A stretch of DNA of 63,347 nt, taken from Methanobacteriota archaeon. Lineage in GTDB: Archaea; Thermoplasmatota; Thermoplasmata; SG8-5. The stretch lies in NCBI GenBank assembly GCA_013791785.1, contig VMTD01000005.1, positions 1 to 63,347 on the forward strand, in the 5' to 3' direction. Positions within the stretch are counted from its first letter, which is position 1. Each line of letters starts with the position of its first letter. Below the pieces are notes generated by a model. It was not told the origin of the DNA and did no database searches. It saw only the letters and a program-made list of their open reading frames with translations. The position numbers and the translations under genes were made by a program. This document shows positions 1 through 63,347 of this stretch, piece by piece.

Positions 1-142
1 AATCGGCTCTCAAGGACAAAAATACTTCGTTTTTCATTTTTCACTTATCACTATTCACTTCAGCCAGTCAATAAGTCCGTAAATCTACAATCGAAAATCT
101 AAAATCTACAATCGTTATTGCTTCATTTCACTGAATACTTAC
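1..142 (+). mobile_element. MITE-A copy 1, cut by the window edge. Holds an inverted AGTGAAN-heptad arm (1-58), ATCTACA/ATCTAAA heptads, and a right terminal inverted repeat ending TTTCACTGAATACTTAC at 142.
   Basis: Bases 12-58 are the reverse complement of 34520-34566 with 1 mismatch. Bases 62-142 match the right halves of the copies at 23078-23218 and 54892-55166. Confidence 0.7.
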
Positions 143-294
143 TGCGGAATGAACCGCCCCATCGGAATCCTGTCAGGGCGATGAACTCATTTTGATGGCG
201 ATAAGATTTTCGGGGAAAAACTATTTCAATGTGTGGGGCTTTACCTCAAGTTAGCGAGGGATTGAGTTCCTTACATTGAATTAGGGAAATAAAC

Positions 295-657
295 ATGGCA
301 AACATCGCAGCTCTTGAGGAAATACTGGATGAGATTAAATCGTCCGGGGGCGTTACAGATGCAATACTGGTGTCCAGAAGCGGCATGCATATTGCGGGAA
401 AGGTTCCCAAGGGCGCCCACGCGGAAACCTTCGTTGCAATGTCCGCCATCATGCTCGGTGCTGCCGAGACTTCCACATCCGAACTCAAGGAAAAGCTCAA
501 AATCGTCACCATTCTTCTGGAACATTCCAAGGTGGCCATGGGCGTTGTCAGCCCGAAAGCGGTACTTGTTCTCAAGGCCAGCCTGGCCGATTCCGACGAC
601 AAGCTCATCGAGATTCTTAACACGTCCGTACAGAAGTTCGAGAAAGCACTCTCGTGA
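295..657 (+). CDS. Roadblock/LC7 (MglB-like) domain protein
   Basis: 120-aa ORF starting at ATG. The size and pattern (GVTDAILVSRSGMHIAG ... ETFVAMSAIMLGAAE) fit small Roadblock/LC7 proteins. Confidence 0.7.
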   Translation: MANIAALEEILDEIKSSGGVTDAILVSRSGMHIAGKVPKGAHAETFVAMSAIMLGAAETSTSELKEKLKIVTILLEHSKVAMGVVSPKAVLVLKASLADSDDKLIEILNTSVQKFEKALS

Positions 658-680
658 GCGCCTGTTCCGATTAATTTTCT

Positions 681-776
681 ATAATAAACGAGAAAGACCG
701 TTGCATGCCGTGCTTATATAATCAAAGTAAATCGAAGATTATGTTGCTTCGATTGATTAGGTATGCAACTTATTGT
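681..776. repeat. Structured module D, copy 1: nested hairpins GTTGCATGCC...GGTATGCAAC and AATCGAAG...CTTCGATT
   Basis: Aligns with 53544-53638. The stems are conserved and the loop differs. One stem position shows a compensatory change. Confidence 0.6.
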
Positions 777-850
777 GTGAACTTCCAGTCCCGAATCACA
801 TATTTGCGAATGTGGACATTAATGCCAGTCTTTAGGGTCTGGTAGTTTAC
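777..850. repeat. Hairpin element B, copy 1 (expanded interior): GTGAACTTCCAGTCCC...GGGTCTGGTAGTTTAC
   Basis: The termini match the 55-bp elements at 36816-36870 and 53639-53693. The terminal GTTTAC contains the TAA stop of the PHP gene. Confidence 0.6.
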
Positions 851-1509
851 ATTTTCTTGAACCCGCGCCCCATCCACTGGGTCACGGTGAGCGTCCGATC
901 CTTAAGTGTTCCAATGAGATTTCGGCTACGGCCCCTCGCCTTTGCCTCCCCGGAACGTATGGCCTTCAGGACCCCATCTTCGTCGGTCGCGTCTGGGATT
1001 GAAATGTATGCCCTGCCAATTGACTCCAGTTCATGGGAGTCGCTGCCGGCGGTCATGGGCAGCCCCATCTCCCAGCACAGTTTCCCTGCCATGGCATTTT
1101 CCCTTTTCGTGGAATGGGAATTGAGAACTTCAATGGCATCAGGCTTTATTTTTCTGACGCATTCCCAGCCGAGGCCCGACCAGTTTCTGTAGGGGTGGGG
1201 TATGACGGCCATTCCGCCCTGGGCACGGATATTTTCCAGTGTTTCTTCGGCGCTCAGGTCCCTCGGTACTTCTTCCCCGATTCCGATGGCCAGGATATGG
1301 CCGTCGGTAGAGGTGATTTCCATGCCCCTGAGCACTATTATGCCGAACTCGGCTGCTATCTTTCTCACCTCGGCATTGCCCTTCAGGGTGTTGTGGTCGG
1401 TGATGCACAGTCCGTCGAGCCCCAGTTTCCTGGCCTCCTTCAGAATCTGTCTGGGTGCGGCTTTTCCGTCGGTCGAATAATTGGAATGAAGATGCATATC
1501 TAGCTTCAT
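847..1509 (-). CDS. PHP-domain metal-dependent phosphoesterase
   Basis: N-terminal MKLDMHLHSNYSTDG and internal ITDHN, plus SDSH near the C-terminus, are typical PHP motifs. Its ATG overlaps the metG stop (ATGA). Confidence 0.8.
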   Translation of the reverse strand: MKLDMHLHSNYSTDGKAAPRQILKEARKLGLDGLCITDHNTLKGNAEVRKIAAEFGIIVLRGMEITSTDGHILAIGIGEEVPRDLSAEETLENIRAQGGMAVIPHPYRNWSGLGWECVRKIKPDAIEVLNSHSTKRENAMAGKLCWEMGLPMTAGSDSHELESIGRAYISIPDATDEDGVLKAIRSGEAKARGRSRNLIGTLKDRTLTVTQWMGRGFKKM

Positions 1510-3665
1510 TTTATCTTCGACCCGGGCCCGACGTTCTTGTCAGTGCCCACACTTGTTCCACTGACCTTGAAAGGATGATGCTGGCCGTCAGGTGATACGT
1601 ACTCCGCGTTCCTGTCCTGGCCTATCTGGAGCTGGAAAGTGGCGAAATCATTGATGGTCATCTGCGGTGCGGCGGACGTACCGTCAATCCTGTCCCCCGG
1701 CTTTGCATCCTGGGGGGGCGCGAGAAGGCTCACGACCTCCCCCTCGCTGGCTGCAAGTAACATGCCTTCCGACATGATGCCCCTGAGCTTTGCGGGCAGG
1801 AGGTTGCACATTACTATAATTTTCTTGCCGATGAATTCCTCCACAGTGTAATGCTTCTTCAGGCCTGCGCATAGCTGGCGGACGCCGTCGCCCACGTCCA
1901 CAGTAAGGACCAGCAATTTATCCGCATTGGGGTGGTCACCGGCTGTTTTTACTTCGGCCACTCTTAAATCTAGCTTGTCCAATCCCGATGATATCATGTT
2001 ATTTTCCTCCTTTGCTGGTTCAGTGACCTTAACCGGTTCCAGCGTATCCAGCCTCTTGAAAAGCGGTACCGGTTCGGAAAGTTCAAAGCCCACTTTCGGT
2101 TGCTTCAATGCATCCTCCCACGAAGCAGCCAGTACCTTCCCGTCCTCGCCCAGCGATTCCCACAGTTTCTGGGACGAGAAAGGCAGGTAGGGCGCCATCA
2201 TGACGGCCAGGGCCCGTGAAATCCACAGAGAATAGTAAAGCGTCGTTCCGCAGGCGTCCCTGTCCTGTTTTATCTGGCTCCAGGGCGCTTTCGTGTCTAT
2301 GTACTGGTTTCCGAACCGCGCCAGTTCCATGAGAACCTTGATGCCGTTCTTGAACTCGCACTTCTCCAGGTATTCAGCAGCATCATGATTGGCCTGCGCA
2401 ATCCTGGCCTCGACCTCTTTCTCTTCGTTGCCCGGAGATTTTGGCTCGGGTATTCGGCCGAAGTTCTTCCGGGTGAAGCTCAGTCCCCTGTGAACAAAGT
2501 TACCGTATGTGGCCACCAGCTCGCTGTTGTTCCTGGTGATGAAATCCTCCCAGGTGAAGTCCGTGTCCCGGCTCTCGGGCATGGTTGTGGACATGTAATA
2601 GCGCATGGCGTCCGGGTCATACTTCGCAACGATGTCCTTGATATCCACGGAAACGCCGCGGGACTTGGAGAACTGCTGGCCCCCGAATTTGAGGAAAGCG
2701 TTTGCCGGCACGTCATAAGGCAAATTGAGGCCCCAATCCAGGGATTTTATTACCGCCGGCCAGAATATTGTGTGGAACGGAACATTGTCCTTGCCCAGGA
2801 AGTAATAATGCCTGCATTCGGGATTCTTCCAGAAACTGTCCAATTTTTTCTGGTCGCCGGCGGCCCATTTCACCGCCATGGTATAATAGCCCATGAAGGC
2901 CTCGAACCAGACATAAATCCTTTTGTCATCATGCCCCGGAAGCGGGATTTTGATGCCGTAGGTTGTATCTCTGGTAACCGGGCGGTCCTTCAGCCCGTTC
3001 TCGAGATACATCCTGGAGAAATTGAGAACATGAGTCCGCCAGTAATCCTTATCAGACATCCATTTTTTTAGAGGCTCTTCCTGTGCGCTGAGCTTGAAGA
3101 AGAAATGCGTGCGCTTGACGAATTCCGGCGTGGTTCCGCAGGTGATGCACCTGAGTCCGATGAGCATGTCCGGGTCCATGAGCTTGCCGCATTCCTCGCA
3201 CTGGTCACCTCTCGCATTCTGGAAATGGCAGAACGGGCATTCCCCTTCCACATAACGGTCCGGCAGAGTCCGATCGCATTTCGAACAGTAGGGCAGTTCC
3301 ATCTCCTTCTCGTAGAGGAAGCCGTTCTCGTGAAGCCTCAGGAAAAGTTTCTGGACGGTTTCGATATGTGTCGCGTCGTCCGTGCTGTGGTACTCGTCGA
3401 ACTCCACTCCGAAGTCCTTGAAGGCCTTGACATTCATCAGGTGATATTTCTGGGCCAGTTCTCCCGGTTCCATGCCCTCTTTCTCCGCTTTCACGGTTAC
3501 CGGCGTACCGTGCATGTCGCTGCCAGACACCATGAGAACTTCATTTCCTCTCATGATGTGGAATTTACGGAATATGTCCGGCGGCAGGTTGCAGCCTGCC
3601 ATGTGACCCGCGTGAATGGGGCCGTTGGCGTAGGGCCATGCGACCCCGATGAATATCTTTGCCAT
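1506..3665 (-). CDS. metG: Methionyl-tRNA synthetase with a C-terminal Trbp111/EMAP-like tRNA-binding domain
   Basis: HIGH-type motif PYANGPIHAGH, KMSKS-type FSKSRG and Cys-knuckles CPFC/CEEC. C-terminal LDLRVAEVKTAGDHPNADKLLVLTVDVG. Start set at the internal ATG (MAKIFIGV), not the 837-aa ORF start that runs into the upstream gene. Confidence 0.93.
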   Translation of the reverse strand: MAKIFIGVAWPYANGPIHAGHMAGCNLPPDIFRKFHIMRGNEVLMVSGSDMHGTPVTVKAEKEGMEPGELAQKYHLMNVKAFKDFGVEFDEYHSTDDATHIETVQKLFLRLHENGFLYEKEMELPYCSKCDRTLPDRYVEGECPFCHFQNARGDQCEECGKLMDPDMLIGLRCITCGTTPEFVKRTHFFFKLSAQEEPLKKWMSDKDYWRTHVLNFSRMYLENGLKDRPVTRDTTYGIKIPLPGHDDKRIYVWFEAFMGYYTMAVKWAAGDQKKLDSFWKNPECRHYYFLGKDNVPFHTIFWPAVIKSLDWGLNLPYDVPANAFLKFGGQQFSKSRGVSVDIKDIVAKYDPDAMRYYMSTTMPESRDTDFTWEDFITRNNSELVATYGNFVHRGLSFTRKNFGRIPEPKSPGNEEKEVEARIAQANHDAAEYLEKCEFKNGIKVLMELARFGNQYIDTKAPWSQIKQDRDACGTTLYYSLWISRALAVMMAPYLPFSSQKLWESLGEDGKVLAASWEDALKQPKVGFELSEPVPLFKRLDTLEPVKVTEPAKEENNMISSGLDKLDLRVAEVKTAGDHPNADKLLVLTVDVGDGVRQLCAGLKKHYTVEEFIGKKIIVMCNLLPAKLRGIMSEGMLLAASEGEVVSLLAPPQDAKPGDRIDGTSAAPQMTINDFATFQLQIGQDRNAEYVSPDGQHHPFKVSGTSVGTDKNVGPGSKIK

Positions 3666-3724
3666 GATACCGCCAATATGGGGATAGGATTTAAAATTAT
3701 TCGAGGTCCGTTCGCACGGAAAAA

Positions 3725-4870
3725 TCAGCGCAGTGCTTCCCTTGCGATGACCATACGTTGAACTTCGCTGGTTCCCTCGTAAATCTCGGTTATCTTTGCC
3801 TCGCGATAGAAACGTTCCACGGCGTAATCCTTGGTGTATCCGTAGCCGCCGTGTATCTGAACGGCGTCGTTCGTCACTTCCCTGGCAATCCTGGAAGCGT
3901 ATAATTTGGCCATGGCGCTTTCCTTGGTGAAATTCTTCCCGGAGTCCTTCAGCCAGGCTGCCCTGTGTACCAGGAACCGCGCCGCAGAGACTTTGGTGGC
4001 CATCTCGGCCAACATCCACTGTATGGCCTGGAATTTGCCGATGGGGCGGCCGAACTGTTCTCTCTCCTTGGCGTATTTCACGGCCTCGTTCAGTGCGCCC
4101 TGGGCTATGCCAACGGCCTGTGCGGCGATACCCATTCTGCTGGCATCCAGCGTCGCCATTCCTAAATTGAAACCCCTGCCTTCTTCACCCAGCAAGTTTT
4201 CCTTTGAAATTCTGCAATTCTCAAAAACCAATTCCGTGGTGGCCGAGGCCCTTACTCCCATTTTATCCTCAATGGACCCGTAAGTGAAACCGGGGGTTCC
4301 TTTTTCCACAATTAATGCACTGAGTCCCTTTGTGCCCTTGGAGAGATCGGTGGATACTATCACAACAAGGATGTCAGCCTCCGAGCCAGAGGTGATGAAA
4401 ATCTTGTTGCCATTCAGTACATATTCATCTCCATTAAGAACGGCCGATGTCCTCACAGCACCTGCATCCGAACCAGCCCCCGGTTCGGTGAGGGCAAAAC
4501 CGCCCAGCTTCTGGCCTTTGGCCAGTGGGCGTAGAAATTGCTCTTTCTGGGCATCAGTGCCAAATTTATATATTGGGTAGCAACAGACTGAATTATGAAC
4601 CGCCATGATAACGCTGGTGGAACCGCAAACTTTGGCAATCTCCTCGATGGCCATCATGTAGGAGATGTCATCTATACCCGCGCCGCTCCATTCCTGCGGG
4701 ACGGTCATGCCCATGAGGTTGAGCGAGCCCATCTTGCGAATTATCTCCCAGGGGAACTCACCGCTGGCATCCAGTTCCTGGGCTACGGGTTTAATTTCCT
4801 TCTCGGCAAAGGCCCTGACCATGTTGCGGACCATGAGCTGTTCCTTGGTGTGGTCGAAGTTCATCGACAT
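3725..4870 (-). CDS. Acyl-CoA dehydrogenase (short/medium-chain type)
   Basis: GGFALTEPGAGSD and C-terminal YEGTSEVQRMVIAR motifs, about 380 aa. The first ATG is at 4870 (the ORF-track start at 4879 is TTG); the ATG at 4864 is also possible. Confidence 0.9.
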   Translation of the reverse strand: MSMNFDHTKEQLMVRNMVRAFAEKEIKPVAQELDASGEFPWEIIRKMGSLNLMGMTVPQEWSGAGIDDISYMMAIEEIAKVCGSTSVIMAVHNSVCCYPIYKFGTDAQKEQFLRPLAKGQKLGGFALTEPGAGSDAGAVRTSAVLNGDEYVLNGNKIFITSGSEADILVVIVSTDLSKGTKGLSALIVEKGTPGFTYGSIEDKMGVRASATTELVFENCRISKENLLGEEGRGFNLGMATLDASRMGIAAQAVGIAQGALNEAVKYAKEREQFGRPIGKFQAIQWMLAEMATKVSAARFLVHRAAWLKDSGKNFTKESAMAKLYASRIAREVTNDAVQIHGGYGYTKDYAVERFYREAKITEIYEGTSEVQRMVIAREALR

Positions 4871-4887
4871 CCGAAACAACTCATGTG

Positions 4888-4899
4888 TTAAATATATTA
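4888..4899 (-). promoter_or_regulatory. TATA-like box about 24 nt upstream of the acyl-CoA dehydrogenase ATG; implies a leaderless or near-leaderless mRNA
   Basis: The minus strand reads TAATATATTTAA. The spacing matches other genes in this window. Confidence 0.35.
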
Positions 4900-4908
4900 C
4901 ATCGAAAG

Positions 4909-5085
4909 GTAAGAGTTCAGTCTTCTGAAATTTTAGATTTTAGATTTTAGATATTTGCAGGAATACGCCCATCCGTATTTTAGATTTTAGATTTTAGATA
5001 TTTGCAGGAATATGCAACGCCGTCAATCCGTCGTAAATCTACAATCGTCAATCTACAATCTACAATCGTTTCGCTGAATGCTCAC
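4909..5085 (+). mobile_element. MITE-A copy 2, with a perfect 8-bp target-site duplication ATCGAAAG (4901-4908 and 5086-5093)
   Basis: Left end GTAAGAGTTCAGTC, right end CGCTGAATGCTCAC (imperfect TIR). The interior holds two (TTTTAGA)3 blocks, a duplicated core, and ATCTACA heptads. Confidence 0.85.
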
Positions 5086-5093
5086 ATCGAAAG

Positions 5094-8000
5094 TTAAGGT
5101 TCGCGCCACCTGGCCTTCCACACCACCAGCGCGGAGAATGCGACCACCGTGACAATCAGCACGAGCCAGTGCAGCATGAAGGCCGTGGGGTTCATGACAG
5201 TTTCACCCGCATCGGTCGCATGGCGGATTATGGCCGCGGCATCGGACGTCGGCAGAATATGGTCTATTGCATATTCGGTTCCACGGGTTTCGGATTGGGG
5301 TTCGGCATCCTCGCTCATCAAATCATTGGGTGGCTGCACAGAATTTGACATTGTCCATGTGCAATCCGATGTCACATGCACCCAGTAAGCATTGCCCGGA
5401 GACATGGTCACTGAGGAGAGATCGCTGAAGTCCTGTATCCACGGGGATGTTGATTGATACACTGACACCATATCCGCACTTGTGCCTTGAAGAGCATCCA
5501 AGGCCAGCTCCGGCAATATGGACGGATACCCCACCATATTCCATCCTGTGTATAGTTGAATCTGCACTTCCTCAGTTGGGTAGTAGCCCATGATGCCGGT
5601 GGTCAACATCTTGTCCCCGCCATTGGCAGTGAGCTTAATCCAAACGCCCATCTGGTTGTCGATGGTAAAGAGGGTGTTGGTTGTGCTGCCATGCCTGTAG
5701 GTCTTCCAGGTCTTGGTTACGCCATCATACCACTTGGCAACGCTCCATGTTGTGTTTCCATCGCCGTAAACCGTGTCGTTCAGTATGTCCTGAATATTGC
5801 CACTGATGGCTATGGGAAAAGATATGAATGCCCAACTGTCACCTGCGTAACTAGACAGATCGATGAGATAGGGTGCTTCGACAGTCTCTTTTGTGACGGT
5901 TACGGTATCCATTGCAGTGTTGTTGTAAATATCTGAGGCCTCTGCCTCTATGATTACCTCACCGTCCGGTACGGTTGTGCTGTCCCATTGATATACCCAT
6001 TTTCTGAGGAAATGGTCATAAGTTGCCTCTACCGGATCGCCCTTGTTAATGTAAATCCTGACGCCCGTTATGCCACTGGAGTCTCCTGCCTCCACTGTTA
6101 TATTGACCGTTCCACTTACCGTGGAGGAATTTGCTGGATAAGTTATAGAGATAAATGGAGGTAATTGATCAGTGGGTATGGCTATAGCAGTCTTTTCGAT
6201 TGTGTTGTTCTCGTTGCCGCTTTTATCGATGGCAGTGACGGCAAAGTGGTACAGGATATAATTCTCCAGACCGTATATTTCCCAATATGTTGCTCCAGCA
6301 TCGTCCTCGGGAGAGAGGGGATAGTATGTGGCCTCTGCCGTATCGGTGAAATTCCCAGTACTGTAATAAAGTTTGTACCCTGCCAGGTCATTTTCGCTAT
6401 TGGGTAGCCAGGAGACATTCACGATTCCTCCCTGTTGGAGATCGGTCGCCTCGACGTCCTGAACCGGGGCCGGGGGCATTGTATCAACAGTGGTACACCA
6501 CGCTTCTATGGAACTTGGACCCTCGTTGCCTGCAAAATCCATGGCCGTAACAATATAGTAATATGTGGTATCCCTGGTAAGTCCTTGATCCAGGTAGGAG
6601 TTTGTGGTGGCGTTGGCCACGTGCTCATAAGGGCCTCCGGGAACCAGGGCACGATAGACAAGGTACTGGCAAAGGTCAATTTCGATGTTCGCATCCCATA
6701 CGAGGGCAAGGCTCTCTCCCTCAACTCCAGATACCACTTGAAGGCCTGCAACTTGGCCAGGGGATGTTCTGTCTCTGGTGCCGTATATTGTGACATCGTC
6801 AATCCAGAATCCCGTGGAATTTTGTGTCTTGTTTGTGTAAAGGTTGAAAGCCACAATAGCTTCCTTGTGCAGATAGGGAGTGAGATCAATTTCGAATTGC
6901 CACCACCCAGAATAGCTGCCTGTAAGTCCGCCATAATAGTCCCAATTTTCCCCTTCGTCCATGGTTATGCCTATGAATAGGTAGTCACTGGCATATGCGT
7001 GCCCGGTGAGCAGGAACCGGAGCCTGGCTGCCTCCGCGGTCCTTAGGTCGAACGAATGCATGAGATATTCGTCCATGGAGCCGCCGTATTGGCCCGAGAC
7101 GTCGGAGCCGCACCACCAACTGGTGTCGTATGAGTAGTAATCATTGTTCACCTGGTGCCAGTTGGGCTGCACCGGGCTTGTTGTCGTCCAACCGTTCAGG
7201 CCGGATTCCATGTCGTCGAAGAAGAAGATGGAGGCTACCTCTACCTCGTCTATGTACATGCCCTCCCGGGTCATGCTGTAATCGCTATTGAACCAGAAGC
7301 GGATTGTCACAGAGGAGGCACCGCAGAACCCGTCCAGCGAGAGATGGCCGGTGTACCACCATGTTCGCGCCATGATGTCCGGGTCCTCACCGTCATACTG
7401 CCACTCATCATCGCCGTCATTGAGTATCAGAATCGGTGTCCATGCTGTGTCCGTGGAGCGCTTGACTGATACATTGAAAACATCGTAATAATCCTCTGCA
7501 TCCATCCAGTAGATGAAACTGAGGTATGCGTTCGTGTAGCCTGTCAGGTCGACGGTTGTGTCGGCGTAGGTATCCATGTAGTTGTCATAGGACTTTCCGT
7601 AGCCTGTGACCTTTATCTCGTCGATGTACCAGCCCTCCCTGGCGACGCTACCGTCGCTCTCCATGAGGAACATGAGGTATATCTCTGAACCATCGTAGGC
7701 GGAGAGGGATAATGTTTTCGCCTCCCACTTGCAGGCATTCGCATCGTAATCGTTCGGGTCGTAGCCGTTGTCCCTGATTCCCGCATCGGCAGTGTTCCCA
7801 TATGTTGCCAGGGTCGTCCATTCCGGCCCGTCAACCGTGGTTGGAGGAGTTGTGGATACTTTCACATAGGCAAGGTCATAGAAATCCTCCAATGCAAGCC
7901 ATTGCTGGAATGTCAACTCACAGCCAGTGTTGGCTGTGAGATCAAGCGTTGTTATCATGTAGGAACTCATGCTGCTACGATACTGCGGGCCTGTTCCTGT

Positions 8001-9218
8001 CGCCCTCACATCGTCAATGTACCAACCGGGGGCGCCCCCCGAATCGTCAGTCCCGAGGCCGAACCTTATCCCGACATTATTCTTTCCCGCGCATGGGTTC
8101 AGGTTGGCAATTATATTCCTCCACGCAAGATTGTCGTAGCAGTATGCTGCGTAACCGCCCAGAGGATTCCCGTAGCTGGTGCTCAGTGCCGCGTCGTAAT
8201 ACGGTGAAGGGTTGGTCGACGGTGTATTCACATGATACCAGTTCCCGCCGGTCCTGTTCTCGATTATGCCGCCGTCCCAATTGCTCGCCGTTCCCTCGAA
8301 ATCGGTATATTGATAATAATTGAGGGAGAGGGTAGAGTATCCCCGAGCATCTAAAACCGGTAATTTTAGGAATGAATCCTCGCTGTCAGCATAGTTGCCA
8401 GCCAGGTTCGTGCCCCAGCAGTTCGTACCGGAGCGGGGTGCAGGTCCCACTGTAGGGTTGCCGAGGGCCCAGCTGTCAGCGGTCCCGGTGTATATGCCAT
8501 GTGTCCAGCCAGTAGCGCCGGATTCCAGGGCATCTGCGAAGAGCGTGTTCGTTCCGGTTCCGGGACTCGTTCCGGCGACATGGTAGCTGTAGTTGCCGGA
8601 ATATGTCTTGTTGGAGCTTCTGGCCCATGAGGCTGGCACATCGGCAGGGTCTGCGTCGCCAGTCCCCCAGAAATAGCCGATGGGGTATTCAGCGGTGTCG
8701 TAGAATATGGTATGCTGCTGGCCAGCCACCGCCCCGACGCCGGCACAGTAGAGGCTGTAATCCCCGTAACCCGGCCTGTCCGCGGTCGCAGCCCAATAAT
8801 CGTATCCGGAGGCCGAGTTCAGGTCGGCTATGGTCCATCCGTCGGTGCCGGATTCGAAATCATCGTAGAATATGTAGGAATCCTCGGGGGCGCGGGTTGA
8901 GCGTGTTCCTGACATGGATTCACGCTGGGGAATTGGATGTGGCCTGAAACTTATATCTTCCGAAGCAGGATACGCTGCCGAACGCAATCCCGGATTGGTT
9001 TCCTGCTGGACAGAAATCGATGTGGACTCACCAAGTGTTCTGGCATCAGGATTCTGGACGCTTGGAATATATGGTTCACCCGTGACCCCTGAGTCTAAAG
9101 GTGCTGTTTCCAGAGAAGATGATTTTTGCAATGCTGTTGTTGCAGGAAATGCAGCCATTGAAAGCAGGGCTATGACTACAAGTGAGGACATCACTGCAAC
9201 GATAACAGTCTTTCTCAT
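5094..9218 (-). CDS. Giant secreted surface protein (1374 aa): signal peptide, about 5 MAM/jelly-roll-like modules, 2 FN3, an Ig-like domain, a C-terminal beta-rich domain and a TM anchor
   Basis: Start at the ATG for MRKTVIVAVMSSLVVIALL, 10 nt after the upstream stop. Recurrent GWYIDDV / GWYIDEIKV / GMYIDEVEV / GFWIDDVTIYG module ends. FN3 signatures (YLVYRA...TTYYYIVTAMDFAGNEG). The last ~50 aa are almost identical to the ABC-2 permease C-terminus. Confidence 0.85.
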   Translation of the reverse strand: MRKTVIVAVMSSLVVIALLSMAAFPATTALQKSSSLETAPLDSGVTGEPYIPSVQNPDARTLGESTSISVQQETNPGLRSAAYPASEDISFRPHPIPQRESMSGTRSTRAPEDSYIFYDDFESGTDGWTIADLNSASGYDYWAATADRPGYGDYSLYCAGVGAVAGQQHTIFYDTAEYPIGYFWGTGDADPADVPASWARSSNKTYSGNYSYHVAGTSPGTGTNTLFADALESGATGWTHGIYTGTADSWALGNPTVGPAPRSGTNCWGTNLAGNYADSEDSFLKLPVLDARGYSTLSLNYYQYTDFEGTASNWDGGIIENRTGGNWYHVNTPSTNPSPYYDAALSTSYGNPLGGYAAYCYDNLAWRNIIANLNPCAGKNNVGIRFGLGTDDSGGAPGWYIDDVRATGTGPQYRSSMSSYMITTLDLTANTGCELTFQQWLALEDFYDLAYVKVSTTPPTTVDGPEWTTLATYGNTADAGIRDNGYDPNDYDANACKWEAKTLSLSAYDGSEIYLMFLMESDGSVAREGWYIDEIKVTGYGKSYDNYMDTYADTTVDLTGYTNAYLSFIYWMDAEDYYDVFNVSVKRSTDTAWTPILILNDGDDEWQYDGEDPDIMARTWWYTGHLSLDGFCGASSVTIRFWFNSDYSMTREGMYIDEVEVASIFFFDDMESGLNGWTTTSPVQPNWHQVNNDYYSYDTSWWCGSDVSGQYGGSMDEYLMHSFDLRTAEAARLRFLLTGHAYASDYLFIGITMDEGENWDYYGGLTGSYSGWWQFEIDLTPYLHKEAIVAFNLYTNKTQNSTGFWIDDVTIYGTRDRTSPGQVAGLQVVSGVEGESLALVWDANIEIDLCQYLVYRALVPGGPYEHVANATTNSYLDQGLTRDTTYYYIVTAMDFAGNEGPSSIEAWCTTVDTMPPAPVQDVEATDLQQGGIVNVSWLPNSENDLAGYKLYYSTGNFTDTAEATYYPLSPEDDAGATYWEIYGLENYILYHFAVTAIDKSGNENNTIEKTAIAIPTDQLPPFISITYPANSSTVSGTVNITVEAGDSSGITGVRIYINKGDPVEATYDHFLRKWVYQWDSTTVPDGEVIIEAEASDIYNNTAMDTVTVTKETVEAPYLIDLSSYAGDSWAFISFPIAISGNIQDILNDTVYGDGNTTWSVAKWYDGVTKTWKTYRHGSTTNTLFTIDNQMGVWIKLTANGGDKMLTTGIMGYYPTEEVQIQLYTGWNMVGYPSILPELALDALQGTSADMVSVYQSTSPWIQDFSDLSSVTMSPGNAYWVHVTSDCTWTMSNSVQPPNDLMSEDAEPQSETRGTEYAIDHILPTSDAAAIIRHATDAGETVMNPTAFMLHWLVLIVTVVAFSALVVWKARWREP
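5098..5249 (-). repeat. Direct repeat copy 1 of the permease 3' end; partner at 15637-15788
   Basis: Hand alignment gives 141/152 identical, with only 3 mismatches in the first 100 nt. Same orientation, and in frame in both genes. Confidence 0.9.
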
Positions 9219-9228
9219 CCTACCACCA

Positions 9229-12228
9229 TCACAGTGTGTAAGATCCCGGGTAATTGTCAACTTGTTCCGGGTGGGAATCACTGTACTCGCTTGTGTATTT
9301 TGGTGCTGCGATGGAGAATGCCGATTCCATGGTGGTGGAACCCTGGCTCTCTATGGCCCACTTGAGGTACCAGTATGTCCAGGCACCCAGGCCGTACTGG
9401 CTGGCATCATACGTATATTCGTTCCAGCCACAGCCCTGTGCAACGTACCGGCCGCAGTTTGCATCATATCCGCTGCCAGTGTAGCGGTATGCTACCTCGT
9501 CCATGCCTCCGCTCCTGCACTCATCCATGAATACGAAAACCTCCACGCTGGCCAGATTTCTCAGGCGATATGAGAATACATTATCTAGGATGCAACCCGC
9601 ACCGTATCCGCTAGCGTCCCAAGCAAACCATTGGGCCGGGTGGCCGTCTTTCTGACCGTCATATGAAGTGCCGGCACTGGCACTGTATCCGGCCTCGGAT
9701 TGATGGCCTCCGTGCCCGCTGAAAGTGATTACAACCTTTGTGCCAGCCACGGCATTGGCTACGATGTTGTCCACTGCACTGTAAATGGCGGCCTCGCTTG
9801 CCTGGCTGTTAAGAAGACTGGTCACTGCGTACCCCTTGCCCTGGAGATATGTGCCCCATTCCTGGGCGTCTTTGTGAGCATAGGAGAGGTCGTTTATGGT
9901 CTTGTAGTCGGATATGCCAATCACAAGGGCGAGTTTATCGCCTGTAACAACACCGCCATCAGTGCTTGATGCCTTTACCGAAAATGCACCACTACCGCTG
10001 TATGATAGTACCATTATGTGGTAAGTTCCAGCGGAGGGATTGGTGATGGTGACAACCTCGTTGGAGGAGGATGTATAGCCCCTGCCGTCGTAAGTGCTGG
10101 TGGTCGGCTGTGAGCCAAATTTAACGTACAAATCAATGTCGTACCCGCTGCCGGTGTTGTATGTCTCCACCTTGAGGGTGGCCTTGCCTGCGGGTACTGC
10201 CACGGTGAAGTATTTTTTGTCGGCAGTTGCGCTCACGCTGCTGGCAATACCAGAGCCGTCAAGCGTCAGAGTTGAGGAAGAGGATGAGCCGGTGGTTGTG
10301 AAGCTATTGCCCGTGCCAGTTGCCATATTGCCGGCAGCATCGGCCGACTTGACCCTGTAATAATACTTAGTGTTGGCTGCAAGTCCGGTAAGCGGTCGAT
10401 TGTGGCTCGTTACATATGTTGAACCGCTCGCAGTCAAACCGTAACTCGTGGTGGTGCCGTACTCCACAACACTCGTCGCAGCTTCGTTGGTGGTCCACGT
10501 AACCGTGGCACCGGTGTCGGTTATGGATGAAACGGCCATGCTGGAAATGGTCGGAGGTGTTATGTCAGTCGGAGTGCTGGATGTGCTCGTTGCCTTGACG
10601 GAGAACGTACCGCCGCCGCTGTAGGAATAAGCCATGATATAATAGGTGCCGGCAGATGGATTGTTAATGGTTATGACTTCACTGGAGGAAGATGTGTAAC
10701 CCCTGCCGTCATAACTGCTCGAGGTGGGCAACGCACCGAGTTTCACATACAGGTCAAGGTCATATCCGCCGCTGGGGTTGTACGTTTCCACCTTTAGAGT
10801 GGCCTTGCCGGTGGGCACAGCAACACTGAAGTATTTCTTGTCCCCGGTGGCACTGACGCTGCTGGCCGCCCCAGAACCATCAAGTGTAATGGCGATAGGT
10901 CCAGAGGCATCCGCGAGGGTTGTGAAACTGCTGCCCGCGCTGGTTGCCGTGTTACCTGCCGCATCGGTTGATTTCACCCTGTAATAATACTTGGTATTGG
11001 CAGTCAGGCTGGAAAGGGCAACGCTGTGGCTCGTAACACCATTGGTTCCGGTTGCAGTGGAACCATATGAAGTGGTGGTACCATACTCAACGACGGAACT
11101 GCTGGCCTCATTGGTGGTCCATGTTACCATGGCACCGTTGATGGTAATTGAAGAAATTGCAACGCTGGATATGGTCGGAGGAGTGGTGTCTGCCGCGCTC
11201 AGGGTGGTAAAGCTGTTGCCAGTGCTCGTGGCAACATTGTTTGCCAGATCTGCTGATTTGACCCTGTAATAATACTTCGTGTTGGCAGCCAAGCTAGTTA
11301 AGGCAATGCTGTGGCTGGTCTTGAGCGTCGTACTACTGGCAGTTGTCCCGTAACTCGTGGTGGTGCCATATTCTACGATGCTGGTCGCAGGTTCATTGGT
11401 TGTCCATGTTATAGTAGCGCCGCTTGATGTTATTGAAGTGACCGCCAGACCCGATATGGTGGGAGGCGTGGCGTCAACACCGGCGAGAGTGGCCTTGACC
11501 CTGGCATTTCCGCTGCCGCTATATGAATTTACCATTATGTAATATGTACCAGAGGCAGGGCTGCTGAGCACAACCTTTTCATTTGAAGAGGATGTATAGC
11601 CTCTGCCGTCATAGGTGCTGGTGGTCGGAAGCGCGCCAAGCTTGACATAGAGGTCAAAGTCACCCGGGCTTGCAGGTCCCTCGGAGTCTATGGTGAGAGA
11701 CAAGCCACCAGATGGTATGGCTATCGAGAAATATTTCTTGTCGCCAGTGGCACTTAGTGACTGGTAAGAGGACCAGGTGCCGGAGTAATTCGGAACCGTC
11801 ACTACAGAGGTTCCACCCGCCGCGGTGGCCTTGAATGTGTAAGATCCGCTGCCGCTGTAAGAGTTCGCCATAACATAGTACGTTCCGGATACTGGATTGG
11901 TGAGGGTTATGGTTTCGGAAGCAGAGTTGGTATAACCGCGCGCATCGTAACTGCTGGTCGTCGGATAGGCCCCTCTTTTTATGTAGAGGTCGAAATCATA
12001 TCCGGTTCCCGTATTGTATGTTTGAGTGGTAAGCGAGGTATAGCCCGTTCCCAGGGTGAAGTAGAAGTAATCTTTCTGTCCAGACGCGCTGAGGCTGCTG
12101 TTCACCGGTACATCCAGGCTCACCTGCTGATTTACTCCATCAGCCAGTGATAAACCTGCTGTCGCCAGAATGCTGACGCCAAATACTACACACACTAACA
12201 AAATCCATACATTGCTTTTCCACATCAT
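9229..12228 (-). CDS. Secreted clan-CD (caspase/legumain-like) cysteine peptidase with an N-terminal array of PPC (pre-peptidase C-terminal-like) and FN3 domains
   Basis: Signal peptide MMWKSNVWILLVCVVFGVSILA with GGAGG upstream. Four PPC-like units (DxDLYVK...GTYYIMV.SYSGSG). Three FN3 units (PPTIS...YGTTTSYG...NTKYYYRVKS.D.AGN). C-terminal LALVIGISDY...ITFSGHGG...FMDECRSGG supplies the His/Cys dyad motifs. Confidence 0.85.
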   Translation of the reverse strand: MMWKSNVWILLVCVVFGVSILATAGLSLADGVNQQVSLDVPVNSSLSASGQKDYFYFTLGTGYTSLTTQTYNTGTGYDFDLYIKRGAYPTTSSYDARGYTNSASETITLTNPVSGTYYVMANSYSGSGSYTFKATAAGGTSVVTVPNYSGTWSSYQSLSATGDKKYFSIAIPSGGLSLTIDSEGPASPGDFDLYVKLGALPTTSTYDGRGYTSSSNEKVVLSSPASGTYYIMVNSYSGSGNARVKATLAGVDATPPTISGLAVTSITSSGATITWTTNEPATSIVEYGTTTSYGTTASSTTLKTSHSIALTSLAANTKYYYRVKSADLANNVATSTGNSFTTLSAADTTPPTISSVAISSITINGAMVTWTTNEASSSVVEYGTTTSYGSTATGTNGVTSHSVALSSLTANTKYYYRVKSTDAAGNTATSAGSSFTTLADASGPIAITLDGSGAASSVSATGDKKYFSVAVPTGKATLKVETYNPSGGYDLDLYVKLGALPTSSSYDGRGYTSSSSEVITINNPSAGTYYIMAYSYSGGGTFSVKATSTSSTPTDITPPTISSMAVSSITDTGATVTWTTNEAATSVVEYGTTTSYGLTASGSTYVTSHNRPLTGLAANTKYYYRVKSADAAGNMATGTGNSFTTTGSSSSSTLTLDGSGIASSVSATADKKYFTVAVPAGKATLKVETYNTGSGYDIDLYVKFGSQPTTSTYDGRGYTSSSNEVVTITNPSAGTYHIMVLSYSGSGAFSVKASSTDGGVVTGDKLALVIGISDYKTINDLSYAHKDAQEWGTYLQGKGYAVTSLLNSQASEAAIYSAVDNIVANAVAGTKVVITFSGHGGHQSEAGYSASAGTSYDGQKDGHPAQWFAWDASGYGAGCILDNVFSYRLRNLASVEVFVFMDECRSGGMDEVAYRYTGSGYDANCGRYVAQGCGWNEYTYDASQYGLGAWTYWYLKWAIESQGSTTMESAFSIAAPKYTSEYSDSHPEQVDNYPGSYTL

Positions 12229-12396
12229 CTCACAACCTCCTTGACCGCGCGGATATGCGAACGAATTCGGGTAATTATATTTATTACTCCCGAAGTCAAT
12301 TCTAATAACCCATAACGTTGAAGATTGTATATATAGGTTACTTCACCCCATTATCAAAATGTTAAAAAAAAGGGCATAAAACACCCAATAAAGGAA

Positions 12397-13809
12397 TCAG
12401 TTGCGAGAGTGTTTCTTTCGTTTTGGTTTTTCCTCGTCGTCCTTTCTCTTCCAGAATCTTGATTTTTTCAAGAACCAGAAAACAACACACCCGCCCAGAA
12501 AACCAACAATCACGAAAATCGGTATGATGCCATTATCGATCCTGTCATCATCTTCAATCTTCTCCTGACCTGGCTGAGATAGACTCGTCATCACAATGTC
12601 CCTGTCCGTTCCGTCAGTGAGCAGGGCGCTGGTGGTCTCCCATACTACTATAATTTCTTCATCGACTTGTATCGCGTCGTGTCCGGGCACGACCGTTCCA
12701 CCCGAATCCGCAGAATCCTTCCCCTCGGACACCACCAGAACGCTCCCGAGGGTTGTCCCGTTAATCTCGGCCACAGCTATGTCCCAACCATCTCCGCCTG
12801 TAATGGAGGGATCAGAACTTTGCCATGACAACCAGACACTGCTTTTGAACGGAAAAAGTAACGGATATACGTCATCGCCGGTGTCATGGGAAGATGACAG
12901 CGCATGAGTGCTCCAGGTACCGTTGTACATTGCCAATCCTATGTCCATGTCATCCCCCGGACCGACTGACTTGTCCTTTGACTGCCAGGCTATGTACAAA
13001 CAATTGTTCAGAGTGAGCATGCTCGGGTACATGTCGTCCTCGGTGTCTGCCGTGTCCGAAAGCTGCACTATCTCATCTAGAGAATGGTTCTGGAGGTGGA
13101 AGGACGCTGCCACGATGTCCATATCCATGCTGTTCGTGTATGCATTGTCGCCGCTGCTCCACGCAATCCAAAGTTTATCATCCAGGAAAACGGCAGAGGG
13201 GTTCAGGTTCATGCCCTTCCAGTCCTTGGTGACCACAAGGGCCTCTGAAGGAACAGAATTGTAAGTGGCCAGCAGGATGTGTCCCTCTACCCCCTCGATT
13301 GAATGCCAGAGGACAATGACGCCATTCTGGTACGGCACCAGACATGGCGCATAATCGTTTGCAGTGTCATTGGATACCGTGAGCTCTATAGGGGTGTTCC
13401 ACCCTGTTTCAGGATAATAAATTGATAGAGCAATGTCCCAATCTAATCCTGATGTGTACTGTGAATTATCCGTTGCCCATGCAGCATAAATCAGACCACC
13501 CGAAGCGCAGAGTGCCAAGTCTCTCTCGTTGCCAGTGCCCTCCACCAACTTTTCCACTCCAGACCACGTGCCCTGGTAGCGCACATTGTACCTTATGTTG
13601 ACATTGGAACCTTCGGATGCAAGCCAGGCTACCACAAGGGCGCCGCCGGTTTCGGCAATACTGGGCGATCTGTCGATTCGGGAATCTCCAGCCTCGGTAA
13701 TCTCTGTGGTGTAGAACGCATTCACACCGGATAACAGGTTGATGGAGATTAAAAAGAGTACAAGAAACAGTGTGATGATGGTGACTTTCCCTGTCCTGCA
13801 TGCCGTCAT
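12397..13809 (-). CDS. Membrane-anchored beta-propeller-like repeat protein (about 7 repeats of W-x-S/T...D-x-D-I)
   Basis: The start ATG overlaps the upstream stop (ATGA) and gives signal/TM MTACRTGKVTIITLFLVLFLISI. Repeats include IAWSSGDNAYTNSMDMDIV, IAWQSKDKSVGPGDDMDIG and LSWQSSDPSITGGDGWDIA. C-terminal TM plus a K/R-rich tail. Confidence 0.75.
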   Translation of the reverse strand: MTACRTGKVTIITLFLVLFLISINLLSGVNAFYTTEITEAGDSRIDRSPSIAETGGALVVAWLASEGSNVNIRYNVRYQGTWSGVEKLVEGTGNERDLALCASGGLIYAAWATDNSQYTSGLDWDIALSIYYPETGWNTPIELTVSNDTANDYAPCLVPYQNGVIVLWHSIEGVEGHILLATYNSVPSEALVVTKDWKGMNLNPSAVFLDDKLWIAWSSGDNAYTNSMDMDIVAASFHLQNHSLDEIVQLSDTADTEDDMYPSMLTLNNCLYIAWQSKDKSVGPGDDMDIGLAMYNGTWSTHALSSSHDTGDDVYPLLFPFKSSVWLSWQSSDPSITGGDGWDIAVAEINGTTLGSVLVVSEGKDSADSGGTVVPGHDAIQVDEEIIVVWETTSALLTDGTDRDIVMTSLSQPGQEKIEDDDRIDNGIIPIFVIVGFLGGCVVFWFLKKSRFWKRKDDEEKPKRKKHSRN

Positions 13810-15590
13810 TCGCTCTTCCTCCGGGCGATGAATTTGGTGATGAACATCATTACCAGAACGGAGAGCAGAATTCCAAGCCCCAGGGACAACAGCATTTGAC
13901 CCATGGTCCAATTGGAACCGGCTTCTTCCTCGTTCAGCGAAGAATCATCGCCAGTGGTGTTATCATCAGCAATAACATTGTTTTCTTGAATGGGGATGGT
14001 GACCTCGGCAGTGGCTATGTTGTTCCATGGTTCCAAGTCCTCCGAACAGTTGGCCACGACAACCAAAGTGTGGTGACCTGATTGGGGATACCAAAAGAAG
14101 GAATGGAAATAGAACTGGTCAGTGTTGATGGTAAAATTAGTGGAGTTCAAGAGCACACCGTTGGAAGGGAGGCCCTGGAATACTTCCAAATGGACATCGC
14201 CCGAAGCCTCTCCTCTATTGTACAGGACAATGGTGACCTCCACCTTGGAAACATTCACCCAGCTGAACGCTATCCCATTCTGAATTATCAAGACATCAGG
14301 ATATACGGGGAGAATCGTAAGAATGGCCGATGAATTGGCAGCGAGTCGTTTCTCATTAATGAAAACCGTGAAATCATATTCTCCCGGTTCGGTTGGAGTC
14401 GTGATGTTAAAGTGAGCTTCGCCCATGTCATTTGTGGTGGACAGATATTCTACTCCTTCAAGAACAAGAACAGCCTCCTGACCGAATACATTGGACCCGT
14501 CCTCGTACACGGCACTACATTTTATGGATAGTTCCCTTCCGGGTTTGCTGGTCACATTTTCAACCGTCACTTTGATGCTCGAGTAGTAAATGTCGCGTCT
14601 GTACCACTCGGTTTCAGCCATGTTGCCTGATAAATCCAGCGCACGCACCTTCAAAAGTACGAACGTGCCACCCGGAAACGGCCCCACGTCCCCAAGAAAG
14701 CCGTCCTTCGTTTCATTCATTGACAGTTCCTCTTCGTCCGCATCACCTACTGAAAAAATCAGCGTGACTGGTTTGTCCTTAGCTAGTCCCAGGTCATCCT
14801 CTACTAATGCCAATACACTCACAATATCCTCGCTTGTTGGCTCCTTCAGGGATATCTGAGGTTCGGAAATCACCGGGGGGAATGTGTCTTGTATCTCGAT
14901 AGTGTTGTTAGCCTGATTGTTTGTAATGTTCCTGTCAGAAGGTTCCACCTGGTCTGCCACCACGGTAAACAGATGAATTCCGCTCTCCGCAACCCACAAC
15001 ACCCCAACAATATTGGAACCGTTCGCAGGAACGACGATGCGCTCCGAGAACAACAATTCGCCCTGGAATGGCGTGCCCAAAAATAGTTTCACTGTCGTGT
15101 TGGCATCCAGTTCACCAATGTTTCGAACCGTGGTGTTCACCAAGACCTTGCTACCTGTCTCGAAAGCATCGGACCAGAAGGATATGTCCTCCTCTTGGAC
15201 GCAGATGTCCGGCGCAGGAGGCGGTGGAGCCATCACCGTCAGAAAAAGAATGGAATTGCCTGAATAAATACTCCAAAATGCAGAAACATTAATAGAATAT
15301 TCCCCCAAGGCCAATGGAGCGTTGAAAGACGCGACGAACATCCCCTTGTCATCCGTGGTGGTGTTGACCGTTATATTCGTTTTCTCAACAATAATCTCTA
15401 CTGTCGCGTCGGCAACCAACATATTCTTTGAGTCCTTCACGGTGCCGGTAACCACCGCCTCATCACCAGGGTAGACTGTTTCATCATTCAGTGCGGTTTC
15501 GACCGTCAAGGACGTGGCTAGGACCGGGACGGCACAGATGGAAGATAGCAACAGGATAACTAGTATACCTCTCCACAACGCATGCGCCAT
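13806..15590 (-). CDS. Secreted CARDB / carboxypeptidase-regulatory-like multi-domain protein with a C-terminal TM anchor
   Basis: The first ATG gives signal MAHALWRGILVILLLSSICAVPVLA. Two CARDB-like units (VRNIGELDANTTVKLF..., LYNRGEASGDVHLEVF...). C-terminal TM LLSLGLGILLSVLVMMFI. Confidence 0.8.
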   Translation of the reverse strand: MAHALWRGILVILLLSSICAVPVLATSLTVETALNDETVYPGDEAVVTGTVKDSKNMLVADATVEIIVEKTNITVNTTTDDKGMFVASFNAPLALGEYSINVSAFWSIYSGNSILFLTVMAPPPPAPDICVQEEDISFWSDAFETGSKVLVNTTVRNIGELDANTTVKLFLGTPFQGELLFSERIVVPANGSNIVGVLWVAESGIHLFTVVADQVEPSDRNITNNQANNTIEIQDTFPPVISEPQISLKEPTSEDIVSVLALVEDDLGLAKDKPVTLIFSVGDADEEELSMNETKDGFLGDVGPFPGGTFVLLKVRALDLSGNMAETEWYRRDIYYSSIKVTVENVTSKPGRELSIKCSAVYEDGSNVFGQEAVLVLEGVEYLSTTNDMGEAHFNITTPTEPGEYDFTVFINEKRLAANSSAILTILPVYPDVLIIQNGIAFSWVNVSKVEVTIVLYNRGEASGDVHLEVFQGLPSNGVLLNSTNFTINTDQFYFHSFFWYPQSGHHTLVVVANCSEDLEPWNNIATAEVTIPIQENNVIADDNTTGDDSSLNEEEAGSNWTMGQMLLSLGLGILLSVLVMMFITKFIARRKSE

Positions 15591-15632
15591 GTAACAACAA
15601 AACACCAAGCTTCTATTTAAATTTGCGCCTGC

Positions 15633-16403
15633 TCACGGTTCGCGCCACCTGGCCTTCCACATCACCAGCGCGGAGAATACGACCACCGTGACAATCAGCA
15701 CGAGCCAGTGCAGCATGAAGGCCGTGGGGTCCATGACGGTTTCGCCAGCACCGGTCGCATAGCGGATTATGGCCGCTGCGTTGGACGTGGGAAAGATGTA
15801 GACTATCCATGACAGATTCATTCCGCTCATGTTGGTCAGCATTGCCTCCGAGTAATAGACCGGCGGCAGGAAAACGAATCCGAAGCTGAGTATGTTGGCG
15901 ATGATTCCCAGGGTGTTGGGGCTGGTCTTGTGTTGGTATGTGGCTATGGTGAATCCCATTGCGGCAAGTGCGAGCCAGCAGAGTATCATGGCCCCCAACG
16001 TCACCAGGATTGAAAATGGGTCGAACAGACCCCGGTAAACCCCGTAACACAAGAACGCGATGAATCCCGGGAAGGAAAATATCAGAAATCCGAGAGTGAG
16101 GCCCATGGCATAGGACAGCGGATGAACGGGCATGGCCACCACCATCTCCCTGAGCTTGACATATCTGTCCCAGGTGATGTCCTGTATCGACGCGGTAATG
16201 GCTATGAATCCGATGCTGGATACTATAACACCCACAAGGCCCACGTCCATCATTTCCGCCCCGCCGAAGAGTGTGATGAAGAACAGCGGTATCGCAGCCA
16301 GTCCCACAAGGATCAGGAGCATGAGTGGCTGCCTTTTGATGTCGGGAATGGATTTCATGTAGGCGATTATCCATGTATCTTTGATTATCTTCCTGATGCT
16401 CAT
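15633..16403 (-). CDS. ABC-2 type transporter permease
   Basis: 256 aa with about 6 predicted TM helices. Translationally coupled (ATGA) to the ATPase gene. Confidence 0.85.
   Translation of the reverse strand: MSIRKIIKDTWIIAYMKSIPDIKRQPLMLLILVGLAAIPLFFITLFGGAEMMDVGLVGVIVSSIGFIAITASIQDITWDRYVKLREMVVAMPVHPLSYAMGLTLGFLIFSFPGFIAFLCYGVYRGLFDPFSILVTLGAMILCWLALAAMGFTIATYQHKTSPNTLGIIANILSFGFVFLPPVYYSEAMLTNMSGMNLSWIVYIFPTSNAAAIIRYATGAGETVMDPTAFMLHWLVLIVTVVVFSALVMWKARWREP
15637..15788 (-). repeat. Direct repeat copy 2 (the native permease 3' end); partner at 5098-5249
   Basis: See 5098-5249. Confidence 0.9.
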
Positions 16404-17311
16404 TCCAGCTCACCTCCGGCAAGTCTGACGAACGCATCCTCCAGCGTTACGGGCGCTGCCTCGGCTTGAACGCCCCTCTTCAGCATGTCACGGACTAGTT
16501 CTATTGCATCATCGTCGCTCTTCAGATAGACCACCAGGCGGTCGCCTATCTTTGTGACCTCAGGATACTTGGATTGGTCTATTTCCCCTTCCGGGGCGAT
16601 TACCCTGTACCTGTAAGGGACCTGTTTCTTTATCTCGGCGGTGGTGCCGACTATCACAAGTTCGCCCTTGTTGATTATGGCCAAACGGTCGGAAACCATT
16701 TCAGCCTCGTCCATCATGTGCGTCGTCAAAATGATTGTATTGCCCTTGGCTGCCCTGTCCCGGAGGGTGGACCATACGTTCCTTCGGCCGATGGCATCCA
16801 GGCCGCTTGTCGGTTCGTCCAGCATCATTATGGGTGCGTCGCTGGCCAGTGTCGCCGCGATTAGCGCTCGGCGCTTCTCGCCGCCGGACATGGATTGGCA
16901 TGGCTTTAAACGCATATCCCACATGAGCATGGCTCTCAGCGCCTCCTCGGCGTTCTTCTTGGCCTTGGCCTTGTCCATTCCCCTGAGCAGACAGAAATTG
17001 TAGGCATAGTCCCACGGGGTGAAATTCGCATAGGCCATCGCGTCCTGCGGGACCATGGCAATCTTTTCCCGTATCGCATTCGGTTCATTCACCACGCTGT
17101 ATCCCAGGATGTGCGCGTCCCCGGAAGTGGGCATGAGTTGGGTGCACAGTATCCTGAGAAAGGTGGTCTTACCGGCGCCGTTCGGTCCGAGTATGGTGAA
17201 CACCTCGCCCTTGTTGACTGTGAGGTTCATATCCTTGAGTGCCTGGGTCTTCTTCTCATATGTCTTCGAGATTCCTTTCGCAACTATTGCGGGTTCGTGA
17301 ATTTGATTCAT
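16400..17311 (-). CDS. ABC transporter ATP-binding protein (ABC-2/DrrA-like)
   Basis: Walker A GPNGAGKTT, signature MSGGEKRR, Walker B IMMLDEPTSGLD. Confidence 0.93.
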   Translation of the reverse strand: MNQIHEPAIVAKGISKTYEKKTQALKDMNLTVNKGEVFTILGPNGAGKTTFLRILCTQLMPTSGDAHILGYSVVNEPNAIREKIAMVPQDAMAYANFTPWDYAYNFCLLRGMDKAKAKKNAEEALRAMLMWDMRLKPCQSMSGGEKRRALIAATLASDAPIMMLDEPTSGLDAIGRRNVWSTLRDRAAKGNTIILTTHMMDEAEMVSDRLAIINKGELVIVGTTAEIKKQVPYRYRVIAPEGEIDQSKYPEVTKIGDRLVVYLKSDDDAIELVRDMLKRGVQAEAAPVTLEDAFVRLAGGELE

Positions 17312-17331
17312 GTTCGCACCTTTTCTGTACC

Positions 17332-17339
17332 CTTATAAA
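17332..17339 (-). promoter_or_regulatory. TATA-like box (TTTTATAA on the minus strand) centred about 24-25 nt upstream of the ABC ATPase ATG
   Basis: The position and sequence resemble the pyrF and DGGGPS upstream boxes. Confidence 0.4.
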
Positions 17340-17448
17340 ATGTACAGTATATTTAAAGAACGTGGAAACGGATGACCACTTTGTTTCATAATTCAAATGA
17401 TTTTTCAATGACAAACTTATTATCCCATACGCGGAATATGGTTGGTTG

Positions 17449-18150
17449 ATGGCAAAGAAAAAAGGCTCAGGGAAGGGCAAGAAGAAGCCCGTGTCCAAAC
17501 CAGCCAAGAGCGGCAAGACGCCACCGGACAGAGAGCCAACGCTGAAAGAACTCAAGAGGACGCTGGATAACCTGAAGAAGCAGAACGAGAAGCTTCAGAA
17601 GGAACTGGCAAAGGTATCGGCCCAGTCCAGGGACCAGCAAAAACAGTTGATTAGCCTCCAGGGGAAGATGGACACCCGGGTGAAGCGCGAGGATATTCTA
17701 ATGGCCGCTCTCGGGATAAATACCAGGACCAAGAAAGGCGATTCAGGAGCAGTCGGCAAAATAAGCCAGTCCCTGATCAAAACAGATGAGCATCTGGTGA
17801 AGATGGGAAAGAGAATCGAAAACATGCTCTCCGCCCTGAAGAATCACAGGGAATATCTTATCCGTCTGAACAAGAAGGTTTACAAAGTTGAGCCAATGAA
17901 GAAAATAGAGATGGAACTGGGCATAATGAACAACACCCTCTCCATAATGGCGCTCAGCGGTTTCAATATTGACAAGGCACTCTTCGGTGACATGAAGAAT
18001 ATCAGAAAGATGATGCTGAAGGAGGATGCCGAAATAGCCAAGGTACAGAAGCGCATGGTCGGTTTCAAGAGAAAGTTCGAGGAAGAGATGCAGAGATTCG
18101 ACCTGGACAGTATTTTCAACAAAGGTGCCCACATTCCGGGTTACCGTTGA
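17449..18150 (+). CDS. Hypothetical coiled-coil protein with a lysine-rich N-terminus
   Basis: The ATG at 17449 (preceded by a TTG) gives MAKKKGSGKGKKKPVSKPAK followed by heptad-rich helical sequence. No recognisable catalytic motif. Confidence 0.6.
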   Translation: MAKKKGSGKGKKKPVSKPAKSGKTPPDREPTLKELKRTLDNLKKQNEKLQKELAKVSAQSRDQQKQLISLQGKMDTRVKREDILMAALGINTRTKKGDSGAVGKISQSLIKTDEHLVKMGKRIENMLSALKNHREYLIRLNKKVYKVEPMKKIEMELGIMNNTLSIMALSGFNIDKALFGDMKNIRKMMLKEDAEIAKVQKRMVGFKRKFEEEMQRFDLDSIFNKGAHIPGYR

Positions 18151-18983
18151 ACGGCCATTTCCCGCGCTCCGATGAAATCCTTGATTAATCTGGCAGCCAG
18201 TACCGAAGTATTACCGTTGTCCGCGGGGGGGCAGACTTCCACCATGTCGAATCCCACAGTTCGGTGGGCCAAGTGCCGAATGATATCTCTGACCATGGCC
18301 GATTCAAGGCCGAACGGTTCAGGGGTGCCGACGCCTGGCGCGTATGCCGGGTCTATGCCGTCCATGTCCACAGAAACATATAGATTGCCAGGCAATGTGC
18401 TGTCTATGAACTCTATCAATTTTTTCGTGCCCAGTTCCCTTGCCCGGTCCGCGGTTACATAATCCAGGCCGAGCCGCTCAGCGTCCTCGAATTCTGATTT
18501 GCAGATTGAACGAATACCCACCGGAAGCACCTTTTCCGGAGAAATAATCTCATCAATGCGCCTGGTGGCGCAGGCATGATTGTTCTTGTCGCCTTTCAAC
18601 TCGTTCCTGTAATCCAGATGCGCATCGAAAACCAGGACCGCCACATCGTGAAAAGCTTCAATGGCATAGGGGGTAACAGAATGTTCCCCGCCCAACATTA
18701 TCGGAACCTTGCCGTCCTTCAATATTCCTTTCACGGCTTCGAGAATCTCTTCCCTGGGCTTTTCCATGGGCAAATCACCCATGTCGTGCGTCGGAATCAT
18801 GGAGAGGTCCATTTTCATATCCGGTATGAAGGATTCGAAGGTGTAGGATTCCCTGCGAATGGCCTGCGGGGCCTCGGCGCTTCCCTTGCGGTGGGTCCCG
18901 GTGATGTCCAACGGTGCACCGAATATAACATATTTACTGTGGCTGTAAGTTGAACCCGCGTCGGAGAAAAGCGTACCGCCCAT
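18141..18983 (-). CDS. speB: Agmatinase (arginase/ureohydrolase family)
   Basis: Mn-binding motifs GGEHSVT, VFDAHLD and SVDMDGIDP. Lies 6 nt downstream of the aIF5A gene. Confidence 0.88.
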   Translation of the reverse strand: MGGTLFSDAGSTYSHSKYVIFGAPLDITGTHRKGSAEAPQAIRRESYTFESFIPDMKMDLSMIPTHDMGDLPMEKPREEILEAVKGILKDGKVPIMLGGEHSVTPYAIEAFHDVAVLVFDAHLDYRNELKGDKNNHACATRRIDEIISPEKVLPVGIRSICKSEFEDAERLGLDYVTADRARELGTKKLIEFIDSTLPGNLYVSVDMDGIDPAYAPGVGTPEPFGLESAMVRDIIRHLAHRTVGFDMVEVCPPADNGNTSVLAARLIKDFIGAREMAVQR

Positions 18984-18989
18984 GCGACA

Positions 18990-19388
18990 TCAGACCCTTG
19001 TGATCTTTTTCCTATCCATTGCGACGAGATACTGGATCTCGGCGCCTTCCTTAAGGTCGTCCTTGAAATCATCCAGGATAGGCAGGCTGAATGTTTCGTA
19101 CGTTATCATGTCCATAAGCTGGACTTCCTCGCCCATTATGGCCAGTACCTGGGCCGCGCGCTTGTCTATCATCGGTACCTTGACCTTGTGGGATACCGGA
19201 TGCACGAAGCTGTGCTTCTGACCGTCGAATATACCAACGCCCTCAACCCTGGCCTTCGCTTCGCCGTGTTTCCCGGGCTTTGAGGTGGATATGCTGTTTA
19301 TCCTGCAAGGCTCATCGTCGATAATGACGTATCTGTTCTCTTTCAGGGCTCTGACCTCTGACTGTTCCCATGCCATAATAATCGGCAT
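18990..19388 (-). CDS. eif5a: Translation initiation factor 5A (aIF5A)
   Basis: Hypusine loop STSKPGKHGEAKARVEG; 132 aa. Confidence 0.93.
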   Translation of the reverse strand: MPIIMAWEQSEVRALKENRYVIIDDEPCRINSISTSKPGKHGEAKARVEGVGIFDGQKHSFVHPVSHKVKVPMIDKRAAQVLAIMGEEVQLMDMITYETFSLPILDDFKDDLKEGAEIQYLVAMDRKKITRV

Positions 19389-19413
19389 CGGTATTTCACT
19401 GTATATTAAAAGC

Positions 19414-19594
19414 CTTGCGCTTGTAAACGGTCATTGCTCAAGCGTTTTGATTCATTTATTATCATATTACATTTTGTTACTGGTTGCTTTGTTCAGTTCT
19501 TGTATCAGTTATATCAAAATTACATCCCCTATTGTTATTGTAATCTGTCATAATAGGTTGGAGCTTGGTGATACGGACCGTTTACCTATGCAAG
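19414..19594. repeat. AT-rich ~180-bp segment bounded by the inverted repeat CTTGC-nnn-GTAAACGGTC / GACCGTTTAC-nnnn-GCAAG
   Basis: The left arm (19414-19432) and right arm (19576-19594) are reverse complements apart from a short internal loop. No flanking duplication was seen. Confidence 0.35.
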
Positions 19595-19716
19595 AGTTTT
19601 AAGAAAATATTTTATACATTGTATACCATGACGTAAATCGGAAAGGCTTTCTTTCGGAAATCGAAAGAATGAACCAATTGGAGAGGTTGAAATGAAACAG
19701 GAGAGATACTCTGAAG

Positions 19717-20223
19717 ATGTATGGGGATTTGAACTGGTTTGATGCACCCAACGATGTAAAGATGTCTGTTTACATAAAGAATAGAATCATACCGCAGGGT
19801 GAAAAATTAACGTGCCAACTGATTCTCTGGAACAGGAGCGCTTCAAGCATATCGGCCAATGTTTATCTTGACATCAACAATTCGGGCGATTTGAAATGCT
19901 GCACCCAGGACAAGATGAATGATATTCAGCCTGGCAACATTGCGTATGACATGTGGACATTGGGCACCGATAAGAGAAGTGTCGGTGACCATCAGATCGG
20001 TTTCTTCTGCGAGCCGAAAAGCGGTGCCTACTACGGAAAAACCGCTGGCCGTTATGCTTTGGGTGCTTTGGTAGGAATAAGGCCAGGAAAATCGGTCGGC
20101 GGCTTCAGTACCAAATACAGAATAGTGAATGGGATAGATTGCCCCCAGTGCAAGAAGAGCCTTCTCTGGAAAAAGGAACCGAAAACTGGTTGGTATTGCG
20201 ACCATTGCGACGGGTGGCTGTAA
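19717..20223 (+). CDS. Hypothetical protein with a C-terminal C4 zinc ribbon
   Basis: 168 aa, ending CPQCKKSLLWKKEPKTGWYCDHCDGW. Confidence 0.55.
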   Translation: MYGDLNWFDAPNDVKMSVYIKNRIIPQGEKLTCQLILWNRSASSISANVYLDINNSGDLKCCTQDKMNDIQPGNIAYDMWTLGTDKRSVGDHQIGFFCEPKSGAYYGKTAGRYALGALVGIRPGKSVGGFSTKYRIVNGIDCPQCKKSLLWKKEPKTGWYCDHCDGWL

Positions 20224-20240
20224 ATAGTATTCCCTGAATC

Positions 20241-20377
20241 GTAAACATTCAGCGAAACAATAACGATTGTAGATTTAGGGATTGTAGATTGTAGATTTAC
20301 GACGAACGGGCATCCTGCCAGCAAAAATCTAAAATCTAAGTTCTAAAATCTAAAATCTCAGAAGACCTACCTCTTAC
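20241..20377 (-). mobile_element. MITE-A copy 3 (reverse orientation)
   Basis: GTAAACATTCAGCG...GATTGTAGATT heptads...core...AATCTAAAATCT heptads...CAGAAGACCTACCTCTTAC. No clear target-site duplication. Confidence 0.75.
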
Positions 20378-20391
20378 GATTACGCAAAAGG

Positions 20392-20399
20392 TTTATTAT
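20392..20399 (+). promoter_or_regulatory. BRE/TATA-like AAAAGGTTTATTAT, centred about 24-25 nt upstream of the DGGGPS ATG
   Basis: Same AAAAG-N-TTTAT motif as upstream of the tRNA, the CBS gene and XPD. Confidence 0.45.
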
Positions 20400-20419
20400 C
20401 CAAACCCTTTCAACCATTG

Positions 20420-21250
20420 ATGTCGGGAATAACCCAGCTTCTCAGGCCGAAGAACTGCCTCATGGCCGTGCTGTCCATAGTGATAGTGGCCCTGGTAGCC
20501 TGCCGTTTCGAGATTTATGCGGTTCCCCTGGCGGAAGTTCTTGCCGCTTCTCTGGTGGTCTTCATGTTCACCGGCGCCGGGAATACCCTGAACGATTACC
20601 TGGATCGGGATATCGACCGTCTCAACCACCCGGAACGCCCCATACCGGCCGGCAGGGTAAAGCCCCGAACCGCCACCGTACTTTCCGGCGTTCTGTTCTC
20701 TGTATCCGTAATACTGGGCCTGTGGCTGAGCCTCTACTGCATGCTGATAATCCTTCTCAACCTGGCAATAATGCTGGCCTACGAGTTCAGGACCAAGTCC
20801 CTGGGCCTCTCGGGAAATATCATGATTAGCTGGTTAACCGCGTCGCTGTTCCTTTTCGGCGGCTTCGCGGTGCTTGATTCATTCCCGTCGATAATGGAAC
20901 CGGTGCTTTTCATGTTCTTCCTGTCGTTCTTCGCCACGCTGGGCAGGGAGATAGCCAAGGACATTCAGGACATGGCAGGTGATGTCGGAAGGAAAACCCT
21001 CCCAATGCGCATCGGAGCCGCCGGAGCCGGAAAAGTTGCATCAATGGCCTTCCTGTTCGGTATAGGCCTCAGCCCGTTACCCTACTTCCTGGGCATATTC
21101 GGCTTCTTCTATCTGGTGGCCGTGCTTCTGGCAGATGCGATATTTATTTATGGTGCCTGGGTGATTTCCCGGAACCCCGGAAAGACATCGGAAAGCGCGA
21201 AATTGGCCATGTTCGTGGCCCTGCTGGCCTTCCTTGTAGGAGTGATATGA
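20420..21250 (+). CDS. UbiA-family prenyltransferase, likely digeranylgeranylglyceryl phosphate synthase
   Basis: NDYLDRDIDRLNHPERPIPAGR and a second Asp-rich KDIQDMAGD. Polytopic membrane protein, coupled to the GGGPS gene. The first ATG is at 20420. Confidence 0.85.
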   Translation: MSGITQLLRPKNCLMAVLSIVIVALVACRFEIYAVPLAEVLAASLVVFMFTGAGNTLNDYLDRDIDRLNHPERPIPAGRVKPRTATVLSGVLFSVSVILGLWLSLYCMLIILLNLAIMLAYEFRTKSLGLSGNIMISWLTASLFLFGGFAVLDSFPSIMEPVLFMFFLSFFATLGREIAKDIQDMAGDVGRKTLPMRIGAAGAGKVASMAFLFGIGLSPLPYFLGIFGFFYLVAVLLADAIFIYGAWVISRNPGKTSESAKLAMFVALLAFLVGVI

Positions 21251-21984
21251 TGAACGTAATGGAAATTATATGCAACAAGCTGGAAACCCAGAAGCTTCAC
21301 ATGACATTGCTGGACCCGGACGACCAGGAACCGTCCGTCGCCGCAAGGATAGCATCCGAAGCAGTAGCCGTAGGCACTGACGCGATAATGCTGGGAGGCT
21401 CCACCGGCGTCACCCAGGAAATCCTCGATGAAACCGTAATTGCCATCAAAAGTTCTGTGGACATTCCGGTTATTCTCTTCCCCACCGAGGCCAAGGCCAT
21501 TTCACTCATGGCGGATGCCATCTATTTCATGAGCCTACTCAATTCCCGGAATCCGAAATTCCTCCTGGGCGAGCAGATGAAAGCCGCCGCTCTCATCAAG
21601 AAGAGCGGTTTGGAGCCCATCTCCATGGGTTACATCATCGTGGAACCGGGCATGAGGGCCGGAATGGTGGGGGAAGCTGAACTAATTCGAAGGGACGACA
21701 TGAAAACCGCAATCGGTTATTCTGTGGCCGGCGAACTGCTGGGCATGAAATTGATCTATCTGGAAGCCGGCTCGGGCGCTCCCGAACCGGTGCCGTCCGC
21801 ACTCATTCAGGGCGTCAGAAAGGCCATCGACATACCGCTCATAGTGGGCGGCGGCATACGTTCTCCGGAGCAAGCCAGTGCCGCAATAAAGGCCGGTGCT
21901 GACATCATTGTCACCGGAACGATTGTCGAGGAAGAAGGCATCACCGAAAAATTCAGGAATATTGTAAAAGCTATCAAGGCCTGA
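21247..21984 (+). CDS. Geranylgeranylglyceryl phosphate synthase (PcrB/GGGPS family)
   Basis: LIYLEAGSGAPEPVP and IPLIVGGGIRSPEQA; 245 aa; ATGA overlap with the upstream gene. Confidence 0.9.
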   Translation: MMNVMEIICNKLETQKLHMTLLDPDDQEPSVAARIASEAVAVGTDAIMLGGSTGVTQEILDETVIAIKSSVDIPVILFPTEAKAISLMADAIYFMSLLNSRNPKFLLGEQMKAAALIKKSGLEPISMGYIIVEPGMRAGMVGEAELIRRDDMKTAIGYSVAGELLGMKLIYLEAGSGAPEPVPSALIQGVRKAIDIPLIVGGGIRSPEQASAAIKAGADIIVTGTIVEEEGITEKFRNIVKAIKA

Positions 21985-22567
21985 GCATCTTCAGGAACAT
22001 CGCGTGAATGCGGTGGTCCGGCACCAGTTCAGGATGAAAAGTAAGCGCCAGAATATTGCCTTGTATTACCATGATATGCTCGCCGTCCAGCATGGCCAGG
22101 GATTTTACGCTGTTTCCTATCCGGGCAATTCTCGGCGCTCTTATGAATATGCCGTGAAAATCGCCTTCCAGTCCTTCAATTTTCAGGGGTTTTTCGAAGG
22201 ATTCTGCCTGCCTGCCGAATGCGTTTCTGCGGACCGACATGTCCATGAGCCCCAGCGGCTTGACTTCCTGGCCCCTCCGGTCAAGGATCTCGGAAGAAAG
22301 AAGAATTGTTCCGGCACAGGTTCCCATGATTGGCTTGCCGGATGCGGCAAAATCAAGTATGGGCTGCCTGAGCCCGAACCTGTCCAGCTGCTTGGCGATG
22401 GTGGTGCTCTCACCCCCGGGCATGAGCAATGCCGAAACCGTTTCCAGCTCGGATTTACGCCTTACCCGGACAACATCGCCCTGAATGTCCAGGCTCTTGA
22501 CGGCCGTTTCGAGGGCAAGTACATGCTCGCTCACATCGCCCTGAAGTGCCAGAACTCCGATTCTCAT
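21974..22567 (-). CDS. pdxT: Pyridoxal 5'-phosphate synthase glutaminase subunit
   Basis: MRIGVLALQGD, catalytic GTCAG and FHPEL. Confidence 0.9.
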   Translation of the reverse strand: MRIGVLALQGDVSEHVLALETAVKSLDIQGDVVRVRRKSELETVSALLMPGGESTTIAKQLDRFGLRQPILDFAASGKPIMGTCAGTILLSSEILDRRGQEVKPLGLMDMSVRRNAFGRQAESFEKPLKIEGLEGDFHGIFIRAPRIARIGNSVKSLAMLDGEHIMVIQGNILALTFHPELVPDHRIHAMFLKMLRP

Positions 22568-22653
22568 CTTCCGGGCATCGGCAATGCCGATAAAATGCTT
22601 TCTCCCTGCGCTGATTTTTCAAAATATGGGCAAAAAATTACTGCAAAAATGCC

Positions 22654-22708
22654 GAGAAAGCCCAGCCCTGGTAACAAACGCCAGCCACTTTAGGGGCTGG
22701 TAGTTTAC
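22654..22708. repeat. Hairpin element B, copy 2 (left terminus degenerate)
   Basis: CCCAGCCCTGGTAACAAACGCCAGCCACTTTAGGGGCTGGTAGTTTAC. The terminal GTTTAC holds the TAA stop of the 22705-23022 gene. Confidence 0.6.
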
Positions 22709-23022
22709 CTGGCTGTGAAGTCAATCTCTTCCAGGCCCTTCCTGGCCACATTGTCCTCGGGATCGTATCCCAGAACCTCGATGTAGTAGCTGCGGGCCTC
22801 CTGCATCAGTTCCGGACTCTGGACCCTCCATCCAACGCGATAGAGTGAATCGGCCTTGAAATTGAGAATCACATTCCTCATGTAGAATTCCGGCTCATGG
22901 TTCATGGCCATATCGCATAGCTGGACGGCCCTTCCGAATTTTCCGGCTCCCCTCATGTCCCCTATGCGCTTGATGTACATCGAAATCTCCGGCCTGAGGC
23001 TTATCAGTTCGTCGTCCGACAT
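22705..23022 (-). CDS. Small hypothetical protein, possibly TPR-like helical
   Basis: 105-aa ORF starting at ATG. Helical repeat-like sequence, no assignable family. Confidence 0.5.
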   Translation of the reverse strand: MSDDELISLRPEISMYIKRIGDMRGAGKFGRAVQLCDMAMNHEPEFYMRNVILNFKADSLYRVGWRVQSPELMQEARSYYIEVLGYDPEDNVARKGLEEIDFTAR

Positions 23023-23077
23023 TTGCCTTCCTCTATAGGCATAATGCGCAGGATGGTTAAATATCTTGTCCTTGCCT

Positions 23078-23218
23078 GTAAGAGTTCAGTCTTCTGAAAT
23101 TTTAGATTTTAGATTTTAGATATTTGCAGGAATATGCAACGCCGTCAATCCGTCGTAAATCTACAATCGTCAATCTACAATCTACAATCGTTATTGCTCC
23201 ATTTCACTGAATACTTAC
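23078..23218 (+). mobile_element. MITE-A copy 4 (canonical, 141 bp), with a 7/8 target-site duplication CCTTGCCT / CCTTGTCT
   Basis: TIRs GTAAGAGTTCAGT / ACTGAATACTTAC. Interior (TTTTAGA)3, core, ATCTACA heptads. The right TIR holds the nitroreductase TAA stop. Confidence 0.85.
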
Positions 23219-23739
23219 CCTTGTCTGCCAAACTCATCATAACTGACAATGGTCTTGATGGCCTTCCTTTTTGCCCCGCCGGTGAGCGTCCTGGCCAGGT
23301 CCATTTTCTTCCGTTCGTAGCCCAGGGCAATCAGGCAGATAACATCATAATTCTCCGGTATCTTGAGCAGCGCTTTCACTTTTTCCACGTCGAAGCTCCC
23401 GACCCAGCACGTCCCCAGGCCTTCTGCCGTTGCTGCCAGGACCAAAGTCTGCAATGCGATGCTTGTGTCAATCGTGTTCCAGTGCGGCGAGGCCTTTCCG
23501 TCCCCGCAACCGACAATCACAACAGGCGTATCCTTGAGGAACTTGGCCCAGGTCCCTTCCGAGAGCGCGGCACGTTTGGCAGGGTCCCGCACAACGATGA
23601 AATGCCATGGCTGGAGGTTCTTGGCCGATGGCGAGAGGCGAGCGGATTCCAGGATTTTCGCGAGTACGTCGTCCGGGACAGGCCTATCGTCATAGGCACG
23701 GACAGATTTTCTTGATTTCACGGTTTCGAAGAACTCCAT
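23215..23739 (-). CDS. Nitroreductase family protein
   Basis: MEFFETVKSRKSVRAY...SPSAKNLQPWHFIVV; 174 aa from the internal ATG at 23739. The longer 301-aa ORF lacks homology-like sequence upstream. Confidence 0.85.
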   Translation of the reverse strand: MEFFETVKSRKSVRAYDDRPVPDDVLAKILESARLSPSAKNLQPWHFIVVRDPAKRAALSEGTWAKFLKDTPVVIVGCGDGKASPHWNTIDTSIALQTLVLAATAEGLGTCWVGSFDVEKVKALLKIPENYDVICLIALGYERKKMDLARTLTGGAKRKAIKTIVSYDEFGRQG

Positions 23740-23995
23740 GGGGGTGGATTGGCGTCGAAAGAATAAATGTTTGCCCTGAACGGTAAACCTGAGATTATGG
23801 TGGTATCGACTTGAAATGCTCATCACTCCCCACCCTTTCTCCATCTCCTTCACATCCCCCGGCAACCCAACCAACGGAATCATGATTACCTCCACTCCAA
23901 CCCGTGAATAATCCTCTTCGTATAAATTGAGTTCACGGAGGAACCAAAAGCATGAAATACAACGAACCCATTCATTAACAATAGGGGGAACTCCC

Positions 23996-26900
23996 ATGAT
24001 AGCCAATAAATTGAAATGCATAGGATTTGCAATGTTATTAATGACCGGAACACTGGCAGGTTTGACAGTGTTTTCACAGACGGCCTCGGCTGGCGTCAGC
24101 GGAAACATCTCCGTCGACACAACCTGGAGCGGAACTGTCTACATCGAAGGAAATGTGATTGTTGACCCAGGAGTCACACTCACCATTGACCCTGGAACAG
24201 AAGTTCGTTTCAATGGTTATTACTATCTGAATGTGAACGGATATTTATACGCAAACGGAACTCCATCAAATAGAATAGTTTTCAGATCGAATTCATCAAC
24301 TCCTGGATTAATGGACTGGAGTGTGATCGATACGGGGATAGGTACAGGGATAAAAACAGAATACAGATATTGCGATTTCAGCCACTTCGCGAATTCGATA
24401 AGAACCTCCAGAAATGTTGGAGATTTGTTTGATAATTGCACCGCGTCCAATGCTTTCGGTAATGTTTGGGTGAGAGCAGATTGGACCAACATTACCAACT
24501 GTATCTTTAATCCGATTAGTGGTGTATCGATAGAATCAGATTATAATCACATAGATAATCTCACCATGCTGGACAATCAGATGTATATGTCCTATGCCAA
24601 TAACAACATCATTTCTAATTTAAATCACTCTGGAATTCTGCAACTAACAATAGACAATTCAGACAATAACCGCTTTATTAATGGCTTTGCCAAGAATGGC
24701 ATTAAATTTGAAGTCAATTCAGATAACAACACAGTTGAGAATTATGAAATTTGGAACTGGCTGGAGGCATATAACTGTGGGCATAATGCTAACAACACGG
24801 TAAAGAATTCCACAATATTTGCCACAGCGCTTCTGAATCAATCATCCTCGATGTCAATAATCAATTCCTCCAATGGTGGTGGAAACTACCAGGATTTGAC
24901 TTCAGAACTATGGATTAATTGGTATATGCATGTGAATGTAACATATTCCACTGGTCTTCCCGCCGTAGGCGTATCCGTCACAGTGAATGACACGCTTGGA
25001 AGAACGGTCAAAGTCGGGACAACAGATGCCAGCGGGATACTCAGGGATATCGAATGCATTCATTACCGAGGTAATGACACAAATGGAGACCAAGATGACA
25101 ACGATATGTCTGAGAAGATATATTTTACACCACATAACGTAACTGTCGAGAAAGCAGGTATAAAAGGCTACGCTGATGTTACAATGGACGCGACCAAAAC
25201 AGTGAACATAGTCCTGGTGGACGATTCAGCCCCATCTGCGGATTCTTATGCGCCAACTGGTGTTTCCGCACCTTTGGATTCCGATGTCTTCATCCAGTGG
25301 AACGACACCATGAACTGGACCACCGTTGAAAATTCATTTGAATTCACGGACGTTACAACCACCTGGGATTCAACTGATGGAACATGGAACCACGATAATA
25401 TGGCCCAGACATCTACCTTCTCACCGACAGTTCCATTTGATTTTGATACTCAATACTGGGTTGGAATCAACATAACGGCCACAGATGCCGCAGGAAACCC
25501 GCTGGACCAAGATAAGGATGGCACTGGCGGAGAGTGGCCGGATGACGTTCTCATCTGGACATTCACCACATCTGCAAATGCCGTACCGATCATAACTATA
25601 AGCAACCCAGGCGGAGCATCCGACTGGACCGGCGCCACCCCCCACCCAATCTGGTGGAACTGCACCGACACCGAGGATACGGCGACTGACAGCCTGACAA
25701 TCTTCCTCAACTACACCTCCAGCGACGGCTCGGGCGCCGTTGCGGGCCCGTTGCTGAACGGAACAGCCAGGCCTTACATGTGGGTGCTTCCGGCGATAGA
25801 TGCGTCAGATGTGGTGGTCCACGCAACCGTTATTGACTCCAACGGGGCGAAAGGCTATTTCGACACCCCGGCTTTCACCATAGATTCCACGCAACCCCAG
25901 GTTACAGGCGTTTCTCCTACACCATTTTCAGTGGGAATCTCCCCTGCTACTGTCGTGACCATTACCTTTGACGAGCCAATGAACCAGGCAGAAACAGAAG
26001 CGGCATTCACCCTGGAGAATTTCACATCCACGGTTGCAGGAACGTTCGGCTGGAATGCCCAAAGCACGCAAATGACCTTCACCCCAGCACAAAGCCTGGA
26101 CTTGAACACTGTTTACTGGGTCAACACTACGACCGTGGCGGAGGATGATTCGGAGCCCGGAAATGCACTGGCAACTTCAAATTCTTCGGTTTTCACTACA
26201 TTGGTAACTGTTGATTCCACCGGGCCGGCAGTCACCGTTGGGCCGGAGATCGAGCCCGCCATTGTCTACGTCGATGGAATTCACGACACAACCATCTGGA
26301 TAAACGCGACAATAGATGATTTCAACCTGGGCAACAGCACCATTGCCGCGGCCGAACTGATTATTGGGGACGAGCACCCGCCCACAATTCAGGATGGTAC
26401 CGGCATTCCGATGGAAGCCGTTGATGGGACTTTCGATGAAATGAATGAAACCGTTACCATCGACCAGAATGGCTTTTTGAGCCTGCCTGCTATGACACTG
26501 TATTATTGGGTCCACGGGCAGGATTCGGAAGACAACTGGGGAGAATGGAAGCTCGTTACCTTGGAATTGATTGACAGCGAGCCACCGGAGATTACCACCT
26601 ATGTGCCCACGGGAACAAATGTCAACCCCAATTCTTCGGTTCTTTTCTCATTTGATGAAGTAATGAATCACACATCTGTTCAAGATTCCCTATCTGTGAG
26701 TCCGTATTTGGATGGTGCGGGTGGATTTTTCTTCAATACTGGCAGTTATCAAGACTACAATTTTAGTATGGCAAATAACTTTCATCAAAACATCACTTAT
26801 ACTATTACGATAAATTCAAGCATCGCAAAAGATACTGCCGGAAACTTCCTGGATGGGAACGAGAACGGCATTGCCGAGGGCTCTCCGACTGATGATTTTT

Positions 26901-27601
26901 CCTGGTCTTTCACGACCTGGATTGACCGGGACGGCGACAATATCCCAGACAATATTGACCCGGATGACGACAACGATGGTGTGAATGACACGGAAGACGA
27001 TTTCCCGCTGGACTATACCGAGTGGTTGGATTCTGACAACGATAACATTGGTGACAACGAGGACACCGATGACGATGGTGATGGTGTTCCCGATTCTGAA
27101 GACCTGGCCCCGCTGGACCCTGCTATTGGTGGAGACATTACACCGCCATCCGCCCCGACCAATCTCAATCTTACCGCTCAGGAAACCGGAATCCTCGTGA
27201 AATGGGACGCGCCGCCGGAACTGGACATTCATCATTATGCCGTTTATAGGAGCACGGACAATGCGGCGTTTACCAGGATCGGAAACGTAACTGGCTCGAC
27301 ATCTTACCTGGACTCGGCACTTGTCGCCAACACCACGTATTACTACAAAGTCTCGGCCATAGACAATGTCTCCAATGAATCGCCGTTCTCCAATGTGGAG
27401 CACATCACCTGGCAAGCGTCAGAACCGCCCAAGCCGAATTCCCAAACGGATTACATGCCTTACATTCTGCTACTGATCATTCTTGTCATAGGGATACTGG
27501 TGGTTTCTGTTATATTGAAAAAGAAACCTAAGAATCCCGACTCAAAAGAGCATCAAATTGAGGATGAGAACGAAATAGTTGATGGAAAACAAGTGTCATG
27601 A
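23996..27601 (+). CDS. Large surface protein (1201 aa): signal peptide, beta-helix region, SbsA-type Ig-like domains, TSP3-like Ca-binding Asp repeats, FN3 and a C-terminal TM anchor
   Basis: Start MIANKLKCIGFAMLLMTGTLAG after a GGGGG box. DRDGDNIPDNIDPDDDNDGVNDTEDD...DSDNDNIGDNEDTDDDGDGVPDSED. FN3 YAVYRSTD...TTYYYKVSAIDNVSNES. TM YILLLIILVIGILVVSVIL. Confidence 0.85.
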   Translation: MIANKLKCIGFAMLLMTGTLAGLTVFSQTASAGVSGNISVDTTWSGTVYIEGNVIVDPGVTLTIDPGTEVRFNGYYYLNVNGYLYANGTPSNRIVFRSNSSTPGLMDWSVIDTGIGTGIKTEYRYCDFSHFANSIRTSRNVGDLFDNCTASNAFGNVWVRADWTNITNCIFNPISGVSIESDYNHIDNLTMLDNQMYMSYANNNIISNLNHSGILQLTIDNSDNNRFINGFAKNGIKFEVNSDNNTVENYEIWNWLEAYNCGHNANNTVKNSTIFATALLNQSSSMSIINSSNGGGNYQDLTSELWINWYMHVNVTYSTGLPAVGVSVTVNDTLGRTVKVGTTDASGILRDIECIHYRGNDTNGDQDDNDMSEKIYFTPHNVTVEKAGIKGYADVTMDATKTVNIVLVDDSAPSADSYAPTGVSAPLDSDVFIQWNDTMNWTTVENSFEFTDVTTTWDSTDGTWNHDNMAQTSTFSPTVPFDFDTQYWVGINITATDAAGNPLDQDKDGTGGEWPDDVLIWTFTTSANAVPIITISNPGGASDWTGATPHPIWWNCTDTEDTATDSLTIFLNYTSSDGSGAVAGPLLNGTARPYMWVLPAIDASDVVVHATVIDSNGAKGYFDTPAFTIDSTQPQVTGVSPTPFSVGISPATVVTITFDEPMNQAETEAAFTLENFTSTVAGTFGWNAQSTQMTFTPAQSLDLNTVYWVNTTTVAEDDSEPGNALATSNSSVFTTLVTVDSTGPAVTVGPEIEPAIVYVDGIHDTTIWINATIDDFNLGNSTIAAAELIIGDEHPPTIQDGTGIPMEAVDGTFDEMNETVTIDQNGFLSLPAMTLYYWVHGQDSEDNWGEWKLVTLELIDSEPPEITTYVPTGTNVNPNSSVLFSFDEVMNHTSVQDSLSVSPYLDGAGGFFFNTGSYQDYNFSMANNFHQNITYTITINSSIAKDTAGNFLDGNENGIAEGSPTDDFSWSFTTWIDRDGDNIPDNIDPDDDNDGVNDTEDDFPLDYTEWLDSDNDNIGDNEDTDDDGDGVPDSEDLAPLDPAIGGDITPPSAPTNLNLTAQETGILVKWDAPPELDIHHYAVYRSTDNAAFTRIGNVTGSTSYLDSALVANTTYYYKVSAIDNVSNESPFSNVEHITWQASEPPKPNSQTDYMPYILLLIILVIGILVVSVILKKKPKNPDSKEHQIEDENEIVDGKQVS

Positions 27602-27705
27602 TTAGGCAAATTGGGATTCTGATTTTGCATCGAATTATTAAATCTGGATTGACTCCGGGAAAGGCGAGTTCAAGTTAACCCATTTTTATTGAAGTGAGAA
27701 TAATT

Positions 27706-27718
27706 AAAGAAAGAAAAA
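27706..27718 (-). terminator. Oligo-T tract directly after the tRNA 3' end
   Basis: The minus strand reads TTTTTCTTTCTTT right after the discriminator base. Confidence 0.5.
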
Positions 27719-27792
27719 TGGACAGAGCGAGATTCGAACTCGCGGCCTCCTCCATGCCAAGGAGGCGATCTACCGAGCTGATCTATCTGCCC
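27719..27792 (-). tRNA. tRNA-Ala (anticodon GGC), no encoded CCA
   Basis: GGGCAGATAGATCAGCTCGGTAGATCGCCTCCTTGGCATGGAGGAGGCCGCGAGTTCGAATCTCGCTCTGTCCA folds as a cloverleaf. It has the G3:U70 alanine identity pair, anticodon loop TTGGCAT, T-loop TTCGAAT and A73. Confidence 0.92.
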
Positions 27793-27822
27793 ATTAAATC
27801 TGATACTGCCAATAAGATATTG

Positions 27823-27831
27823 GATATAAAC
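27823..27831 (-). promoter_or_regulatory. BRE/TATA-like CAAAAGTTTATATC, 32-38 nt upstream of the mature tRNA 5' end
   Basis: The spacing fits a short 5' leader removed by RNase P. Confidence 0.5.
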
Positions 27832-27992
27832 TTTTGTCAACAAAAAGCTCGGTACAGGGAGAAAGCATTTTGAAACCATGGCCGTTTGACTTCAACAACA
27901 AGGGCAAATGGAGAATTGTGGGATTCCTTTGGAATTCCCAAGTAGATATTAAATACAGATATTCTTCTAATGCATTACAGGAGATAACATTT

Positions 27993-28481
27993 ATGAGTGA
28001 TGAAATGGTCTTTGAATACAAGTACGAGCATGTTCCGTTAAGATTTAAATTATCTTTTCAATCTCCTTACATTTTTATGATGATTTTCGGATATATTTGG
28101 GCAATATGGTTTTACATCATAAGTGATTACAATATTAGGGTACCACTACTTCCAATATTCTTTGGTTCTGTGGGTTTGTTCATGTTTATGCTTGCAAGAT
28201 TTTCTAAAGATAAAACAATCCTTTCAAGTGATAAAATCGAATGGTATGATGCACAGAAGAATTATCACATCATTCATTTCAAAGATATCAAGAAAATCAA
28301 CATGCTCAATCTTAAAGGCTCTATGAACGTATTGAACATTCATGGAATAGATGATGAAAAAATTATAATTGGATGGGGCTTGAAATCTGAGGAATTCAAA
28401 ATAATTAAAGAACGATTATTGGATAATGTTGATCCAAAAATCTGGTTTCATTTCGATAAATGGAAAGGTTTCTGGAATTGA
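27993..28481 (+). CDS. Hypothetical membrane protein in an AT-rich islet
   Basis: ATG preceded by GGAG. Two hydrophobic helices (IFMMIFGYIWAIWFYII, LLPIFFGSVGLFMFML) then a soluble C-terminal half. The ORF-track start at 27834 is TTG and is less likely. Confidence 0.55.
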   Translation: MSDEMVFEYKYEHVPLRFKLSFQSPYIFMMIFGYIWAIWFYIISDYNIRVPLLPIFFGSVGLFMFMLARFSKDKTILSSDKIEWYDAQKNYHIIHFKDIKKINMLNLKGSMNVLNIHGIDDEKIIIGWGLKSEEFKIIKERLLDNVDPKIWFHFDKWKGFWN

Positions 28482-28580
28482 CTAATGGTGTGATTCTTAT
28501 CGACAAACCTTCCCCGCCCCCGATACTTTCGCCGACCCTTCCAAAAGCATTATTATGCATGGTTTATCTAGGCATCCACA

Positions 28581-30584
28581 ATGTCCATGTTTTGTCCGGA
28601 TTGCAGGGGCCTCCTCAAGGTCAAGAAGAAGGGCTCAGGCAACGAGAAGTACTGCCCGAAATGCGCCGGCGCAGGCACGCACCAGCCGGAAGAGTTAATC
28701 GAAGATTTCCCGGTGATGCCGCAGAACTTCGACCCCTTGGGAAATCCGGATATCCCTTTCTTCCCTTTCGCCCAAGTGAGACCCGGCCAGGACCAGTTCA
28801 TCCTGGATGTGGGCCAGTCCATTGCAGAAAGAAAGCATCTATTCGCTTATGCGCCCACCGGCATCGGCAAGACCGTGGCGGCACTGGTTCCGGCGGTGGA
28901 GGCCTCTCTGCGCATGAACAAGGTGGTGTGCTTCCTCACCTCCAAACAGTCCCAGCACCATATCGCCATCGAAACGCTCAGGCAGATGAAGGCCGTTTCC
29001 GGGAAGGATATTCGCGTCGTCGATTTGATTTCAAAGCAGGCCATGTGCCCAAGCGACATCTCGGAGGAATTTCCTGCGGCGTTCCGCATGCTGTGCTTCT
29101 CCAGCATCATGGACAAGTCCTGCAAGTATCACTCGAATAACGACCCTCACATGGTGAAATTCGTGCATTCCAACATCATGCACGTCGAGGAATTGAAGGA
29201 CCTTTCAACGCGCCGCCAGACATGCACCCACAAGGTCGCCATGGAGGCCGCAAAGGAGGCAAATGTCATTGTTTGCGATTACAATCACATCTTTGACCCG
29301 GTTGTCCGCCCCCAGATGCTGGAGGCCTTCGACAGGCCGCTGGAGGATTTCATCATCATCGTGGACGAGGCGCACAATCTTCCGGACCGTATCCGCGGCT
29401 ATTACACTATGAGTCTCACTCCGAACATCCTGGACGAGGCGATTTCCGAGGTCAAGGACAGGAATCTGGAGGCCGTTCTCAAGGGCCTCGGTAAGGACCT
29501 GACTGCTCTTCTGGACTCGGTGGACGTCAACAAGGAGGAACTTACCGAGTCCGGCGCGCTTCTGGACAAGTTCAAGAAAAGATTGGAGATGGGTTTCATT
29601 GAAAAATCAGACCTGGACACCTTCATCGGCGACCTTCAGAAGATCGCGCAGAAAAGATACACCGACGGCCGCAACAGCCAGGCTGCACAGGTGGCCGAGT
29701 TTCTGGACCATTTCAGAAAGGAGATGAACGGCCTCATCCGCATAATCAGCAAGAAGGACGGCTCCCTTCTTTATTATCGGTTGCTGGATCCGTCTGTCGT
29801 GGCCGAACCGATATTTTCCCAGTTTCATTCGAGCGTTGTGATGAGCGGCACCCTGTACCCCACCCAGGTGTACGGAGATATTCTCGGAATTCCCGACGGA
29901 AAACGCATGCTCAAGACCTACAAGTCCCCATTCCCTGAGGAAAACCGCCCGGTATTCGTGGCGGAAGATGTCACGACGCTCTACAGCCAGCGCGGGGATG
30001 CAATGTACCGGAAGATTGCCGCCCGGATAAATGAAGCCAGCTCGGCAGTTCCCGGTAACGTTGCGGTGTTCTTCCAATCCTACGGAATGCTGAAGAACAT
30101 ACTGCAGCACGTAAAGACCACCAAGCAGAACATAATCGAATCCAGGGAATCCTCAAAGGCCGAGAAAAGGTCAATGGTGTCCAACCTGATAAAGCTCAAG
30201 GCGGGTAACGGTGGGTTACTGCTGGCGGTAATGGGCGGCTCCATGTCCGAGGGCATAGATTACAAGGACAACCTACTGGATTGCGTCATAGTTGTCGGGC
30301 TGCCGCTCGCTCCGCCGTCCCTGGAACAGGACATGCTCATCAAGTATTACGATACGAAATTCGGCTATGGCAATGGCCGCGATTACGGCTACACATATCC
30401 GGCAATGAGCCGGGTCCTTCAGTCAATGGGCCGATGCATCCGTTCGGAGACGGACCGCGCTGCCGTAATACTGATGGACAAGCGTTTCCTTTACCCGATG
30501 TACAGAAAATGTTTCCCCGGGGATATGGTTTTCAAATCTGCCGATAATTTGGATACGCGCTTACGGGCTTTTTTCAGAGGCTGA
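28581..30584 (+). CDS. XPD/Rad3-like (DinG family) Fe-S DNA helicase with an N-terminal C4 zinc ribbon
   Basis: CPDC...CPKC ribbon. Walker A APTGIGKT and DEAH box VDEAHNL. Four Cys in the inter-motif insert (MCPS, LCFS, SCKY, TCTH). C-terminal SEGIDY...RCIRSE. Confidence 0.88.
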   Translation: MSMFCPDCRGLLKVKKKGSGNEKYCPKCAGAGTHQPEELIEDFPVMPQNFDPLGNPDIPFFPFAQVRPGQDQFILDVGQSIAERKHLFAYAPTGIGKTVAALVPAVEASLRMNKVVCFLTSKQSQHHIAIETLRQMKAVSGKDIRVVDLISKQAMCPSDISEEFPAAFRMLCFSSIMDKSCKYHSNNDPHMVKFVHSNIMHVEELKDLSTRRQTCTHKVAMEAAKEANVIVCDYNHIFDPVVRPQMLEAFDRPLEDFIIIVDEAHNLPDRIRGYYTMSLTPNILDEAISEVKDRNLEAVLKGLGKDLTALLDSVDVNKEELTESGALLDKFKKRLEMGFIEKSDLDTFIGDLQKIAQKRYTDGRNSQAAQVAEFLDHFRKEMNGLIRIISKKDGSLLYYRLLDPSVVAEPIFSQFHSSVVMSGTLYPTQVYGDILGIPDGKRMLKTYKSPFPEENRPVFVAEDVTTLYSQRGDAMYRKIAARINEASSAVPGNVAVFFQSYGMLKNILQHVKTTKQNIIESRESSKAEKRSMVSNLIKLKAGNGGLLLAVMGGSMSEGIDYKDNLLDCVIVVGLPLAPPSLEQDMLIKYYDTKFGYGNGRDYGYTYPAMSRVLQSMGRCIRSETDRAAVILMDKRFLYPMYRKCFPGDMVFKSADNLDTRLRAFFRG

Positions 30585-31199
30585 GGAAACCGCGTCAACG
30601 AATTTTCTGACGCTGTTCTCAACATCCACCGTGCCCACCGTGGCGGAAATGGCGCAGACCATGTCGGCTCCGGCCAGAACCACGTCATGAACATTGTCCA
30701 GGTTGATGCCGCCGATGGCGACGATTGGCAGTCCGGTCGTTCTCCTGAATGCCGCAATCCCTTCGAGGCCCAACGGCTGCCCGATATCGGATTTCGTTGC
30801 AGTGAAGAATACCGGACTCGCGGCCACATAATCGGCTCCCGCTTTCTCTGCTATTGTCACTTTCTCCACGCTGCCGCACGATACCCCAAGAATTCCGTGG
30901 GGGAATACCTTCCTGGCCTCCGCCGGAGCCATGTCATTGGGCCCCAGATGAATTCCGTCGGCGCCGATGTCCAGTGCCAGTTCGACGCTGTCGTTGATGA
31001 TGAAAAATACATCCGAATTCCGGCACAGTTCAAGCAATTCCTTTGCCTCTGCCAGCATTTCCCGATAACTCTTATTCTTCTCCCGATACTGGACGACGCT
31101 GGCGCCGCCCCGGATGGCGTCCTGCACATCCTTCACCGCGCCCTGTTTCGTCAGGCCGGAATCGGTGATGAAATAGAATCCGCGAAAATTATCTGGCAT
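30561..31199 (-). CDS. thiE: Thiamine-phosphate synthase
   Basis: FYFITD..., GADGIHLG and IVAIGGI motifs; 212 aa. Confidence 0.88.
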   Translation of the reverse strand: MPDNFRGFYFITDSGLTKQGAVKDVQDAIRGGASVVQYREKNKSYREMLAEAKELLELCRNSDVFFIINDSVELALDIGADGIHLGPNDMAPAEARKVFPHGILGVSCGSVEKVTIAEKAGADYVAASPVFFTATKSDIGQPLGLEGIAAFRRTTGLPIVAIGGINLDNVHDVVLAGADMVCAISATVGTVDVENSVRKFVDAVSSASEKSP

Positions 31200-31998
31200 C
31201 GATTTTTGCTCCGTTGAGTATATCTTCCTTGCCGACGGCCATAATCGCGTCGAAGAGGTTCTGCTTCATGCTCCCCGGTCCTTTTGCGTCGACTGCGGCC
31301 ATCTCGCCGGCGATTCCGTAAACAACCATGGCGCATGCCGCAGCCAGGGTCACGTCCTCCTCCACAGCAGCGAACGAACCGATAACCGAAGCGGCCATGC
31401 ATCCTGTGCCGACGACTTCGCCCATCATTGGGTGGCCGTTGCCTATCATGAACATCCTTTCACCGTCCGTGACCAGGTCCACGGCCGCGGTGACCACCAC
31501 GGTGCAATTCTCAGACACGGCCAGTGTGACGGCATGCTCCTCGGTCCGGCCCTCGACAGATATGGATTCAACTCCCCGAACTTCCGCCTGGGCGCCGGCC
31601 AGCGTCGCCACTTCTCCGGCATTGCCCTTTATGACTGCGATTTTAACTTCGGAAAGAATCCTTCTGGTGCTGTCTGTTCTTAGTCCGGTGGCCCCGACCC
31701 CAACAATGTCCAGTATCACAGGAATACCTCTCAAGTTCGCCTGTTTTCCGGCCTTTATCATGGCATTGATTAGAACGGGCGTCAGCGTACCGATATTGAG
31801 CACCAGCGCCCCGGAAATCGAGACCATTTCCTCTACCTCTTCCTCGGCATGGGCCATCACAGGCAGCGCCCCCAGAGACCGGGTGATGCTGGCGCATTCC
31901 GATATGGTCACCCAGTTTGTAATGTGGTGTACCAGCGGTTTTTTCTCTCTTATAATCCCGAGCATCTCGGCGGCTTTCAGTGCGATATCCTGTGTCAT
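31189..31998 (-). CDS. thiM: Hydroxyethylthiazole kinase
   Basis: PLVHHITNWVT, VIKGNAGE and VVGTGCM. The start at 31998 (MTQDI) is favoured by a TTAAATAT box at 32028-32035; the ATG at 32025 is also possible. Confidence 0.85.
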   Translation of the reverse strand: MTQDIALKAAEMLGIIREKKPLVHHITNWVTISECASITRSLGALPVMAHAEEEVEEMVSISGALVLNIGTLTPVLINAMIKAGKQANLRGIPVILDIVGVGATGLRTDSTRRILSEVKIAVIKGNAGEVATLAGAQAEVRGVESISVEGRTEEHAVTLAVSENCTVVVTAAVDLVTDGERMFMIGNGHPMMGEVVGTGCMAASVIGSFAAVEEDVTLAAACAMVVYGIAGEMAAVDAKGPGSMKQNLFDAIMAVGKEDILNGAKIDAR

Positions 31999-32049
31999 GC
32001 AATCACCCTGGCAGTATTTTGCCATGGATATTTAACGTTGCGGTGAGAA

Positions 32050-32163
32050 GTAAGTATTCAGTGAAACGATTGTAGATTGTAGATTTACGATTGTAGATTT
32101 ACGACGAACGGACATTCTGCCAGCAAATATCTAAAATCTAAAATCTAAAATCTAAAATTTCAG
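32050..32163 (-). mobile_element. MITE-A copy 5 (reverse orientation). One terminus is missing and the interior is fused to the mnmA 3' end.
   Basis: GTAAGTATTCAGTGAAACGATTGTAGATT...(ATCTAAA)4...TTTCAG. The mnmA TGA stop lies in the subterminal CTGAAA. Confidence 0.75.
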
Positions 32164-33221
32164 GCGCTCTCCTCGATTATCCCGCCGGCCACCACAGCAT
32201 CGCCGTCGTAAATGCCCACAGCCTGGCCGGGGGCAACGGCCCACTGCGGTTCCCTGAATTTCACTGATATCCTGCCGTCCGGAAGGGGTTCGGCACTTCC
32301 CGAGATCATCTCCTGGGTGTGCCGTATCCTGAATCCGTATTCTTTTCCCGACGCGATGCTTTCCGCCGAAACAAAATTGATGTTACTGGCCACCAGCCCC
32401 TCCGAATACAGTTCGGATTTCTCTCCCACAATAATCACATTTCTTTCGGCATCGATGGCCCTGACGTAAAGCGGTGTTCCGGACGGAATGCCCAGCCCCC
32501 GTCTCTGGCCGACGGTGTATCGCCAGACGCCGTCATGCGTTCCGACAGTATTTCCGGCAGTGTCCAGTATGTCGCCCGGCTTCGGTTCCGCGGCGATTAG
32601 GTCGGCTATATTCCCGTCATAAAAGTCCTGGCTGTCCGGCTCATCATGAGTTCCGAGGCCAATGTCCTTGGCTATTCTCCTCACTTCCTTCTTGGTGATG
32701 CCGCCCAGCGGAAACAGCGTTCTACCCAGCTGTTCCTGTGTGAGAAATATGAGGCCGTAGGACTGGTCCTTTGTGCTGTCCAATGCCCTTTTCAGGGTCC
32801 ATCTTCCGTTGCCTGTACGGTGTTCCACCCTGGCATAGTGACCGGTGGCGAATTTCTCGAATTGTATGCCGGCGGACAGCGCCTTTTCCAGCATGGCGCC
32901 GAACTTCACCCTGGGGTTGCATCTGAGGCAGGGGTTCGGTGTGCGTCCGGAGACATACTCATCCACAAAATAATCCATCACTATTGCTTGGTACTCTTTC
33001 GACAGGTCCAGCACATGAAAAGGCATGCCCAAGGTCTCTGCCACCGCACTCGCCATCTTAGCTTTTTTTGAATGGTCGGTCCCATAGCAGCCTTTTTTTG
33101 CGCCTGGCAGGTCATCGGAAATCCTCATCATGATTCCCACAACTTCATGCCCCTGTTTCTTCAAAATAGCCGCTGCCACCGAGGAATCAACGCCGCCGCT
33201 GAGCCCCACCGCCACTTTCAT
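32160..33221 (-). CDS. mnmA: tRNA-specific 2-thiouridylase
   Basis: PP-loop GLSGGVDSS and CLRCN; 353 aa. Confidence 0.9.
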   Translation of the reverse strand: MKVAVGLSGGVDSSVAAAILKKQGHEVVGIMMRISDDLPGAKKGCYGTDHSKKAKMASAVAETLGMPFHVLDLSKEYQAIVMDYFVDEYVSGRTPNPCLRCNPRVKFGAMLEKALSAGIQFEKFATGHYARVEHRTGNGRWTLKRALDSTKDQSYGLIFLTQEQLGRTLFPLGGITKKEVRRIAKDIGLGTHDEPDSQDFYDGNIADLIAAEPKPGDILDTAGNTVGTHDGVWRYTVGQRRGLGIPSGTPLYVRAIDAERNVIIVGEKSELYSEGLVASNINFVSAESIASGKEYGFRIRHTQEMISGSAEPLPDGRISVKFREPQWAVAPGQAVGIYDGDAVVAGGIIEESA

Positions 33222-34375
33222 CTCAATCCGGCCTTCAGCCGCTCCACGGCTTCCTTGATAGTTTCGATGCTGGTGGCGTAAGATAGTCGCACATAACCTT
33301 CTCCGCCCGGCCCGAATGCCGTTCCCGGCAGAAGCGCTATGCCCAGTTCGTTGATGGCGAAGTCTGCGAACTCGCTGCTGTTCATTCCCGTTTTCGTTAT
33401 GTTCGGGAAGGCGTAGAACGCACCCTGGGGTGTGACGCAGCTCAGCTTCGGAATGCTGTTCAGTCCCTCAATTAAAACGTCCCTGCGCTCCCTGAAGGTG
33501 CGCATCATGTCATCCACATACTGGGGTCCCTTGAGGGCGGCAATGCCTCCGTACTGGAGAAAATCAGGAGTGCAGGAAACGGTGGCCTCAAGCACCATGC
33601 TCATCTTCTTTATCACTTCCTTCGGGCCCACGGCATAGCCCAGGCGCCAGCCAGTCATGGCGTATGATTTGGAAAATCCATCTAGGAGTATTGTCCTTTC
33701 ATTGCATTGGTCCCGGATGGCCGCGCTGTGATGCGGGTAATCGTAAGTCATCTTGCTGTATATTTCATCGGAAAGAAGGTAGATATCCCGCTCCTCGGCT
33801 ATCTCCGCAACCCGTTCTATCTCGGATTTCTTCATCACGCCTCCGGTGGGGTTGGACGGGGAGTTGAGGATTATCAGCCGTGTATCATCGTCGATGGCGC
33901 TGTTCAAATCTTCGGGATCCAGCCGGAACTCGTTCTTCTCCTTCAGGCGAACGAAGTTTCCTTTTATGCCGGTGTATTTCAGCACCGAGTAATATGTCAG
34001 GAATCCCGGATCCTGAAGTGCGATGTTCTGGTGCTGCTCTACAACGCAGGACACAAGGTAAAATATCAGTGGATTGCCACCGGGCGCAACAAGAATCTGG
34101 TCAACGTCCGGTCTGAAGCCTCTGGTTTTCTCCACCTCTTCGCAAATGGCCTCCCTCAACTCCAGAATGCCGTTGGAATTCACGTAACGCGTTTTTCCGC
34201 CCCGCAGCGCCTTGATGGCTGCCTCGCAGATATGTTCCGGTGTATCGAAGTTAGGCTCGCCGATCTCGAAATGAAGAACCTTCTTTCCCTGCCTCTCCAG
34301 GGCCTTGGCCTTTGCGAGAAATTCGAATGCGGCGTTCGGGACCAATCTTTCGGCCCCCTCGGTCAGAGATTTCAT
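33218..34375 (-). CDS. Class I/II pyridoxal-phosphate aminotransferase (aspartate/aromatic type)
   Basis: NSPSNPTGG and PLP-lysine motif SFSKSYAMTGWRLGY. ATGA overlap with mnmA. Confidence 0.88.
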   Translation of the reverse strand: MKSLTEGAERLVPNAAFEFLAKAKALERQGKKVLHFEIGEPNFDTPEHICEAAIKALRGGKTRYVNSNGILELREAICEEVEKTRGFRPDVDQILVAPGGNPLIFYLVSCVVEQHQNIALQDPGFLTYYSVLKYTGIKGNFVRLKEKNEFRLDPEDLNSAIDDDTRLIILNSPSNPTGGVMKKSEIERVAEIAEERDIYLLSDEIYSKMTYDYPHHSAAIRDQCNERTILLDGFSKSYAMTGWRLGYAVGPKEVIKKMSMVLEATVSCTPDFLQYGGIAALKGPQYVDDMMRTFRERRDVLIEGLNSIPKLSCVTPQGAFYAFPNITKTGMNSSEFADFAINELGIALLPGTAFGPGGEGYVRLSYATSIETIKEAVERLKAGLR

Positions 34376-34465
34376 GTGAACGTCACGGGAAATCCGTGAA
34401 TCCCTAATACCTTTTCCCTATGTATGTTAATGTGGCAATTCGCAGCAGAAATTTCAGGGCTGTAC

Positions 34466-34716
34466 GTAAGAGTTCAGTCTTCTGAAGTTTGCCCGTTAAA
34501 TTGTAGTTTTTAGTGAACAGTGAATAGTGATAAGTGAAAAATGAAAAACGTAGTATTTTTGTCCTTGATAGCCAATTTTTTCACCATTTACCTCCCAACG
34601 TCACTTTTCACTATTCACTTTACACTTTTCACTATTCGCTTCGGCCAGTCAATAAGTCCGTAAATCTACAATCTACAATCTACAATAGTTACTTCTTCAT
34701 TTCACTGAATGCTTAC
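34466..34716 (+). mobile_element. MITE-A copy 6 (composite, 251 bp), with a perfect 8-bp target-site duplication GGCTGTAC (34458-34465 and 34717-34724)
   Basis: TIRs GTAAGAGTTCAGT / ACTGAATGCTTAC. The interior carries a long imperfect palindrome of AGTGAAN / TCACTNT heptads, then (ATCTACA)3. Confidence 0.9.
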
Positions 34717-34767
34717 GGCTGTACAAAAGCTTTATTAGTCTGGAATACCTATATTTGGCTTGATACA

Positions 34768-35322
34768 ATGAAGAGCAACATACCAGTCTCTGAAATCATG
34801 AGCACAGACATACCCCAGATGGAACCTTTCGAAACTGTGGAAGACTCCGCCGCAAGAATGGTGGAGCACGGTACCGGTTGCGTGATCATAACCGAGGATG
34901 GCAATCCCATAGGCATCGTCACCGAGCGCGACATTGTCCGGAAGGTCGTGAGCGCCCGCAAGGCCCCGTCAAAGGTCCAGCTTCGCGACATAATGAGCTC
35001 CCCAATCGTCTGGGTTCCCAGGACAACGGATATCCTGGATGCCGCAAAGCAGATGGCCAAGCTTCACCTTAGAAAATTGGTGGTCATGCACGACGGTCGT
35101 TTCATGGGTGTGGTATCAGCCCAGGACATTCTTCAGATTGCACCGCATTACATCGAGGTCACCAGGGAACTGGCCAACCTTTCCGGAGAGGGCGATGATT
35201 TCATGGCCGCTTCCATCGAGCAGGCTTCCGGTTACTGCGAATCATGCAAGGTATACTCGGACATGCTGGAATATCATGACGGTGCTTTGTTGTGCCCCGG
35301 ATGCAAGGAAAGGGTGGAATAG
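34768..35322 (+). CDS. CBS-domain pair protein with a C-terminal zinc ribbon
   Basis: Two CBS units (VSEIMSTDIP..., LRDIMSSPIVWV...) and CESC...CPGC. The start is at the internal ATG downstream of the MITE. Confidence 0.8.
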   Translation: MKSNIPVSEIMSTDIPQMEPFETVEDSAARMVEHGTGCVIITEDGNPIGIVTERDIVRKVVSARKAPSKVQLRDIMSSPIVWVPRTTDILDAAKQMAKLHLRKLVVMHDGRFMGVVSAQDILQIAPHYIEVTRELANLSGEGDDFMAASIEQASGYCESCKVYSDMLEYHDGALLCPGCKERVE

Positions 35323-35325
35323 AGA

Positions 35326-35506
35326 GATTGTAGATTTATTAATTGCTGCTGGCAGAATGCCCACCCGTATTTTAGATTTTAGATTTTAGATTTTAGATTT
35401 TAGATTTATGCTGAGAATATGCCACGCCGTCAATCCGTCGTAAATCTACAATCTACAATCCCTAAATCTACAATCTACAATCCCTAAATCTACAATAGTC
35501 AATCCC
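35326..35506 (+). repeat. MITE-A-related copy 7 without recognisable TIRs; (TTTTAGA)5 and extended ATCTACA/CCCTAAATCTACA arrays
   Basis: It shares both core segments with copy 2 (4909-5085). No flanking duplication. Confidence 0.65.
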
Positions 35507-35529
35507 TGTCCGAACCCCGCAGTTACCTT

Positions 35530-35537
35530 TTTATAAA
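35530..35537 (+). promoter_or_regulatory. TATA box TTTATAAA centred about 24-25 nt upstream of the pyrF ATG (leaderless-type arrangement)
   Basis: CCTTTTTATAAACACC, then the ATG at 35558. Confidence 0.45.
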
Positions 35538-35557
35538 CACCGCAATTTCCATAGCCC

Positions 35558-36205
35558 ATGAAACAGAACACCAGAGTCATACTGGCGCTGGACATTACCG
35601 ACCGTCACAGGGCCATGGAGACCGTTGAGAAAGCAAGGGATAGCATAGACGCAGTAAAGGTGAACTATCCTTTCGCTCTGGCATGCGGCATGGATGCCGT
35701 TGCGGAACTGGCGGGTTCTGTGGATGTGATATGCGATTTCAAGGTTGCCGATATTCCGAATACCAACCGTCTCATAGTCGAGCAGGTGAGGAAATCCGGC
35801 GCGGCCGGAGTGATCTGCCAGGCATTCCCGGGCAAGGATTCATTGGAGGCCTGCATCAGGGCCGCGGAAGGCATGGATGTTTTTGTTGTAACGGAGATGA
35901 GCCATCCCGGCGCGGACAGGTTCATGATCCCGGTTGCCGAAGACATGGCCAAACTGGCCGTTGAGGTCGGTGCGACAGGTATAATTGCCCCTGCCACCAG
36001 GCCGGAGAAGATTGCAACCCTCAGAAAAATTGTCGGTAATCTCAAGATACTTTCACCCGGTGTGGGTGCCCAGGGCGGTTCAGCATCCGCAACGGTCAAG
36101 GCCGGTGCCGATTATGTCATTGTGGGAAGAGCCATATACGATGCCCGGGACCCCGGGGAAGCGGCGAGGAAGATCGCGGAAGAGATCAGGGGTGCTTTGC
36201 AATGA
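35558..36205 (+). CDS. pyrF: Orotidine 5'-phosphate decarboxylase
   Basis: ILALD, catalytic DFKVADIPNT and a C-terminal GR motif; 215 aa. Confidence 0.9.
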   Translation: MKQNTRVILALDITDRHRAMETVEKARDSIDAVKVNYPFALACGMDAVAELAGSVDVICDFKVADIPNTNRLIVEQVRKSGAAGVICQAFPGKDSLEACIRAAEGMDVFVVTEMSHPGADRFMIPVAEDMAKLAVEVGATGIIAPATRPEKIATLRKIVGNLKILSPGVGAQGGSASATVKAGADYVIVGRAIYDARDPGEAARKIAEEIRGALQ

Positions 36206-36819
36206 TGAGCCAGGTTCCTGCGTCCATGAATATTGAATGCCCCGAATGTGAAGATGAAACGCTTCACAAGACCCTCAAGGGCCGCCTCGAAGGCAAGAAG
36301 CTCAAGCTCGTTCTGAAATGCAGCAAGTGCGGAAAGGTTCGCGACGAGGTATTGGAGGCCATTGGCCAAATCCAGATACGGATGATAATCAGCCGGGGCG
36401 ACGTCTCCGAGAGGACAACAGCCATGTTCCCGAATGACTGGGACTTCACGGTGGGGGATGATTTCATGCATGATGATGAACGCCTTCAGGTCACCGGCAT
36501 AGAAGTCAAGGGCGTCAGGGTGGACGGCGCAAAGGTCGGCGAGGTCCAGACGCTTTGGACCAAGAACTTCGACCAGGCCCGGGTAAAGATTTCCGTTAAC
36601 AGGAGCGGTCACACGCGTTCCATGGAGATACTCACCGACCCGGAGGCTGAATTCACTGTCGAGGCCATGATAGACGTAAACAACATTCCCATGAGAATTC
36701 ATTCGATAAAGACCACTGCCGGGCGCATACGGAGAGGCACAGTCGTTGCAAGTGATATCGTTCGAATTTATTGCACCGATACCAGGCCCAGGTCGACAGG
36801 TTACAGGCGCCGGTCGTAA
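36202..36819 (+). CDS. Uncharacterised archaeal zinc-finger protein (COG1326-like by recollection)
   Basis: N-terminal CPEC...CSKC ribbon; 205 aa. ATGA coupling to pyrF. The stop TAA lies in the terminus of hairpin element B. Confidence 0.6.
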   Translation: MMSQVPASMNIECPECEDETLHKTLKGRLEGKKLKLVLKCSKCGKVRDEVLEAIGQIQIRMIISRGDVSERTTAMFPNDWDFTVGDDFMHDDERLQVTGIEVKGVRVDGAKVGEVQTLWTKNFDQARVKISVNRSGHTRSMEILTDPEAEFTVEAMIDVNNIPMRIHSIKTTAGRIRRGTVVASDIVRIYCTDTRPRSTGYRRRS

Positions 36820-36870
36820 ATTATCAACCCCCAAAGGAACTGGCGTTTGTTGCCAGGGCTGGAAGTTTAC
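36816..36870. repeat. Hairpin element B, copy 3 (55 bp)
   Basis: GTAAATTATCAACCCCCAAAGGAACTGGCGTTTGTTGCCAGGGCTGGAAGTTTAC; reverse orientation relative to 53639-53693. Confidence 0.65.
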
Positions 36871-36917
36871 ACTATAGTTAAGCAAAATACCGGGCCCGCA
36901 ACCGTATCGTGCGTCCC

Positions 36918-37967
36918 TCACTCCGTTTTGATAAGGGCTACCACGGCAACACCCACGATGCCTATGGCGGCCAGCAATGTGATTAATCCGTCAACTCCGA
37001 AATTCGCATCCGCGGTTGTGATGGTTATGACGCTGTCCGAATTTTCCGGGATGTACACTATGACATCATACCCGTTTGCGGTCTTTACCGCGAAATAACT
37101 GGCTTCCTCGCCGGTATCCCAGAGTGTTTCGGCCATGCCGAGACCGGACTTAAGGTCCACACCGTCCAGTTTCACAGTCATGTCATCGGCAGAAACGTAT
37201 TTCAGATATGGCTCGGTCACGTGGATTACGACGGACTTTCCGGTGGCATTTCCTGTTACCTGGACCTCAACGATTTCCTCGGACGCGGTCACGGCGTACA
37301 GCCATGTGTCCCCGTAAGATACGACGTCCTCACCCACGGTCCATCCGGCGTCCAGCAGGTACATCTCGGCAGAGACCCGACCTTCGGCGACCGCGGTGCC
37401 GACCGGGCTGTCAATGCCTGTATCGGTCCTGAAAACCACACCTGAACCGGAGGGCAGGCTGAAAAGAACTTCCTGGCCGGCGATATTGGCAGTTGAACCA
37501 TCCAGCATGACAAAGATGCCGCTGACATCTTCGCTGCCGACAATGATGGAGTTGCCTCTCTTTATGGCACCCGTTCCCTGGGCCAGTTCGAACTTGAGCG
37601 TGTTCTGTTCCAGGGCATGATACTGAATGACCGTGGTGGGTGTCTCGTGTATGTCCAAACGTCCGTACCGGTCCCTGTGGGTCATGTTGGTCAATCCCTC
37701 GTAAAATTCTATTCCGGATTCATAGTTCTCTATGCCTATCCTTTCGAAAATGTCGAAGGTCATGCCGCCCCTCACCAGGGAATAGTTGGCCAGCGGGTAG
37801 GAGAAGTCCGGCATGGGCGGGTTAACTGCCAGTTCATAGGCGGAGTAATCGCTAGTTCTTGGCACATACTGGCCGGTGCCTGTGAGGAGCATCACGGAAA
37901 AAACAGCGGCGATTACAATGATTGTGGCGAATATGCCGCATTTAATTTCGACCCTCGATTTTTTCAT
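36918..37967 (-). CDS. Hypothetical surface protein with an N-terminal signal/TM and a C-terminal TM anchor
   Basis: The internal ATG gives MKKSRVEIKCGIFATIIVIAAVFSVMLL. C-terminal LITLLAAIGIVGVAVVALI. Confidence 0.6.
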   Translation of the reverse strand: MKKSRVEIKCGIFATIIVIAAVFSVMLLTGTGQYVPRTSDYSAYELAVNPPMPDFSYPLANYSLVRGGMTFDIFERIGIENYESGIEFYEGLTNMTHRDRYGRLDIHETPTTVIQYHALEQNTLKFELAQGTGAIKRGNSIIVGSEDVSGIFVMLDGSTANIAGQEVLFSLPSGSGVVFRTDTGIDSPVGTAVAEGRVSAEMYLLDAGWTVGEDVVSYGDTWLYAVTASEEIVEVQVTGNATGKSVVIHVTEPYLKYVSADDMTVKLDGVDLKSGLGMAETLWDTGEEASYFAVKTANGYDVIVYIPENSDSVITITTADANFGVDGLITLLAAIGIVGVAVVALIKTE

Positions 37968-38119
37968 AAATATCTCCGGGGAAGAATGGAGGAGGCTAAC
38001 CTCCCCCGTTTCCGGGGAAGGTTCTATTATGTGGGCAGAATAATAGATACTAACCTCTAAAACATAATAGAGTGTATCTAGTTTATATATGGTTTGGTAC
38101 AAGTGTCGAACACAGAATC

Positions 38120-38761
38120 TTAAATTATTACGTCACCGCCGAGCGCAATCGATACCACCACGCACAAAATCGCAGTAATTAAACCGACAGCCAGCATTCT
38201 CAGACCGTGCCACAGCATATTCTCCTCGGTCACCTTGGCCAGGTACATGCCCAGTATGGAAAGTATAGCCAGTGTGATGCCCAGCGAAACAATGAATGCC
38301 GCACTCATGTCAAGTATGCCGAAATGTATGAGGAAGTAAGGCGATATCACTGCAAGTGCGGCGATAGCCGGACTCAGGGCATCCACCATGGCCGTAACCT
38401 TTGTTGCGAACTTGGCCGCTTCCTTGTGCATTGAATCTTCGTCCATCGGTTTGAGCATTGCCTTCTCGATACCCTTGATCTCCTTGGTGCGCTCGGCGCT
38501 TTCTGCCATGTAGGCACCGCTGAACCCCGATATCCCCATTGCAAATGAGCCGGAAATTCCCGCGGCGATGATGATGGTAGGGGTCTCTGTTTGAGCCATT
38601 GCAGCACCTATGACAACGCCGAGCATGGTCAATGCCCCGTCAAATGCATTCATTACAAAATAACGTCTTGCGATGGTCCCCAAGTCGGAAATCTCGGCAT
38701 ACATCTTCCACCGCTCAAGGCGGGTGGTACGCTGTCTACTCCCAGGTTCTTCGTCATCCAT
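38120..38761 (-). CDS. VIT1/CCC1-family membrane protein (putative iron/manganese transporter)
   Basis: RYFVMNAFDGALTMLGVVIG and five hydrophobic segments. The first ATG is at 38761 (the ORF-track start is TTG). Confidence 0.6.
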   Translation of the reverse strand: MDDEEPGSRQRTTRLERWKMYAEISDLGTIARRYFVMNAFDGALTMLGVVIGAAMAQTETPTIIIAAGISGSFAMGISGFSGAYMAESAERTKEIKGIEKAMLKPMDEDSMHKEAAKFATKVTAMVDALSPAIAALAVISPYFLIHFGILDMSAAFIVSLGITLAILSILGMYLAKVTEENMLWHGLRMLAVGLITAILCVVVSIALGGDVII

Positions 38762-38990
38762 CTGTGTTTCCGAAGGTTTCAATGGGTGCTTGTTATTAAA
38801 ATTATCGCTGTGAAGAGTGGGGACTCGTCTGTTTTGAATGAAAATGCTATTATAATCAGTCCCAATATGCTGTCAACCGCCTTTCGTTACAGCGTCTATA
38901 AGATAGAATCAAGATTAAATACGAGAACACATATCCGTGGCTACCTCATCTGGCAATTTTAAATGTGCCAGAGAAATAGGGGGACATCAA

Positions 38991-39449
38991 ATGGCAAGAA
39001 TGCACGCACGCAAGAAGGGAAGGTCGTCATCGAAACGGCCCTTCACGACTGAGAACCCGGCATGGGTACCGCTCGGAAGCACAGAAATAGAGAACACCAT
39101 AGTGAAGCTGGCCAATGACGGCAGCAACAGCGCATTGATCGGTCTGGTGCTCAGGGACCAGTACGGCGTTCCGGATGTGAAACTCGCCACCGGCAAGAGC
39201 ATCACCGACATAATGAAAGAGAAGAACATAATGCCGAAATTGCCGGAAGATATAGGTGCCCTCCTGAAGAAGGTTATCGGCCTTAGCACGTACCTCAAGG
39301 CGAACCCCAGGGACATCCACAACAAGAGGAACCTGCACCTGCTGGAAGCCAAGATAAGACGGCTTGAGCGCTATTACAAGAACACAGGCGCCATTCCGGA
39401 ATCCTGGAAATACTCGCTGGACCGCGCCGAGCTGGAACTGAGTAGGTAA
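38991..39449 (+). CDS. rps15: 30S ribosomal protein uS15 (S13e type)
   Basis: MARMHARKKGRSSSKRP... and C-terminal EAKIRRLERYYK; 152 aa. Confidence 0.92.
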   Translation: MARMHARKKGRSSSKRPFTTENPAWVPLGSTEIENTIVKLANDGSNSALIGLVLRDQYGVPDVKLATGKSITDIMKEKNIMPKLPEDIGALLKKVIGLSTYLKANPRDIHNKRNLHLLEAKIRRLERYYKNTGAIPESWKYSLDRAELELSR

Positions 39450-39451
39450 GC

Positions 39452-40825
39452 ATGCCTGACGGCGCTCAACCCAACATGACTTTCAGCGCCTCACTTTCCA
39501 GGCGCCTTGAAGAGGCATCGGCTATCCTTAAATCTCACAAGGGCGATGTTCGCATAATTTCTCATTACGACCCAGACGGCATCGGTGCCGCAGCGGTTGC
39601 CTGTAGGATGGTTCGGAGGCTCGGTCTCGGGTTCAGAACCACACTGTCGAAGAAACTTACTGATGAGATGCTGGCGGAAATCCGTGATAAAACTCCGGAG
39701 GACCATCTCATTATTTTCACGGATATGGGCAGCAGTATGATAACTCAGCTTGAGGATTTTCCACAGAGGGTCATGGTAATCGACCACCACCAGCCAGAGA
39801 AGGAAGGCGAGAATATTGTACACCTTAACCCGCATCTCTTCGGTATTGACGGTGCCAGGGAGGCATCCGCATCCAGCTTTTTTCTGGCCCTGGCTACAAC
39901 GGTTGCTTCGGAAAACTGGGACATGATAGGTCCGGCGCTGGCAGGTGCCGTGGGTGACCGCCAGAACCTTGGTGGTTTCAAGGGGTACAATGAGGACATG
40001 GTGATTGCCGCCGCAGGAAGAGGACTTCTGAAACTGGAGAACCTTCCCAACCTGAAAGGCCAGACCGTATACGATTCTTTCATTGACTATCCGGAACCGT
40101 ATTTCAAGGGAATAACCGGCCGCAAACGGGAATCCAGCCGATTTCTGAAATGGATGGGCTTTGAAAAGGAGACCAAACTTTCCGACCTTGACGACGAGAA
40201 GAAACGTTTCCTCAATTCCATATGCGCATTGCGGCTCATCAGGCAGAACGCTACTCCCGAAGCGACTGGCGATCTCATCATAACAAGATACTGGCTGAAT
40301 TCGTGGAATATGTATGCCGATGAGCTGAGCTCGCTGTTCAACAGCTGCTCCAGGCAGGGTGAACAAACTCTCGGTCTGGCCCTGGCTCTGGGTGATGCGG
40401 GCGCGAAGGAAAAGGCCCTGGAGCATGAAAGGGCACACAGGGAGTTCATAGTACAGAACCTCAGGGAACTGGAAACCGAACCGCCGAAGGCAATGGATCA
40501 CATCCAACATTTCCGCACATCGGAGGTCAATTATGCCGGGGTACTGGCCGGTCTCGGAACTCTGTATTTCTTCGATTCATCAAGGCCGACACTGGGCATG
40601 GCCGAGAAGGGCGGCGAACTGCACCTATCCGCCAGGGCTCCGAGGGCGCTGGTGAAGGCCGGTCTGAATCTGGGATTGGCTTGCAAACAGGCGGCTGAAA
40701 AGGTGGGCGGAGCAGGAGGCGGCCACGACATCGCGGCCGGTGCCACATTTCCGGTGAAAAGCGAGGCCAAGTTCCTGAAGGAGATGGACCGGATTGTGGG
40801 GGAGCAGCTGCACCCAGAAAAATAA
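39452..40825 (+). CDS. DHH/DHHA1 phosphoesterase, archaeal RecJ/GAN (Cdc45)-like
   Basis: SHYDPDGIGAA, IIFTDMGS, VIDHHQ and GGGHDIAAGA. Confidence 0.85.
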   Translation: MPDGAQPNMTFSASLSRRLEEASAILKSHKGDVRIISHYDPDGIGAAAVACRMVRRLGLGFRTTLSKKLTDEMLAEIRDKTPEDHLIIFTDMGSSMITQLEDFPQRVMVIDHHQPEKEGENIVHLNPHLFGIDGAREASASSFFLALATTVASENWDMIGPALAGAVGDRQNLGGFKGYNEDMVIAAAGRGLLKLENLPNLKGQTVYDSFIDYPEPYFKGITGRKRESSRFLKWMGFEKETKLSDLDDEKKRFLNSICALRLIRQNATPEATGDLIITRYWLNSWNMYADELSSLFNSCSRQGEQTLGLALALGDAGAKEKALEHERAHREFIVQNLRELETEPPKAMDHIQHFRTSEVNYAGVLAGLGTLYFFDSSRPTLGMAEKGGELHLSARAPRALVKAGLNLGLACKQAAEKVGGAGGGHDIAAGATFPVKSEAKFLKEMDRIVGEQLHPEK

Positions 40826-40884
40826 GAAACAATCATTAAATATGAACTGCGATTACTTGATTCAAATAATCCCCAGGTGAACCG

Positions 40885-43800
40885 ATGAAATTACACAAAT
40901 TTGTGACAGCCCTTATCGCTTTGGCAATGCTTCTTTCCCCATTACTCATATTCGGAACTTCTTCGGCCGGCATTGCACCGCCTCCAGATGACCTAATCAA
41001 TGGCGTTCAATACATTGACGGTGACTGGGTCATTTCCGGATATGAAAACTATTCCAACGAGATAATTTATCTTACTGGGAATCTGACTGTTACCGGAACG
41101 GGTATGCTGGCTTTCGAGAATGTGACTCTTCTCATGAATAATACCAATTCCGATGGTGAGCATTTCATACTTGTCCAGGATGGCGGGACATTCTATGTCA
41201 ATGACACTGATGGAAACCCAGCCACGACCTATGACCGTTCGGTGATAACCAACAGCGAACTGGAGCCCTATGGTTATGATTTTCAGACTAATGCTACAGG
41301 AACCCTGGAGGTGCGGAACAGTGTGATCAGGCGATGCGGAATTCTCACCGGCGGGGCCGGGAAGGAAAAATCCGGCCTGATAAGTCATTCTGATTCCACG
41401 TTCATCGAGAACACCGAACTTTATTTTAATGCAAATGGCCTGGTTTCCGATTCAGCTGGCTTCAAAATGCTCAATTGCAGCATCCATGACAACCTTTTCT
41501 ATGGAATAAGGGTGCTCAATTCCACATCGCCAGCCAATCAAGTTTCTCTCATACTTTCCAATACCACCATAAACAGCAATCAGGATTCCGGAATATATGT
41601 GGAATCCGATTTCATTGACATGTCCCTGGACAACAACACCGTGGAGAACAATGGGGCCGGCGGGGTCATCGTGACATCCCACAGGAATGTCAATGGTACC
41701 TTCAGGGACAATGACATAGTTAATAATTCGAATGAGGGCGGCATAGGCATATGGGGTTCCTCGGACCTCTGCGAAATAAGGGTTGACCTTACCGGAAACA
41801 ATCTCTCCCACAATACTGGTCTGGCTCCGCTGAGGCTGGGTTTCAGGCACAATGAGATTCCAGTACATTCGGTGTGGGTCAATGCCAGTAACAATGACAT
41901 ATGGGGTGTGGGTTCCTATGACGGTCTGGTACTGATACTTGCGGTGGATTCCATTACTGCCAATTTCACAGATAATAATTTCATATCGCCATATACCCAG
42001 AACGGCTTTCACCTGGGCCAGATTTCCAAGGAATTCAATGTAAATCCATCAACCAGGGTGGTGAGGGCGGAGATTCACAACAATAATATCTCCAACCTGG
42101 CTTCCGGGGCTGTCAGGGTCTGTGCGGTGAAGGATATATTCTGCAATATGACCGGCAATCACGTATATCATCCTGACGGTGCCATGACCTGCGGCGCAGT
42201 GACCTTTGGATGGTTCAAATCGGGACTTGATTATTCCACTCCGGAGAATGCCACCATCAATTTCAAGAACAATATCATTGAGGGGCTACAAGACACTGGC
42301 GGATTGGGAATGAAAGCCATTTACAATCTCAATGCAGACGTGGAGAACAATACCATACTGGACACACACGGCATGGGCATCAAACTGGGTTGGATGGACG
42401 ATTCGGAGTATACACAGACCACAAAATTATGGAGCCGGCCCACAAGAAACGTACAGGCGAAGGTCTGCAATAACACGGTCTCGGGCAGGGGTGGGCCGGG
42501 TATCTGGTTATACTCATTGTCTGGCAGCAGGGTATATGATAATACCATATCTGCAAGGACCGGACTCCTGACCAGAAAATTGGTGGGCGCGGGAATCAGG
42601 ATACAGGATACCAACGGCGCAGCAGAAATATTCAATAATTCAGTATCCGGCTGTGAGGCCTTCGGCATCCAGTTGTATCATTCTGCGGGAGTATCGGTGC
42701 ATGACAATCTAATGAGTGCAAATACCTATGGAATGGCGTTGAATTCATTCTCAAAGCACAATGTTCTATTCAATAACATTATATTAAAATCTGCCAGTCA
42801 GTATGGGTACTATCTTACGAGTGACTCCCTTGACCATGCCATACCGGATAACAACACGGTTAATGGGGAATGGCTGAGATATTTCTATGACACGCACGGT
42901 TCCCCCGGTACACCGGTTCTGATTGAGAACCATATAATCCAGGAACCTTTGATGTCCAATCTTGGCCAGATAATATTGGCGAACAGCAGTTATGTGTCTT
43001 TGCAAAACAATGTAGCCGCGCAAGGGATGAACGGTATTTATCTCTATAATGTTGACCATTCCATGATTGCCAGAAACGATATTCAGGATAATACCTTACT
43101 GGCCACCAGTCATGGTTTACACCTGGAATCTAACACAAGCGACAATATCATCGAATCGAACAATTTCGAAAATAACTTTAATGGCATCGCTATTCTTTCT
43201 AACAGTGTCAGGAATAGATTTTGGTACAATCAGTTGAACAAATCAGATACGCAGATTGGTTTGCTGATGGGTACGGATGGCACAGTCTGGAACAATGATA
43301 TACCCCCGAACAACACTGTATGCGGGACACCAGTGAGATATTATTTCATGGAGGATGGCCTCAATCTCGCCGACATCACTGTGGCCACGCCCCTTATGAG
43401 CAATCTGGGCCAGTTCATTGTATTGGATTCATCCAATCTGAGTTTTTCAAATATAACTCTCTCTAAAGGATATTCCGGATTTTATCTGGCAAATTTACAG
43501 AATGCAACTTTCAGACGCCTGAATGCATCCGCGAACAATAATAATTTCTATTGCCGGAATTCCGGCAATATCTCCATTTTTGACTCAAAAGCCGAGGCTG
43601 GAAATATAAATCTTGAATTGGACAACGTTCAAAATCTTCATGCAGACAATGTTACACAATTAGGCGGGACGTATTCGGTTCGTTTAACATCCTCAAATGG
43701 AACCATACTTAATTCCACTTTATCAAACGCAACTCTTTACACACTGAATCTGGCCACCGGCAGCCAGCTTGAATTAGTAAATACCACATTCCACAATGCG

Positions 43801-45237
43801 ACCCTTAACTCGGATTCTGTGCTGAACGTAAGCTGGTATCTGGACTTGGCTGTTGAGTGCAACCTCCAGCCCGTTGAAAGTGCCAATGTCACTGTAACAA
43901 ACGCTTCCGGTTTTATAGCGTTCGATGGTTTGACCGCCCCGGACGGAACAATCCGTAACATCAGGCTGAAGGAGTATGAAATGACCCCCAACGGGACCGC
44001 GTTCCAGACCCCTTACAACCTGTCAGTGAGTCAGGAAACCTTGGGCGACTATACGCAATCGTTAAACATGAGCCGGACCACACATCTGGATGTGACTTTG
44101 GGGGACCTCACGGCGCCCGAGATTACCGTTGAACCAACGATAACGCCCGGCATCCTGGGTACTTCGACGGACACTGCCTGGCTCAACGTCACCATTGAGG
44201 ACACCGGAGTCTGCCCCGGCCCGATTGCCGATGCCGAATGGTTCCTGTCGACAACCATGCCCCAGATTGTGAATGGCACGGGATTTCCCATGCTGGCTTC
44301 CGACGGGATTCTGGACGGCTCGAACGAGTCCCTGACCAGCGAGATTGATATAGCCCAGTATTCCAAAGGCCCCAGGACATTCTGGGTTCATGGGAAAGAT
44401 GCCTCTGGAAACTGGTGTGGTTGGAAATCACTATCCGTTAATGTGGTCGATGATGAGGGTCCGCGCATTACTGGTACTGTATCTTATTCTCCCGCAACCG
44501 TGTCCACAAAACTGAATGAGATATGGCTCACGCTAACGCTGGACGATGCCGGACTGGGCGATTCAAAGGTGACAAACGCGGTTTGCACGGCCATTGATTC
44601 CGTTGGAATTTCATACAATCTAACATCCCTCTCGGTAACAGCGAAGGACGGCTTCCTGAACGAGATAAACGAAACCGTATCCATCAGCGTTGACATAACA
44701 GCATTACCGCATGGAATCTACGCATTTTACCTCAAGGGAACCGATGAGTTCGGGAACCTTGGGACTGAAAGGAACATCACGGTTGAGATTCTGGACGGTG
44801 ACGCGCCTGCAAAACCGCAGGGCCTGATCGTTATCGCCATGGACGGGCAGGTGGAACTGAGCTGGACACCGAACACAGAGGACGACCTTGCTGGATATAA
44901 AATCTACCGAACCATGTGGTCCGGCAGCAACTACGAATTGGTCGGCACCGTGGGTCCGAACACCACAAACTGGCAGGACAGTGGTCTGGAGAATGGAAGG
45001 TCATACTATTACGTCATCAGCGCCTTTGACGATGCCCCGACGCCTAATGTTTCCCCGTACTCCGATGAAGTGAGCGTCGATCTCAAGGGTTCTTCTGATA
45101 TTGTCGGCAGTTTCTGGTGGGTTCTGGTTTCCGCAATCCTGATAATCACCACGGTATTTGTGATATTCTTCCGCAAGTCAAGGAACAAATCACCCGACCC
45201 TCCCATCCCCGAGGATAACAACAATAAAACCGGATAA
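40885..45237 (+). CDS. Giant surface protein (1450 aa): signal peptide, long parallel beta-helix (PbH1/NosD-like) region, two copies of an unassigned ~120-aa module, FN3 and a TM anchor
   Basis: AGGTGA RBS. Many N-x-I/V-x-x-N beta-helix rungs (NNTVENNGAGGV, NNDISNLASGAV). FN3 YKIYRT...RSYYYVISAFDD. TM WWVLVSAILIITTVFVIFF. Confidence 0.85.
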   Translation: MKLHKFVTALIALAMLLSPLLIFGTSSAGIAPPPDDLINGVQYIDGDWVISGYENYSNEIIYLTGNLTVTGTGMLAFENVTLLMNNTNSDGEHFILVQDGGTFYVNDTDGNPATTYDRSVITNSELEPYGYDFQTNATGTLEVRNSVIRRCGILTGGAGKEKSGLISHSDSTFIENTELYFNANGLVSDSAGFKMLNCSIHDNLFYGIRVLNSTSPANQVSLILSNTTINSNQDSGIYVESDFIDMSLDNNTVENNGAGGVIVTSHRNVNGTFRDNDIVNNSNEGGIGIWGSSDLCEIRVDLTGNNLSHNTGLAPLRLGFRHNEIPVHSVWVNASNNDIWGVGSYDGLVLILAVDSITANFTDNNFISPYTQNGFHLGQISKEFNVNPSTRVVRAEIHNNNISNLASGAVRVCAVKDIFCNMTGNHVYHPDGAMTCGAVTFGWFKSGLDYSTPENATINFKNNIIEGLQDTGGLGMKAIYNLNADVENNTILDTHGMGIKLGWMDDSEYTQTTKLWSRPTRNVQAKVCNNTVSGRGGPGIWLYSLSGSRVYDNTISARTGLLTRKLVGAGIRIQDTNGAAEIFNNSVSGCEAFGIQLYHSAGVSVHDNLMSANTYGMALNSFSKHNVLFNNIILKSASQYGYYLTSDSLDHAIPDNNTVNGEWLRYFYDTHGSPGTPVLIENHIIQEPLMSNLGQIILANSSYVSLQNNVAAQGMNGIYLYNVDHSMIARNDIQDNTLLATSHGLHLESNTSDNIIESNNFENNFNGIAILSNSVRNRFWYNQLNKSDTQIGLLMGTDGTVWNNDIPPNNTVCGTPVRYYFMEDGLNLADITVATPLMSNLGQFIVLDSSNLSFSNITLSKGYSGFYLANLQNATFRRLNASANNNNFYCRNSGNISIFDSKAEAGNINLELDNVQNLHADNVTQLGGTYSVRLTSSNGTILNSTLSNATLYTLNLATGSQLELVNTTFHNATLNSDSVLNVSWYLDLAVECNLQPVESANVTVTNASGFIAFDGLTAPDGTIRNIRLKEYEMTPNGTAFQTPYNLSVSQETLGDYTQSLNMSRTTHLDVTLGDLTAPEITVEPTITPGILGTSTDTAWLNVTIEDTGVCPGPIADAEWFLSTTMPQIVNGTGFPMLASDGILDGSNESLTSEIDIAQYSKGPRTFWVHGKDASGNWCGWKSLSVNVVDDEGPRITGTVSYSPATVSTKLNEIWLTLTLDDAGLGDSKVTNAVCTAIDSVGISYNLTSLSVTAKDGFLNEINETVSISVDITALPHGIYAFYLKGTDEFGNLGTERNITVEILDGDAPAKPQGLIVIAMDGQVELSWTPNTEDDLAGYKIYRTMWSGSNYELVGTVGPNTTNWQDSGLENGRSYYYVISAFDDAPTPNVSPYSDEVSVDLKGSSDIVGSFWWVLVSAILIITTVFVIFFRKSRNKSPDPPIPEDNNNKTG

Positions 45238-45323
45238 TATTTTTCTGTATTATAGAATGATATATGTTTATATATTATTAACTATATCACCAGAGCACGA
45301 ACCTAAAGTTCGAGGTGAATTAA

Positions 45324-48300
45324 ATGAGAAAAATATCTGCAATATTGCTTACATTGGCAATGGTGAGCACTGTTTTTGCGAGCGTTCCCATGGTTTACGC
45401 CAAGGAACCGGTTCAGAACAGTGTGCTGGATCAGGCATGGACCGGAGATCAGATAATCACGCCTGGTGAGATATACACGAATGAGATTATTTGGGTAACA
45501 GGTAATATCACAATCCCGACCGGAGCAAGCCTGACGCTTGTGAACACCACAATTGTGATGAATTCCTCTGCCACAATCAGGTATCACATTGAAGTTCAGA
45601 ATGGTGGTGCACTGGCACTTATTGATGGCGGTGATGGTCTGGCCCCAATGGATGTCGGAGACTCTGATCCATCCATTATTACAGCAAATGTAACTGCAAA
45701 TTACAATTTCTGGATAGATGCTGGAGCAACAGTAAGTGTTCAAAACAGTCAGATTCAGTATGCAGGAAATAATACCAACATGCCTCCAGATCCATGGAGT
45801 GGTATTTTTATCCAGTCAAATTCAGTATCAATCCAAAACAGCCTTATATCCGATTGTGAGCATGCTCTGATATATGACAGCTGTTTCCCGGCCCTTCTGG
45901 CATTCAATAATATCTCTAATAACAATGGTCTTGGAGTCGGCATAGGCGCTCTTACCAATCCGCTTTATAAAATAACCGGAACAATTTCCAACAATAATAT
46001 AGTGAACAATGGCGGAACCGGTCTGGAGATGCACGCACCGGATATTGATGTGGAAATATTCAACATGAATGTTTCTGAAAATAATTATGGAATCAATATT
46101 TACGGAGATGCAACATCATATGCAAATATCCACAATAACATTCTATGGCGAAACTTTGGGCCGTCAGACAACGGTGCTTCGGCAATTTACGTTTATGCCA
46201 ATGAAACAGGTATTGTTGATGCCACGGTCACGCATAACACAGTAATCGAGAACCAGTGCGGCGTGAGACTAGGATTCCGGTATGGCGGCATCCAGAGCGG
46301 AACAACGACTGCTCTGATAGCCAATAACACACTTATCGGAAATGACGGCGGCACATTGGTCAATGCAGAGGGAAATGCCAATGTAAAGATGGTTGACAAT
46401 TACCAGGCCGGCTCGGACTATTTCAGTAAGGTGGATAAGGTCAAGTTCGGCATGGAACCCAGCAATGATTATGCATGTCAAAACCTGACCTTAGAATATG
46501 CCAGAAATGTGGTGTGGTGCGGAATGGCCGGGGACGGCTGGAACACAGCGGTTGTGCTCCAGACCGGGGCCCAGAAGGAAATGGTCGCCACAGTATCTGA
46601 CAATGACATTCGCGGGGGAGCAAATATGGGCGGCGTATTCTGGCTCGGAAGTTCACGTAACAGTTGGAATTACATGCCCGAGAACCTGACCGCATACGTT
46701 GCTGATAACTATATCCAGCTGCTTTATGACTTTGATTCTTGGTCAAGCAGTGACATATCATATGCGTTCACATTTGATTCTCAGTTCAACACGGACCTGA
46801 CATTCATTGACAACACCTATTATTCCACCGATGCCGCCGAGGGCGGCCCGGATTACGGAAATTCAGTCCTATACATGGGCGCAGATGATTCGGAGGGTGA
46901 CATGACCTACAATCTGACTGCACTTATCCAGGGCAACAGATTCATAACCCGTAACCAGTATGACGACAATATGCGCTGTGCTTATATATGGGGCAATGCA
47001 AAATTGGACCTGGATGTGAAGATAATCGACAATTACTTCGAGTACATAGAGTACTACAGTCCAAGTTATTACATGACCGGCTTCATAATATTCGGAGACC
47101 CAAGGGATGCTGATTACGGCCCGGTGAATGTACACCTCGACATAATGAACAATGAAATGTTCATTGTTATTCCAGACGGACATGGAATTGCACCCTGGGG
47201 ATTGACGCGTTTCTCACCGAATGCCAGCTGCGAAAACACGTTCCTGAATTATACTGGCAACGATGTGACATATGTAGGTAGCGACTCTCAATCATACCTG
47301 ACTGGAACCCTAATCATAGGTAATGCAGACGATGATGAGTTTTCAAAGAATGTAACAGCAAATATCAATGATAATAATATCTTTGCTGACTTTGGTTCGG
47401 GTGCTGACACCGCTGGTGGTGCCATAGTTCTCAATGCTTGGGAAAATCTAATCGTAAATATGAACAATAATCGTATTGAATCTATTCAAACCGATGAAAC
47501 AACCTCAACCCCTTATGGTGTCAGGCTTGGCTTCTACTGTAACAGCAATGGAATAATCACCAAGAACACAACCGTAAAAATGAACAACAATGATATTATC
47601 ACCGCAGGCAGGGGCAGCGCATTGCTTGTTGGCGCTCTTAATGACCTGGACTTTGAATTTGACGGCGGAGAGATAAGCAAGGCATTCTATGGAGATTGCG
47701 GCGGTTGGGGGCCCTATGGAACTGAATATTCATACGGTTCAGGAATAGCAATGCTTGCACCTTACATGAATGCAACAATCAAAAATGCTTACATTCACGA
47801 CAACCATGGAGCAGGAATTTATGCTGACATTGAATATGATGCAAACATAGATATTATGGACTGCACGATAGAAGATAATTTGTGGCACGGCATATTGCTG
47901 CAGAGTCAGAACGGTGTGATTGACGCGACCGGCTCCATTGAGGGCTGCACAATCACTGGTAATGGAGCAAACCTGAACGGCGACCTGCCTGGCCTGGGTA
48001 GTGGCATGTACTTCGACAATGTCATAGCGGACGTTGTCAATTGCACTCTCGACAACTCGGGCGGGAATGTCGAACTGGGAATCATGAGCGAGTCACACGT
48101 CACTGCATTGAACACCATCTTCGACAAGAACAGTGTGTTCCTGGATTCTGCTGCCGGATTCTTAACCGGTGGAACACAGCCGGAGAACACATGGGCCACC
48201 TGGGCGGCAGTAGGAAATAACGGATACTTCAACATCACGATTGACGGGGTGTCGGCCGATGTCGGACCTGTTGATCTTACCGGTGTTGTCGGCGGTGGCC

Positions 48301-50192
48301 AGGTGGCAACCGCAGTGACAAATGCCCTGGTTGCGGCGGGATTCACGGGTGTAACATGCACCTGGACCGGAACCGATTTTGTCATTACTTCCGGAACCAC
48401 AGGAAATCAATCTACCGTATCAGCCCTCACCACACACAGCGGCGCTCTTGGAACCGACATCTCCGGAGTTGCAGCCAGTACTGGTGTGACTGCATGGTGG
48501 TTGGACTGTGCAATTAACGGTACGTCCACCGCTGGAACCACAGCGACCCTGCTTGTCCAGTGGTTCATGCACGTCAAGGCTCAGCAGCTGAGTTCTGGCT
48601 TGGGACTTCCGGGCGCAAGCGTTACGGTTCGGGATGTTACTGGCACAGTTGTGGGAACGGGCACAACAGCGAATGACGGTTGGAGGTGCTTCGTCGTAGA
48701 TGAATATTTCCAGAATGTTACCCAGAGCAATATTGATAGGACATACTTCACAGCACACAGCGTAAGTGCGACAAAAGGCACTGCGACAGGAAACGCCGCT
48801 CCGGTCATCATGGATGCAACAAAGGATGTCATTGTGATATTGGATTACACCTCCTTCCCGCCGGTCGCCAATGCCGGTCCGGACCAGACAGTGAACGAAG
48901 ACGTGAATATGACATTCGATGGTTCTGGTTCGACGGACGATTTCTGGATAACAAACTGGACATGGACATGCGCCGCTGCAAATTGCACATTATACGGCGA
49001 AACAGTGAACTACACGTTCAACACACCTGGTGTTTACACTGTCACATTGACAGTCACCGACTATGAGGGATACACAGACACAGATTCCGTAAACATAACG
49101 GTGGTGGATGTGGCTGCTCCAGTAGCAAACGCCGGACCTGACCAGACAATCAACGAAGATTCTGTGGTTACATTTGATGGAACTGGCAGCACCGACAACG
49201 TTGCAATCATTAATTACACCTGGACATTCACAGATGGCAGCACAGTTGTCTCCCTTTATGGTGTATCTCCCGCCTACACGTTCCAGATGCCCGGGGCGTA
49301 CAGTGTGACTTTGACAGTGAGCGATGGGACTAACACTGCTACCGACACAGTTATAATCACGGTAAGGGACATCACTGCGCCAGTTGTGGATGCGGGTGCA
49401 GGGAAAACCGTTCCGCAAGGCACAACCGTGATACTCGACGGGTCCCCGAGCTTCGACAACGTGGGCATTGTCAGCTATGTTTGGACATTCAATGACGGAG
49501 CCAATGAGGTAATACTTGCAGGCAAGTTCATCAACTACACCTTTACACAACAGGGCAATCGAACCGTGGCTCTCAAGTGCACCGATGCAGCAGGAAATAG
49601 TGCAACTGGTACAACCTGGGTGAATGTCTGTGACATGACCCCGCCGAACGTGCTTGTTGTGGCACCCGGCGAGAGCCTGACCGGAGTCCCGATTGACTGG
49701 GCCCTCATAATAGTCTTTGACGAGCCAATGGATACTGCAAGCGTCGAGGCTGCATTCAGTATCAGCGGCGCCAACGCAACAGTGACAGGTTTCACCTGGG
49801 ACGCCACCAACAGATACGTGACCATTGACTTCTCTACCCTGGCATACGGCACAACCTACACATTCATGGTGGGAGCCAATTCCTCGGATGTGGCAGGCAA
49901 CCACATGGTCACGGCTTACACAGGGTCATTCAAAACGATAAGCGCCCAGGAGACCCCGGAGATACAGGAACCCGAGACCAACTTCTTCACCGACAACTGG
50001 TGGATACTCGTGGTCATAATCGTGATTCTGGGAATACTCCTCCTGGTTTCGCTGCTGAGAGGTGGCTCAAAGGAGCCGGCACCACCTGCACCGGAGACAC
50101 CACCGGAACCGCCAGTCGAACCCGAGACACCGGCAGAGCCCCCGGAAGAAGCGCCTGCAGAGCCAGAGGTCGAAACTGAAGAAATTCAATAA
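45324..50192 (+). CDS. Giant surface protein (1622 aa): beta-helix region, 3 PKD domains, an SbsA-type Ig domain, a TM anchor and a Pro/Glu-rich cytoplasmic tail
   Basis: GAGGTGA RBS. PKD units NAGPDQTVNEDVNMTFDGSGSTD...YTVTLTVTDYEG repeated. TM WWILVVIIVILGILLLVSLL. Tail PAPPAPETPPEPPVEPETPAEPPEE. Confidence 0.85.
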   Translation: MRKISAILLTLAMVSTVFASVPMVYAKEPVQNSVLDQAWTGDQIITPGEIYTNEIIWVTGNITIPTGASLTLVNTTIVMNSSATIRYHIEVQNGGALALIDGGDGLAPMDVGDSDPSIITANVTANYNFWIDAGATVSVQNSQIQYAGNNTNMPPDPWSGIFIQSNSVSIQNSLISDCEHALIYDSCFPALLAFNNISNNNGLGVGIGALTNPLYKITGTISNNNIVNNGGTGLEMHAPDIDVEIFNMNVSENNYGINIYGDATSYANIHNNILWRNFGPSDNGASAIYVYANETGIVDATVTHNTVIENQCGVRLGFRYGGIQSGTTTALIANNTLIGNDGGTLVNAEGNANVKMVDNYQAGSDYFSKVDKVKFGMEPSNDYACQNLTLEYARNVVWCGMAGDGWNTAVVLQTGAQKEMVATVSDNDIRGGANMGGVFWLGSSRNSWNYMPENLTAYVADNYIQLLYDFDSWSSSDISYAFTFDSQFNTDLTFIDNTYYSTDAAEGGPDYGNSVLYMGADDSEGDMTYNLTALIQGNRFITRNQYDDNMRCAYIWGNAKLDLDVKIIDNYFEYIEYYSPSYYMTGFIIFGDPRDADYGPVNVHLDIMNNEMFIVIPDGHGIAPWGLTRFSPNASCENTFLNYTGNDVTYVGSDSQSYLTGTLIIGNADDDEFSKNVTANINDNNIFADFGSGADTAGGAIVLNAWENLIVNMNNNRIESIQTDETTSTPYGVRLGFYCNSNGIITKNTTVKMNNNDIITAGRGSALLVGALNDLDFEFDGGEISKAFYGDCGGWGPYGTEYSYGSGIAMLAPYMNATIKNAYIHDNHGAGIYADIEYDANIDIMDCTIEDNLWHGILLQSQNGVIDATGSIEGCTITGNGANLNGDLPGLGSGMYFDNVIADVVNCTLDNSGGNVELGIMSESHVTALNTIFDKNSVFLDSAAGFLTGGTQPENTWATWAAVGNNGYFNITIDGVSADVGPVDLTGVVGGGQVATAVTNALVAAGFTGVTCTWTGTDFVITSGTTGNQSTVSALTTHSGALGTDISGVAASTGVTAWWLDCAINGTSTAGTTATLLVQWFMHVKAQQLSSGLGLPGASVTVRDVTGTVVGTGTTANDGWRCFVVDEYFQNVTQSNIDRTYFTAHSVSATKGTATGNAAPVIMDATKDVIVILDYTSFPPVANAGPDQTVNEDVNMTFDGSGSTDDFWITNWTWTCAAANCTLYGETVNYTFNTPGVYTVTLTVTDYEGYTDTDSVNITVVDVAAPVANAGPDQTINEDSVVTFDGTGSTDNVAIINYTWTFTDGSTVVSLYGVSPAYTFQMPGAYSVTLTVSDGTNTATDTVIITVRDITAPVVDAGAGKTVPQGTTVILDGSPSFDNVGIVSYVWTFNDGANEVILAGKFINYTFTQQGNRTVALKCTDAAGNSATGTTWVNVCDMTPPNVLVVAPGESLTGVPIDWALIIVFDEPMDTASVEAAFSISGANATVTGFTWDATNRYVTIDFSTLAYGTTYTFMVGANSSDVAGNHMVTAYTGSFKTISAQETPEIQEPETNFFTDNWWILVVIIVILGILLLVSLLRGGSKEPAPPAPETPPEPPVEPETPAEPPEEAPAEPEVETEEIQ

Positions 50193-50281
50193 GCAAGAAT
50201 GGGGGGCCCTAGGGCTCCCCTCCTTTTCACTTTTATAATTTTATTGGAAAATGTTTATTACCCCAGACGTGTATTGCTTTT

Positions 50282-52327
50282 ATGAAAGGCTACTGTATGA
50301 GAACATTGCTCTCCATCATTCTGGTACTCGCCCTCCTTCTGGGTATGTTTGCGTTCGATTCACAAACAGCAAAGGCGGAATCATGGATGGATGATTTCAC
50401 CAATCCTGACCTGCAGTTCGATCCTCGGTGGGTGATTGGCGGCCAGGGGCAGGCCTATCCATTCAATGGGACCTATGCCGAAGCGGTCTCGTTCACAACA
50501 TCGGAAAATAGCGGTTGGCACGGACCCTGGTTGAAGACCCAGATTTCCCCGGCCGCAGATTTCAATGTGACTCTCAAACTCGACTGTATAGCGGATTATG
50601 CAAAGGAGACGCGCGGCCGATTGGAAGTACAGCTTCTCGATACTGCGGGGATTCAATTTTACTCCTTCGGCTGGGAAGATACGGAACTCACCAATCAATA
50701 TGCCGCAATCAACCTGAAGGGGGAGGGCAATCAGACACTGTTCTCCACTGGCGGGTCGGTAAAATACACGATATTCACGGGCAAGTTGCTGTCTCTTTCC
50801 AGAGCATCCGGCGAAATCGGGCTATACATTCAGGGAAACCAGGGTTTCAATGCCCCGGCAAGCTCCAAGGCGCTTTCCGCGGTACGGATATCATTCTACA
50901 AACATGAACTCACCTGCACCCCCACCTACATGAGACTGGATTCGATATCTGTCGTGACAACACCGGCCACACTCCCCACGGTTCCGCTGGGGTTAGCCGT
51001 GGAATCTTTGGACCGCACGGTATCATTGACCTGGAATTCACCATCCAGCAATGGTGGCCTGCCTATCACGGCTTACAACATCTATCGTGCAACAGAACCC
51101 GGTGCCTCTCAGTACCTTACTACCGTGGGTGATGTAAATGTGTACAACGATACCGGTTTGACAAACGGACAAAATTATTATTACACTTTATCAGCGGTTA
51201 ACAACTTGGGTGCGGGGGCGGTCGCAGACGAAATCACTGCCATGCCGGTAGGTCTTCCAGGTCAACCCAGGAATTTGCAGGCGGTATCCGGCAATGATTA
51301 TGTATCATTAGTATGGCTCCCACCGTTGAGCGATGGAGGAAGTCCGATTACGAATTATTCCATTGAAAGGGGCGAATTGAGATTTGATGTTTCCGGTGAT
51401 TCAACAACATTCAACGACACCGACCTCAAGTCCGGAACGGAATATGAATACAAGATATCGGCGTCAAACGCCCTCGGAGAAGGGTTGTTTTCACTCTCAG
51501 TCTTCGCCACACCCGGAGCTACCCTTCATCTCCCCATGCCACCGCAGAACCTGAGGGCGCAAGAGGCTGATTCACGGGTAGTGCTTACCTGGGACTCACC
51601 GTCCTCAAACGGGAATTCATACATAGTGAACTACACTCTATACAGGGGTACTTCTCCGGGATCCATGACCATCCACAAGATATTCAGCATCCAGTATGAA
51701 TATGAAGATACAGGGTTGACTAACGGAGTGACCTATTATTACTCAGTAACGGCGACTAATGGTGTGGGCGAGGGACCGCAATCTGCGGAGGTTAGCGTCA
51801 CCCCAATGGCCCCATTGCCCCCCTCCGAACCCATGCAATTCATCATTAACGGAACTCAGTCATTCGTAATGCTTGAATGGTTGCCACCGCTTTCTGACGG
51901 CGGGTCAGACATCACCGGATACAAGGTATATCGCGGCACTTCTCCCGGTCAACTATCCCCTATTGCAAATCTGAGCGTGGTGTATTCATATACCGACACG
52001 GATGTTTCCCTGAATCGTACATACTTATATGCGATATCCGCGGAAAACATAGCCGGCGAAGGTACCAGGACATCCGAACTTAACATCACCCTAAAGGGCG
52101 CAGACCCTGTCATACTGAATCCGGACAACACCGGGACGGGCATCGACATAAATCTGAATTCGACCATTGTAACATTCATTGCTTTCGGTGTTGCGGCGTT
52201 AGCTATCTTTGCTTTTCTGAGATTACCCCCCAATAAATCCGAGGGGAATTCATCCGAGAACCCAGACGAGGCTGTTGATGATAAAGCCGATAATGATGGA
52301 TCCGACAAAGAAGAAGAAAAGAAGTAA
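50282..52327 (+). CDS. Surface protein with an N-terminal ~210-aa beta-sandwich-like domain, four FN3 domains and a TM anchor
   Basis: Signal MRTLLSIILVLALLLGMFAF (the ATG at 50297 is also possible). FN3 units with SLTWNSPSSNGGLPITAYNIYR and LEWLPPLSDGGSDITGYKVYR. Confidence 0.85.
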   Translation: MKGYCMRTLLSIILVLALLLGMFAFDSQTAKAESWMDDFTNPDLQFDPRWVIGGQGQAYPFNGTYAEAVSFTTSENSGWHGPWLKTQISPAADFNVTLKLDCIADYAKETRGRLEVQLLDTAGIQFYSFGWEDTELTNQYAAINLKGEGNQTLFSTGGSVKYTIFTGKLLSLSRASGEIGLYIQGNQGFNAPASSKALSAVRISFYKHELTCTPTYMRLDSISVVTTPATLPTVPLGLAVESLDRTVSLTWNSPSSNGGLPITAYNIYRATEPGASQYLTTVGDVNVYNDTGLTNGQNYYYTLSAVNNLGAGAVADEITAMPVGLPGQPRNLQAVSGNDYVSLVWLPPLSDGGSPITNYSIERGELRFDVSGDSTTFNDTDLKSGTEYEYKISASNALGEGLFSLSVFATPGATLHLPMPPQNLRAQEADSRVVLTWDSPSSNGNSYIVNYTLYRGTSPGSMTIHKIFSIQYEYEDTGLTNGVTYYYSVTATNGVGEGPQSAEVSVTPMAPLPPSEPMQFIINGTQSFVMLEWLPPLSDGGSDITGYKVYRGTSPGQLSPIANLSVVYSYTDTDVSLNRTYLYAISAENIAGEGTRTSELNITLKGADPVILNPDNTGTGIDINLNSTIVTFIAFGVAALAIFAFLRLPPNKSEGNSSENPDEAVDDKADNDGSDKEEEKK

Positions 52328-53416
52328 TGCAGTGACCTTCTTTCCGAAGGTTGCAATCAACACAGGTATGGATGTGATACAGATGGCGTTCCCGGTTATT
52401 GCGAATGCAATAGCGTGACCGAGCGGTAATGCGCCGGAAGCCAGCAGTGGGGCAAGGATGAGAACGTCCTCTCCAGAACAGATGAAAAGCGGGATTCCCA
52501 TCAGCACTATGAGAAAGAGCCCGGGAATGCTGCCCCAAAGGTCGCCCTGGCTGCCGAATATATGGGATATTGTCTCCGCATCAATGTATACCGACAGAGC
52601 CGCGCCGATTATGAGCCCCAAAAAGATGTATTTCATTAGATACATAAACTGGTCCCAGGAGGCAAGAAGTGCGGAACTGTGGCTCTTCAACATGTTGGAT
52701 GATTTGCAACCCTCGCAAGTATAGCATCCCTTCCCGCAGGCATCGGGTTCCTTGACCCCCACGAAACGCTCGATGAATATCCCGGCGATCATGGCTAGAG
52801 CAAAGACGGAAATAACCTCGATGACAATATATTCCCACCCGATCCTCGCAAAAGCGAGAATAATGACTATCGGGCTGAGCACTGGGACGACTATCAGGAA
52901 TGTGATGACCGTGCGGACGCGCATTTGCTTTCCCATGAGCATCCCGTGGGCCAGGGGAACGGCCGCGCACGAACATATGGGAAGAAGCGATGCCATGGCA
53001 CCGGCTCCGAGCATGCTTTTTGGAAGCTTAATCTTGCCAATGCCCATGTACTTGACCATGAATCCAGCAAGGACACATCCCCAGATGAACCATGGAAGAA
53101 TGCCCAGAAGGTCCCTGAAAAGCCAGTCCAAGTATTCCCTGTCCTCCCCCAGCCCCGCTGTTTCGGTTATCTGGCACATCCAGCAATATAGGTAAAGGAA
53201 TACTGCGCCTATGGCGGCGATGCCCATGAACCAAATCTTGTACTTGTCAGGGATATTTGCATCATTGAACGTTTTGAGAAGAAGGCCATCCAATTTTTTC
53301 CAGTGCCTTCTCATCCATCCGAATATCCAGAGGGCTCCCGTGAATATGATAAGCAGCATACTGAGAAATTGGTGGATGCTGAAATCTCCTATTGTCAAAT
53401 CTTCAATGCCTGCCAT
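52250..53416 (-). CDS. Polytopic permease (DUF318/ArsP-like by the CSC motif)
   Basis: 388 aa, more than 8 hydrophobic segments, SLLPICSCAAVPLAHGM. Its 3' end overlaps the convergent FN3 gene by 78 nt. Confidence 0.7.
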   Translation of the reverse strand: MAGIEDLTIGDFSIHQFLSMLLIIFTGALWIFGWMRRHWKKLDGLLLKTFNDANIPDKYKIWFMGIAAIGAVFLYLYCWMCQITETAGLGEDREYLDWLFRDLLGILPWFIWGCVLAGFMVKYMGIGKIKLPKSMLGAGAMASLLPICSCAAVPLAHGMLMGKQMRVRTVITFLIVVPVLSPIVIILAFARIGWEYIVIEVISVFALAMIAGIFIERFVGVKEPDACGKGCYTCEGCKSSNMLKSHSSALLASWDQFMYLMKYIFLGLIIGAALSVYIDAETISHIFGSQGDLWGSIPGLFLIVLMGIPLFICSGEDVLILAPLLASGALPLGHAIAFAITGNAICITSIPVLIATFGKKVTALLLFFFFVGSIIIGFIINSLVWVLG

Positions 53417-53543
53417 ACGCCTACCATCAACTTCTTAGACTATTTAAATTTCTGGGTTTTTCTGGCATTGGATAGCTATATCACATTTATTGTAAAAATG
53501 TCGAGAAAACTCTGGCTTTCAAGCCGGAGATGAATCGACATAC

Positions 53544-53638
53544 ACAATAATCAGATAGACCGTTGTATGCCGTGCTAATGTAATCAAAGCAAATCGAAGC
53601 CGATGAACTTCGATAAATTAGGCATACAACTTATTATG
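53544..53638. repeat. Structured module D, copy 2
   Basis: Aligns with 681-776. Stems GTTGTATGCC...GGCATACAAC and AATCGAAG...CTTCGAT. Confidence 0.6.
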
Positions 53639-53693
53639 GTAAACTTCCAGCCCTGGCAACAAACGCCAGCCACTTTAGGGGCTGGTAGTTTAC
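53639..53693. repeat. Hairpin element B, copy 4 (55 bp, best-preserved palindrome)
   Basis: GTAAACTTCCAGCCC TGGC AACAAAC GCCA GCCACTTTAG GGGCTGGTAGTTTAC. Outer stem 14/15, inner stem TGGC/GCCA. Confidence 0.7.
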
Positions 53694-53730
53694 ACTGCCA
53701 GCAGAATAAACGATCTTGATGTGTTACGCC

Positions 53731-54846
53731 TCAGATAAGTTTGCCCCACGCATGCTCGAAATTGCAGGCCGTAAACCCAAGATCATTCTTTCCGACCTCC
53801 AGGGTGCCGTCCAGTTTCCTGAACCGGAACTCGTCCACCTCGGCGGGATACTCATTGTAATACAGAATTGACTTCATACCCATCCTCCTGGGCTGCTGGA
53901 ATCGCCAGTATGCGCGGGTGTAGGCCTTGAGGCGCAGGAAGAATTCTTTTTCCTTGTCCTTGCCGGTAATCTCGAACACCGGCAATCCGTCCACAACCCT
54001 GTGGCGTATCCTGGTGTGCTTGGTGTTGAACCTGTACTCCGTGTCGGTGGGCTTATGGTAGAAATGTATTGACTTGTTCAGCCGGATATCGCATATGTCC
54101 AGGCCGCTTGTGGGCTTCTCCTTGCTCCGGAATATCTGGGGACCGATGTACGGCATGAAGTAGTCTATATAGCTTCCATCCTCGCAGTGCACCAGGCCCC
54201 AGTACCACGGCGGCGCGGGCGCATTCACCGTTACTCGCTGATGATAGGCGCTGCCCTCGATGGGCTTGCCTTTGATTGTTCCGGTGAGCTTCATTCCATA
54301 AATCTTCATGATATTGTAACTGTATTTCTTCGTGTACTGGTTCTCGTTGAACCTGTGCTGCTGGAGATAATCGTTCCACGGGGTCATTTCAAAATGAAAA
54401 TCATTGTCCTGGTCCTTGATGTTAACAGTGTATTTCTCAGGTTTTCCAAAGAACCTGTAATCTGTGCCTTCCAGTATGGGATTCATCTCGCCTTCATCTC
54501 CGTCATGGCGCACCTCGAAATCCGCCTCCTCAAGCACCAGCGGGTCATACATCTCTTTCCCGTCGAACCACCATGCGGCCACCATGCCGTTGAATTTCAA
54601 TGCGTCCCCTTCCCAGGTCGGCAGTTTGGAAACGCTCCACATGCGGTCCATCACCATTATGTCATCGGTGTATTTCGTGGACCACAGGATCATTAGCTGT
54701 TTTGTTTTGCCTGGGTTCTCCGGATCTTTTATGAAAAAAATCCACCACCACCACCACCAGGTGAGATTCTTTATCATATCGTCAGTTTTGAGAACCCACA
54801 TGTTTTCATAGGGTTTGTGAATTTTGCCTGCAACGTCCTTGGCCAT
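53731..54846 (-). CDS. Hypothetical protein with a run of six consecutive tryptophans; weak resemblance to tocopherol-cyclase/CrtC-like beta-barrel proteins
   Basis: 371 aa from the ATG at 54846. NLTWWWWWWIFFIKD is encoded by (TGG)6 at 54742-54759. GSAYHQRV...PPWYWGLVHCEDG loosely recalls cyclase-family motifs. Confidence 0.6.
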   Translation of the reverse strand: MAKDVAGKIHKPYENMWVLKTDDMIKNLTWWWWWWIFFIKDPENPGKTKQLMILWSTKYTDDIMVMDRMWSVSKLPTWEGDALKFNGMVAAWWFDGKEMYDPLVLEEADFEVRHDGDEGEMNPILEGTDYRFFGKPEKYTVNIKDQDNDFHFEMTPWNDYLQQHRFNENQYTKKYSYNIMKIYGMKLTGTIKGKPIEGSAYHQRVTVNAPAPPWYWGLVHCEDGSYIDYFMPYIGPQIFRSKEKPTSGLDICDIRLNKSIHFYHKPTDTEYRFNTKHTRIRHRVVDGLPVFEITGKDKEKEFFLRLKAYTRAYWRFQQPRRMGMKSILYYNEYPAEVDEFRFRKLDGTLEVGKNDLGFTACNFEHAWGKLI

Positions 54847-54891
54847 CACGGTTCTGGACGGCGCGCAGTTACAAATACCTGTCGGATGGTA

Positions 54892-55166
54892 GTGATAGTA
54901 GTATTCTGAAGTTTGCTCGTTAAATTGTAGATTATATATTGATGCTTCCAGTATGCTGTTTTATCAATCTTTTTTAGTGAACAGTGAATAGTGATAAGTG
55001 AAAAATGAAAAACGTAGTATTTTTGTCCTTGATAGCCAATTTTTTCACCATTTACCTCCCAACGTCACTTTTCACTATTCACTTTACACTTTTCACTAAT
55101 CACTTCGGCCAGTCAATAAGTCCGTAAATCTACAATCGTTATTGCTTCATTTCACTAAATACTTCC
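54892..55166 (+). mobile_element. MITE-A copy 8 (composite type, degenerate termini)
   Basis: 55 nt (54974-55028) are identical to 34510-34564, the same heptad-palindrome module. Ends GTGATAGTAGTATTCTGAAG / TTTCACTAAATACTTCC. Flanks GGATGGTA / TGACGGCA match at 5/8. Confidence 0.7.
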
Positions 55167-55219
55167 TGACGGCAAATTTTATGGTGTATCATTCCATGGC
55201 CCCTTCAAGAGGTTTTGAA

Positions 55220-56722
55220 ATGGATGATTTGTACAAGGAACTGTGCGAGAAGGCGACCGAACTCATGGACATAGGTTCGGCAGCGGCCGTTCTGGGCTGG
55301 GACCAGCAGGTGAACATGCCGCCGGGCGGGGCTGAGGCACGGGGAAGGCAGATAGGCACTCTGGCCAAGATCGCCCATGAGACATTGATAAATCCGAGAA
55401 TCGGCGTGCTCCTGGAGAAACTGGCACCCTTCGAGGCAGAGAAAGGTTACGGTTCAAAGGAAGCAAGCATAATACGCCTGGCCAGGCGGGAATACGATAA
55501 GGCCGTGAAAGTCCCGCCGGAATTCACCGGCAGGATGAGCGTTGCCCAGTCGGAGTGTTTCGACATCTGGCTCAAGGCAAGGCCCGCCAACGATTTTGCC
55601 ATGGTCCGTCCCAGCCTGGAAAATGTCTTCGGGCTGTGCGCGGAATATTCTGATTTCTTCCCCGGTTACGAGCATCCCATGGACCCCCTCATCGACAACA
55701 ACGATTACGGGATGAAGGCATCGGACATCCGAAGCATATTCGGCGAGCTCAGAAAGCAACTCGTGCCGATGGTGGATGCCATCGACAGTCAGGAACCGGC
55801 TGACGATACTTTTCTCAGGAAAAATTTCGATGCGGACAAGCAAATCGTCTTCGGCAAATCTGTTGTCGAGAAATACGGATACGATTTCAACCGCGGCCGG
55901 CAGGACATTGCCCCCCACCCATTCACCATAAGTTTCTCTGTGGGTGACGTCAGGATAACCACCAGGGTGCGTCCCAACTTCCTGGGCTCTGCGCTTTTCG
56001 GCACGCTTCACGAAGCAGGCCATGCCATGTACGAGCAGGGCAGCGCCACGGAACTCGACGGAACACCGGTCCGCGGCGGCACCTCCATAGGCGTGCATGA
56101 GAGCCAGTCCCGTCTGTGGGAGAACATTGTGGGTCGTTCAAGGCCGTTCTGGCAGCATTACTACCCCGGCCTCCAGGGAGATTTCCCAGAGCAACTCGGG
56201 GCCGTGCCGCTGGACAAATTCTACAGAGGCATAAACAAGGTTCAGAAAAGCCTCATAAGGGTGGAGGCGGACGAGGTCACTTACAATCTGCATGTGATGC
56301 TGAGGTTCGATTTTGAATGCGATCTGCTAACCGGAAAGCTGAAAACATCCGAACTCCCCGATGCATGGAACGACCGCATGGAGGCCGATATCGGCCTTCG
56401 CCCGTCAACGGACAGCGACGGCGTCATGCAGGACATTCACTGGTACAACAGCATTGTGGGATACTTCCAGGGCTACACTCTGGGTAACATCATGAGCGCC
56501 CAGTTCTACGATGCGGCTGTGATGACGCATCCGGAAATACCGGAACAGATTGGCCAGGGCGAATTCGCCACCCTTCACGCATGGCTGAAAGAAAACATCT
56601 ACCGTCACGGCAGAAAATACACCGCCAGCGAGTTGCTGGAACGGGCAACAGGAAGCAGTCTGGAAATCGGCCCATACATGAAATACCTGAAAACGAAATA
56701 TGGCGAGTTGTACGTTCTATAG
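55220..56722 (+). CDS. Carboxypeptidase Taq-type metallopeptidase (M32)
   Basis: HEAGHAMYEQG zinc site, HESQSRLWEN, DIHW and IRVEADE. Start chosen at MDDLYKEL; the ATG at 55196 is also possible. Confidence 0.9.
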   Translation: MDDLYKELCEKATELMDIGSAAAVLGWDQQVNMPPGGAEARGRQIGTLAKIAHETLINPRIGVLLEKLAPFEAEKGYGSKEASIIRLARREYDKAVKVPPEFTGRMSVAQSECFDIWLKARPANDFAMVRPSLENVFGLCAEYSDFFPGYEHPMDPLIDNNDYGMKASDIRSIFGELRKQLVPMVDAIDSQEPADDTFLRKNFDADKQIVFGKSVVEKYGYDFNRGRQDIAPHPFTISFSVGDVRITTRVRPNFLGSALFGTLHEAGHAMYEQGSATELDGTPVRGGTSIGVHESQSRLWENIVGRSRPFWQHYYPGLQGDFPEQLGAVPLDKFYRGINKVQKSLIRVEADEVTYNLHVMLRFDFECDLLTGKLKTSELPDAWNDRMEADIGLRPSTDSDGVMQDIHWYNSIVGYFQGYTLGNIMSAQFYDAAVMTHPEIPEQIGQGEFATLHAWLKENIYRHGRKYTASELLERATGSSLEIGPYMKYLKTKYGELYVL

Positions 56723-57634
56723 AAACTTCTCCCAGGATTCGGAAACATCGTTCTCCAGGAAGCCTGCTGATTTGTAAAGCCCGATTGCAGGAACCGAATG
56801 TCCGCTAACGAAGGCCCTCTTGCACCCCAGCTTTTTCAGACGGCGTAGCCCTTCTGTTAGACAGGCCTTTCCCAGTCCCTTCCTCTGATAATCCGGGTGT
56901 GTTCCAACCGGCTCAAAATAGGCGGTGCGGGTAACATTGTCGTACCACACGGTGCAGAAACTGACGATTTCCCTGTTCTCGTCGATGGCCACGATGTCCA
57001 GTTCCATGTTGTAAAGCGGCGCGGCCCGGATGTTCCGGTACCATGCCCAGCCGTTGTAATTTTCCTCCGGGTCCTGCGGATGAAACGCCTTGAAGGAGCA
57101 CCAGCTTCTCGACGGAAGGTCATCCATCACCGCCATGTTGCGGACTGTGTATCCTTCCGGAACGGAAACATCTGGAACGTCCGCATCCAGGTCCCTGCGG
57201 TTCTGCACCTCTTTCACTTCCGGCCTGTCGATTTTGGAATAGCCCCTCTGAAGAAGAACTTCATGGCTTCCCAGGTCCCCGGAATCCGACCAGACTATGA
57301 CTTTACGCTTTCCGTCCATGCCCATGTCTGCGAGTTTGTTCTCAGCAACGGCCAGCATCTCACCGTAAAGGTCCGAGCAACAATGGTCCGGATGCATCTG
57401 GATGAACGCATGGCACTTTCCCTCCGGGTTCAGCACAGAAATAATTTCTCCGTTCTTTTCCCAGATATGGATGTTCTTTACGCCCAGGTCGCCGCAGTTC
57501 ATTGAACCGTGCCAGCGCCAGTAATCCAGCCTGGCAACATGCCATGATAACTCTCTCAAGCCGTTGGCCAGCATTACCTCTCTCAGGAACCCACGTACTG
57601 CGGAATAATCCTCTTCACCGGCGTATTGCCGCAT
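56717..57634 (-). CDS. GNAT-family N-acetyltransferase (two-lobed, 305 aa)
   Basis: The C-terminal lobe has VGTHPDYQRKGLGKACL (the Q/R-x-x-G-x-G/A acetyl-CoA site). Confidence 0.8.
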   Translation of the reverse strand: MRQYAGEEDYSAVRGFLREVMLANGLRELSWHVARLDYWRWHGSMNCGDLGVKNIHIWEKNGEIISVLNPEGKCHAFIQMHPDHCCSDLYGEMLAVAENKLADMGMDGKRKVIVWSDSGDLGSHEVLLQRGYSKIDRPEVKEVQNRRDLDADVPDVSVPEGYTVRNMAVMDDLPSRSWCSFKAFHPQDPEENYNGWAWYRNIRAAPLYNMELDIVAIDENREIVSFCTVWYDNVTRTAYFEPVGTHPDYQRKGLGKACLTEGLRRLKKLGCKRAFVSGHSVPAIGLYKSAGFLENDVSESWEKFL

Positions 57635-57650
57635 GACTGGTTTGATTGTC

Positions 57651-57932
57651 TCACCTGGAATCCGTGACCTTGATGATGTGGTATCCGAACTGGGTCTTCA
57701 CCGGACCGATGATATCGCCCTTCTTGGCTGCGAAAGCAGCTGTTTCAAATTCCTTCACCATTTTGTTCCTGGTGAAGTATCCCAGGTCGCCGCCCTTCTT
57801 TCCCGAGGGGCAGGAAGAATGTTTCTTTGCCAGGTCCTCGAAATTGGCCCCGCCCTTGAGCTTGTCCATCAATTTGTCCGCTTCCGTTTGTTTATCCACA
57901 AGGATGTGGGATGCTCGTACTTCCTTTGCCAT
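57651..57932 (-). CDS. Parvulin-type peptidyl-prolyl cis-trans isomerase (PpiC/PinA-like)
   Basis: MAKEVRASHILV...GGDLGYF...FGYHIIKV; 93 aa from the internal ATG. Confidence 0.88.
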   Translation of the reverse strand: MAKEVRASHILVDKQTEADKLMDKLKGGANFEDLAKKHSSCPSGKKGGDLGYFTRNKMVKEFETAAFAAKKGDIIGPVKTQFGYHIIKVTDSR

Positions 57933-58021
57933 AATATCGCCAGTTGGGAATGTGTTTCCGAATATATAATGTTGAGGAAGGATTAGGCGGTGAATCGTCC
58001 CCTTCCAGCCAATCCCATCAT

Positions 58022-58124
58022 GCCCCGCCTGTGAGGGCGGGGTTGTGCGCCTGATTGGACGAATCAGGCGAGGTGACACGATTACCGTCATCATCCTTTG
58101 GAAGCCTCGCCTGTAAGGGCGGGG
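58022..58124. other. Three GC-rich hairpins in a divergent intergenic region
   Basis: CCCCGCC-TGTGAG-GGCGGGG (58023-58042), CGCCTGATT-GGACG-AATCAGGCG (58048-58070) and CCTCGCC-TGTAAG-GGCGGGG (58105-58124). Confidence 0.5.
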
Positions 58125-58235
58125 AGGAGTTTAAACATGCATAAAACCCGGCTCCGGGGCTATGGCACCGGTTGACTCCCAATGCACGGGGCGATTGGCC
58201 AGAGAACTATTATTCATTGAACCTATGTCCCACCC

Positions 58236-58430
58236 ATGGACTGCAAAAAAGAACAGAATCTGAAGAACTGCAACTGCACCTATTCCTGCGGCAAGAAGGG
58301 CATGTGCTGCGAGTGCCTGCACTACCACCTGGCCATGAAGCAGCTTCCGGCGTGTTGTTTTCCTGCGGAGGCCGAGAAAACCTATGACCGGTCATTCGAG
58401 AAGTTCGCGGAAGCCTGGGGTTTACAGTAG
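58236..58430 (+). CDS. Small cysteine-rich protein (11 Cys within the first 41 of 64 aa)
   Basis: MDCKKEQNLKNCNCTYSCGKKGMCCECLHYHLAMKQLPACCF. Resembles a small conserved Cys-rich family, recalled as DUF6485 but unverified. Confidence 0.55.
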   Translation: MDCKKEQNLKNCNCTYSCGKKGMCCECLHYHLAMKQLPACCFPAEAEKTYDRSFEKFAEAWGLQ

Positions 58431-58468
58431 TGTGGAAAAACAAAACCAGCCCATTCAAGGGCTGGTTT

Positions 58469-59215
58469 TTACATATACATGCCGCCGTTGATATCGAGGA
58501 CGTGGCCCGTGATGTAGGCCGCTTTATCCGAGGCGAGATACACGCAAGCGTAAGCGACTTCCTCAGGTTCGCCGAAACGGCCCAGCGGTATGCCCTTGAG
58601 GATCTTCTCCTTTACCTCTTCAGGGATTCCCTCCACCATGTCTGTCCGCGTGAATCCAGGTGCGATTGCGTTGACGGTGACCTTGCTCCTGGCCATCTCT
58701 CTGGCCAGGGCTTTTGTCATGCCTATTACACCCGCCTTCGCAGCGGCGTAGTTTACTTGCCCGATGTTTCCCATCTGACCCACTACCGATGCGATATTGA
58801 TGATTCGTCCGTACTTTGATTCGGTGATGTGATCGAGAAATACCTTGGAGCAGTTAAAATAGCCAGTCAGGTTCACATCGATTACCTGCTGCCATTCCGC
58901 CTCGTTCATCTTCGAGAACATTCTATCGATATTTATGCCAGCATTATTGACCAGAATGTCTATCTTCCCGAAATTCTTCTCGATGGCGGTTTTCATCTTC
59001 CGTACTTCCGTGATATTGCTCGTGCTTGCCGGATATACCCATGTGTTTCTGCCGAACTTCTCGATCTCTCTCGCGATATCGTCAGCCTTCTGCTCGCTCT
59101 TGATGAAGTTGACAACGACATCCGCTCCTTCCTTCGCTAGCCCCTTGGCTACCTCTCTCCCGATTCCCCTGCTAGCCCCCGTGACGAGGGCCTTTCTTCC
59201 GTCCAACAATCCCAT
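58469..59215 (-). CDS. SDR 3-oxoacyl reductase (FabG / acetoacetyl-CoA reductase PhaB-like)
   Basis: TGASRGIG, NNAG and YAAAKAG; 248 aa; next to the PHA genes. Confidence 0.88.
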   Translation of the reverse strand: MGLLDGRKALVTGASRGIGREVAKGLAKEGADVVVNFIKSEQKADDIAREIEKFGRNTWVYPASTSNITEVRKMKTAIEKNFGKIDILVNNAGINIDRMFSKMNEAEWQQVIDVNLTGYFNCSKVFLDHITESKYGRIINIASVVGQMGNIGQVNYAAAKAGVIGMTKALAREMARSKVTVNAIAPGFTRTDMVEGIPEEVKEKILKGIPLGRFGEPEEVAYACVYLASDKAAYITGHVLDINGGMYM

Positions 59216-59227
59216 GTTCAGTCACCT

Positions 59228-60013
59228 CTATTTGTTTTTATATTTAGGTTCTCTTTTCTCTAGAAATGCGTTCATTGCTTCTTTTACGTCGTATGTGTCG
59301 AAGAGCGCACCCCATGCCTGGATTTCGTAAGCCAGACCCGCATTGAGCGGTGTTTCTAGAGCCATGGCGATTGCCCTTTTTGCTGAGATGAGGGCTGGCC
59401 TGCTCTTCGCACTAAGAATTCCAGTGAGATGCAATATGGCAAGTTCCAATTGCTCATGCGGTACAATCATGTTCACGAGCCCAATGGACAGCGCTTCCTC
59501 TGCGGTTATGTGCTTTCCTGTGTATATCATTTCTTTGGCTTTACCCAGACCTACTATTCTGCATAATCTCTGTGTTCCGCCCCAGCCAGGTATTATCCCA
59601 ATATCGATTTCCGGCTGGGAAAAAACAGCATCCGGAGTTGCGATGCGGAGGTCGCAGGCACAGGAAAGTTCAACACCGCCTCCAAAAACGAATCCATTGA
59701 GAACAGCGATAACTGGAGGGAGGTCACGCTCAATTGTATGGCCCACTTTGTGCCCCAATCTCGCAAACTCGATTGCTTCGAGCACAGTTTTTTCGCGCAT
59801 CTCCCTGATGTCCGCACCGGCCGTGAATAGCTTCATGCTGTTGCTTCTCCAGACCACGACGCTGACGTTCGTATCCTTGGCAATCTTCTGGAAAGCGTTG
59901 TCGAGTTCCAAGAGCGTTTCTTGATTGAGAACATTGAGGCATTTCGGTCGGTTGAGTGTGACCGTGGCGACCGACCCCTTGATGTCTAACAGGATATTGT
60001 TGTATTCATCCAT
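59228..60013 (-). CDS. Enoyl-CoA hydratase/isomerase (crotonase fold)
   Basis: VATVTLNRPKCLNVLN, FTAGADI and FGGGVELSCACD. Start at MDEYNN, 4 nt after the phaC stop. Confidence 0.85.
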   Translation of the reverse strand: MDEYNNILLDIKGSVATVTLNRPKCLNVLNQETLLELDNAFQKIAKDTNVSVVVWRSNSMKLFTAGADIREMREKTVLEAIEFARLGHKVGHTIERDLPPVIAVLNGFVFGGGVELSCACDLRIATPDAVFSQPEIDIGIIPGWGGTQRLCRIVGLGKAKEMIYTGKHITAEEALSIGLVNMIVPHEQLELAILHLTGILSAKSRPALISAKRAIAMALETPLNAGLAYEIQAWGALFDTYDVKEAMNAFLEKREPKYKNK

Positions 60014-60017
60014 AAAA

Positions 60018-61079
60018 TCACTTCTCAGAATGCTTAGCAAGCCATTCGATTACTTCAGGCCACATGACCTTGTGGGCTTTTCTACCAACGGATATACCGA
60101 TGTGTCCTGATGGGTTCTCGAAGACTTTTGTATCTTTACTTTTAACGTGTGGCAAAAGGCCAAGGGTCGAGTCGGGCGGCACTAAATTGTCAGAGGTTCC
60201 CACAATCAGAAGAAGCGGCATGGTAATCTTCTTCAAGCTGACTGGTTTTCCAGCGACCATGAGTTCGCCTTTTACTAATTTGTTTCCCTGATATCCATCT
60301 TGAATCCATTCCACAAAGAACCTCGCAGGTATCGAGATGCCATCGTTATTCCACTTCTCCATCCTGAAGAAATTATCCACGTAGTCTTTATCATCCACTT
60401 TTTCTACCAAGCCCAGGTACTTCAGGTAAGTATTCTCCATAGGGTTCAAGAGCATAAATCCATTATTGAGTATATCTGGCGTGCAGTTTCCATACGCTTC
60501 GGTGAATCTCGACACGTCAAATATGTCCTTCTGTGTCCAGACGTGCAACGGACCCCCCTTGACATTGAAGTCGATTGGTGCGGACATGATTATGAGGTTC
60601 TTCACCCTCTTCGGGTATAGAGAACTGAATATCGTTGAAAAGTACCCGCCGATGCAATATCCTAACAGTGAGATTTGGGTGCAGGAATTTTCTTTGCAGA
60701 TGTGATCCACCGCATACCTCATGTAGAAATTTATATAATCATCCAAACAGGTGAATTTGTCCGCGTCAGAAGGCGAACCCCAATCTATGAGGTAGACATC
60801 GAATCCCTTTTCGAGGAATTTTCTGACTACGCTCCTGTCCTCCTGTAGGTCCAGGATATATGGTTTGTTGATGACCGCATAAACCATTAGCAGGGGCGTG
60901 CGGAATCCTTTCTTGGCTAGCGGTTTGAATCTGAGGAGACGCATTTTATTGTACTCAAAAACGACATCATATTCTGTCGTCTCACTGTTTATTGAATGCG
61001 GATTGGCAGTGAGATTAAACGCTTTGGCCAGCTTGAGATTGCCCTGCATTATTTCCTTTATAATGGCTTCGTTCATCAT
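60018..61079 (-). CDS. phaC: Class III poly(3-hydroxyalkanoate) synthase catalytic subunit
   Basis: 353-aa alpha/beta hydrolase with the lipase-box variant GYCIGG (catalytic Cys). Translationally coupled to the upstream small subunit gene. Confidence 0.85.
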   Translation of the reverse strand: MMNEAIIKEIMQGNLKLAKAFNLTANPHSINSETTEYDVVFEYNKMRLLRFKPLAKKGFRTPLLMVYAVINKPYILDLQEDRSVVRKFLEKGFDVYLIDWGSPSDADKFTCLDDYINFYMRYAVDHICKENSCTQISLLGYCIGGYFSTIFSSLYPKRVKNLIIMSAPIDFNVKGGPLHVWTQKDIFDVSRFTEAYGNCTPDILNNGFMLLNPMENTYLKYLGLVEKVDDKDYVDNFFRMEKWNNDGISIPARFFVEWIQDGYQGNKLVKGELMVAGKPVSLKKITMPLLLIVGTSDNLVPPDSTLGLLPHVKSKDTKVFENPSGHIGISVGRKAHKVMWPEVIEWLAKHSEK

Positions 61080-61588
61080 TTCCCTCCTTTGAGTTCTGAT
61101 ATCGCGTCCTGTAGGCGGTCCAGTTTTTTATTGAGATTATATAGATTGAAATTTATATCATCCAGGTCTTTCCTGGTAACAATGCCAAAGAGTTTAAGGT
61201 TCTCATCATTTGCCTTGTCCAGACGGATTTTCATGTCGGTTTTGTCTGCATATGCCTGTTTTAAATATGCCAGGAATGCCGGGGAAACAAGAAATTCCTT
61301 CAGCATATCAGAGTAGGCGCGCATGGCGGAAACGAATAATTCTTTCTGTTTCTGGAGTGACCCCTCATCCCCCTTCATGATCTGTGGCATTGCCATTGTA
61401 ATATCCATATTCATTTTTTCCCAGTAATTATTCATGATGTTTGTGAACAGTGCCGAGTTCGTCGTATCCATTGGGGAACCGGGTTTGATTGCTTCGTTCC
61501 AGTTCTTGAACATTTCCTCTTGGTACTTTCGCATCACTTCGATGAGTTCCTCCGTTTTATCGTTGTTTTTTGAATTAGAACTGGCCAT
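61076..61588 (-). CDS. phaE: Putative PHA synthase subunit PhaE (short archaeal type)
   Basis: 170-aa helical protein. ATGATGA overlap with phaC. C-terminal TRKDLDDINFNLYNLNKKLDRLQ. The position is as in archaeal phaEC operons. Confidence 0.6.
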   Translation of the reverse strand: MASSNSKNNDKTEELIEVMRKYQEEMFKNWNEAIKPGSPMDTTNSALFTNIMNNYWEKMNMDITMAMPQIMKGDEGSLQKQKELFVSAMRAYSDMLKEFLVSPAFLAYLKQAYADKTDMKIRLDKANDENLKLFGIVTRKDLDDINFNLYNLNKKLDRLQDAISELKGGK

Positions 61589-62460
61589 TAATTGTGGCCC
61601 CCTTCTGATTCTTTTGATTTCTTCTTGAGTTTCTTTTCTAACTCATTTACCTGAGCCCTAAGTTGGTTTACCTCATCCTCTAGGCTTGATGTGCTAGTAG
61701 ACGCTGTGAAAGAGTTGAAGGGAGTCCACCTGGATGCGTCGAAAAAACTAGCATAAAGTTTATCGTAATCTGTCTGGGGACCTATTCCCATGAGCGATTT
61801 CCTGATAGTTTCCATGGTCTGGAACCAGCTTTTCTGGAACTCCCAGATTGCGTTCCGGGAGACATCTCCGTAATTGGCATTCCGCTCATCTTCTAAATTG
61901 GAATACATTTCCCGCAAGCTTCTTTCGATGGTTCCTAGGTGGGGCAGGTTGGGGTCCATATTCGAAATGGTTGAGTCCATCTTTTCTTTCAACTCAGATA
62001 CGATGTCGTTCAACGCCTGGTACTCTACCCTGCTTTCCGTTATGTAATCGCTTACCAGTTGCATCATTGTCGAGGTAAGCTCGGACCAGGAGGTGTAAAT
62101 ACATTCATTGCCTCCATTGCTCTTGGAATCGAGCAAGGCGATGACGTTTTCCGCATGTTTGGTCCACATTTTCTCCAACGCGACATATGGGGCATTTCCC
62201 CCCTCCAATATTTGTATCATCCTGGCATTAATTTTATTCTGGTAATTCTTCCAGACATTGTAGATTTCCAGGTAGGGCTCTTTGTTCTCGCTGAGTATAT
62301 CTGTCATAAGTTTATTGACGGGTTCGGATTCCGCCAACCATTTTGTTGAGATATCTTCGTATTGTTTCGTTACGTTCTTGATGCCCATCTGTATCTGATT
62401 CGCAATATTTTTTTGCAATTCGTTCCAAACGTCATTGAAAGATTGATTTGTTTCGTTCAT
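61588..62460 (-). CDS. Phasin-like / PHA-granule-associated helical protein, paralog 1
   Basis: 290 aa. W/Q/N-rich helical repeats (FNDVWNELQKNIANQ..., IYNVWKNYQNKINARM) and a C-terminal coiled coil. TAATG overlap with phaE. Confidence 0.6.
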   Translation of the reverse strand: MNETNQSFNDVWNELQKNIANQIQMGIKNVTKQYEDISTKWLAESEPVNKLMTDILSENKEPYLEIYNVWKNYQNKINARMIQILEGGNAPYVALEKMWTKHAENVIALLDSKSNGGNECIYTSWSELTSTMMQLVSDYITESRVEYQALNDIVSELKEKMDSTISNMDPNLPHLGTIERSLREMYSNLEDERNANYGDVSRNAIWEFQKSWFQTMETIRKSLMGIGPQTDYDKLYASFFDASRWTPFNSFTASTSTSSLEDEVNQLRAQVNELEKKLKKKSKESEGGHN

Positions 62461-62480
62461 TGTTATCTCCCGCCTTTATA

Positions 62481-63074
62481 CTAAATTTCGTTGGTCGCTT
62501 GCTTCGCCAGAATTTCATTCATCTTCTTGGTGAATTCCATCCAGGTGGATTCGATTGAATTGTATTCGCGCGCCATGGCAGCATTATCCTTCTCGAAGAG
62601 GTCTGCGGTGTACTTGGGCAAATCCTCGTACATTGTAGCAAGGTTCTGAAGGTGATTCTTCTGTTCCTCCCCTCGTGAACTGGCTACTTTATTCATAATA
62701 TCGGTGAAAACACTCCGCTTGTCGAATAGTTCCGCATACTGGTTGATGTTCTTCCGCGTGGTTTCCAGAAGATTTGTATTGATCTTGGCGTATTGCTCTT
62801 TCCAGAGGTTGGCCAACTCTCGGTAGTCATTGTCGCCAATGTCCTTGCTGACATTCTCATGTACGCTGGCATTGAATGTTGCCCAATTTTTTCCAATATT
62901 CATATATTGTTTCTGCTGGGCATCAATCGCTTTGTTCATCTGATTGAACATGTCTAGTTGCTGTTCCATCCAGATATTCATAATGTCTTCCATGTTCTCC
63001 CCTGAAGCGTTTTTCTTCTCTTCATTGCACTTTTCGTCAGCTCTAGGCTTTTCATTGACTTTCTTCTTTACCAT
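62481..63074 (-). CDS. Phasin-like / PHA-granule-associated helical protein, paralog 2
   Basis: 197 aa. IMNIWMEQQLDMFNQ... and LANLWKEQYAKINTNL parallel paralog 1. Strong GGAGG RBS. Confidence 0.6.
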   Translation of the reverse strand: MVKKKVNEKPRADEKCNEEKKNASGENMEDIMNIWMEQQLDMFNQMNKAIDAQQKQYMNIGKNWATFNASVHENVSKDIGDNDYRELANLWKEQYAKINTNLLETTRKNINQYAELFDKRSVFTDIMNKVASSRGEEQKNHLQNLATMYEDLPKYTADLFEKDNAAMAREYNSIESTWMEFTKKMNEILAKQATNEI

Positions 63075-63295
63075 TTTCTTTCCTCCCTCATGTGCGTGAA
63101 AAATACTATAGATTCGTATTTATCACAAATATAACCTTCACACTTGAAAATCTATTATTATGTCAAGGTATATGTAGTTTTCTATGGTGACACATGTATA
63201 TGGGTCGCACAAGTACATCATCAATTAACCGAAATTAGGTAATGTCCTCGATTGTACCGCATAACTAATATACTTGATGTTGCATATATGTTCTT

Positions 63296-63347
63296 ATGGC
63301 GAGACCACGAAGTGAAGTAAAAATTACGTGCCAGATTCCCACGTGCA
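63296..63347 (+). CDS. 5' end of a divergent ORF (MARPRSEVKITCQIPTC...), cut by the window edge; possibly a small AbrB/SpoVT-type regulator
   Basis: Only 17 codons are visible. The guess rests on position (divergent from the PHA cluster) and a weak K-I-T-x-Q-I-P pattern. Confidence 0.25.
   Translation, partial: MARPRSEVKITCQIPTC

What the first reader, a model, noticed from the sequence alone, without database searches (positions are those of the whole stretch)
58469..63074. Complete class III PHA synthesis cluster in an apparently non-halophilic archaeal context
Six co-directional, tightly packed genes: two phasin-like proteins, phaE-like, phaC (GYCIGG lipase box), a crotonase-type enoyl-CoA hydratase and a FabG/PhaB-type reductase. 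The overlaps are TAATG and ATGATGA, and the phaC-to-hydratase gap is 4 nt. Archaeal PHA synthesis is best known from haloarchaea (and reported in some Thaumarchaeota). The surrounding genes here do not look haloarchaeal; the proteins are not conspicuously acidic. The phaC-to-phasin part looks somewhat AT-richer than the window average on sampled lines, which hints at acquisition by transfer.
Basis: partly seen in the sequence, partly recalled or inferred. Interest (0 to 1): 0.65.

Follow-up and report, generated by a model that had tools for sequence, protein, structure and literature searches.

The report
PHA storage-polyester operon in groundwater Thermoplasmata
An uncultured, non-salt-loving, non-methanogenic groundwater archaeon carries an intact six-gene operon for the storage polyester PHA; the synthase is ordinary, but its helper genes (duplicated PhaE-like coat proteins and a dedicated crotonase) differ from the haloarchaeal and bacterial versions.

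Summary
Six co-directional minus-strand genes lie at 58469-63074 with the stated junctions (TAATG, ATGATGA, 4-nt gap) and a GYCIGG box.

- **PhaC** passes the curated class III model (367.9 vs 365.3 bits) and keeps Cys142/Asp297/His326.
- **The 170-aa protein** is a short PhaE by profile-profile comparison (99% to long Thermoplasmata PhaE, 96% to haloarchaeal PhaE).
- **The two "phasin-like" ORFs** match no known phasin family. They are PhaE paralogues with a 29-residue Trp repeat and amphipathic helices.
- **The host** is an SG8-5/UBA147-type Thermoplasmata from groundwater. It has no McrA and its proteome is not acidic.
- **phaA** lies elsewhere, in a thiolase-hbd-crotonase operon on contig C96.
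- **The transfer hint fails.** GC, GC3 and codon usage are normal for the genome. PhaC nests in a Thermoplasmata-only radiation with its same-order relatives (100/100).
- **Distribution.** Class III PhaC occurs in 45 of 401 Thermoplasmata species genomes. A crotonase directly follows phaC in 19 of 28 Thermoplasmata loci and in none of 67 haloarchaeal or bacterial loci.
- **Literature.** The papers I could search do not mention PHA genes in this class.

Verdict: a real, lineage-specific variant of a known system. No polymer has been shown.

The parts
62481..63074 (-). ORF197: PhaE-like Trp-repeat helical protein, a candidate granule-coat protein. It is the first gene of the operon.
   Evidence: No Pfam or NCBIfam family. 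N-terminal domain is 27% identical to ORF290, E 5e-7. Family profile vs the ORF290 family: 97.8%, E 7e-13. Vs long PhaE: 88.7%. Trp at 35/64/91, spaced 29/27 residues. Orthologues in L001/L002 at 75-95% identity.
61588..62460 (-). ORF290: PhaE-like Trp-repeat helical protein, a candidate granule-coat protein. Its stop overlaps the PhaE start (TAATG).
   Evidence: No curated family. hhalign vs long Thermoplasmata PhaE: 99.4%, E 1.6e-21, 249 columns. AF2 model is all-helical, pLDDT 72. Trp at 12/41/70/99/125. Helix 2-58 has hydrophobic moment z=4.9 against shuffles. Of 56 family members, 13 hit PF09712, 9 Apolipoprotein, 8 ApoLp-III and 3 each the two phasin models.
61076..61588 (-). Short PhaE (170 aa), the non-catalytic partner of PhaC. 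It is translationally coupled to phaC through the ATGA overlap.
   Evidence: PF09712 23.7 bits (cut-off 25.7) and TIGR01834 24 bits, C-terminal part only. hhalign vs long PhaE: 99.0%, E 2e-18, to the C-terminal half. Vs haloarchaeal PhaE: 95.8%, E 7e-9. Same size and same 4-nt overlap as haloarchaeal PhaE.
60018..61079 (-). PhaC, the class III PHA synthase catalytic subunit (353 aa).
   Evidence: TIGR01836 367.9 bits vs cut-off 365.3. Cys142 (GYCIGG), Asp297 and His326 align with the catalytic triad of C. necator PhaC 5hz2. Sits in a 100/100 clade with same-genus and same-order PhaCs.
59228..60013 (-). Crotonase-type short-chain enoyl-CoA hydratase (261 aa from the ATG at 60013).
   Evidence: PF00378 206 bits. 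Best solved relative is Clostridium Crt 5z7r, E 1.5e-66, and both catalytic Glu are conserved (E115, E135). It is one of 5 crotonase paralogues in the genome. A crotonase lies directly downstream of phaC in 19/28 Thermoplasmata loci, 0/38 haloarchaeal and 0/29 bacterial loci.
58469..59215 (-). FabG-type (R)-specific 3-ketoacyl-CoA reductase, inferred to act as PhaB (acetoacetyl-CoA reductase).
   Evidence: TIGR01830 308.7 > 297.75. TIGR01829 (AcAcCoA_reduct) 288 < 302. Top solved relatives are (3R)-hydroxyacyl-CoA dehydrogenase, FabG and acetoacetyl-CoA reductases. A FabG homologue lies within 4 kb of phaC in 73 of 95 loci across archaea and bacteria.
63075..63236 (-). AT-rich upstream region of the operon, with a GAGGGAGG ribosome-binding site 8 nt before the ORF197 ATG. 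Presumed promoter region.
   Evidence: Read directly from the sequence. About 110 nt are 72-75% conserved upstream of ORF197 in L001/L002.
63237..63347 (.). Dispersed repeat at the contig end. It explains why the assembly breaks here. Not part of the operon.
   Evidence: 99-100% identical copies at C12:15555-15668 and C1:1-109. A separate high-depth contig overlaps here in run X1.

Best explanation
The six genes form one operon for making polyhydroxyalkanoate (most likely poly-3-hydroxybutyrate) storage granules. The host is an anaerobic, non-methanogenic, non-halophilic Thermoplasmata archaeon of the SG8-5/UBA147 lineage that lives in groundwater. Inferred pathway: a thiolase encoded on contig C96 condenses two acetyl-CoA to acetoacetyl-CoA. 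The operon's FabG-type reductase reduces this to (R)-3-hydroxybutyryl-CoA. The PhaE-PhaC heteromer polymerises it through the Cys142-Asp297-His326 triad. The operon's crotonase, together with the (S)-specific 3-hydroxyacyl-CoA dehydrogenase on C96, opens a second entry route. Crotonyl-CoA from amino-acid or fatty-acid fermentation would pass through (S)-3HB-CoA and acetoacetyl-CoA to the (R)-monomer, so the polymer can act as a carbon and reductant sink. ORF197 and ORF290, plus two more paralogues on C12, are PhaE-derived amphipathic helical proteins. I infer that they coat the granule in place of the unrelated phasins of bacteria and haloarchaea. Shown: gene identities, catalytic residues, homology relations, conservation and distribution. 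Inferred: enzyme substrates, polymer formation, granule binding and physiological role.
For: PhaC passes the curated class III model and keeps the catalytic triad. PhaE homology is shown by profile-profile comparison, and the gene is translationally coupled to phaC. The whole six-gene order is conserved in same-genus genomes L001/L002 and in same-order genomes G003/G004. The genome has thiolase-hbd-crotonase on C96. In relative L006/L094 thiolase-hbd-crotonase follows directly after phaC-crotonase in a single locus. The crotonase keeps both catalytic Glu, and the reductase belongs to the (R)-specific FabG/PhaB group. Crotonase linkage to phaC is found in 19/28 Thermoplasmata loci. The genome has three acyl-CoA dehydrogenases that could supply enoyl-CoA. 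ORF290 and ORF197 are PhaE paralogues with amphipathic helices, and family members give apolipoprotein and phasin matches. A sediment metatranscriptome holds a 285-nt contig spanning the phaE/phaC junction at about 94% identity. Codon usage fits the host.
Against: There is no biochemical or microscopic evidence for polymer in this lineage. PhaC passes the curated cut-off by only 2.6 bits and lies on a long branch. PhaE and the reductase each fall below one curated threshold (PF09712; TIGR01829). A crotonase yields the (S)-enantiomer, which PhaC does not use, so its role depends on enzymes encoded elsewhere. No MaoC/PhaJ, patatin-type or esterase-type depolymerase was found, so mobilisation is unexplained. 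The fold search for ORF290 gave only generic helical bundles. The RNA evidence comes from a relative, and DNA carry-over is not excluded.
Confidence: 0.8

Rival explanations
1. The cluster was recently acquired by horizontal transfer from haloarchaea or bacteria and is foreign to this genome.
For: The phaC-to-ORF197 part has GC 0.434 against 0.488 for the genome. Distribution is patchy: 4/8 in the genus, 7/22 in the order, 45/401 in the class. A same-family genome (G011) carries a differently arranged cluster whose PhaC is only 44% identical. The contig ends in a dispersed repeat.
Against: The GC value is at the 13th percentile of genome windows. GC3 and synonymous-codon likelihood of all six genes lie at the 17th-99th percentile of the genome's long ORFs. 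L001 shows the same GC gradient. PhaC forms a 100/100 clade with same-genus and same-order genomes, and its sister (97/97) is made of other Thermoplasmata. Bacteria (96/96) and Halobacteria (100/100) are separate. Flanking genes (parvulin, GNAT) are conserved next to the cluster in UBA147. Older exchange or differential loss within Thermoplasmata is not excluded.
Confidence: 0.07
2. The crotonase and reductase are ordinary beta-oxidation or fatty-acid-metabolism genes that merely sit beside phaEC. Alternatively, the PhaC-like protein acts on another thioester or ester substrate and makes no storage polyester.
For: The reductase scores best as FabG. The genome has four other crotonases and three acyl-CoA dehydrogenases. 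Archaeal CoA-dependent fatty-acid synthesis using SDR reductases has been proposed (bioRxiv 10.1101/2024.07.05.601840). PhaC is only marginally above its cut-off.
Against: Spacings of 4-12 nt and conserved order across genera and families. FabG-phaC linkage is seen in 73/95 loci of three phyla, and crotonase-phaC linkage in 19/28 Thermoplasmata loci. The PHA synthase triad is intact and a PhaE partner is present. The archaeal fatty-acid synthase described uses a MaoC dehydratase, which this genome lacks.
Confidence: 0.08
3. ORF197 and ORF290 are not coat proteins. They are extra synthase subunits or regulators, for example alternative PhaE-like partners that tune PhaC activity or priming.
For: They are homologous to PhaE over nearly its full length. 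Long PhaE proteins of other Thermoplasmata carry the same Trp-repeat N-terminal half fused to the PhaE core, so here the two halves may work as separate chains. They have no significant match to any phasin model.
Against: They lack the conserved C-terminal PhaE core motif region that aligns confidently in true PhaE. The genome has four such paralogues, which fits abundant structural proteins better than stoichiometric subunits. The helices are amphipathic and family members match apolipoprotein models.
Confidence: 0.25

Closest known systems
Haloarchaeal class III (subtype IIIA) PHA cluster, maoC-phaR-phaP-phaE-phaC with separate phaB (Haloferax mediterranei, Haloarcula)
   Same: An archaeal PhaC with the Cys-Asp-His triad. 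A short PhaE of about 170-185 aa directly upstream with a 4-nt overlap. A FabG-type reductase serves as PhaB nearby. In the trees the haloarchaeal PhaCs are closer to Thermoplasmata PhaCs than most bacterial ones are.
   Different: PhaC here has 353 aa, without the C-terminal extension that brings haloarchaeal PhaC to 440-530 aa. There is no PhaR, PhaP or MaoC/PhaJ in the cluster or the genome. PhaE-like paralogues and a crotonase take their places. The proteome is non-acidic and the habitat is groundwater.
Bacterial class III PHA synthase PhaEC (Allochromatium vinosum, Synechocystis; model TIGR01836/TIGR01834)
   Same: A two-subunit synthase. PhaC is about 350 aa and passes the same curated model. 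phaE and phaC are adjacent.
   Different: Bacterial PhaE is about 320-360 aa (the Pfam profile has 311 positions). Only the last ~80-150 residues are matched here. The N-terminal-like Trp-repeat part is encoded as separate paralogous genes. Bacterial PhaCs form a separate clade (96/96).
Predicted PhaEC operons of other non-halophilic archaea: Ca. Methanoperedens and Thaumarchaeota (PMC8561730), Archaeoglobaceae (bioRxiv 10.1101/2025.05.06.652502)
   Same: Class III PhaC plus PhaE in an operon in a non-halophilic archaeon, some of them strict anaerobes, recognised by the same models.
   Different: The host class differs. The 2025 screen found no PhaC in the Thermoplasmata genomes it covered. 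The Archaeoglobaceae clusters are described with phaR-phaP like haloarchaea, and these are absent here. I did not compare sequences with those lineages directly.
PHA operons noted earlier in this scan in halophilic and soil Thermoplasmatota (e1-1240044, e1-1240046, e1-1408415)
   Same: The same class of host, a PhaE-PhaC core, and PhaE-like Trp-repeat paralogues upstream.
   Different: Those loci are in other genomes and orders (two reductases and no crotonase in one; lineage-specific small proteins in the other). The locus studied here belongs to a freshwater, subsurface SG8-5-type lineage with the paralogues-PhaE-PhaC-crotonase-FabG order.

Membership tests
Class III PHA synthase, catalytic subunit PhaC (TIGR01836) | Score at or above the curated whole-protein cut-off | tested here: met
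   367.9 bits vs 365.3, which is marginal. Other Thermoplasmata PhaCs reach 464 bits.
Class III PHA synthase, catalytic subunit PhaC (TIGR01836) | Lipase-like box G-x-C-x-G-G with the catalytic Cys, plus the catalytic Asp and His | tested here: met
   GYCIGG (C142), D297 and H326 align with the Cys (GFCVGG), Asp and His positions of C. necator PhaC 5hz2. These are C319/D480/H508 by the published numbering, which I cite from memory.
Class III PHA synthase, catalytic subunit PhaC (TIGR01836) | Size of about 40 kDa without the class I/II N-terminal domain, with a PhaE partner encoded adjacently | tested here: met
   353 aa. The PhaE homologue lies directly upstream with an ATGA overlap.
Class III PHA synthase, catalytic subunit PhaC (TIGR01836) | Polymerises short-chain (R)-3-hydroxyacyl-CoA | not testable with these tools
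   Needs an enzyme assay or heterologous expression.
PhaE subunit (PF09712 / TIGR01834) | Score at or above the curated cut-off | tested here: not met
   PF09712 23.7 vs 25.7. TIGR01834 24 vs 155. Only the C-terminal part matches.
PhaE subunit (PF09712 / TIGR01834) | Homology to bona fide PhaE shown by profile-profile comparison | tested here: met
   99.0% (E 2e-18) to Thermoplasmata PhaE proteins that pass PF09712 at 38-45 bits. 95.8% (E 7e-9) to haloarchaeal PhaE.
Haloarchaeal subtype IIIA PHA cluster | PhaC with a long C-terminal extension | tested here: not met
   353 aa against 440-530 aa in 38 haloarchaeal loci.
Haloarchaeal subtype IIIA PHA cluster | AbrB-type PhaR and PhaP phasin encoded upstream, with MaoC-type PhaJ nearby | tested here: not met
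   PhaR and PhaP were found in 33-34 haloarchaeal loci, in no Thermoplasmata locus, and not in this genome. There is no MaoC domain in the genome.
Phasins (PF05597, PF09361, haloarchaeal PhaP) | Significant sequence match to a phasin family | tested here: not met
   No phasin model appears for ORF290 or ORF197 even at E<=10. hhalign to haloarchaeal PhaP gives below 1%. Only 3 of 56 wider family members touch each phasin model.
Phasins (PF05597, PF09361, haloarchaeal PhaP) | Amphipathic helical protein encoded beside the synthase | tested here: met
   All-helical AF2 model. Hydrophobic moment z=4.9, 2.9 and 2.5 for three helices. The genes are the first two of the operon.
Phasins (PF05597, PF09361, haloarchaeal PhaP) | Binds PHA granules and controls their number and size | not testable with these tools
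   Needs localisation and deletion experiments.
Crotonase / (S)-specific short-chain enoyl-CoA hydratase | ECH_1 fold with the two catalytic glutamates | tested here: met
   PF00378 206 bits. E115 and E135 align with the catalytic Glu pair of Clostridium Crt 5z7r. It falls below the NCBIfam subfamily cut-off (286.8 vs 394).
Acetoacetyl-CoA reductase PhaB | Curated PhaB/AcAcCoA reductase model passed | tested here: not met
   TIGR01829 288 vs 302.1. NF042966 202 vs 436. It passes the FabG model TIGR01830 (308.7 vs 297.75). The PhaB role is inferred from synteny and from haloarchaeal precedent, which I cite from memory.

The most novel reading that the evidence does not exclude
Thermoplasmata carry their own, third archaeal version of the class III PHA machinery. 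In it, duplicated PhaE-derived 29-residue Trp-repeat proteins have become the granule coat, forming a phasin family that arose from a synthase subunit. A dedicated crotonase ties polymer synthesis to the crotonyl-CoA pool of fermentation. Under this reading, strictly anaerobic peptide- or fatty-acid-fermenting subsurface archaea use PHA as a redox and carbon buffer. About one in nine species of the class would share the trait, and it is so far absent from the literature I could search.
Probability: 0.4. Interest if true: 0.6.

Novelty: new variant of a known kind. Interest (0 to 1): 0.45.

Why it matters
PHA storage in archaea has been studied almost only in haloarchaea, with gene-level reports for Thaumarchaeota, Methanoperedens and Archaeoglobaceae. 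This finding matters for four reasons.

1. It places an intact, conserved and probably expressed PHA operon in a widespread anaerobic subsurface lineage (SG8-5/UBA147). Published metabolic reconstructions of that lineage do not mention carbon storage.
2. It shows that roughly 11% of sampled Thermoplasmata species carry such clusters.
3. A polyester sink would change how carbon and reducing equivalents are budgeted for these fermenters in groundwater and sediments.
4. The PhaE-derived coat candidates bear on an open question: what PhaE actually does and how phasins originate. The compact 353-aa PhaC with a 170-aa PhaE is a small, non-halophilic archaeal synthase that can be tested directly in standard laboratory hosts.

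Tried and rejected
1. Pfam and NCBIfam on ORF290 and ORF197, also at E<=10, gave only coiled-coil noise.
2. The word-indexed homologue search for ORF290 returned only 6 close, unnamed relatives.
3. AlphaFold plus Foldseek against PDB for ORF290 gave only designed three-helix bundles and BAR-like domains, with TM-scores of 0.53 or less. This is not diagnostic.
4. Haloarchaeal PhaP and PhaR were sought in the Thermoplasmata loci and in the genome, and none were found. hhalign of the paralogues to PhaP gave below 1%.
5. PhaJ (MaoC), patatin-type and esterase-type depolymerases were sought in the genome, and none were found.
6. Recent horizontal transfer was tested by GC, GC3, codon usage and two trees, and rejected.
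7. A methanogen host was rejected: there is no McrA at 92.7% completeness.
8. Five of the six literature searches looked for PHA in Thermoplasmata, Thermoplasmatota, Methanomassiliicoccales or SG8-5 and found no report. One search served to find the lineage paper. Subscription-only papers are not covered.
9. Public source names for PhaC, PhaE and ORF197: none are on record in the collection.
10. RNA evidence amounts to one weak metatranscriptome holder, from a relative rather than from this organism.

Full report
**1. What is there**

The ORF listing confirms six minus-strand ORFs between 58469 and 63074. The window is an entire 63,347-bp contig (C136) of a 2.62-Mb, 145-contig assembly that is 92.7% complete with 0.34% contamination.

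- **Junctions.** The last one holds if the crotonase starts at the ATG at 60013, as its orthologue in L001 does.
- **Other gaps.** The remaining gaps are 12 nt (crotonase/FabG) and 20 nt (ORF197/ORF290). Shine-Dalgarno-like GGAGG/GGTGA motifs precede the genes.

**2. Gene identities**

- **PhaC (353 aa).** It scores 367.9 bits on TIGR01836, just over the curated 365.3. Aligned to the C. necator PhaC structure 5hz2, it keeps the catalytic Cys (GYCIGG, C142), Asp (D297) and His (H326).
- **The 170-aa protein.** It falls just under the Pfam PhaE threshold (23.7 vs 25.7, C-terminal part only). A profile of it and four orthologues aligns to long Thermoplasmata PhaE proteins, which themselves pass PF09712 at 38-45 bits. 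That match has 99.0% probability (E 2e-18) and covers their C-terminal half. It also aligns to haloarchaeal PhaE at 95.8% (E 7e-9). Haloarchaeal PhaE has the same size (about 180 aa) and the same 4-nt overlap with phaC.
- **The hydratase.** It is a crotonase (PF00378, 206 bits). Its closest solved relative is Clostridium Crt 5z7r, and both catalytic glutamates are present.
- **The reductase.** It passes the FabG model but not the PhaB/acetoacetyl-CoA reductase models. Its solved relatives are (R)-specific ketoacyl and acetoacetyl-CoA reductases.

**3. The two "phasin-like" ORFs**

- **No curated family.** Neither ORF matches any curated family, even at lenient thresholds.
- **Related to each other and to PhaE.** They share an N-terminal domain (27% identity, E 5e-7). 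A 12-sequence profile of the ORF290 family aligns with long PhaE over 249 columns at 99.4% probability (E 1.6e-21). The ORF197 family aligns with the ORF290 family at 97.8% and with long PhaE at 88.7%.
- **Not haloarchaeal PhaP.** Both are unrelated to haloarchaeal PhaP (below 1%).
- **Repeat and structure.** ORF290 carries a 29-residue repeat marked by Trp at 12/41/70/99/125. AlphaFold predicts long helices (pLDDT 72), and several of them are significantly amphipathic.
- **Family size and composition.** An exhaustive profile search finds only 117 representative clusters among 1.84 billion proteins. Of 56 near-full-length members, 13 are recognisable PhaE, 9 match Apolipoprotein, 8 match ApoLp-III, and 3 each match the two phasin models.
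- **More copies.** Two more paralogues lie on contig C12 of the same genome. Their orthologues sit directly after FabG in L001.

So these are PhaE-derived amphipathic proteins. A granule-coat role is an inference. An extra-subunit role remains possible.

**4. The host**

- **Lineage.** The closest PhaCs (86-88% identity) are in Thermoplasmata MAGs, including Methanomassiliicoccales archaeon UBA147. Zinke et al. place UBA147 in order SG8-5, an anaerobic, non-methanogenic, peptide-degrading lineage. Their text never mentions PHA.
- **Not a methanogen.** The genome has no McrA.
- **Habitat.** The cluster recurs almost word for word in groundwater metagenomes from several studies.
- **Not a halophile.** The median pI of long ORFs in the genome is 6.05, with D+E at 12.3%.
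- **Not a binning artefact.** Flanking genes (parvulin, GNAT) are conserved next to the cluster in UBA147.

**5. The rest of the pathway**

- **Thiolase module.** A thiolase-hbd-crotonase operon lies on C96.
- **A single-locus version.** In relative L006/L094 the order is FabG, PhaE-like, PhaE, PhaC, crotonase, thiolase, hbd, crotonase, all in one locus. This ties the two modules together.
- **Other genes.** The genome has five crotonases, three acyl-CoA dehydrogenases, and no MaoC/PhaJ.
- **Depolymerase.** No patatin-type or esterase-type PHA depolymerase was recognised.

**6. Conservation and distribution**

- **Gene order.** The six-gene order is identical in L001 and L002 (same genus). It is also the same in G003 and G004, which belong to the same order but another family. 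There the identities are PhaC 54%, crotonase 63% and FabG 70%.
- **A second arrangement.** A same-family genome from another genus (G011) and many other Thermoplasmata use the order FabG, PhaE-like, PhaE, PhaC, crotonase.
- **Crotonase linkage.** A crotonase directly follows phaC in 19 of 28 distinct Thermoplasmata loci. It does so in none of 38 haloarchaeal or 29 bacterial loci (with L001-L003 added).
- **Frequency.** TIGR01836-type PhaC occurs in 7/22 species genomes of the order and in 45/401 of the class, covering 23/105 genera.

**7. Transfer?**

- **Composition.** GC of 60018-63074 is 0.434, at the 13th percentile of 3-kb genome windows. GC3 and synonymous-codon likelihood of all six genes are ordinary for the genome. 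L001 shows the same gradient.
- **Phylogeny.** In a careful IQ-TREE analysis (55 PhaCs), the window groups with its genus and with G003/G004 (100/100). The sister clade consists of other Thermoplasmata (97/97). Bacteria (96/96) and Halobacteria (100/100) are separate, and 24 of 29 Thermoplasmata sequences lie together (79/77, weak) (quick tree).
- **Conclusion.** Recent import is rejected. Older exchange or loss within the class is likely, given the patchiness and the two arrangements within one family.

**8. Expression**

One sediment metatranscriptome holds a 285-nt contig that covers 60890-61173, across the phaE/phaC junction, with 16 mismatches. This suggests that a close relative co-transcribes the pair. 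It is weak evidence.

**9. Comparison and novelty**

- **The core.** It is an ordinary class III PhaEC synthase.
- **Against haloarchaea.** This cluster lacks the PhaC C-terminal extension, PhaR, PhaP and MaoC.
- **Against bacteria.** Its PhaE is half-length.
- **Literature.** PHA genes in non-halophilic archaea are already reported for Thaumarchaeota, Ca. Methanoperedens and Archaeoglobaceae. No paper in the searchable library reports them in Thermoplasmata, and one screen reported none there.
- **Earlier notes of this scan.** They describe comparable operons and PhaE-like paralogues in other Thermoplasmatota. I reached the paralogy result here independently.

**Verdict**

This is a real operon and a lineage-specific variant of a known system. 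It is of moderate interest, and no polymer has been demonstrated.

Noticed in passing
window 63237-63347; also C12:15555-15668 and C1:1-109 of the same genome: The last ~110 bp of the contig are a dispersed repeat (99-100% identical copies). Run X1 has a separate high-depth contig that overlaps here. This is probably why the assembly breaks 273 bp upstream of the operon. It may belong to the MITE family noted earlier for this window.
   Followed up: partly
L001:4388-5791 (-) and L002:4368-5879 (-): In the same-genus relatives, a 467-503-aa HTH(ArsR)-triple-PAS protein is transcribed divergently from the operon's first gene. It is a candidate sensor-regulator of the PHA operon. In the window its expected position lies beyond the contig end.
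   Followed up: partly
G000:C12:30491-32283 (-) = L089:5489-7284: Two further PhaE-like paralogues (306 and 292 aa) are 80-85% identical to the pair that follows FabG in L001. Here they lie on another contig next to unannotated genes and a pyridine-nucleotide-disulphide oxidoreductase. The PHA locus has therefore been rearranged within the genus.
   Followed up: partly
L090 (G011, same family) versus window and L091/L092 (G003/G004, same order): Two different PHA cluster arrangements, with PhaC only about 44% identical, occur within one taxonomic family. The window's arrangement is shared with a different family of the order. This suggests either two ancient cluster types with differential loss, or replacement within the class.
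   Followed up: partly
L099, L101, L105 (Thermoplasmata family f18) in the tree: PhaCs of one Thermoplasmata family group as sister to all Halobacteria (80/85). Their clusters carry two FabG genes and no crotonase. This could bear on where haloarchaea obtained their PHA genes.
   Followed up: no
L096 and L097 (G183, family f29): One Thermoplasmata genome holds two complete copies of the FabG, PhaE-like, PhaE, PhaC, crotonase cluster on different contigs.
   Followed up: no
window 58027-58101: Contigs in groundwater runs X1 and X5 show alternative forms that skip 55-62 bp within the GC-rich hairpin region between the parvulin gene and the small Cys-rich ORF. The repeat copy number varies in the population.
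   Followed up: no
window 3725-4879 (-): An acyl-CoA dehydrogenase (PF00441, 193 bits) lies on the same contig, 54 kb from the PHA operon. It is one of three in the genome.
   Followed up: no
window 58236-58430 (+): A 64-aa Cys-rich ORF is transcribed in the opposite direction to the operon and lies just beyond the 3' end of the FabG gene. It is absent at this position in L001, where two PhaE-like paralogues follow FabG.
   Followed up: no
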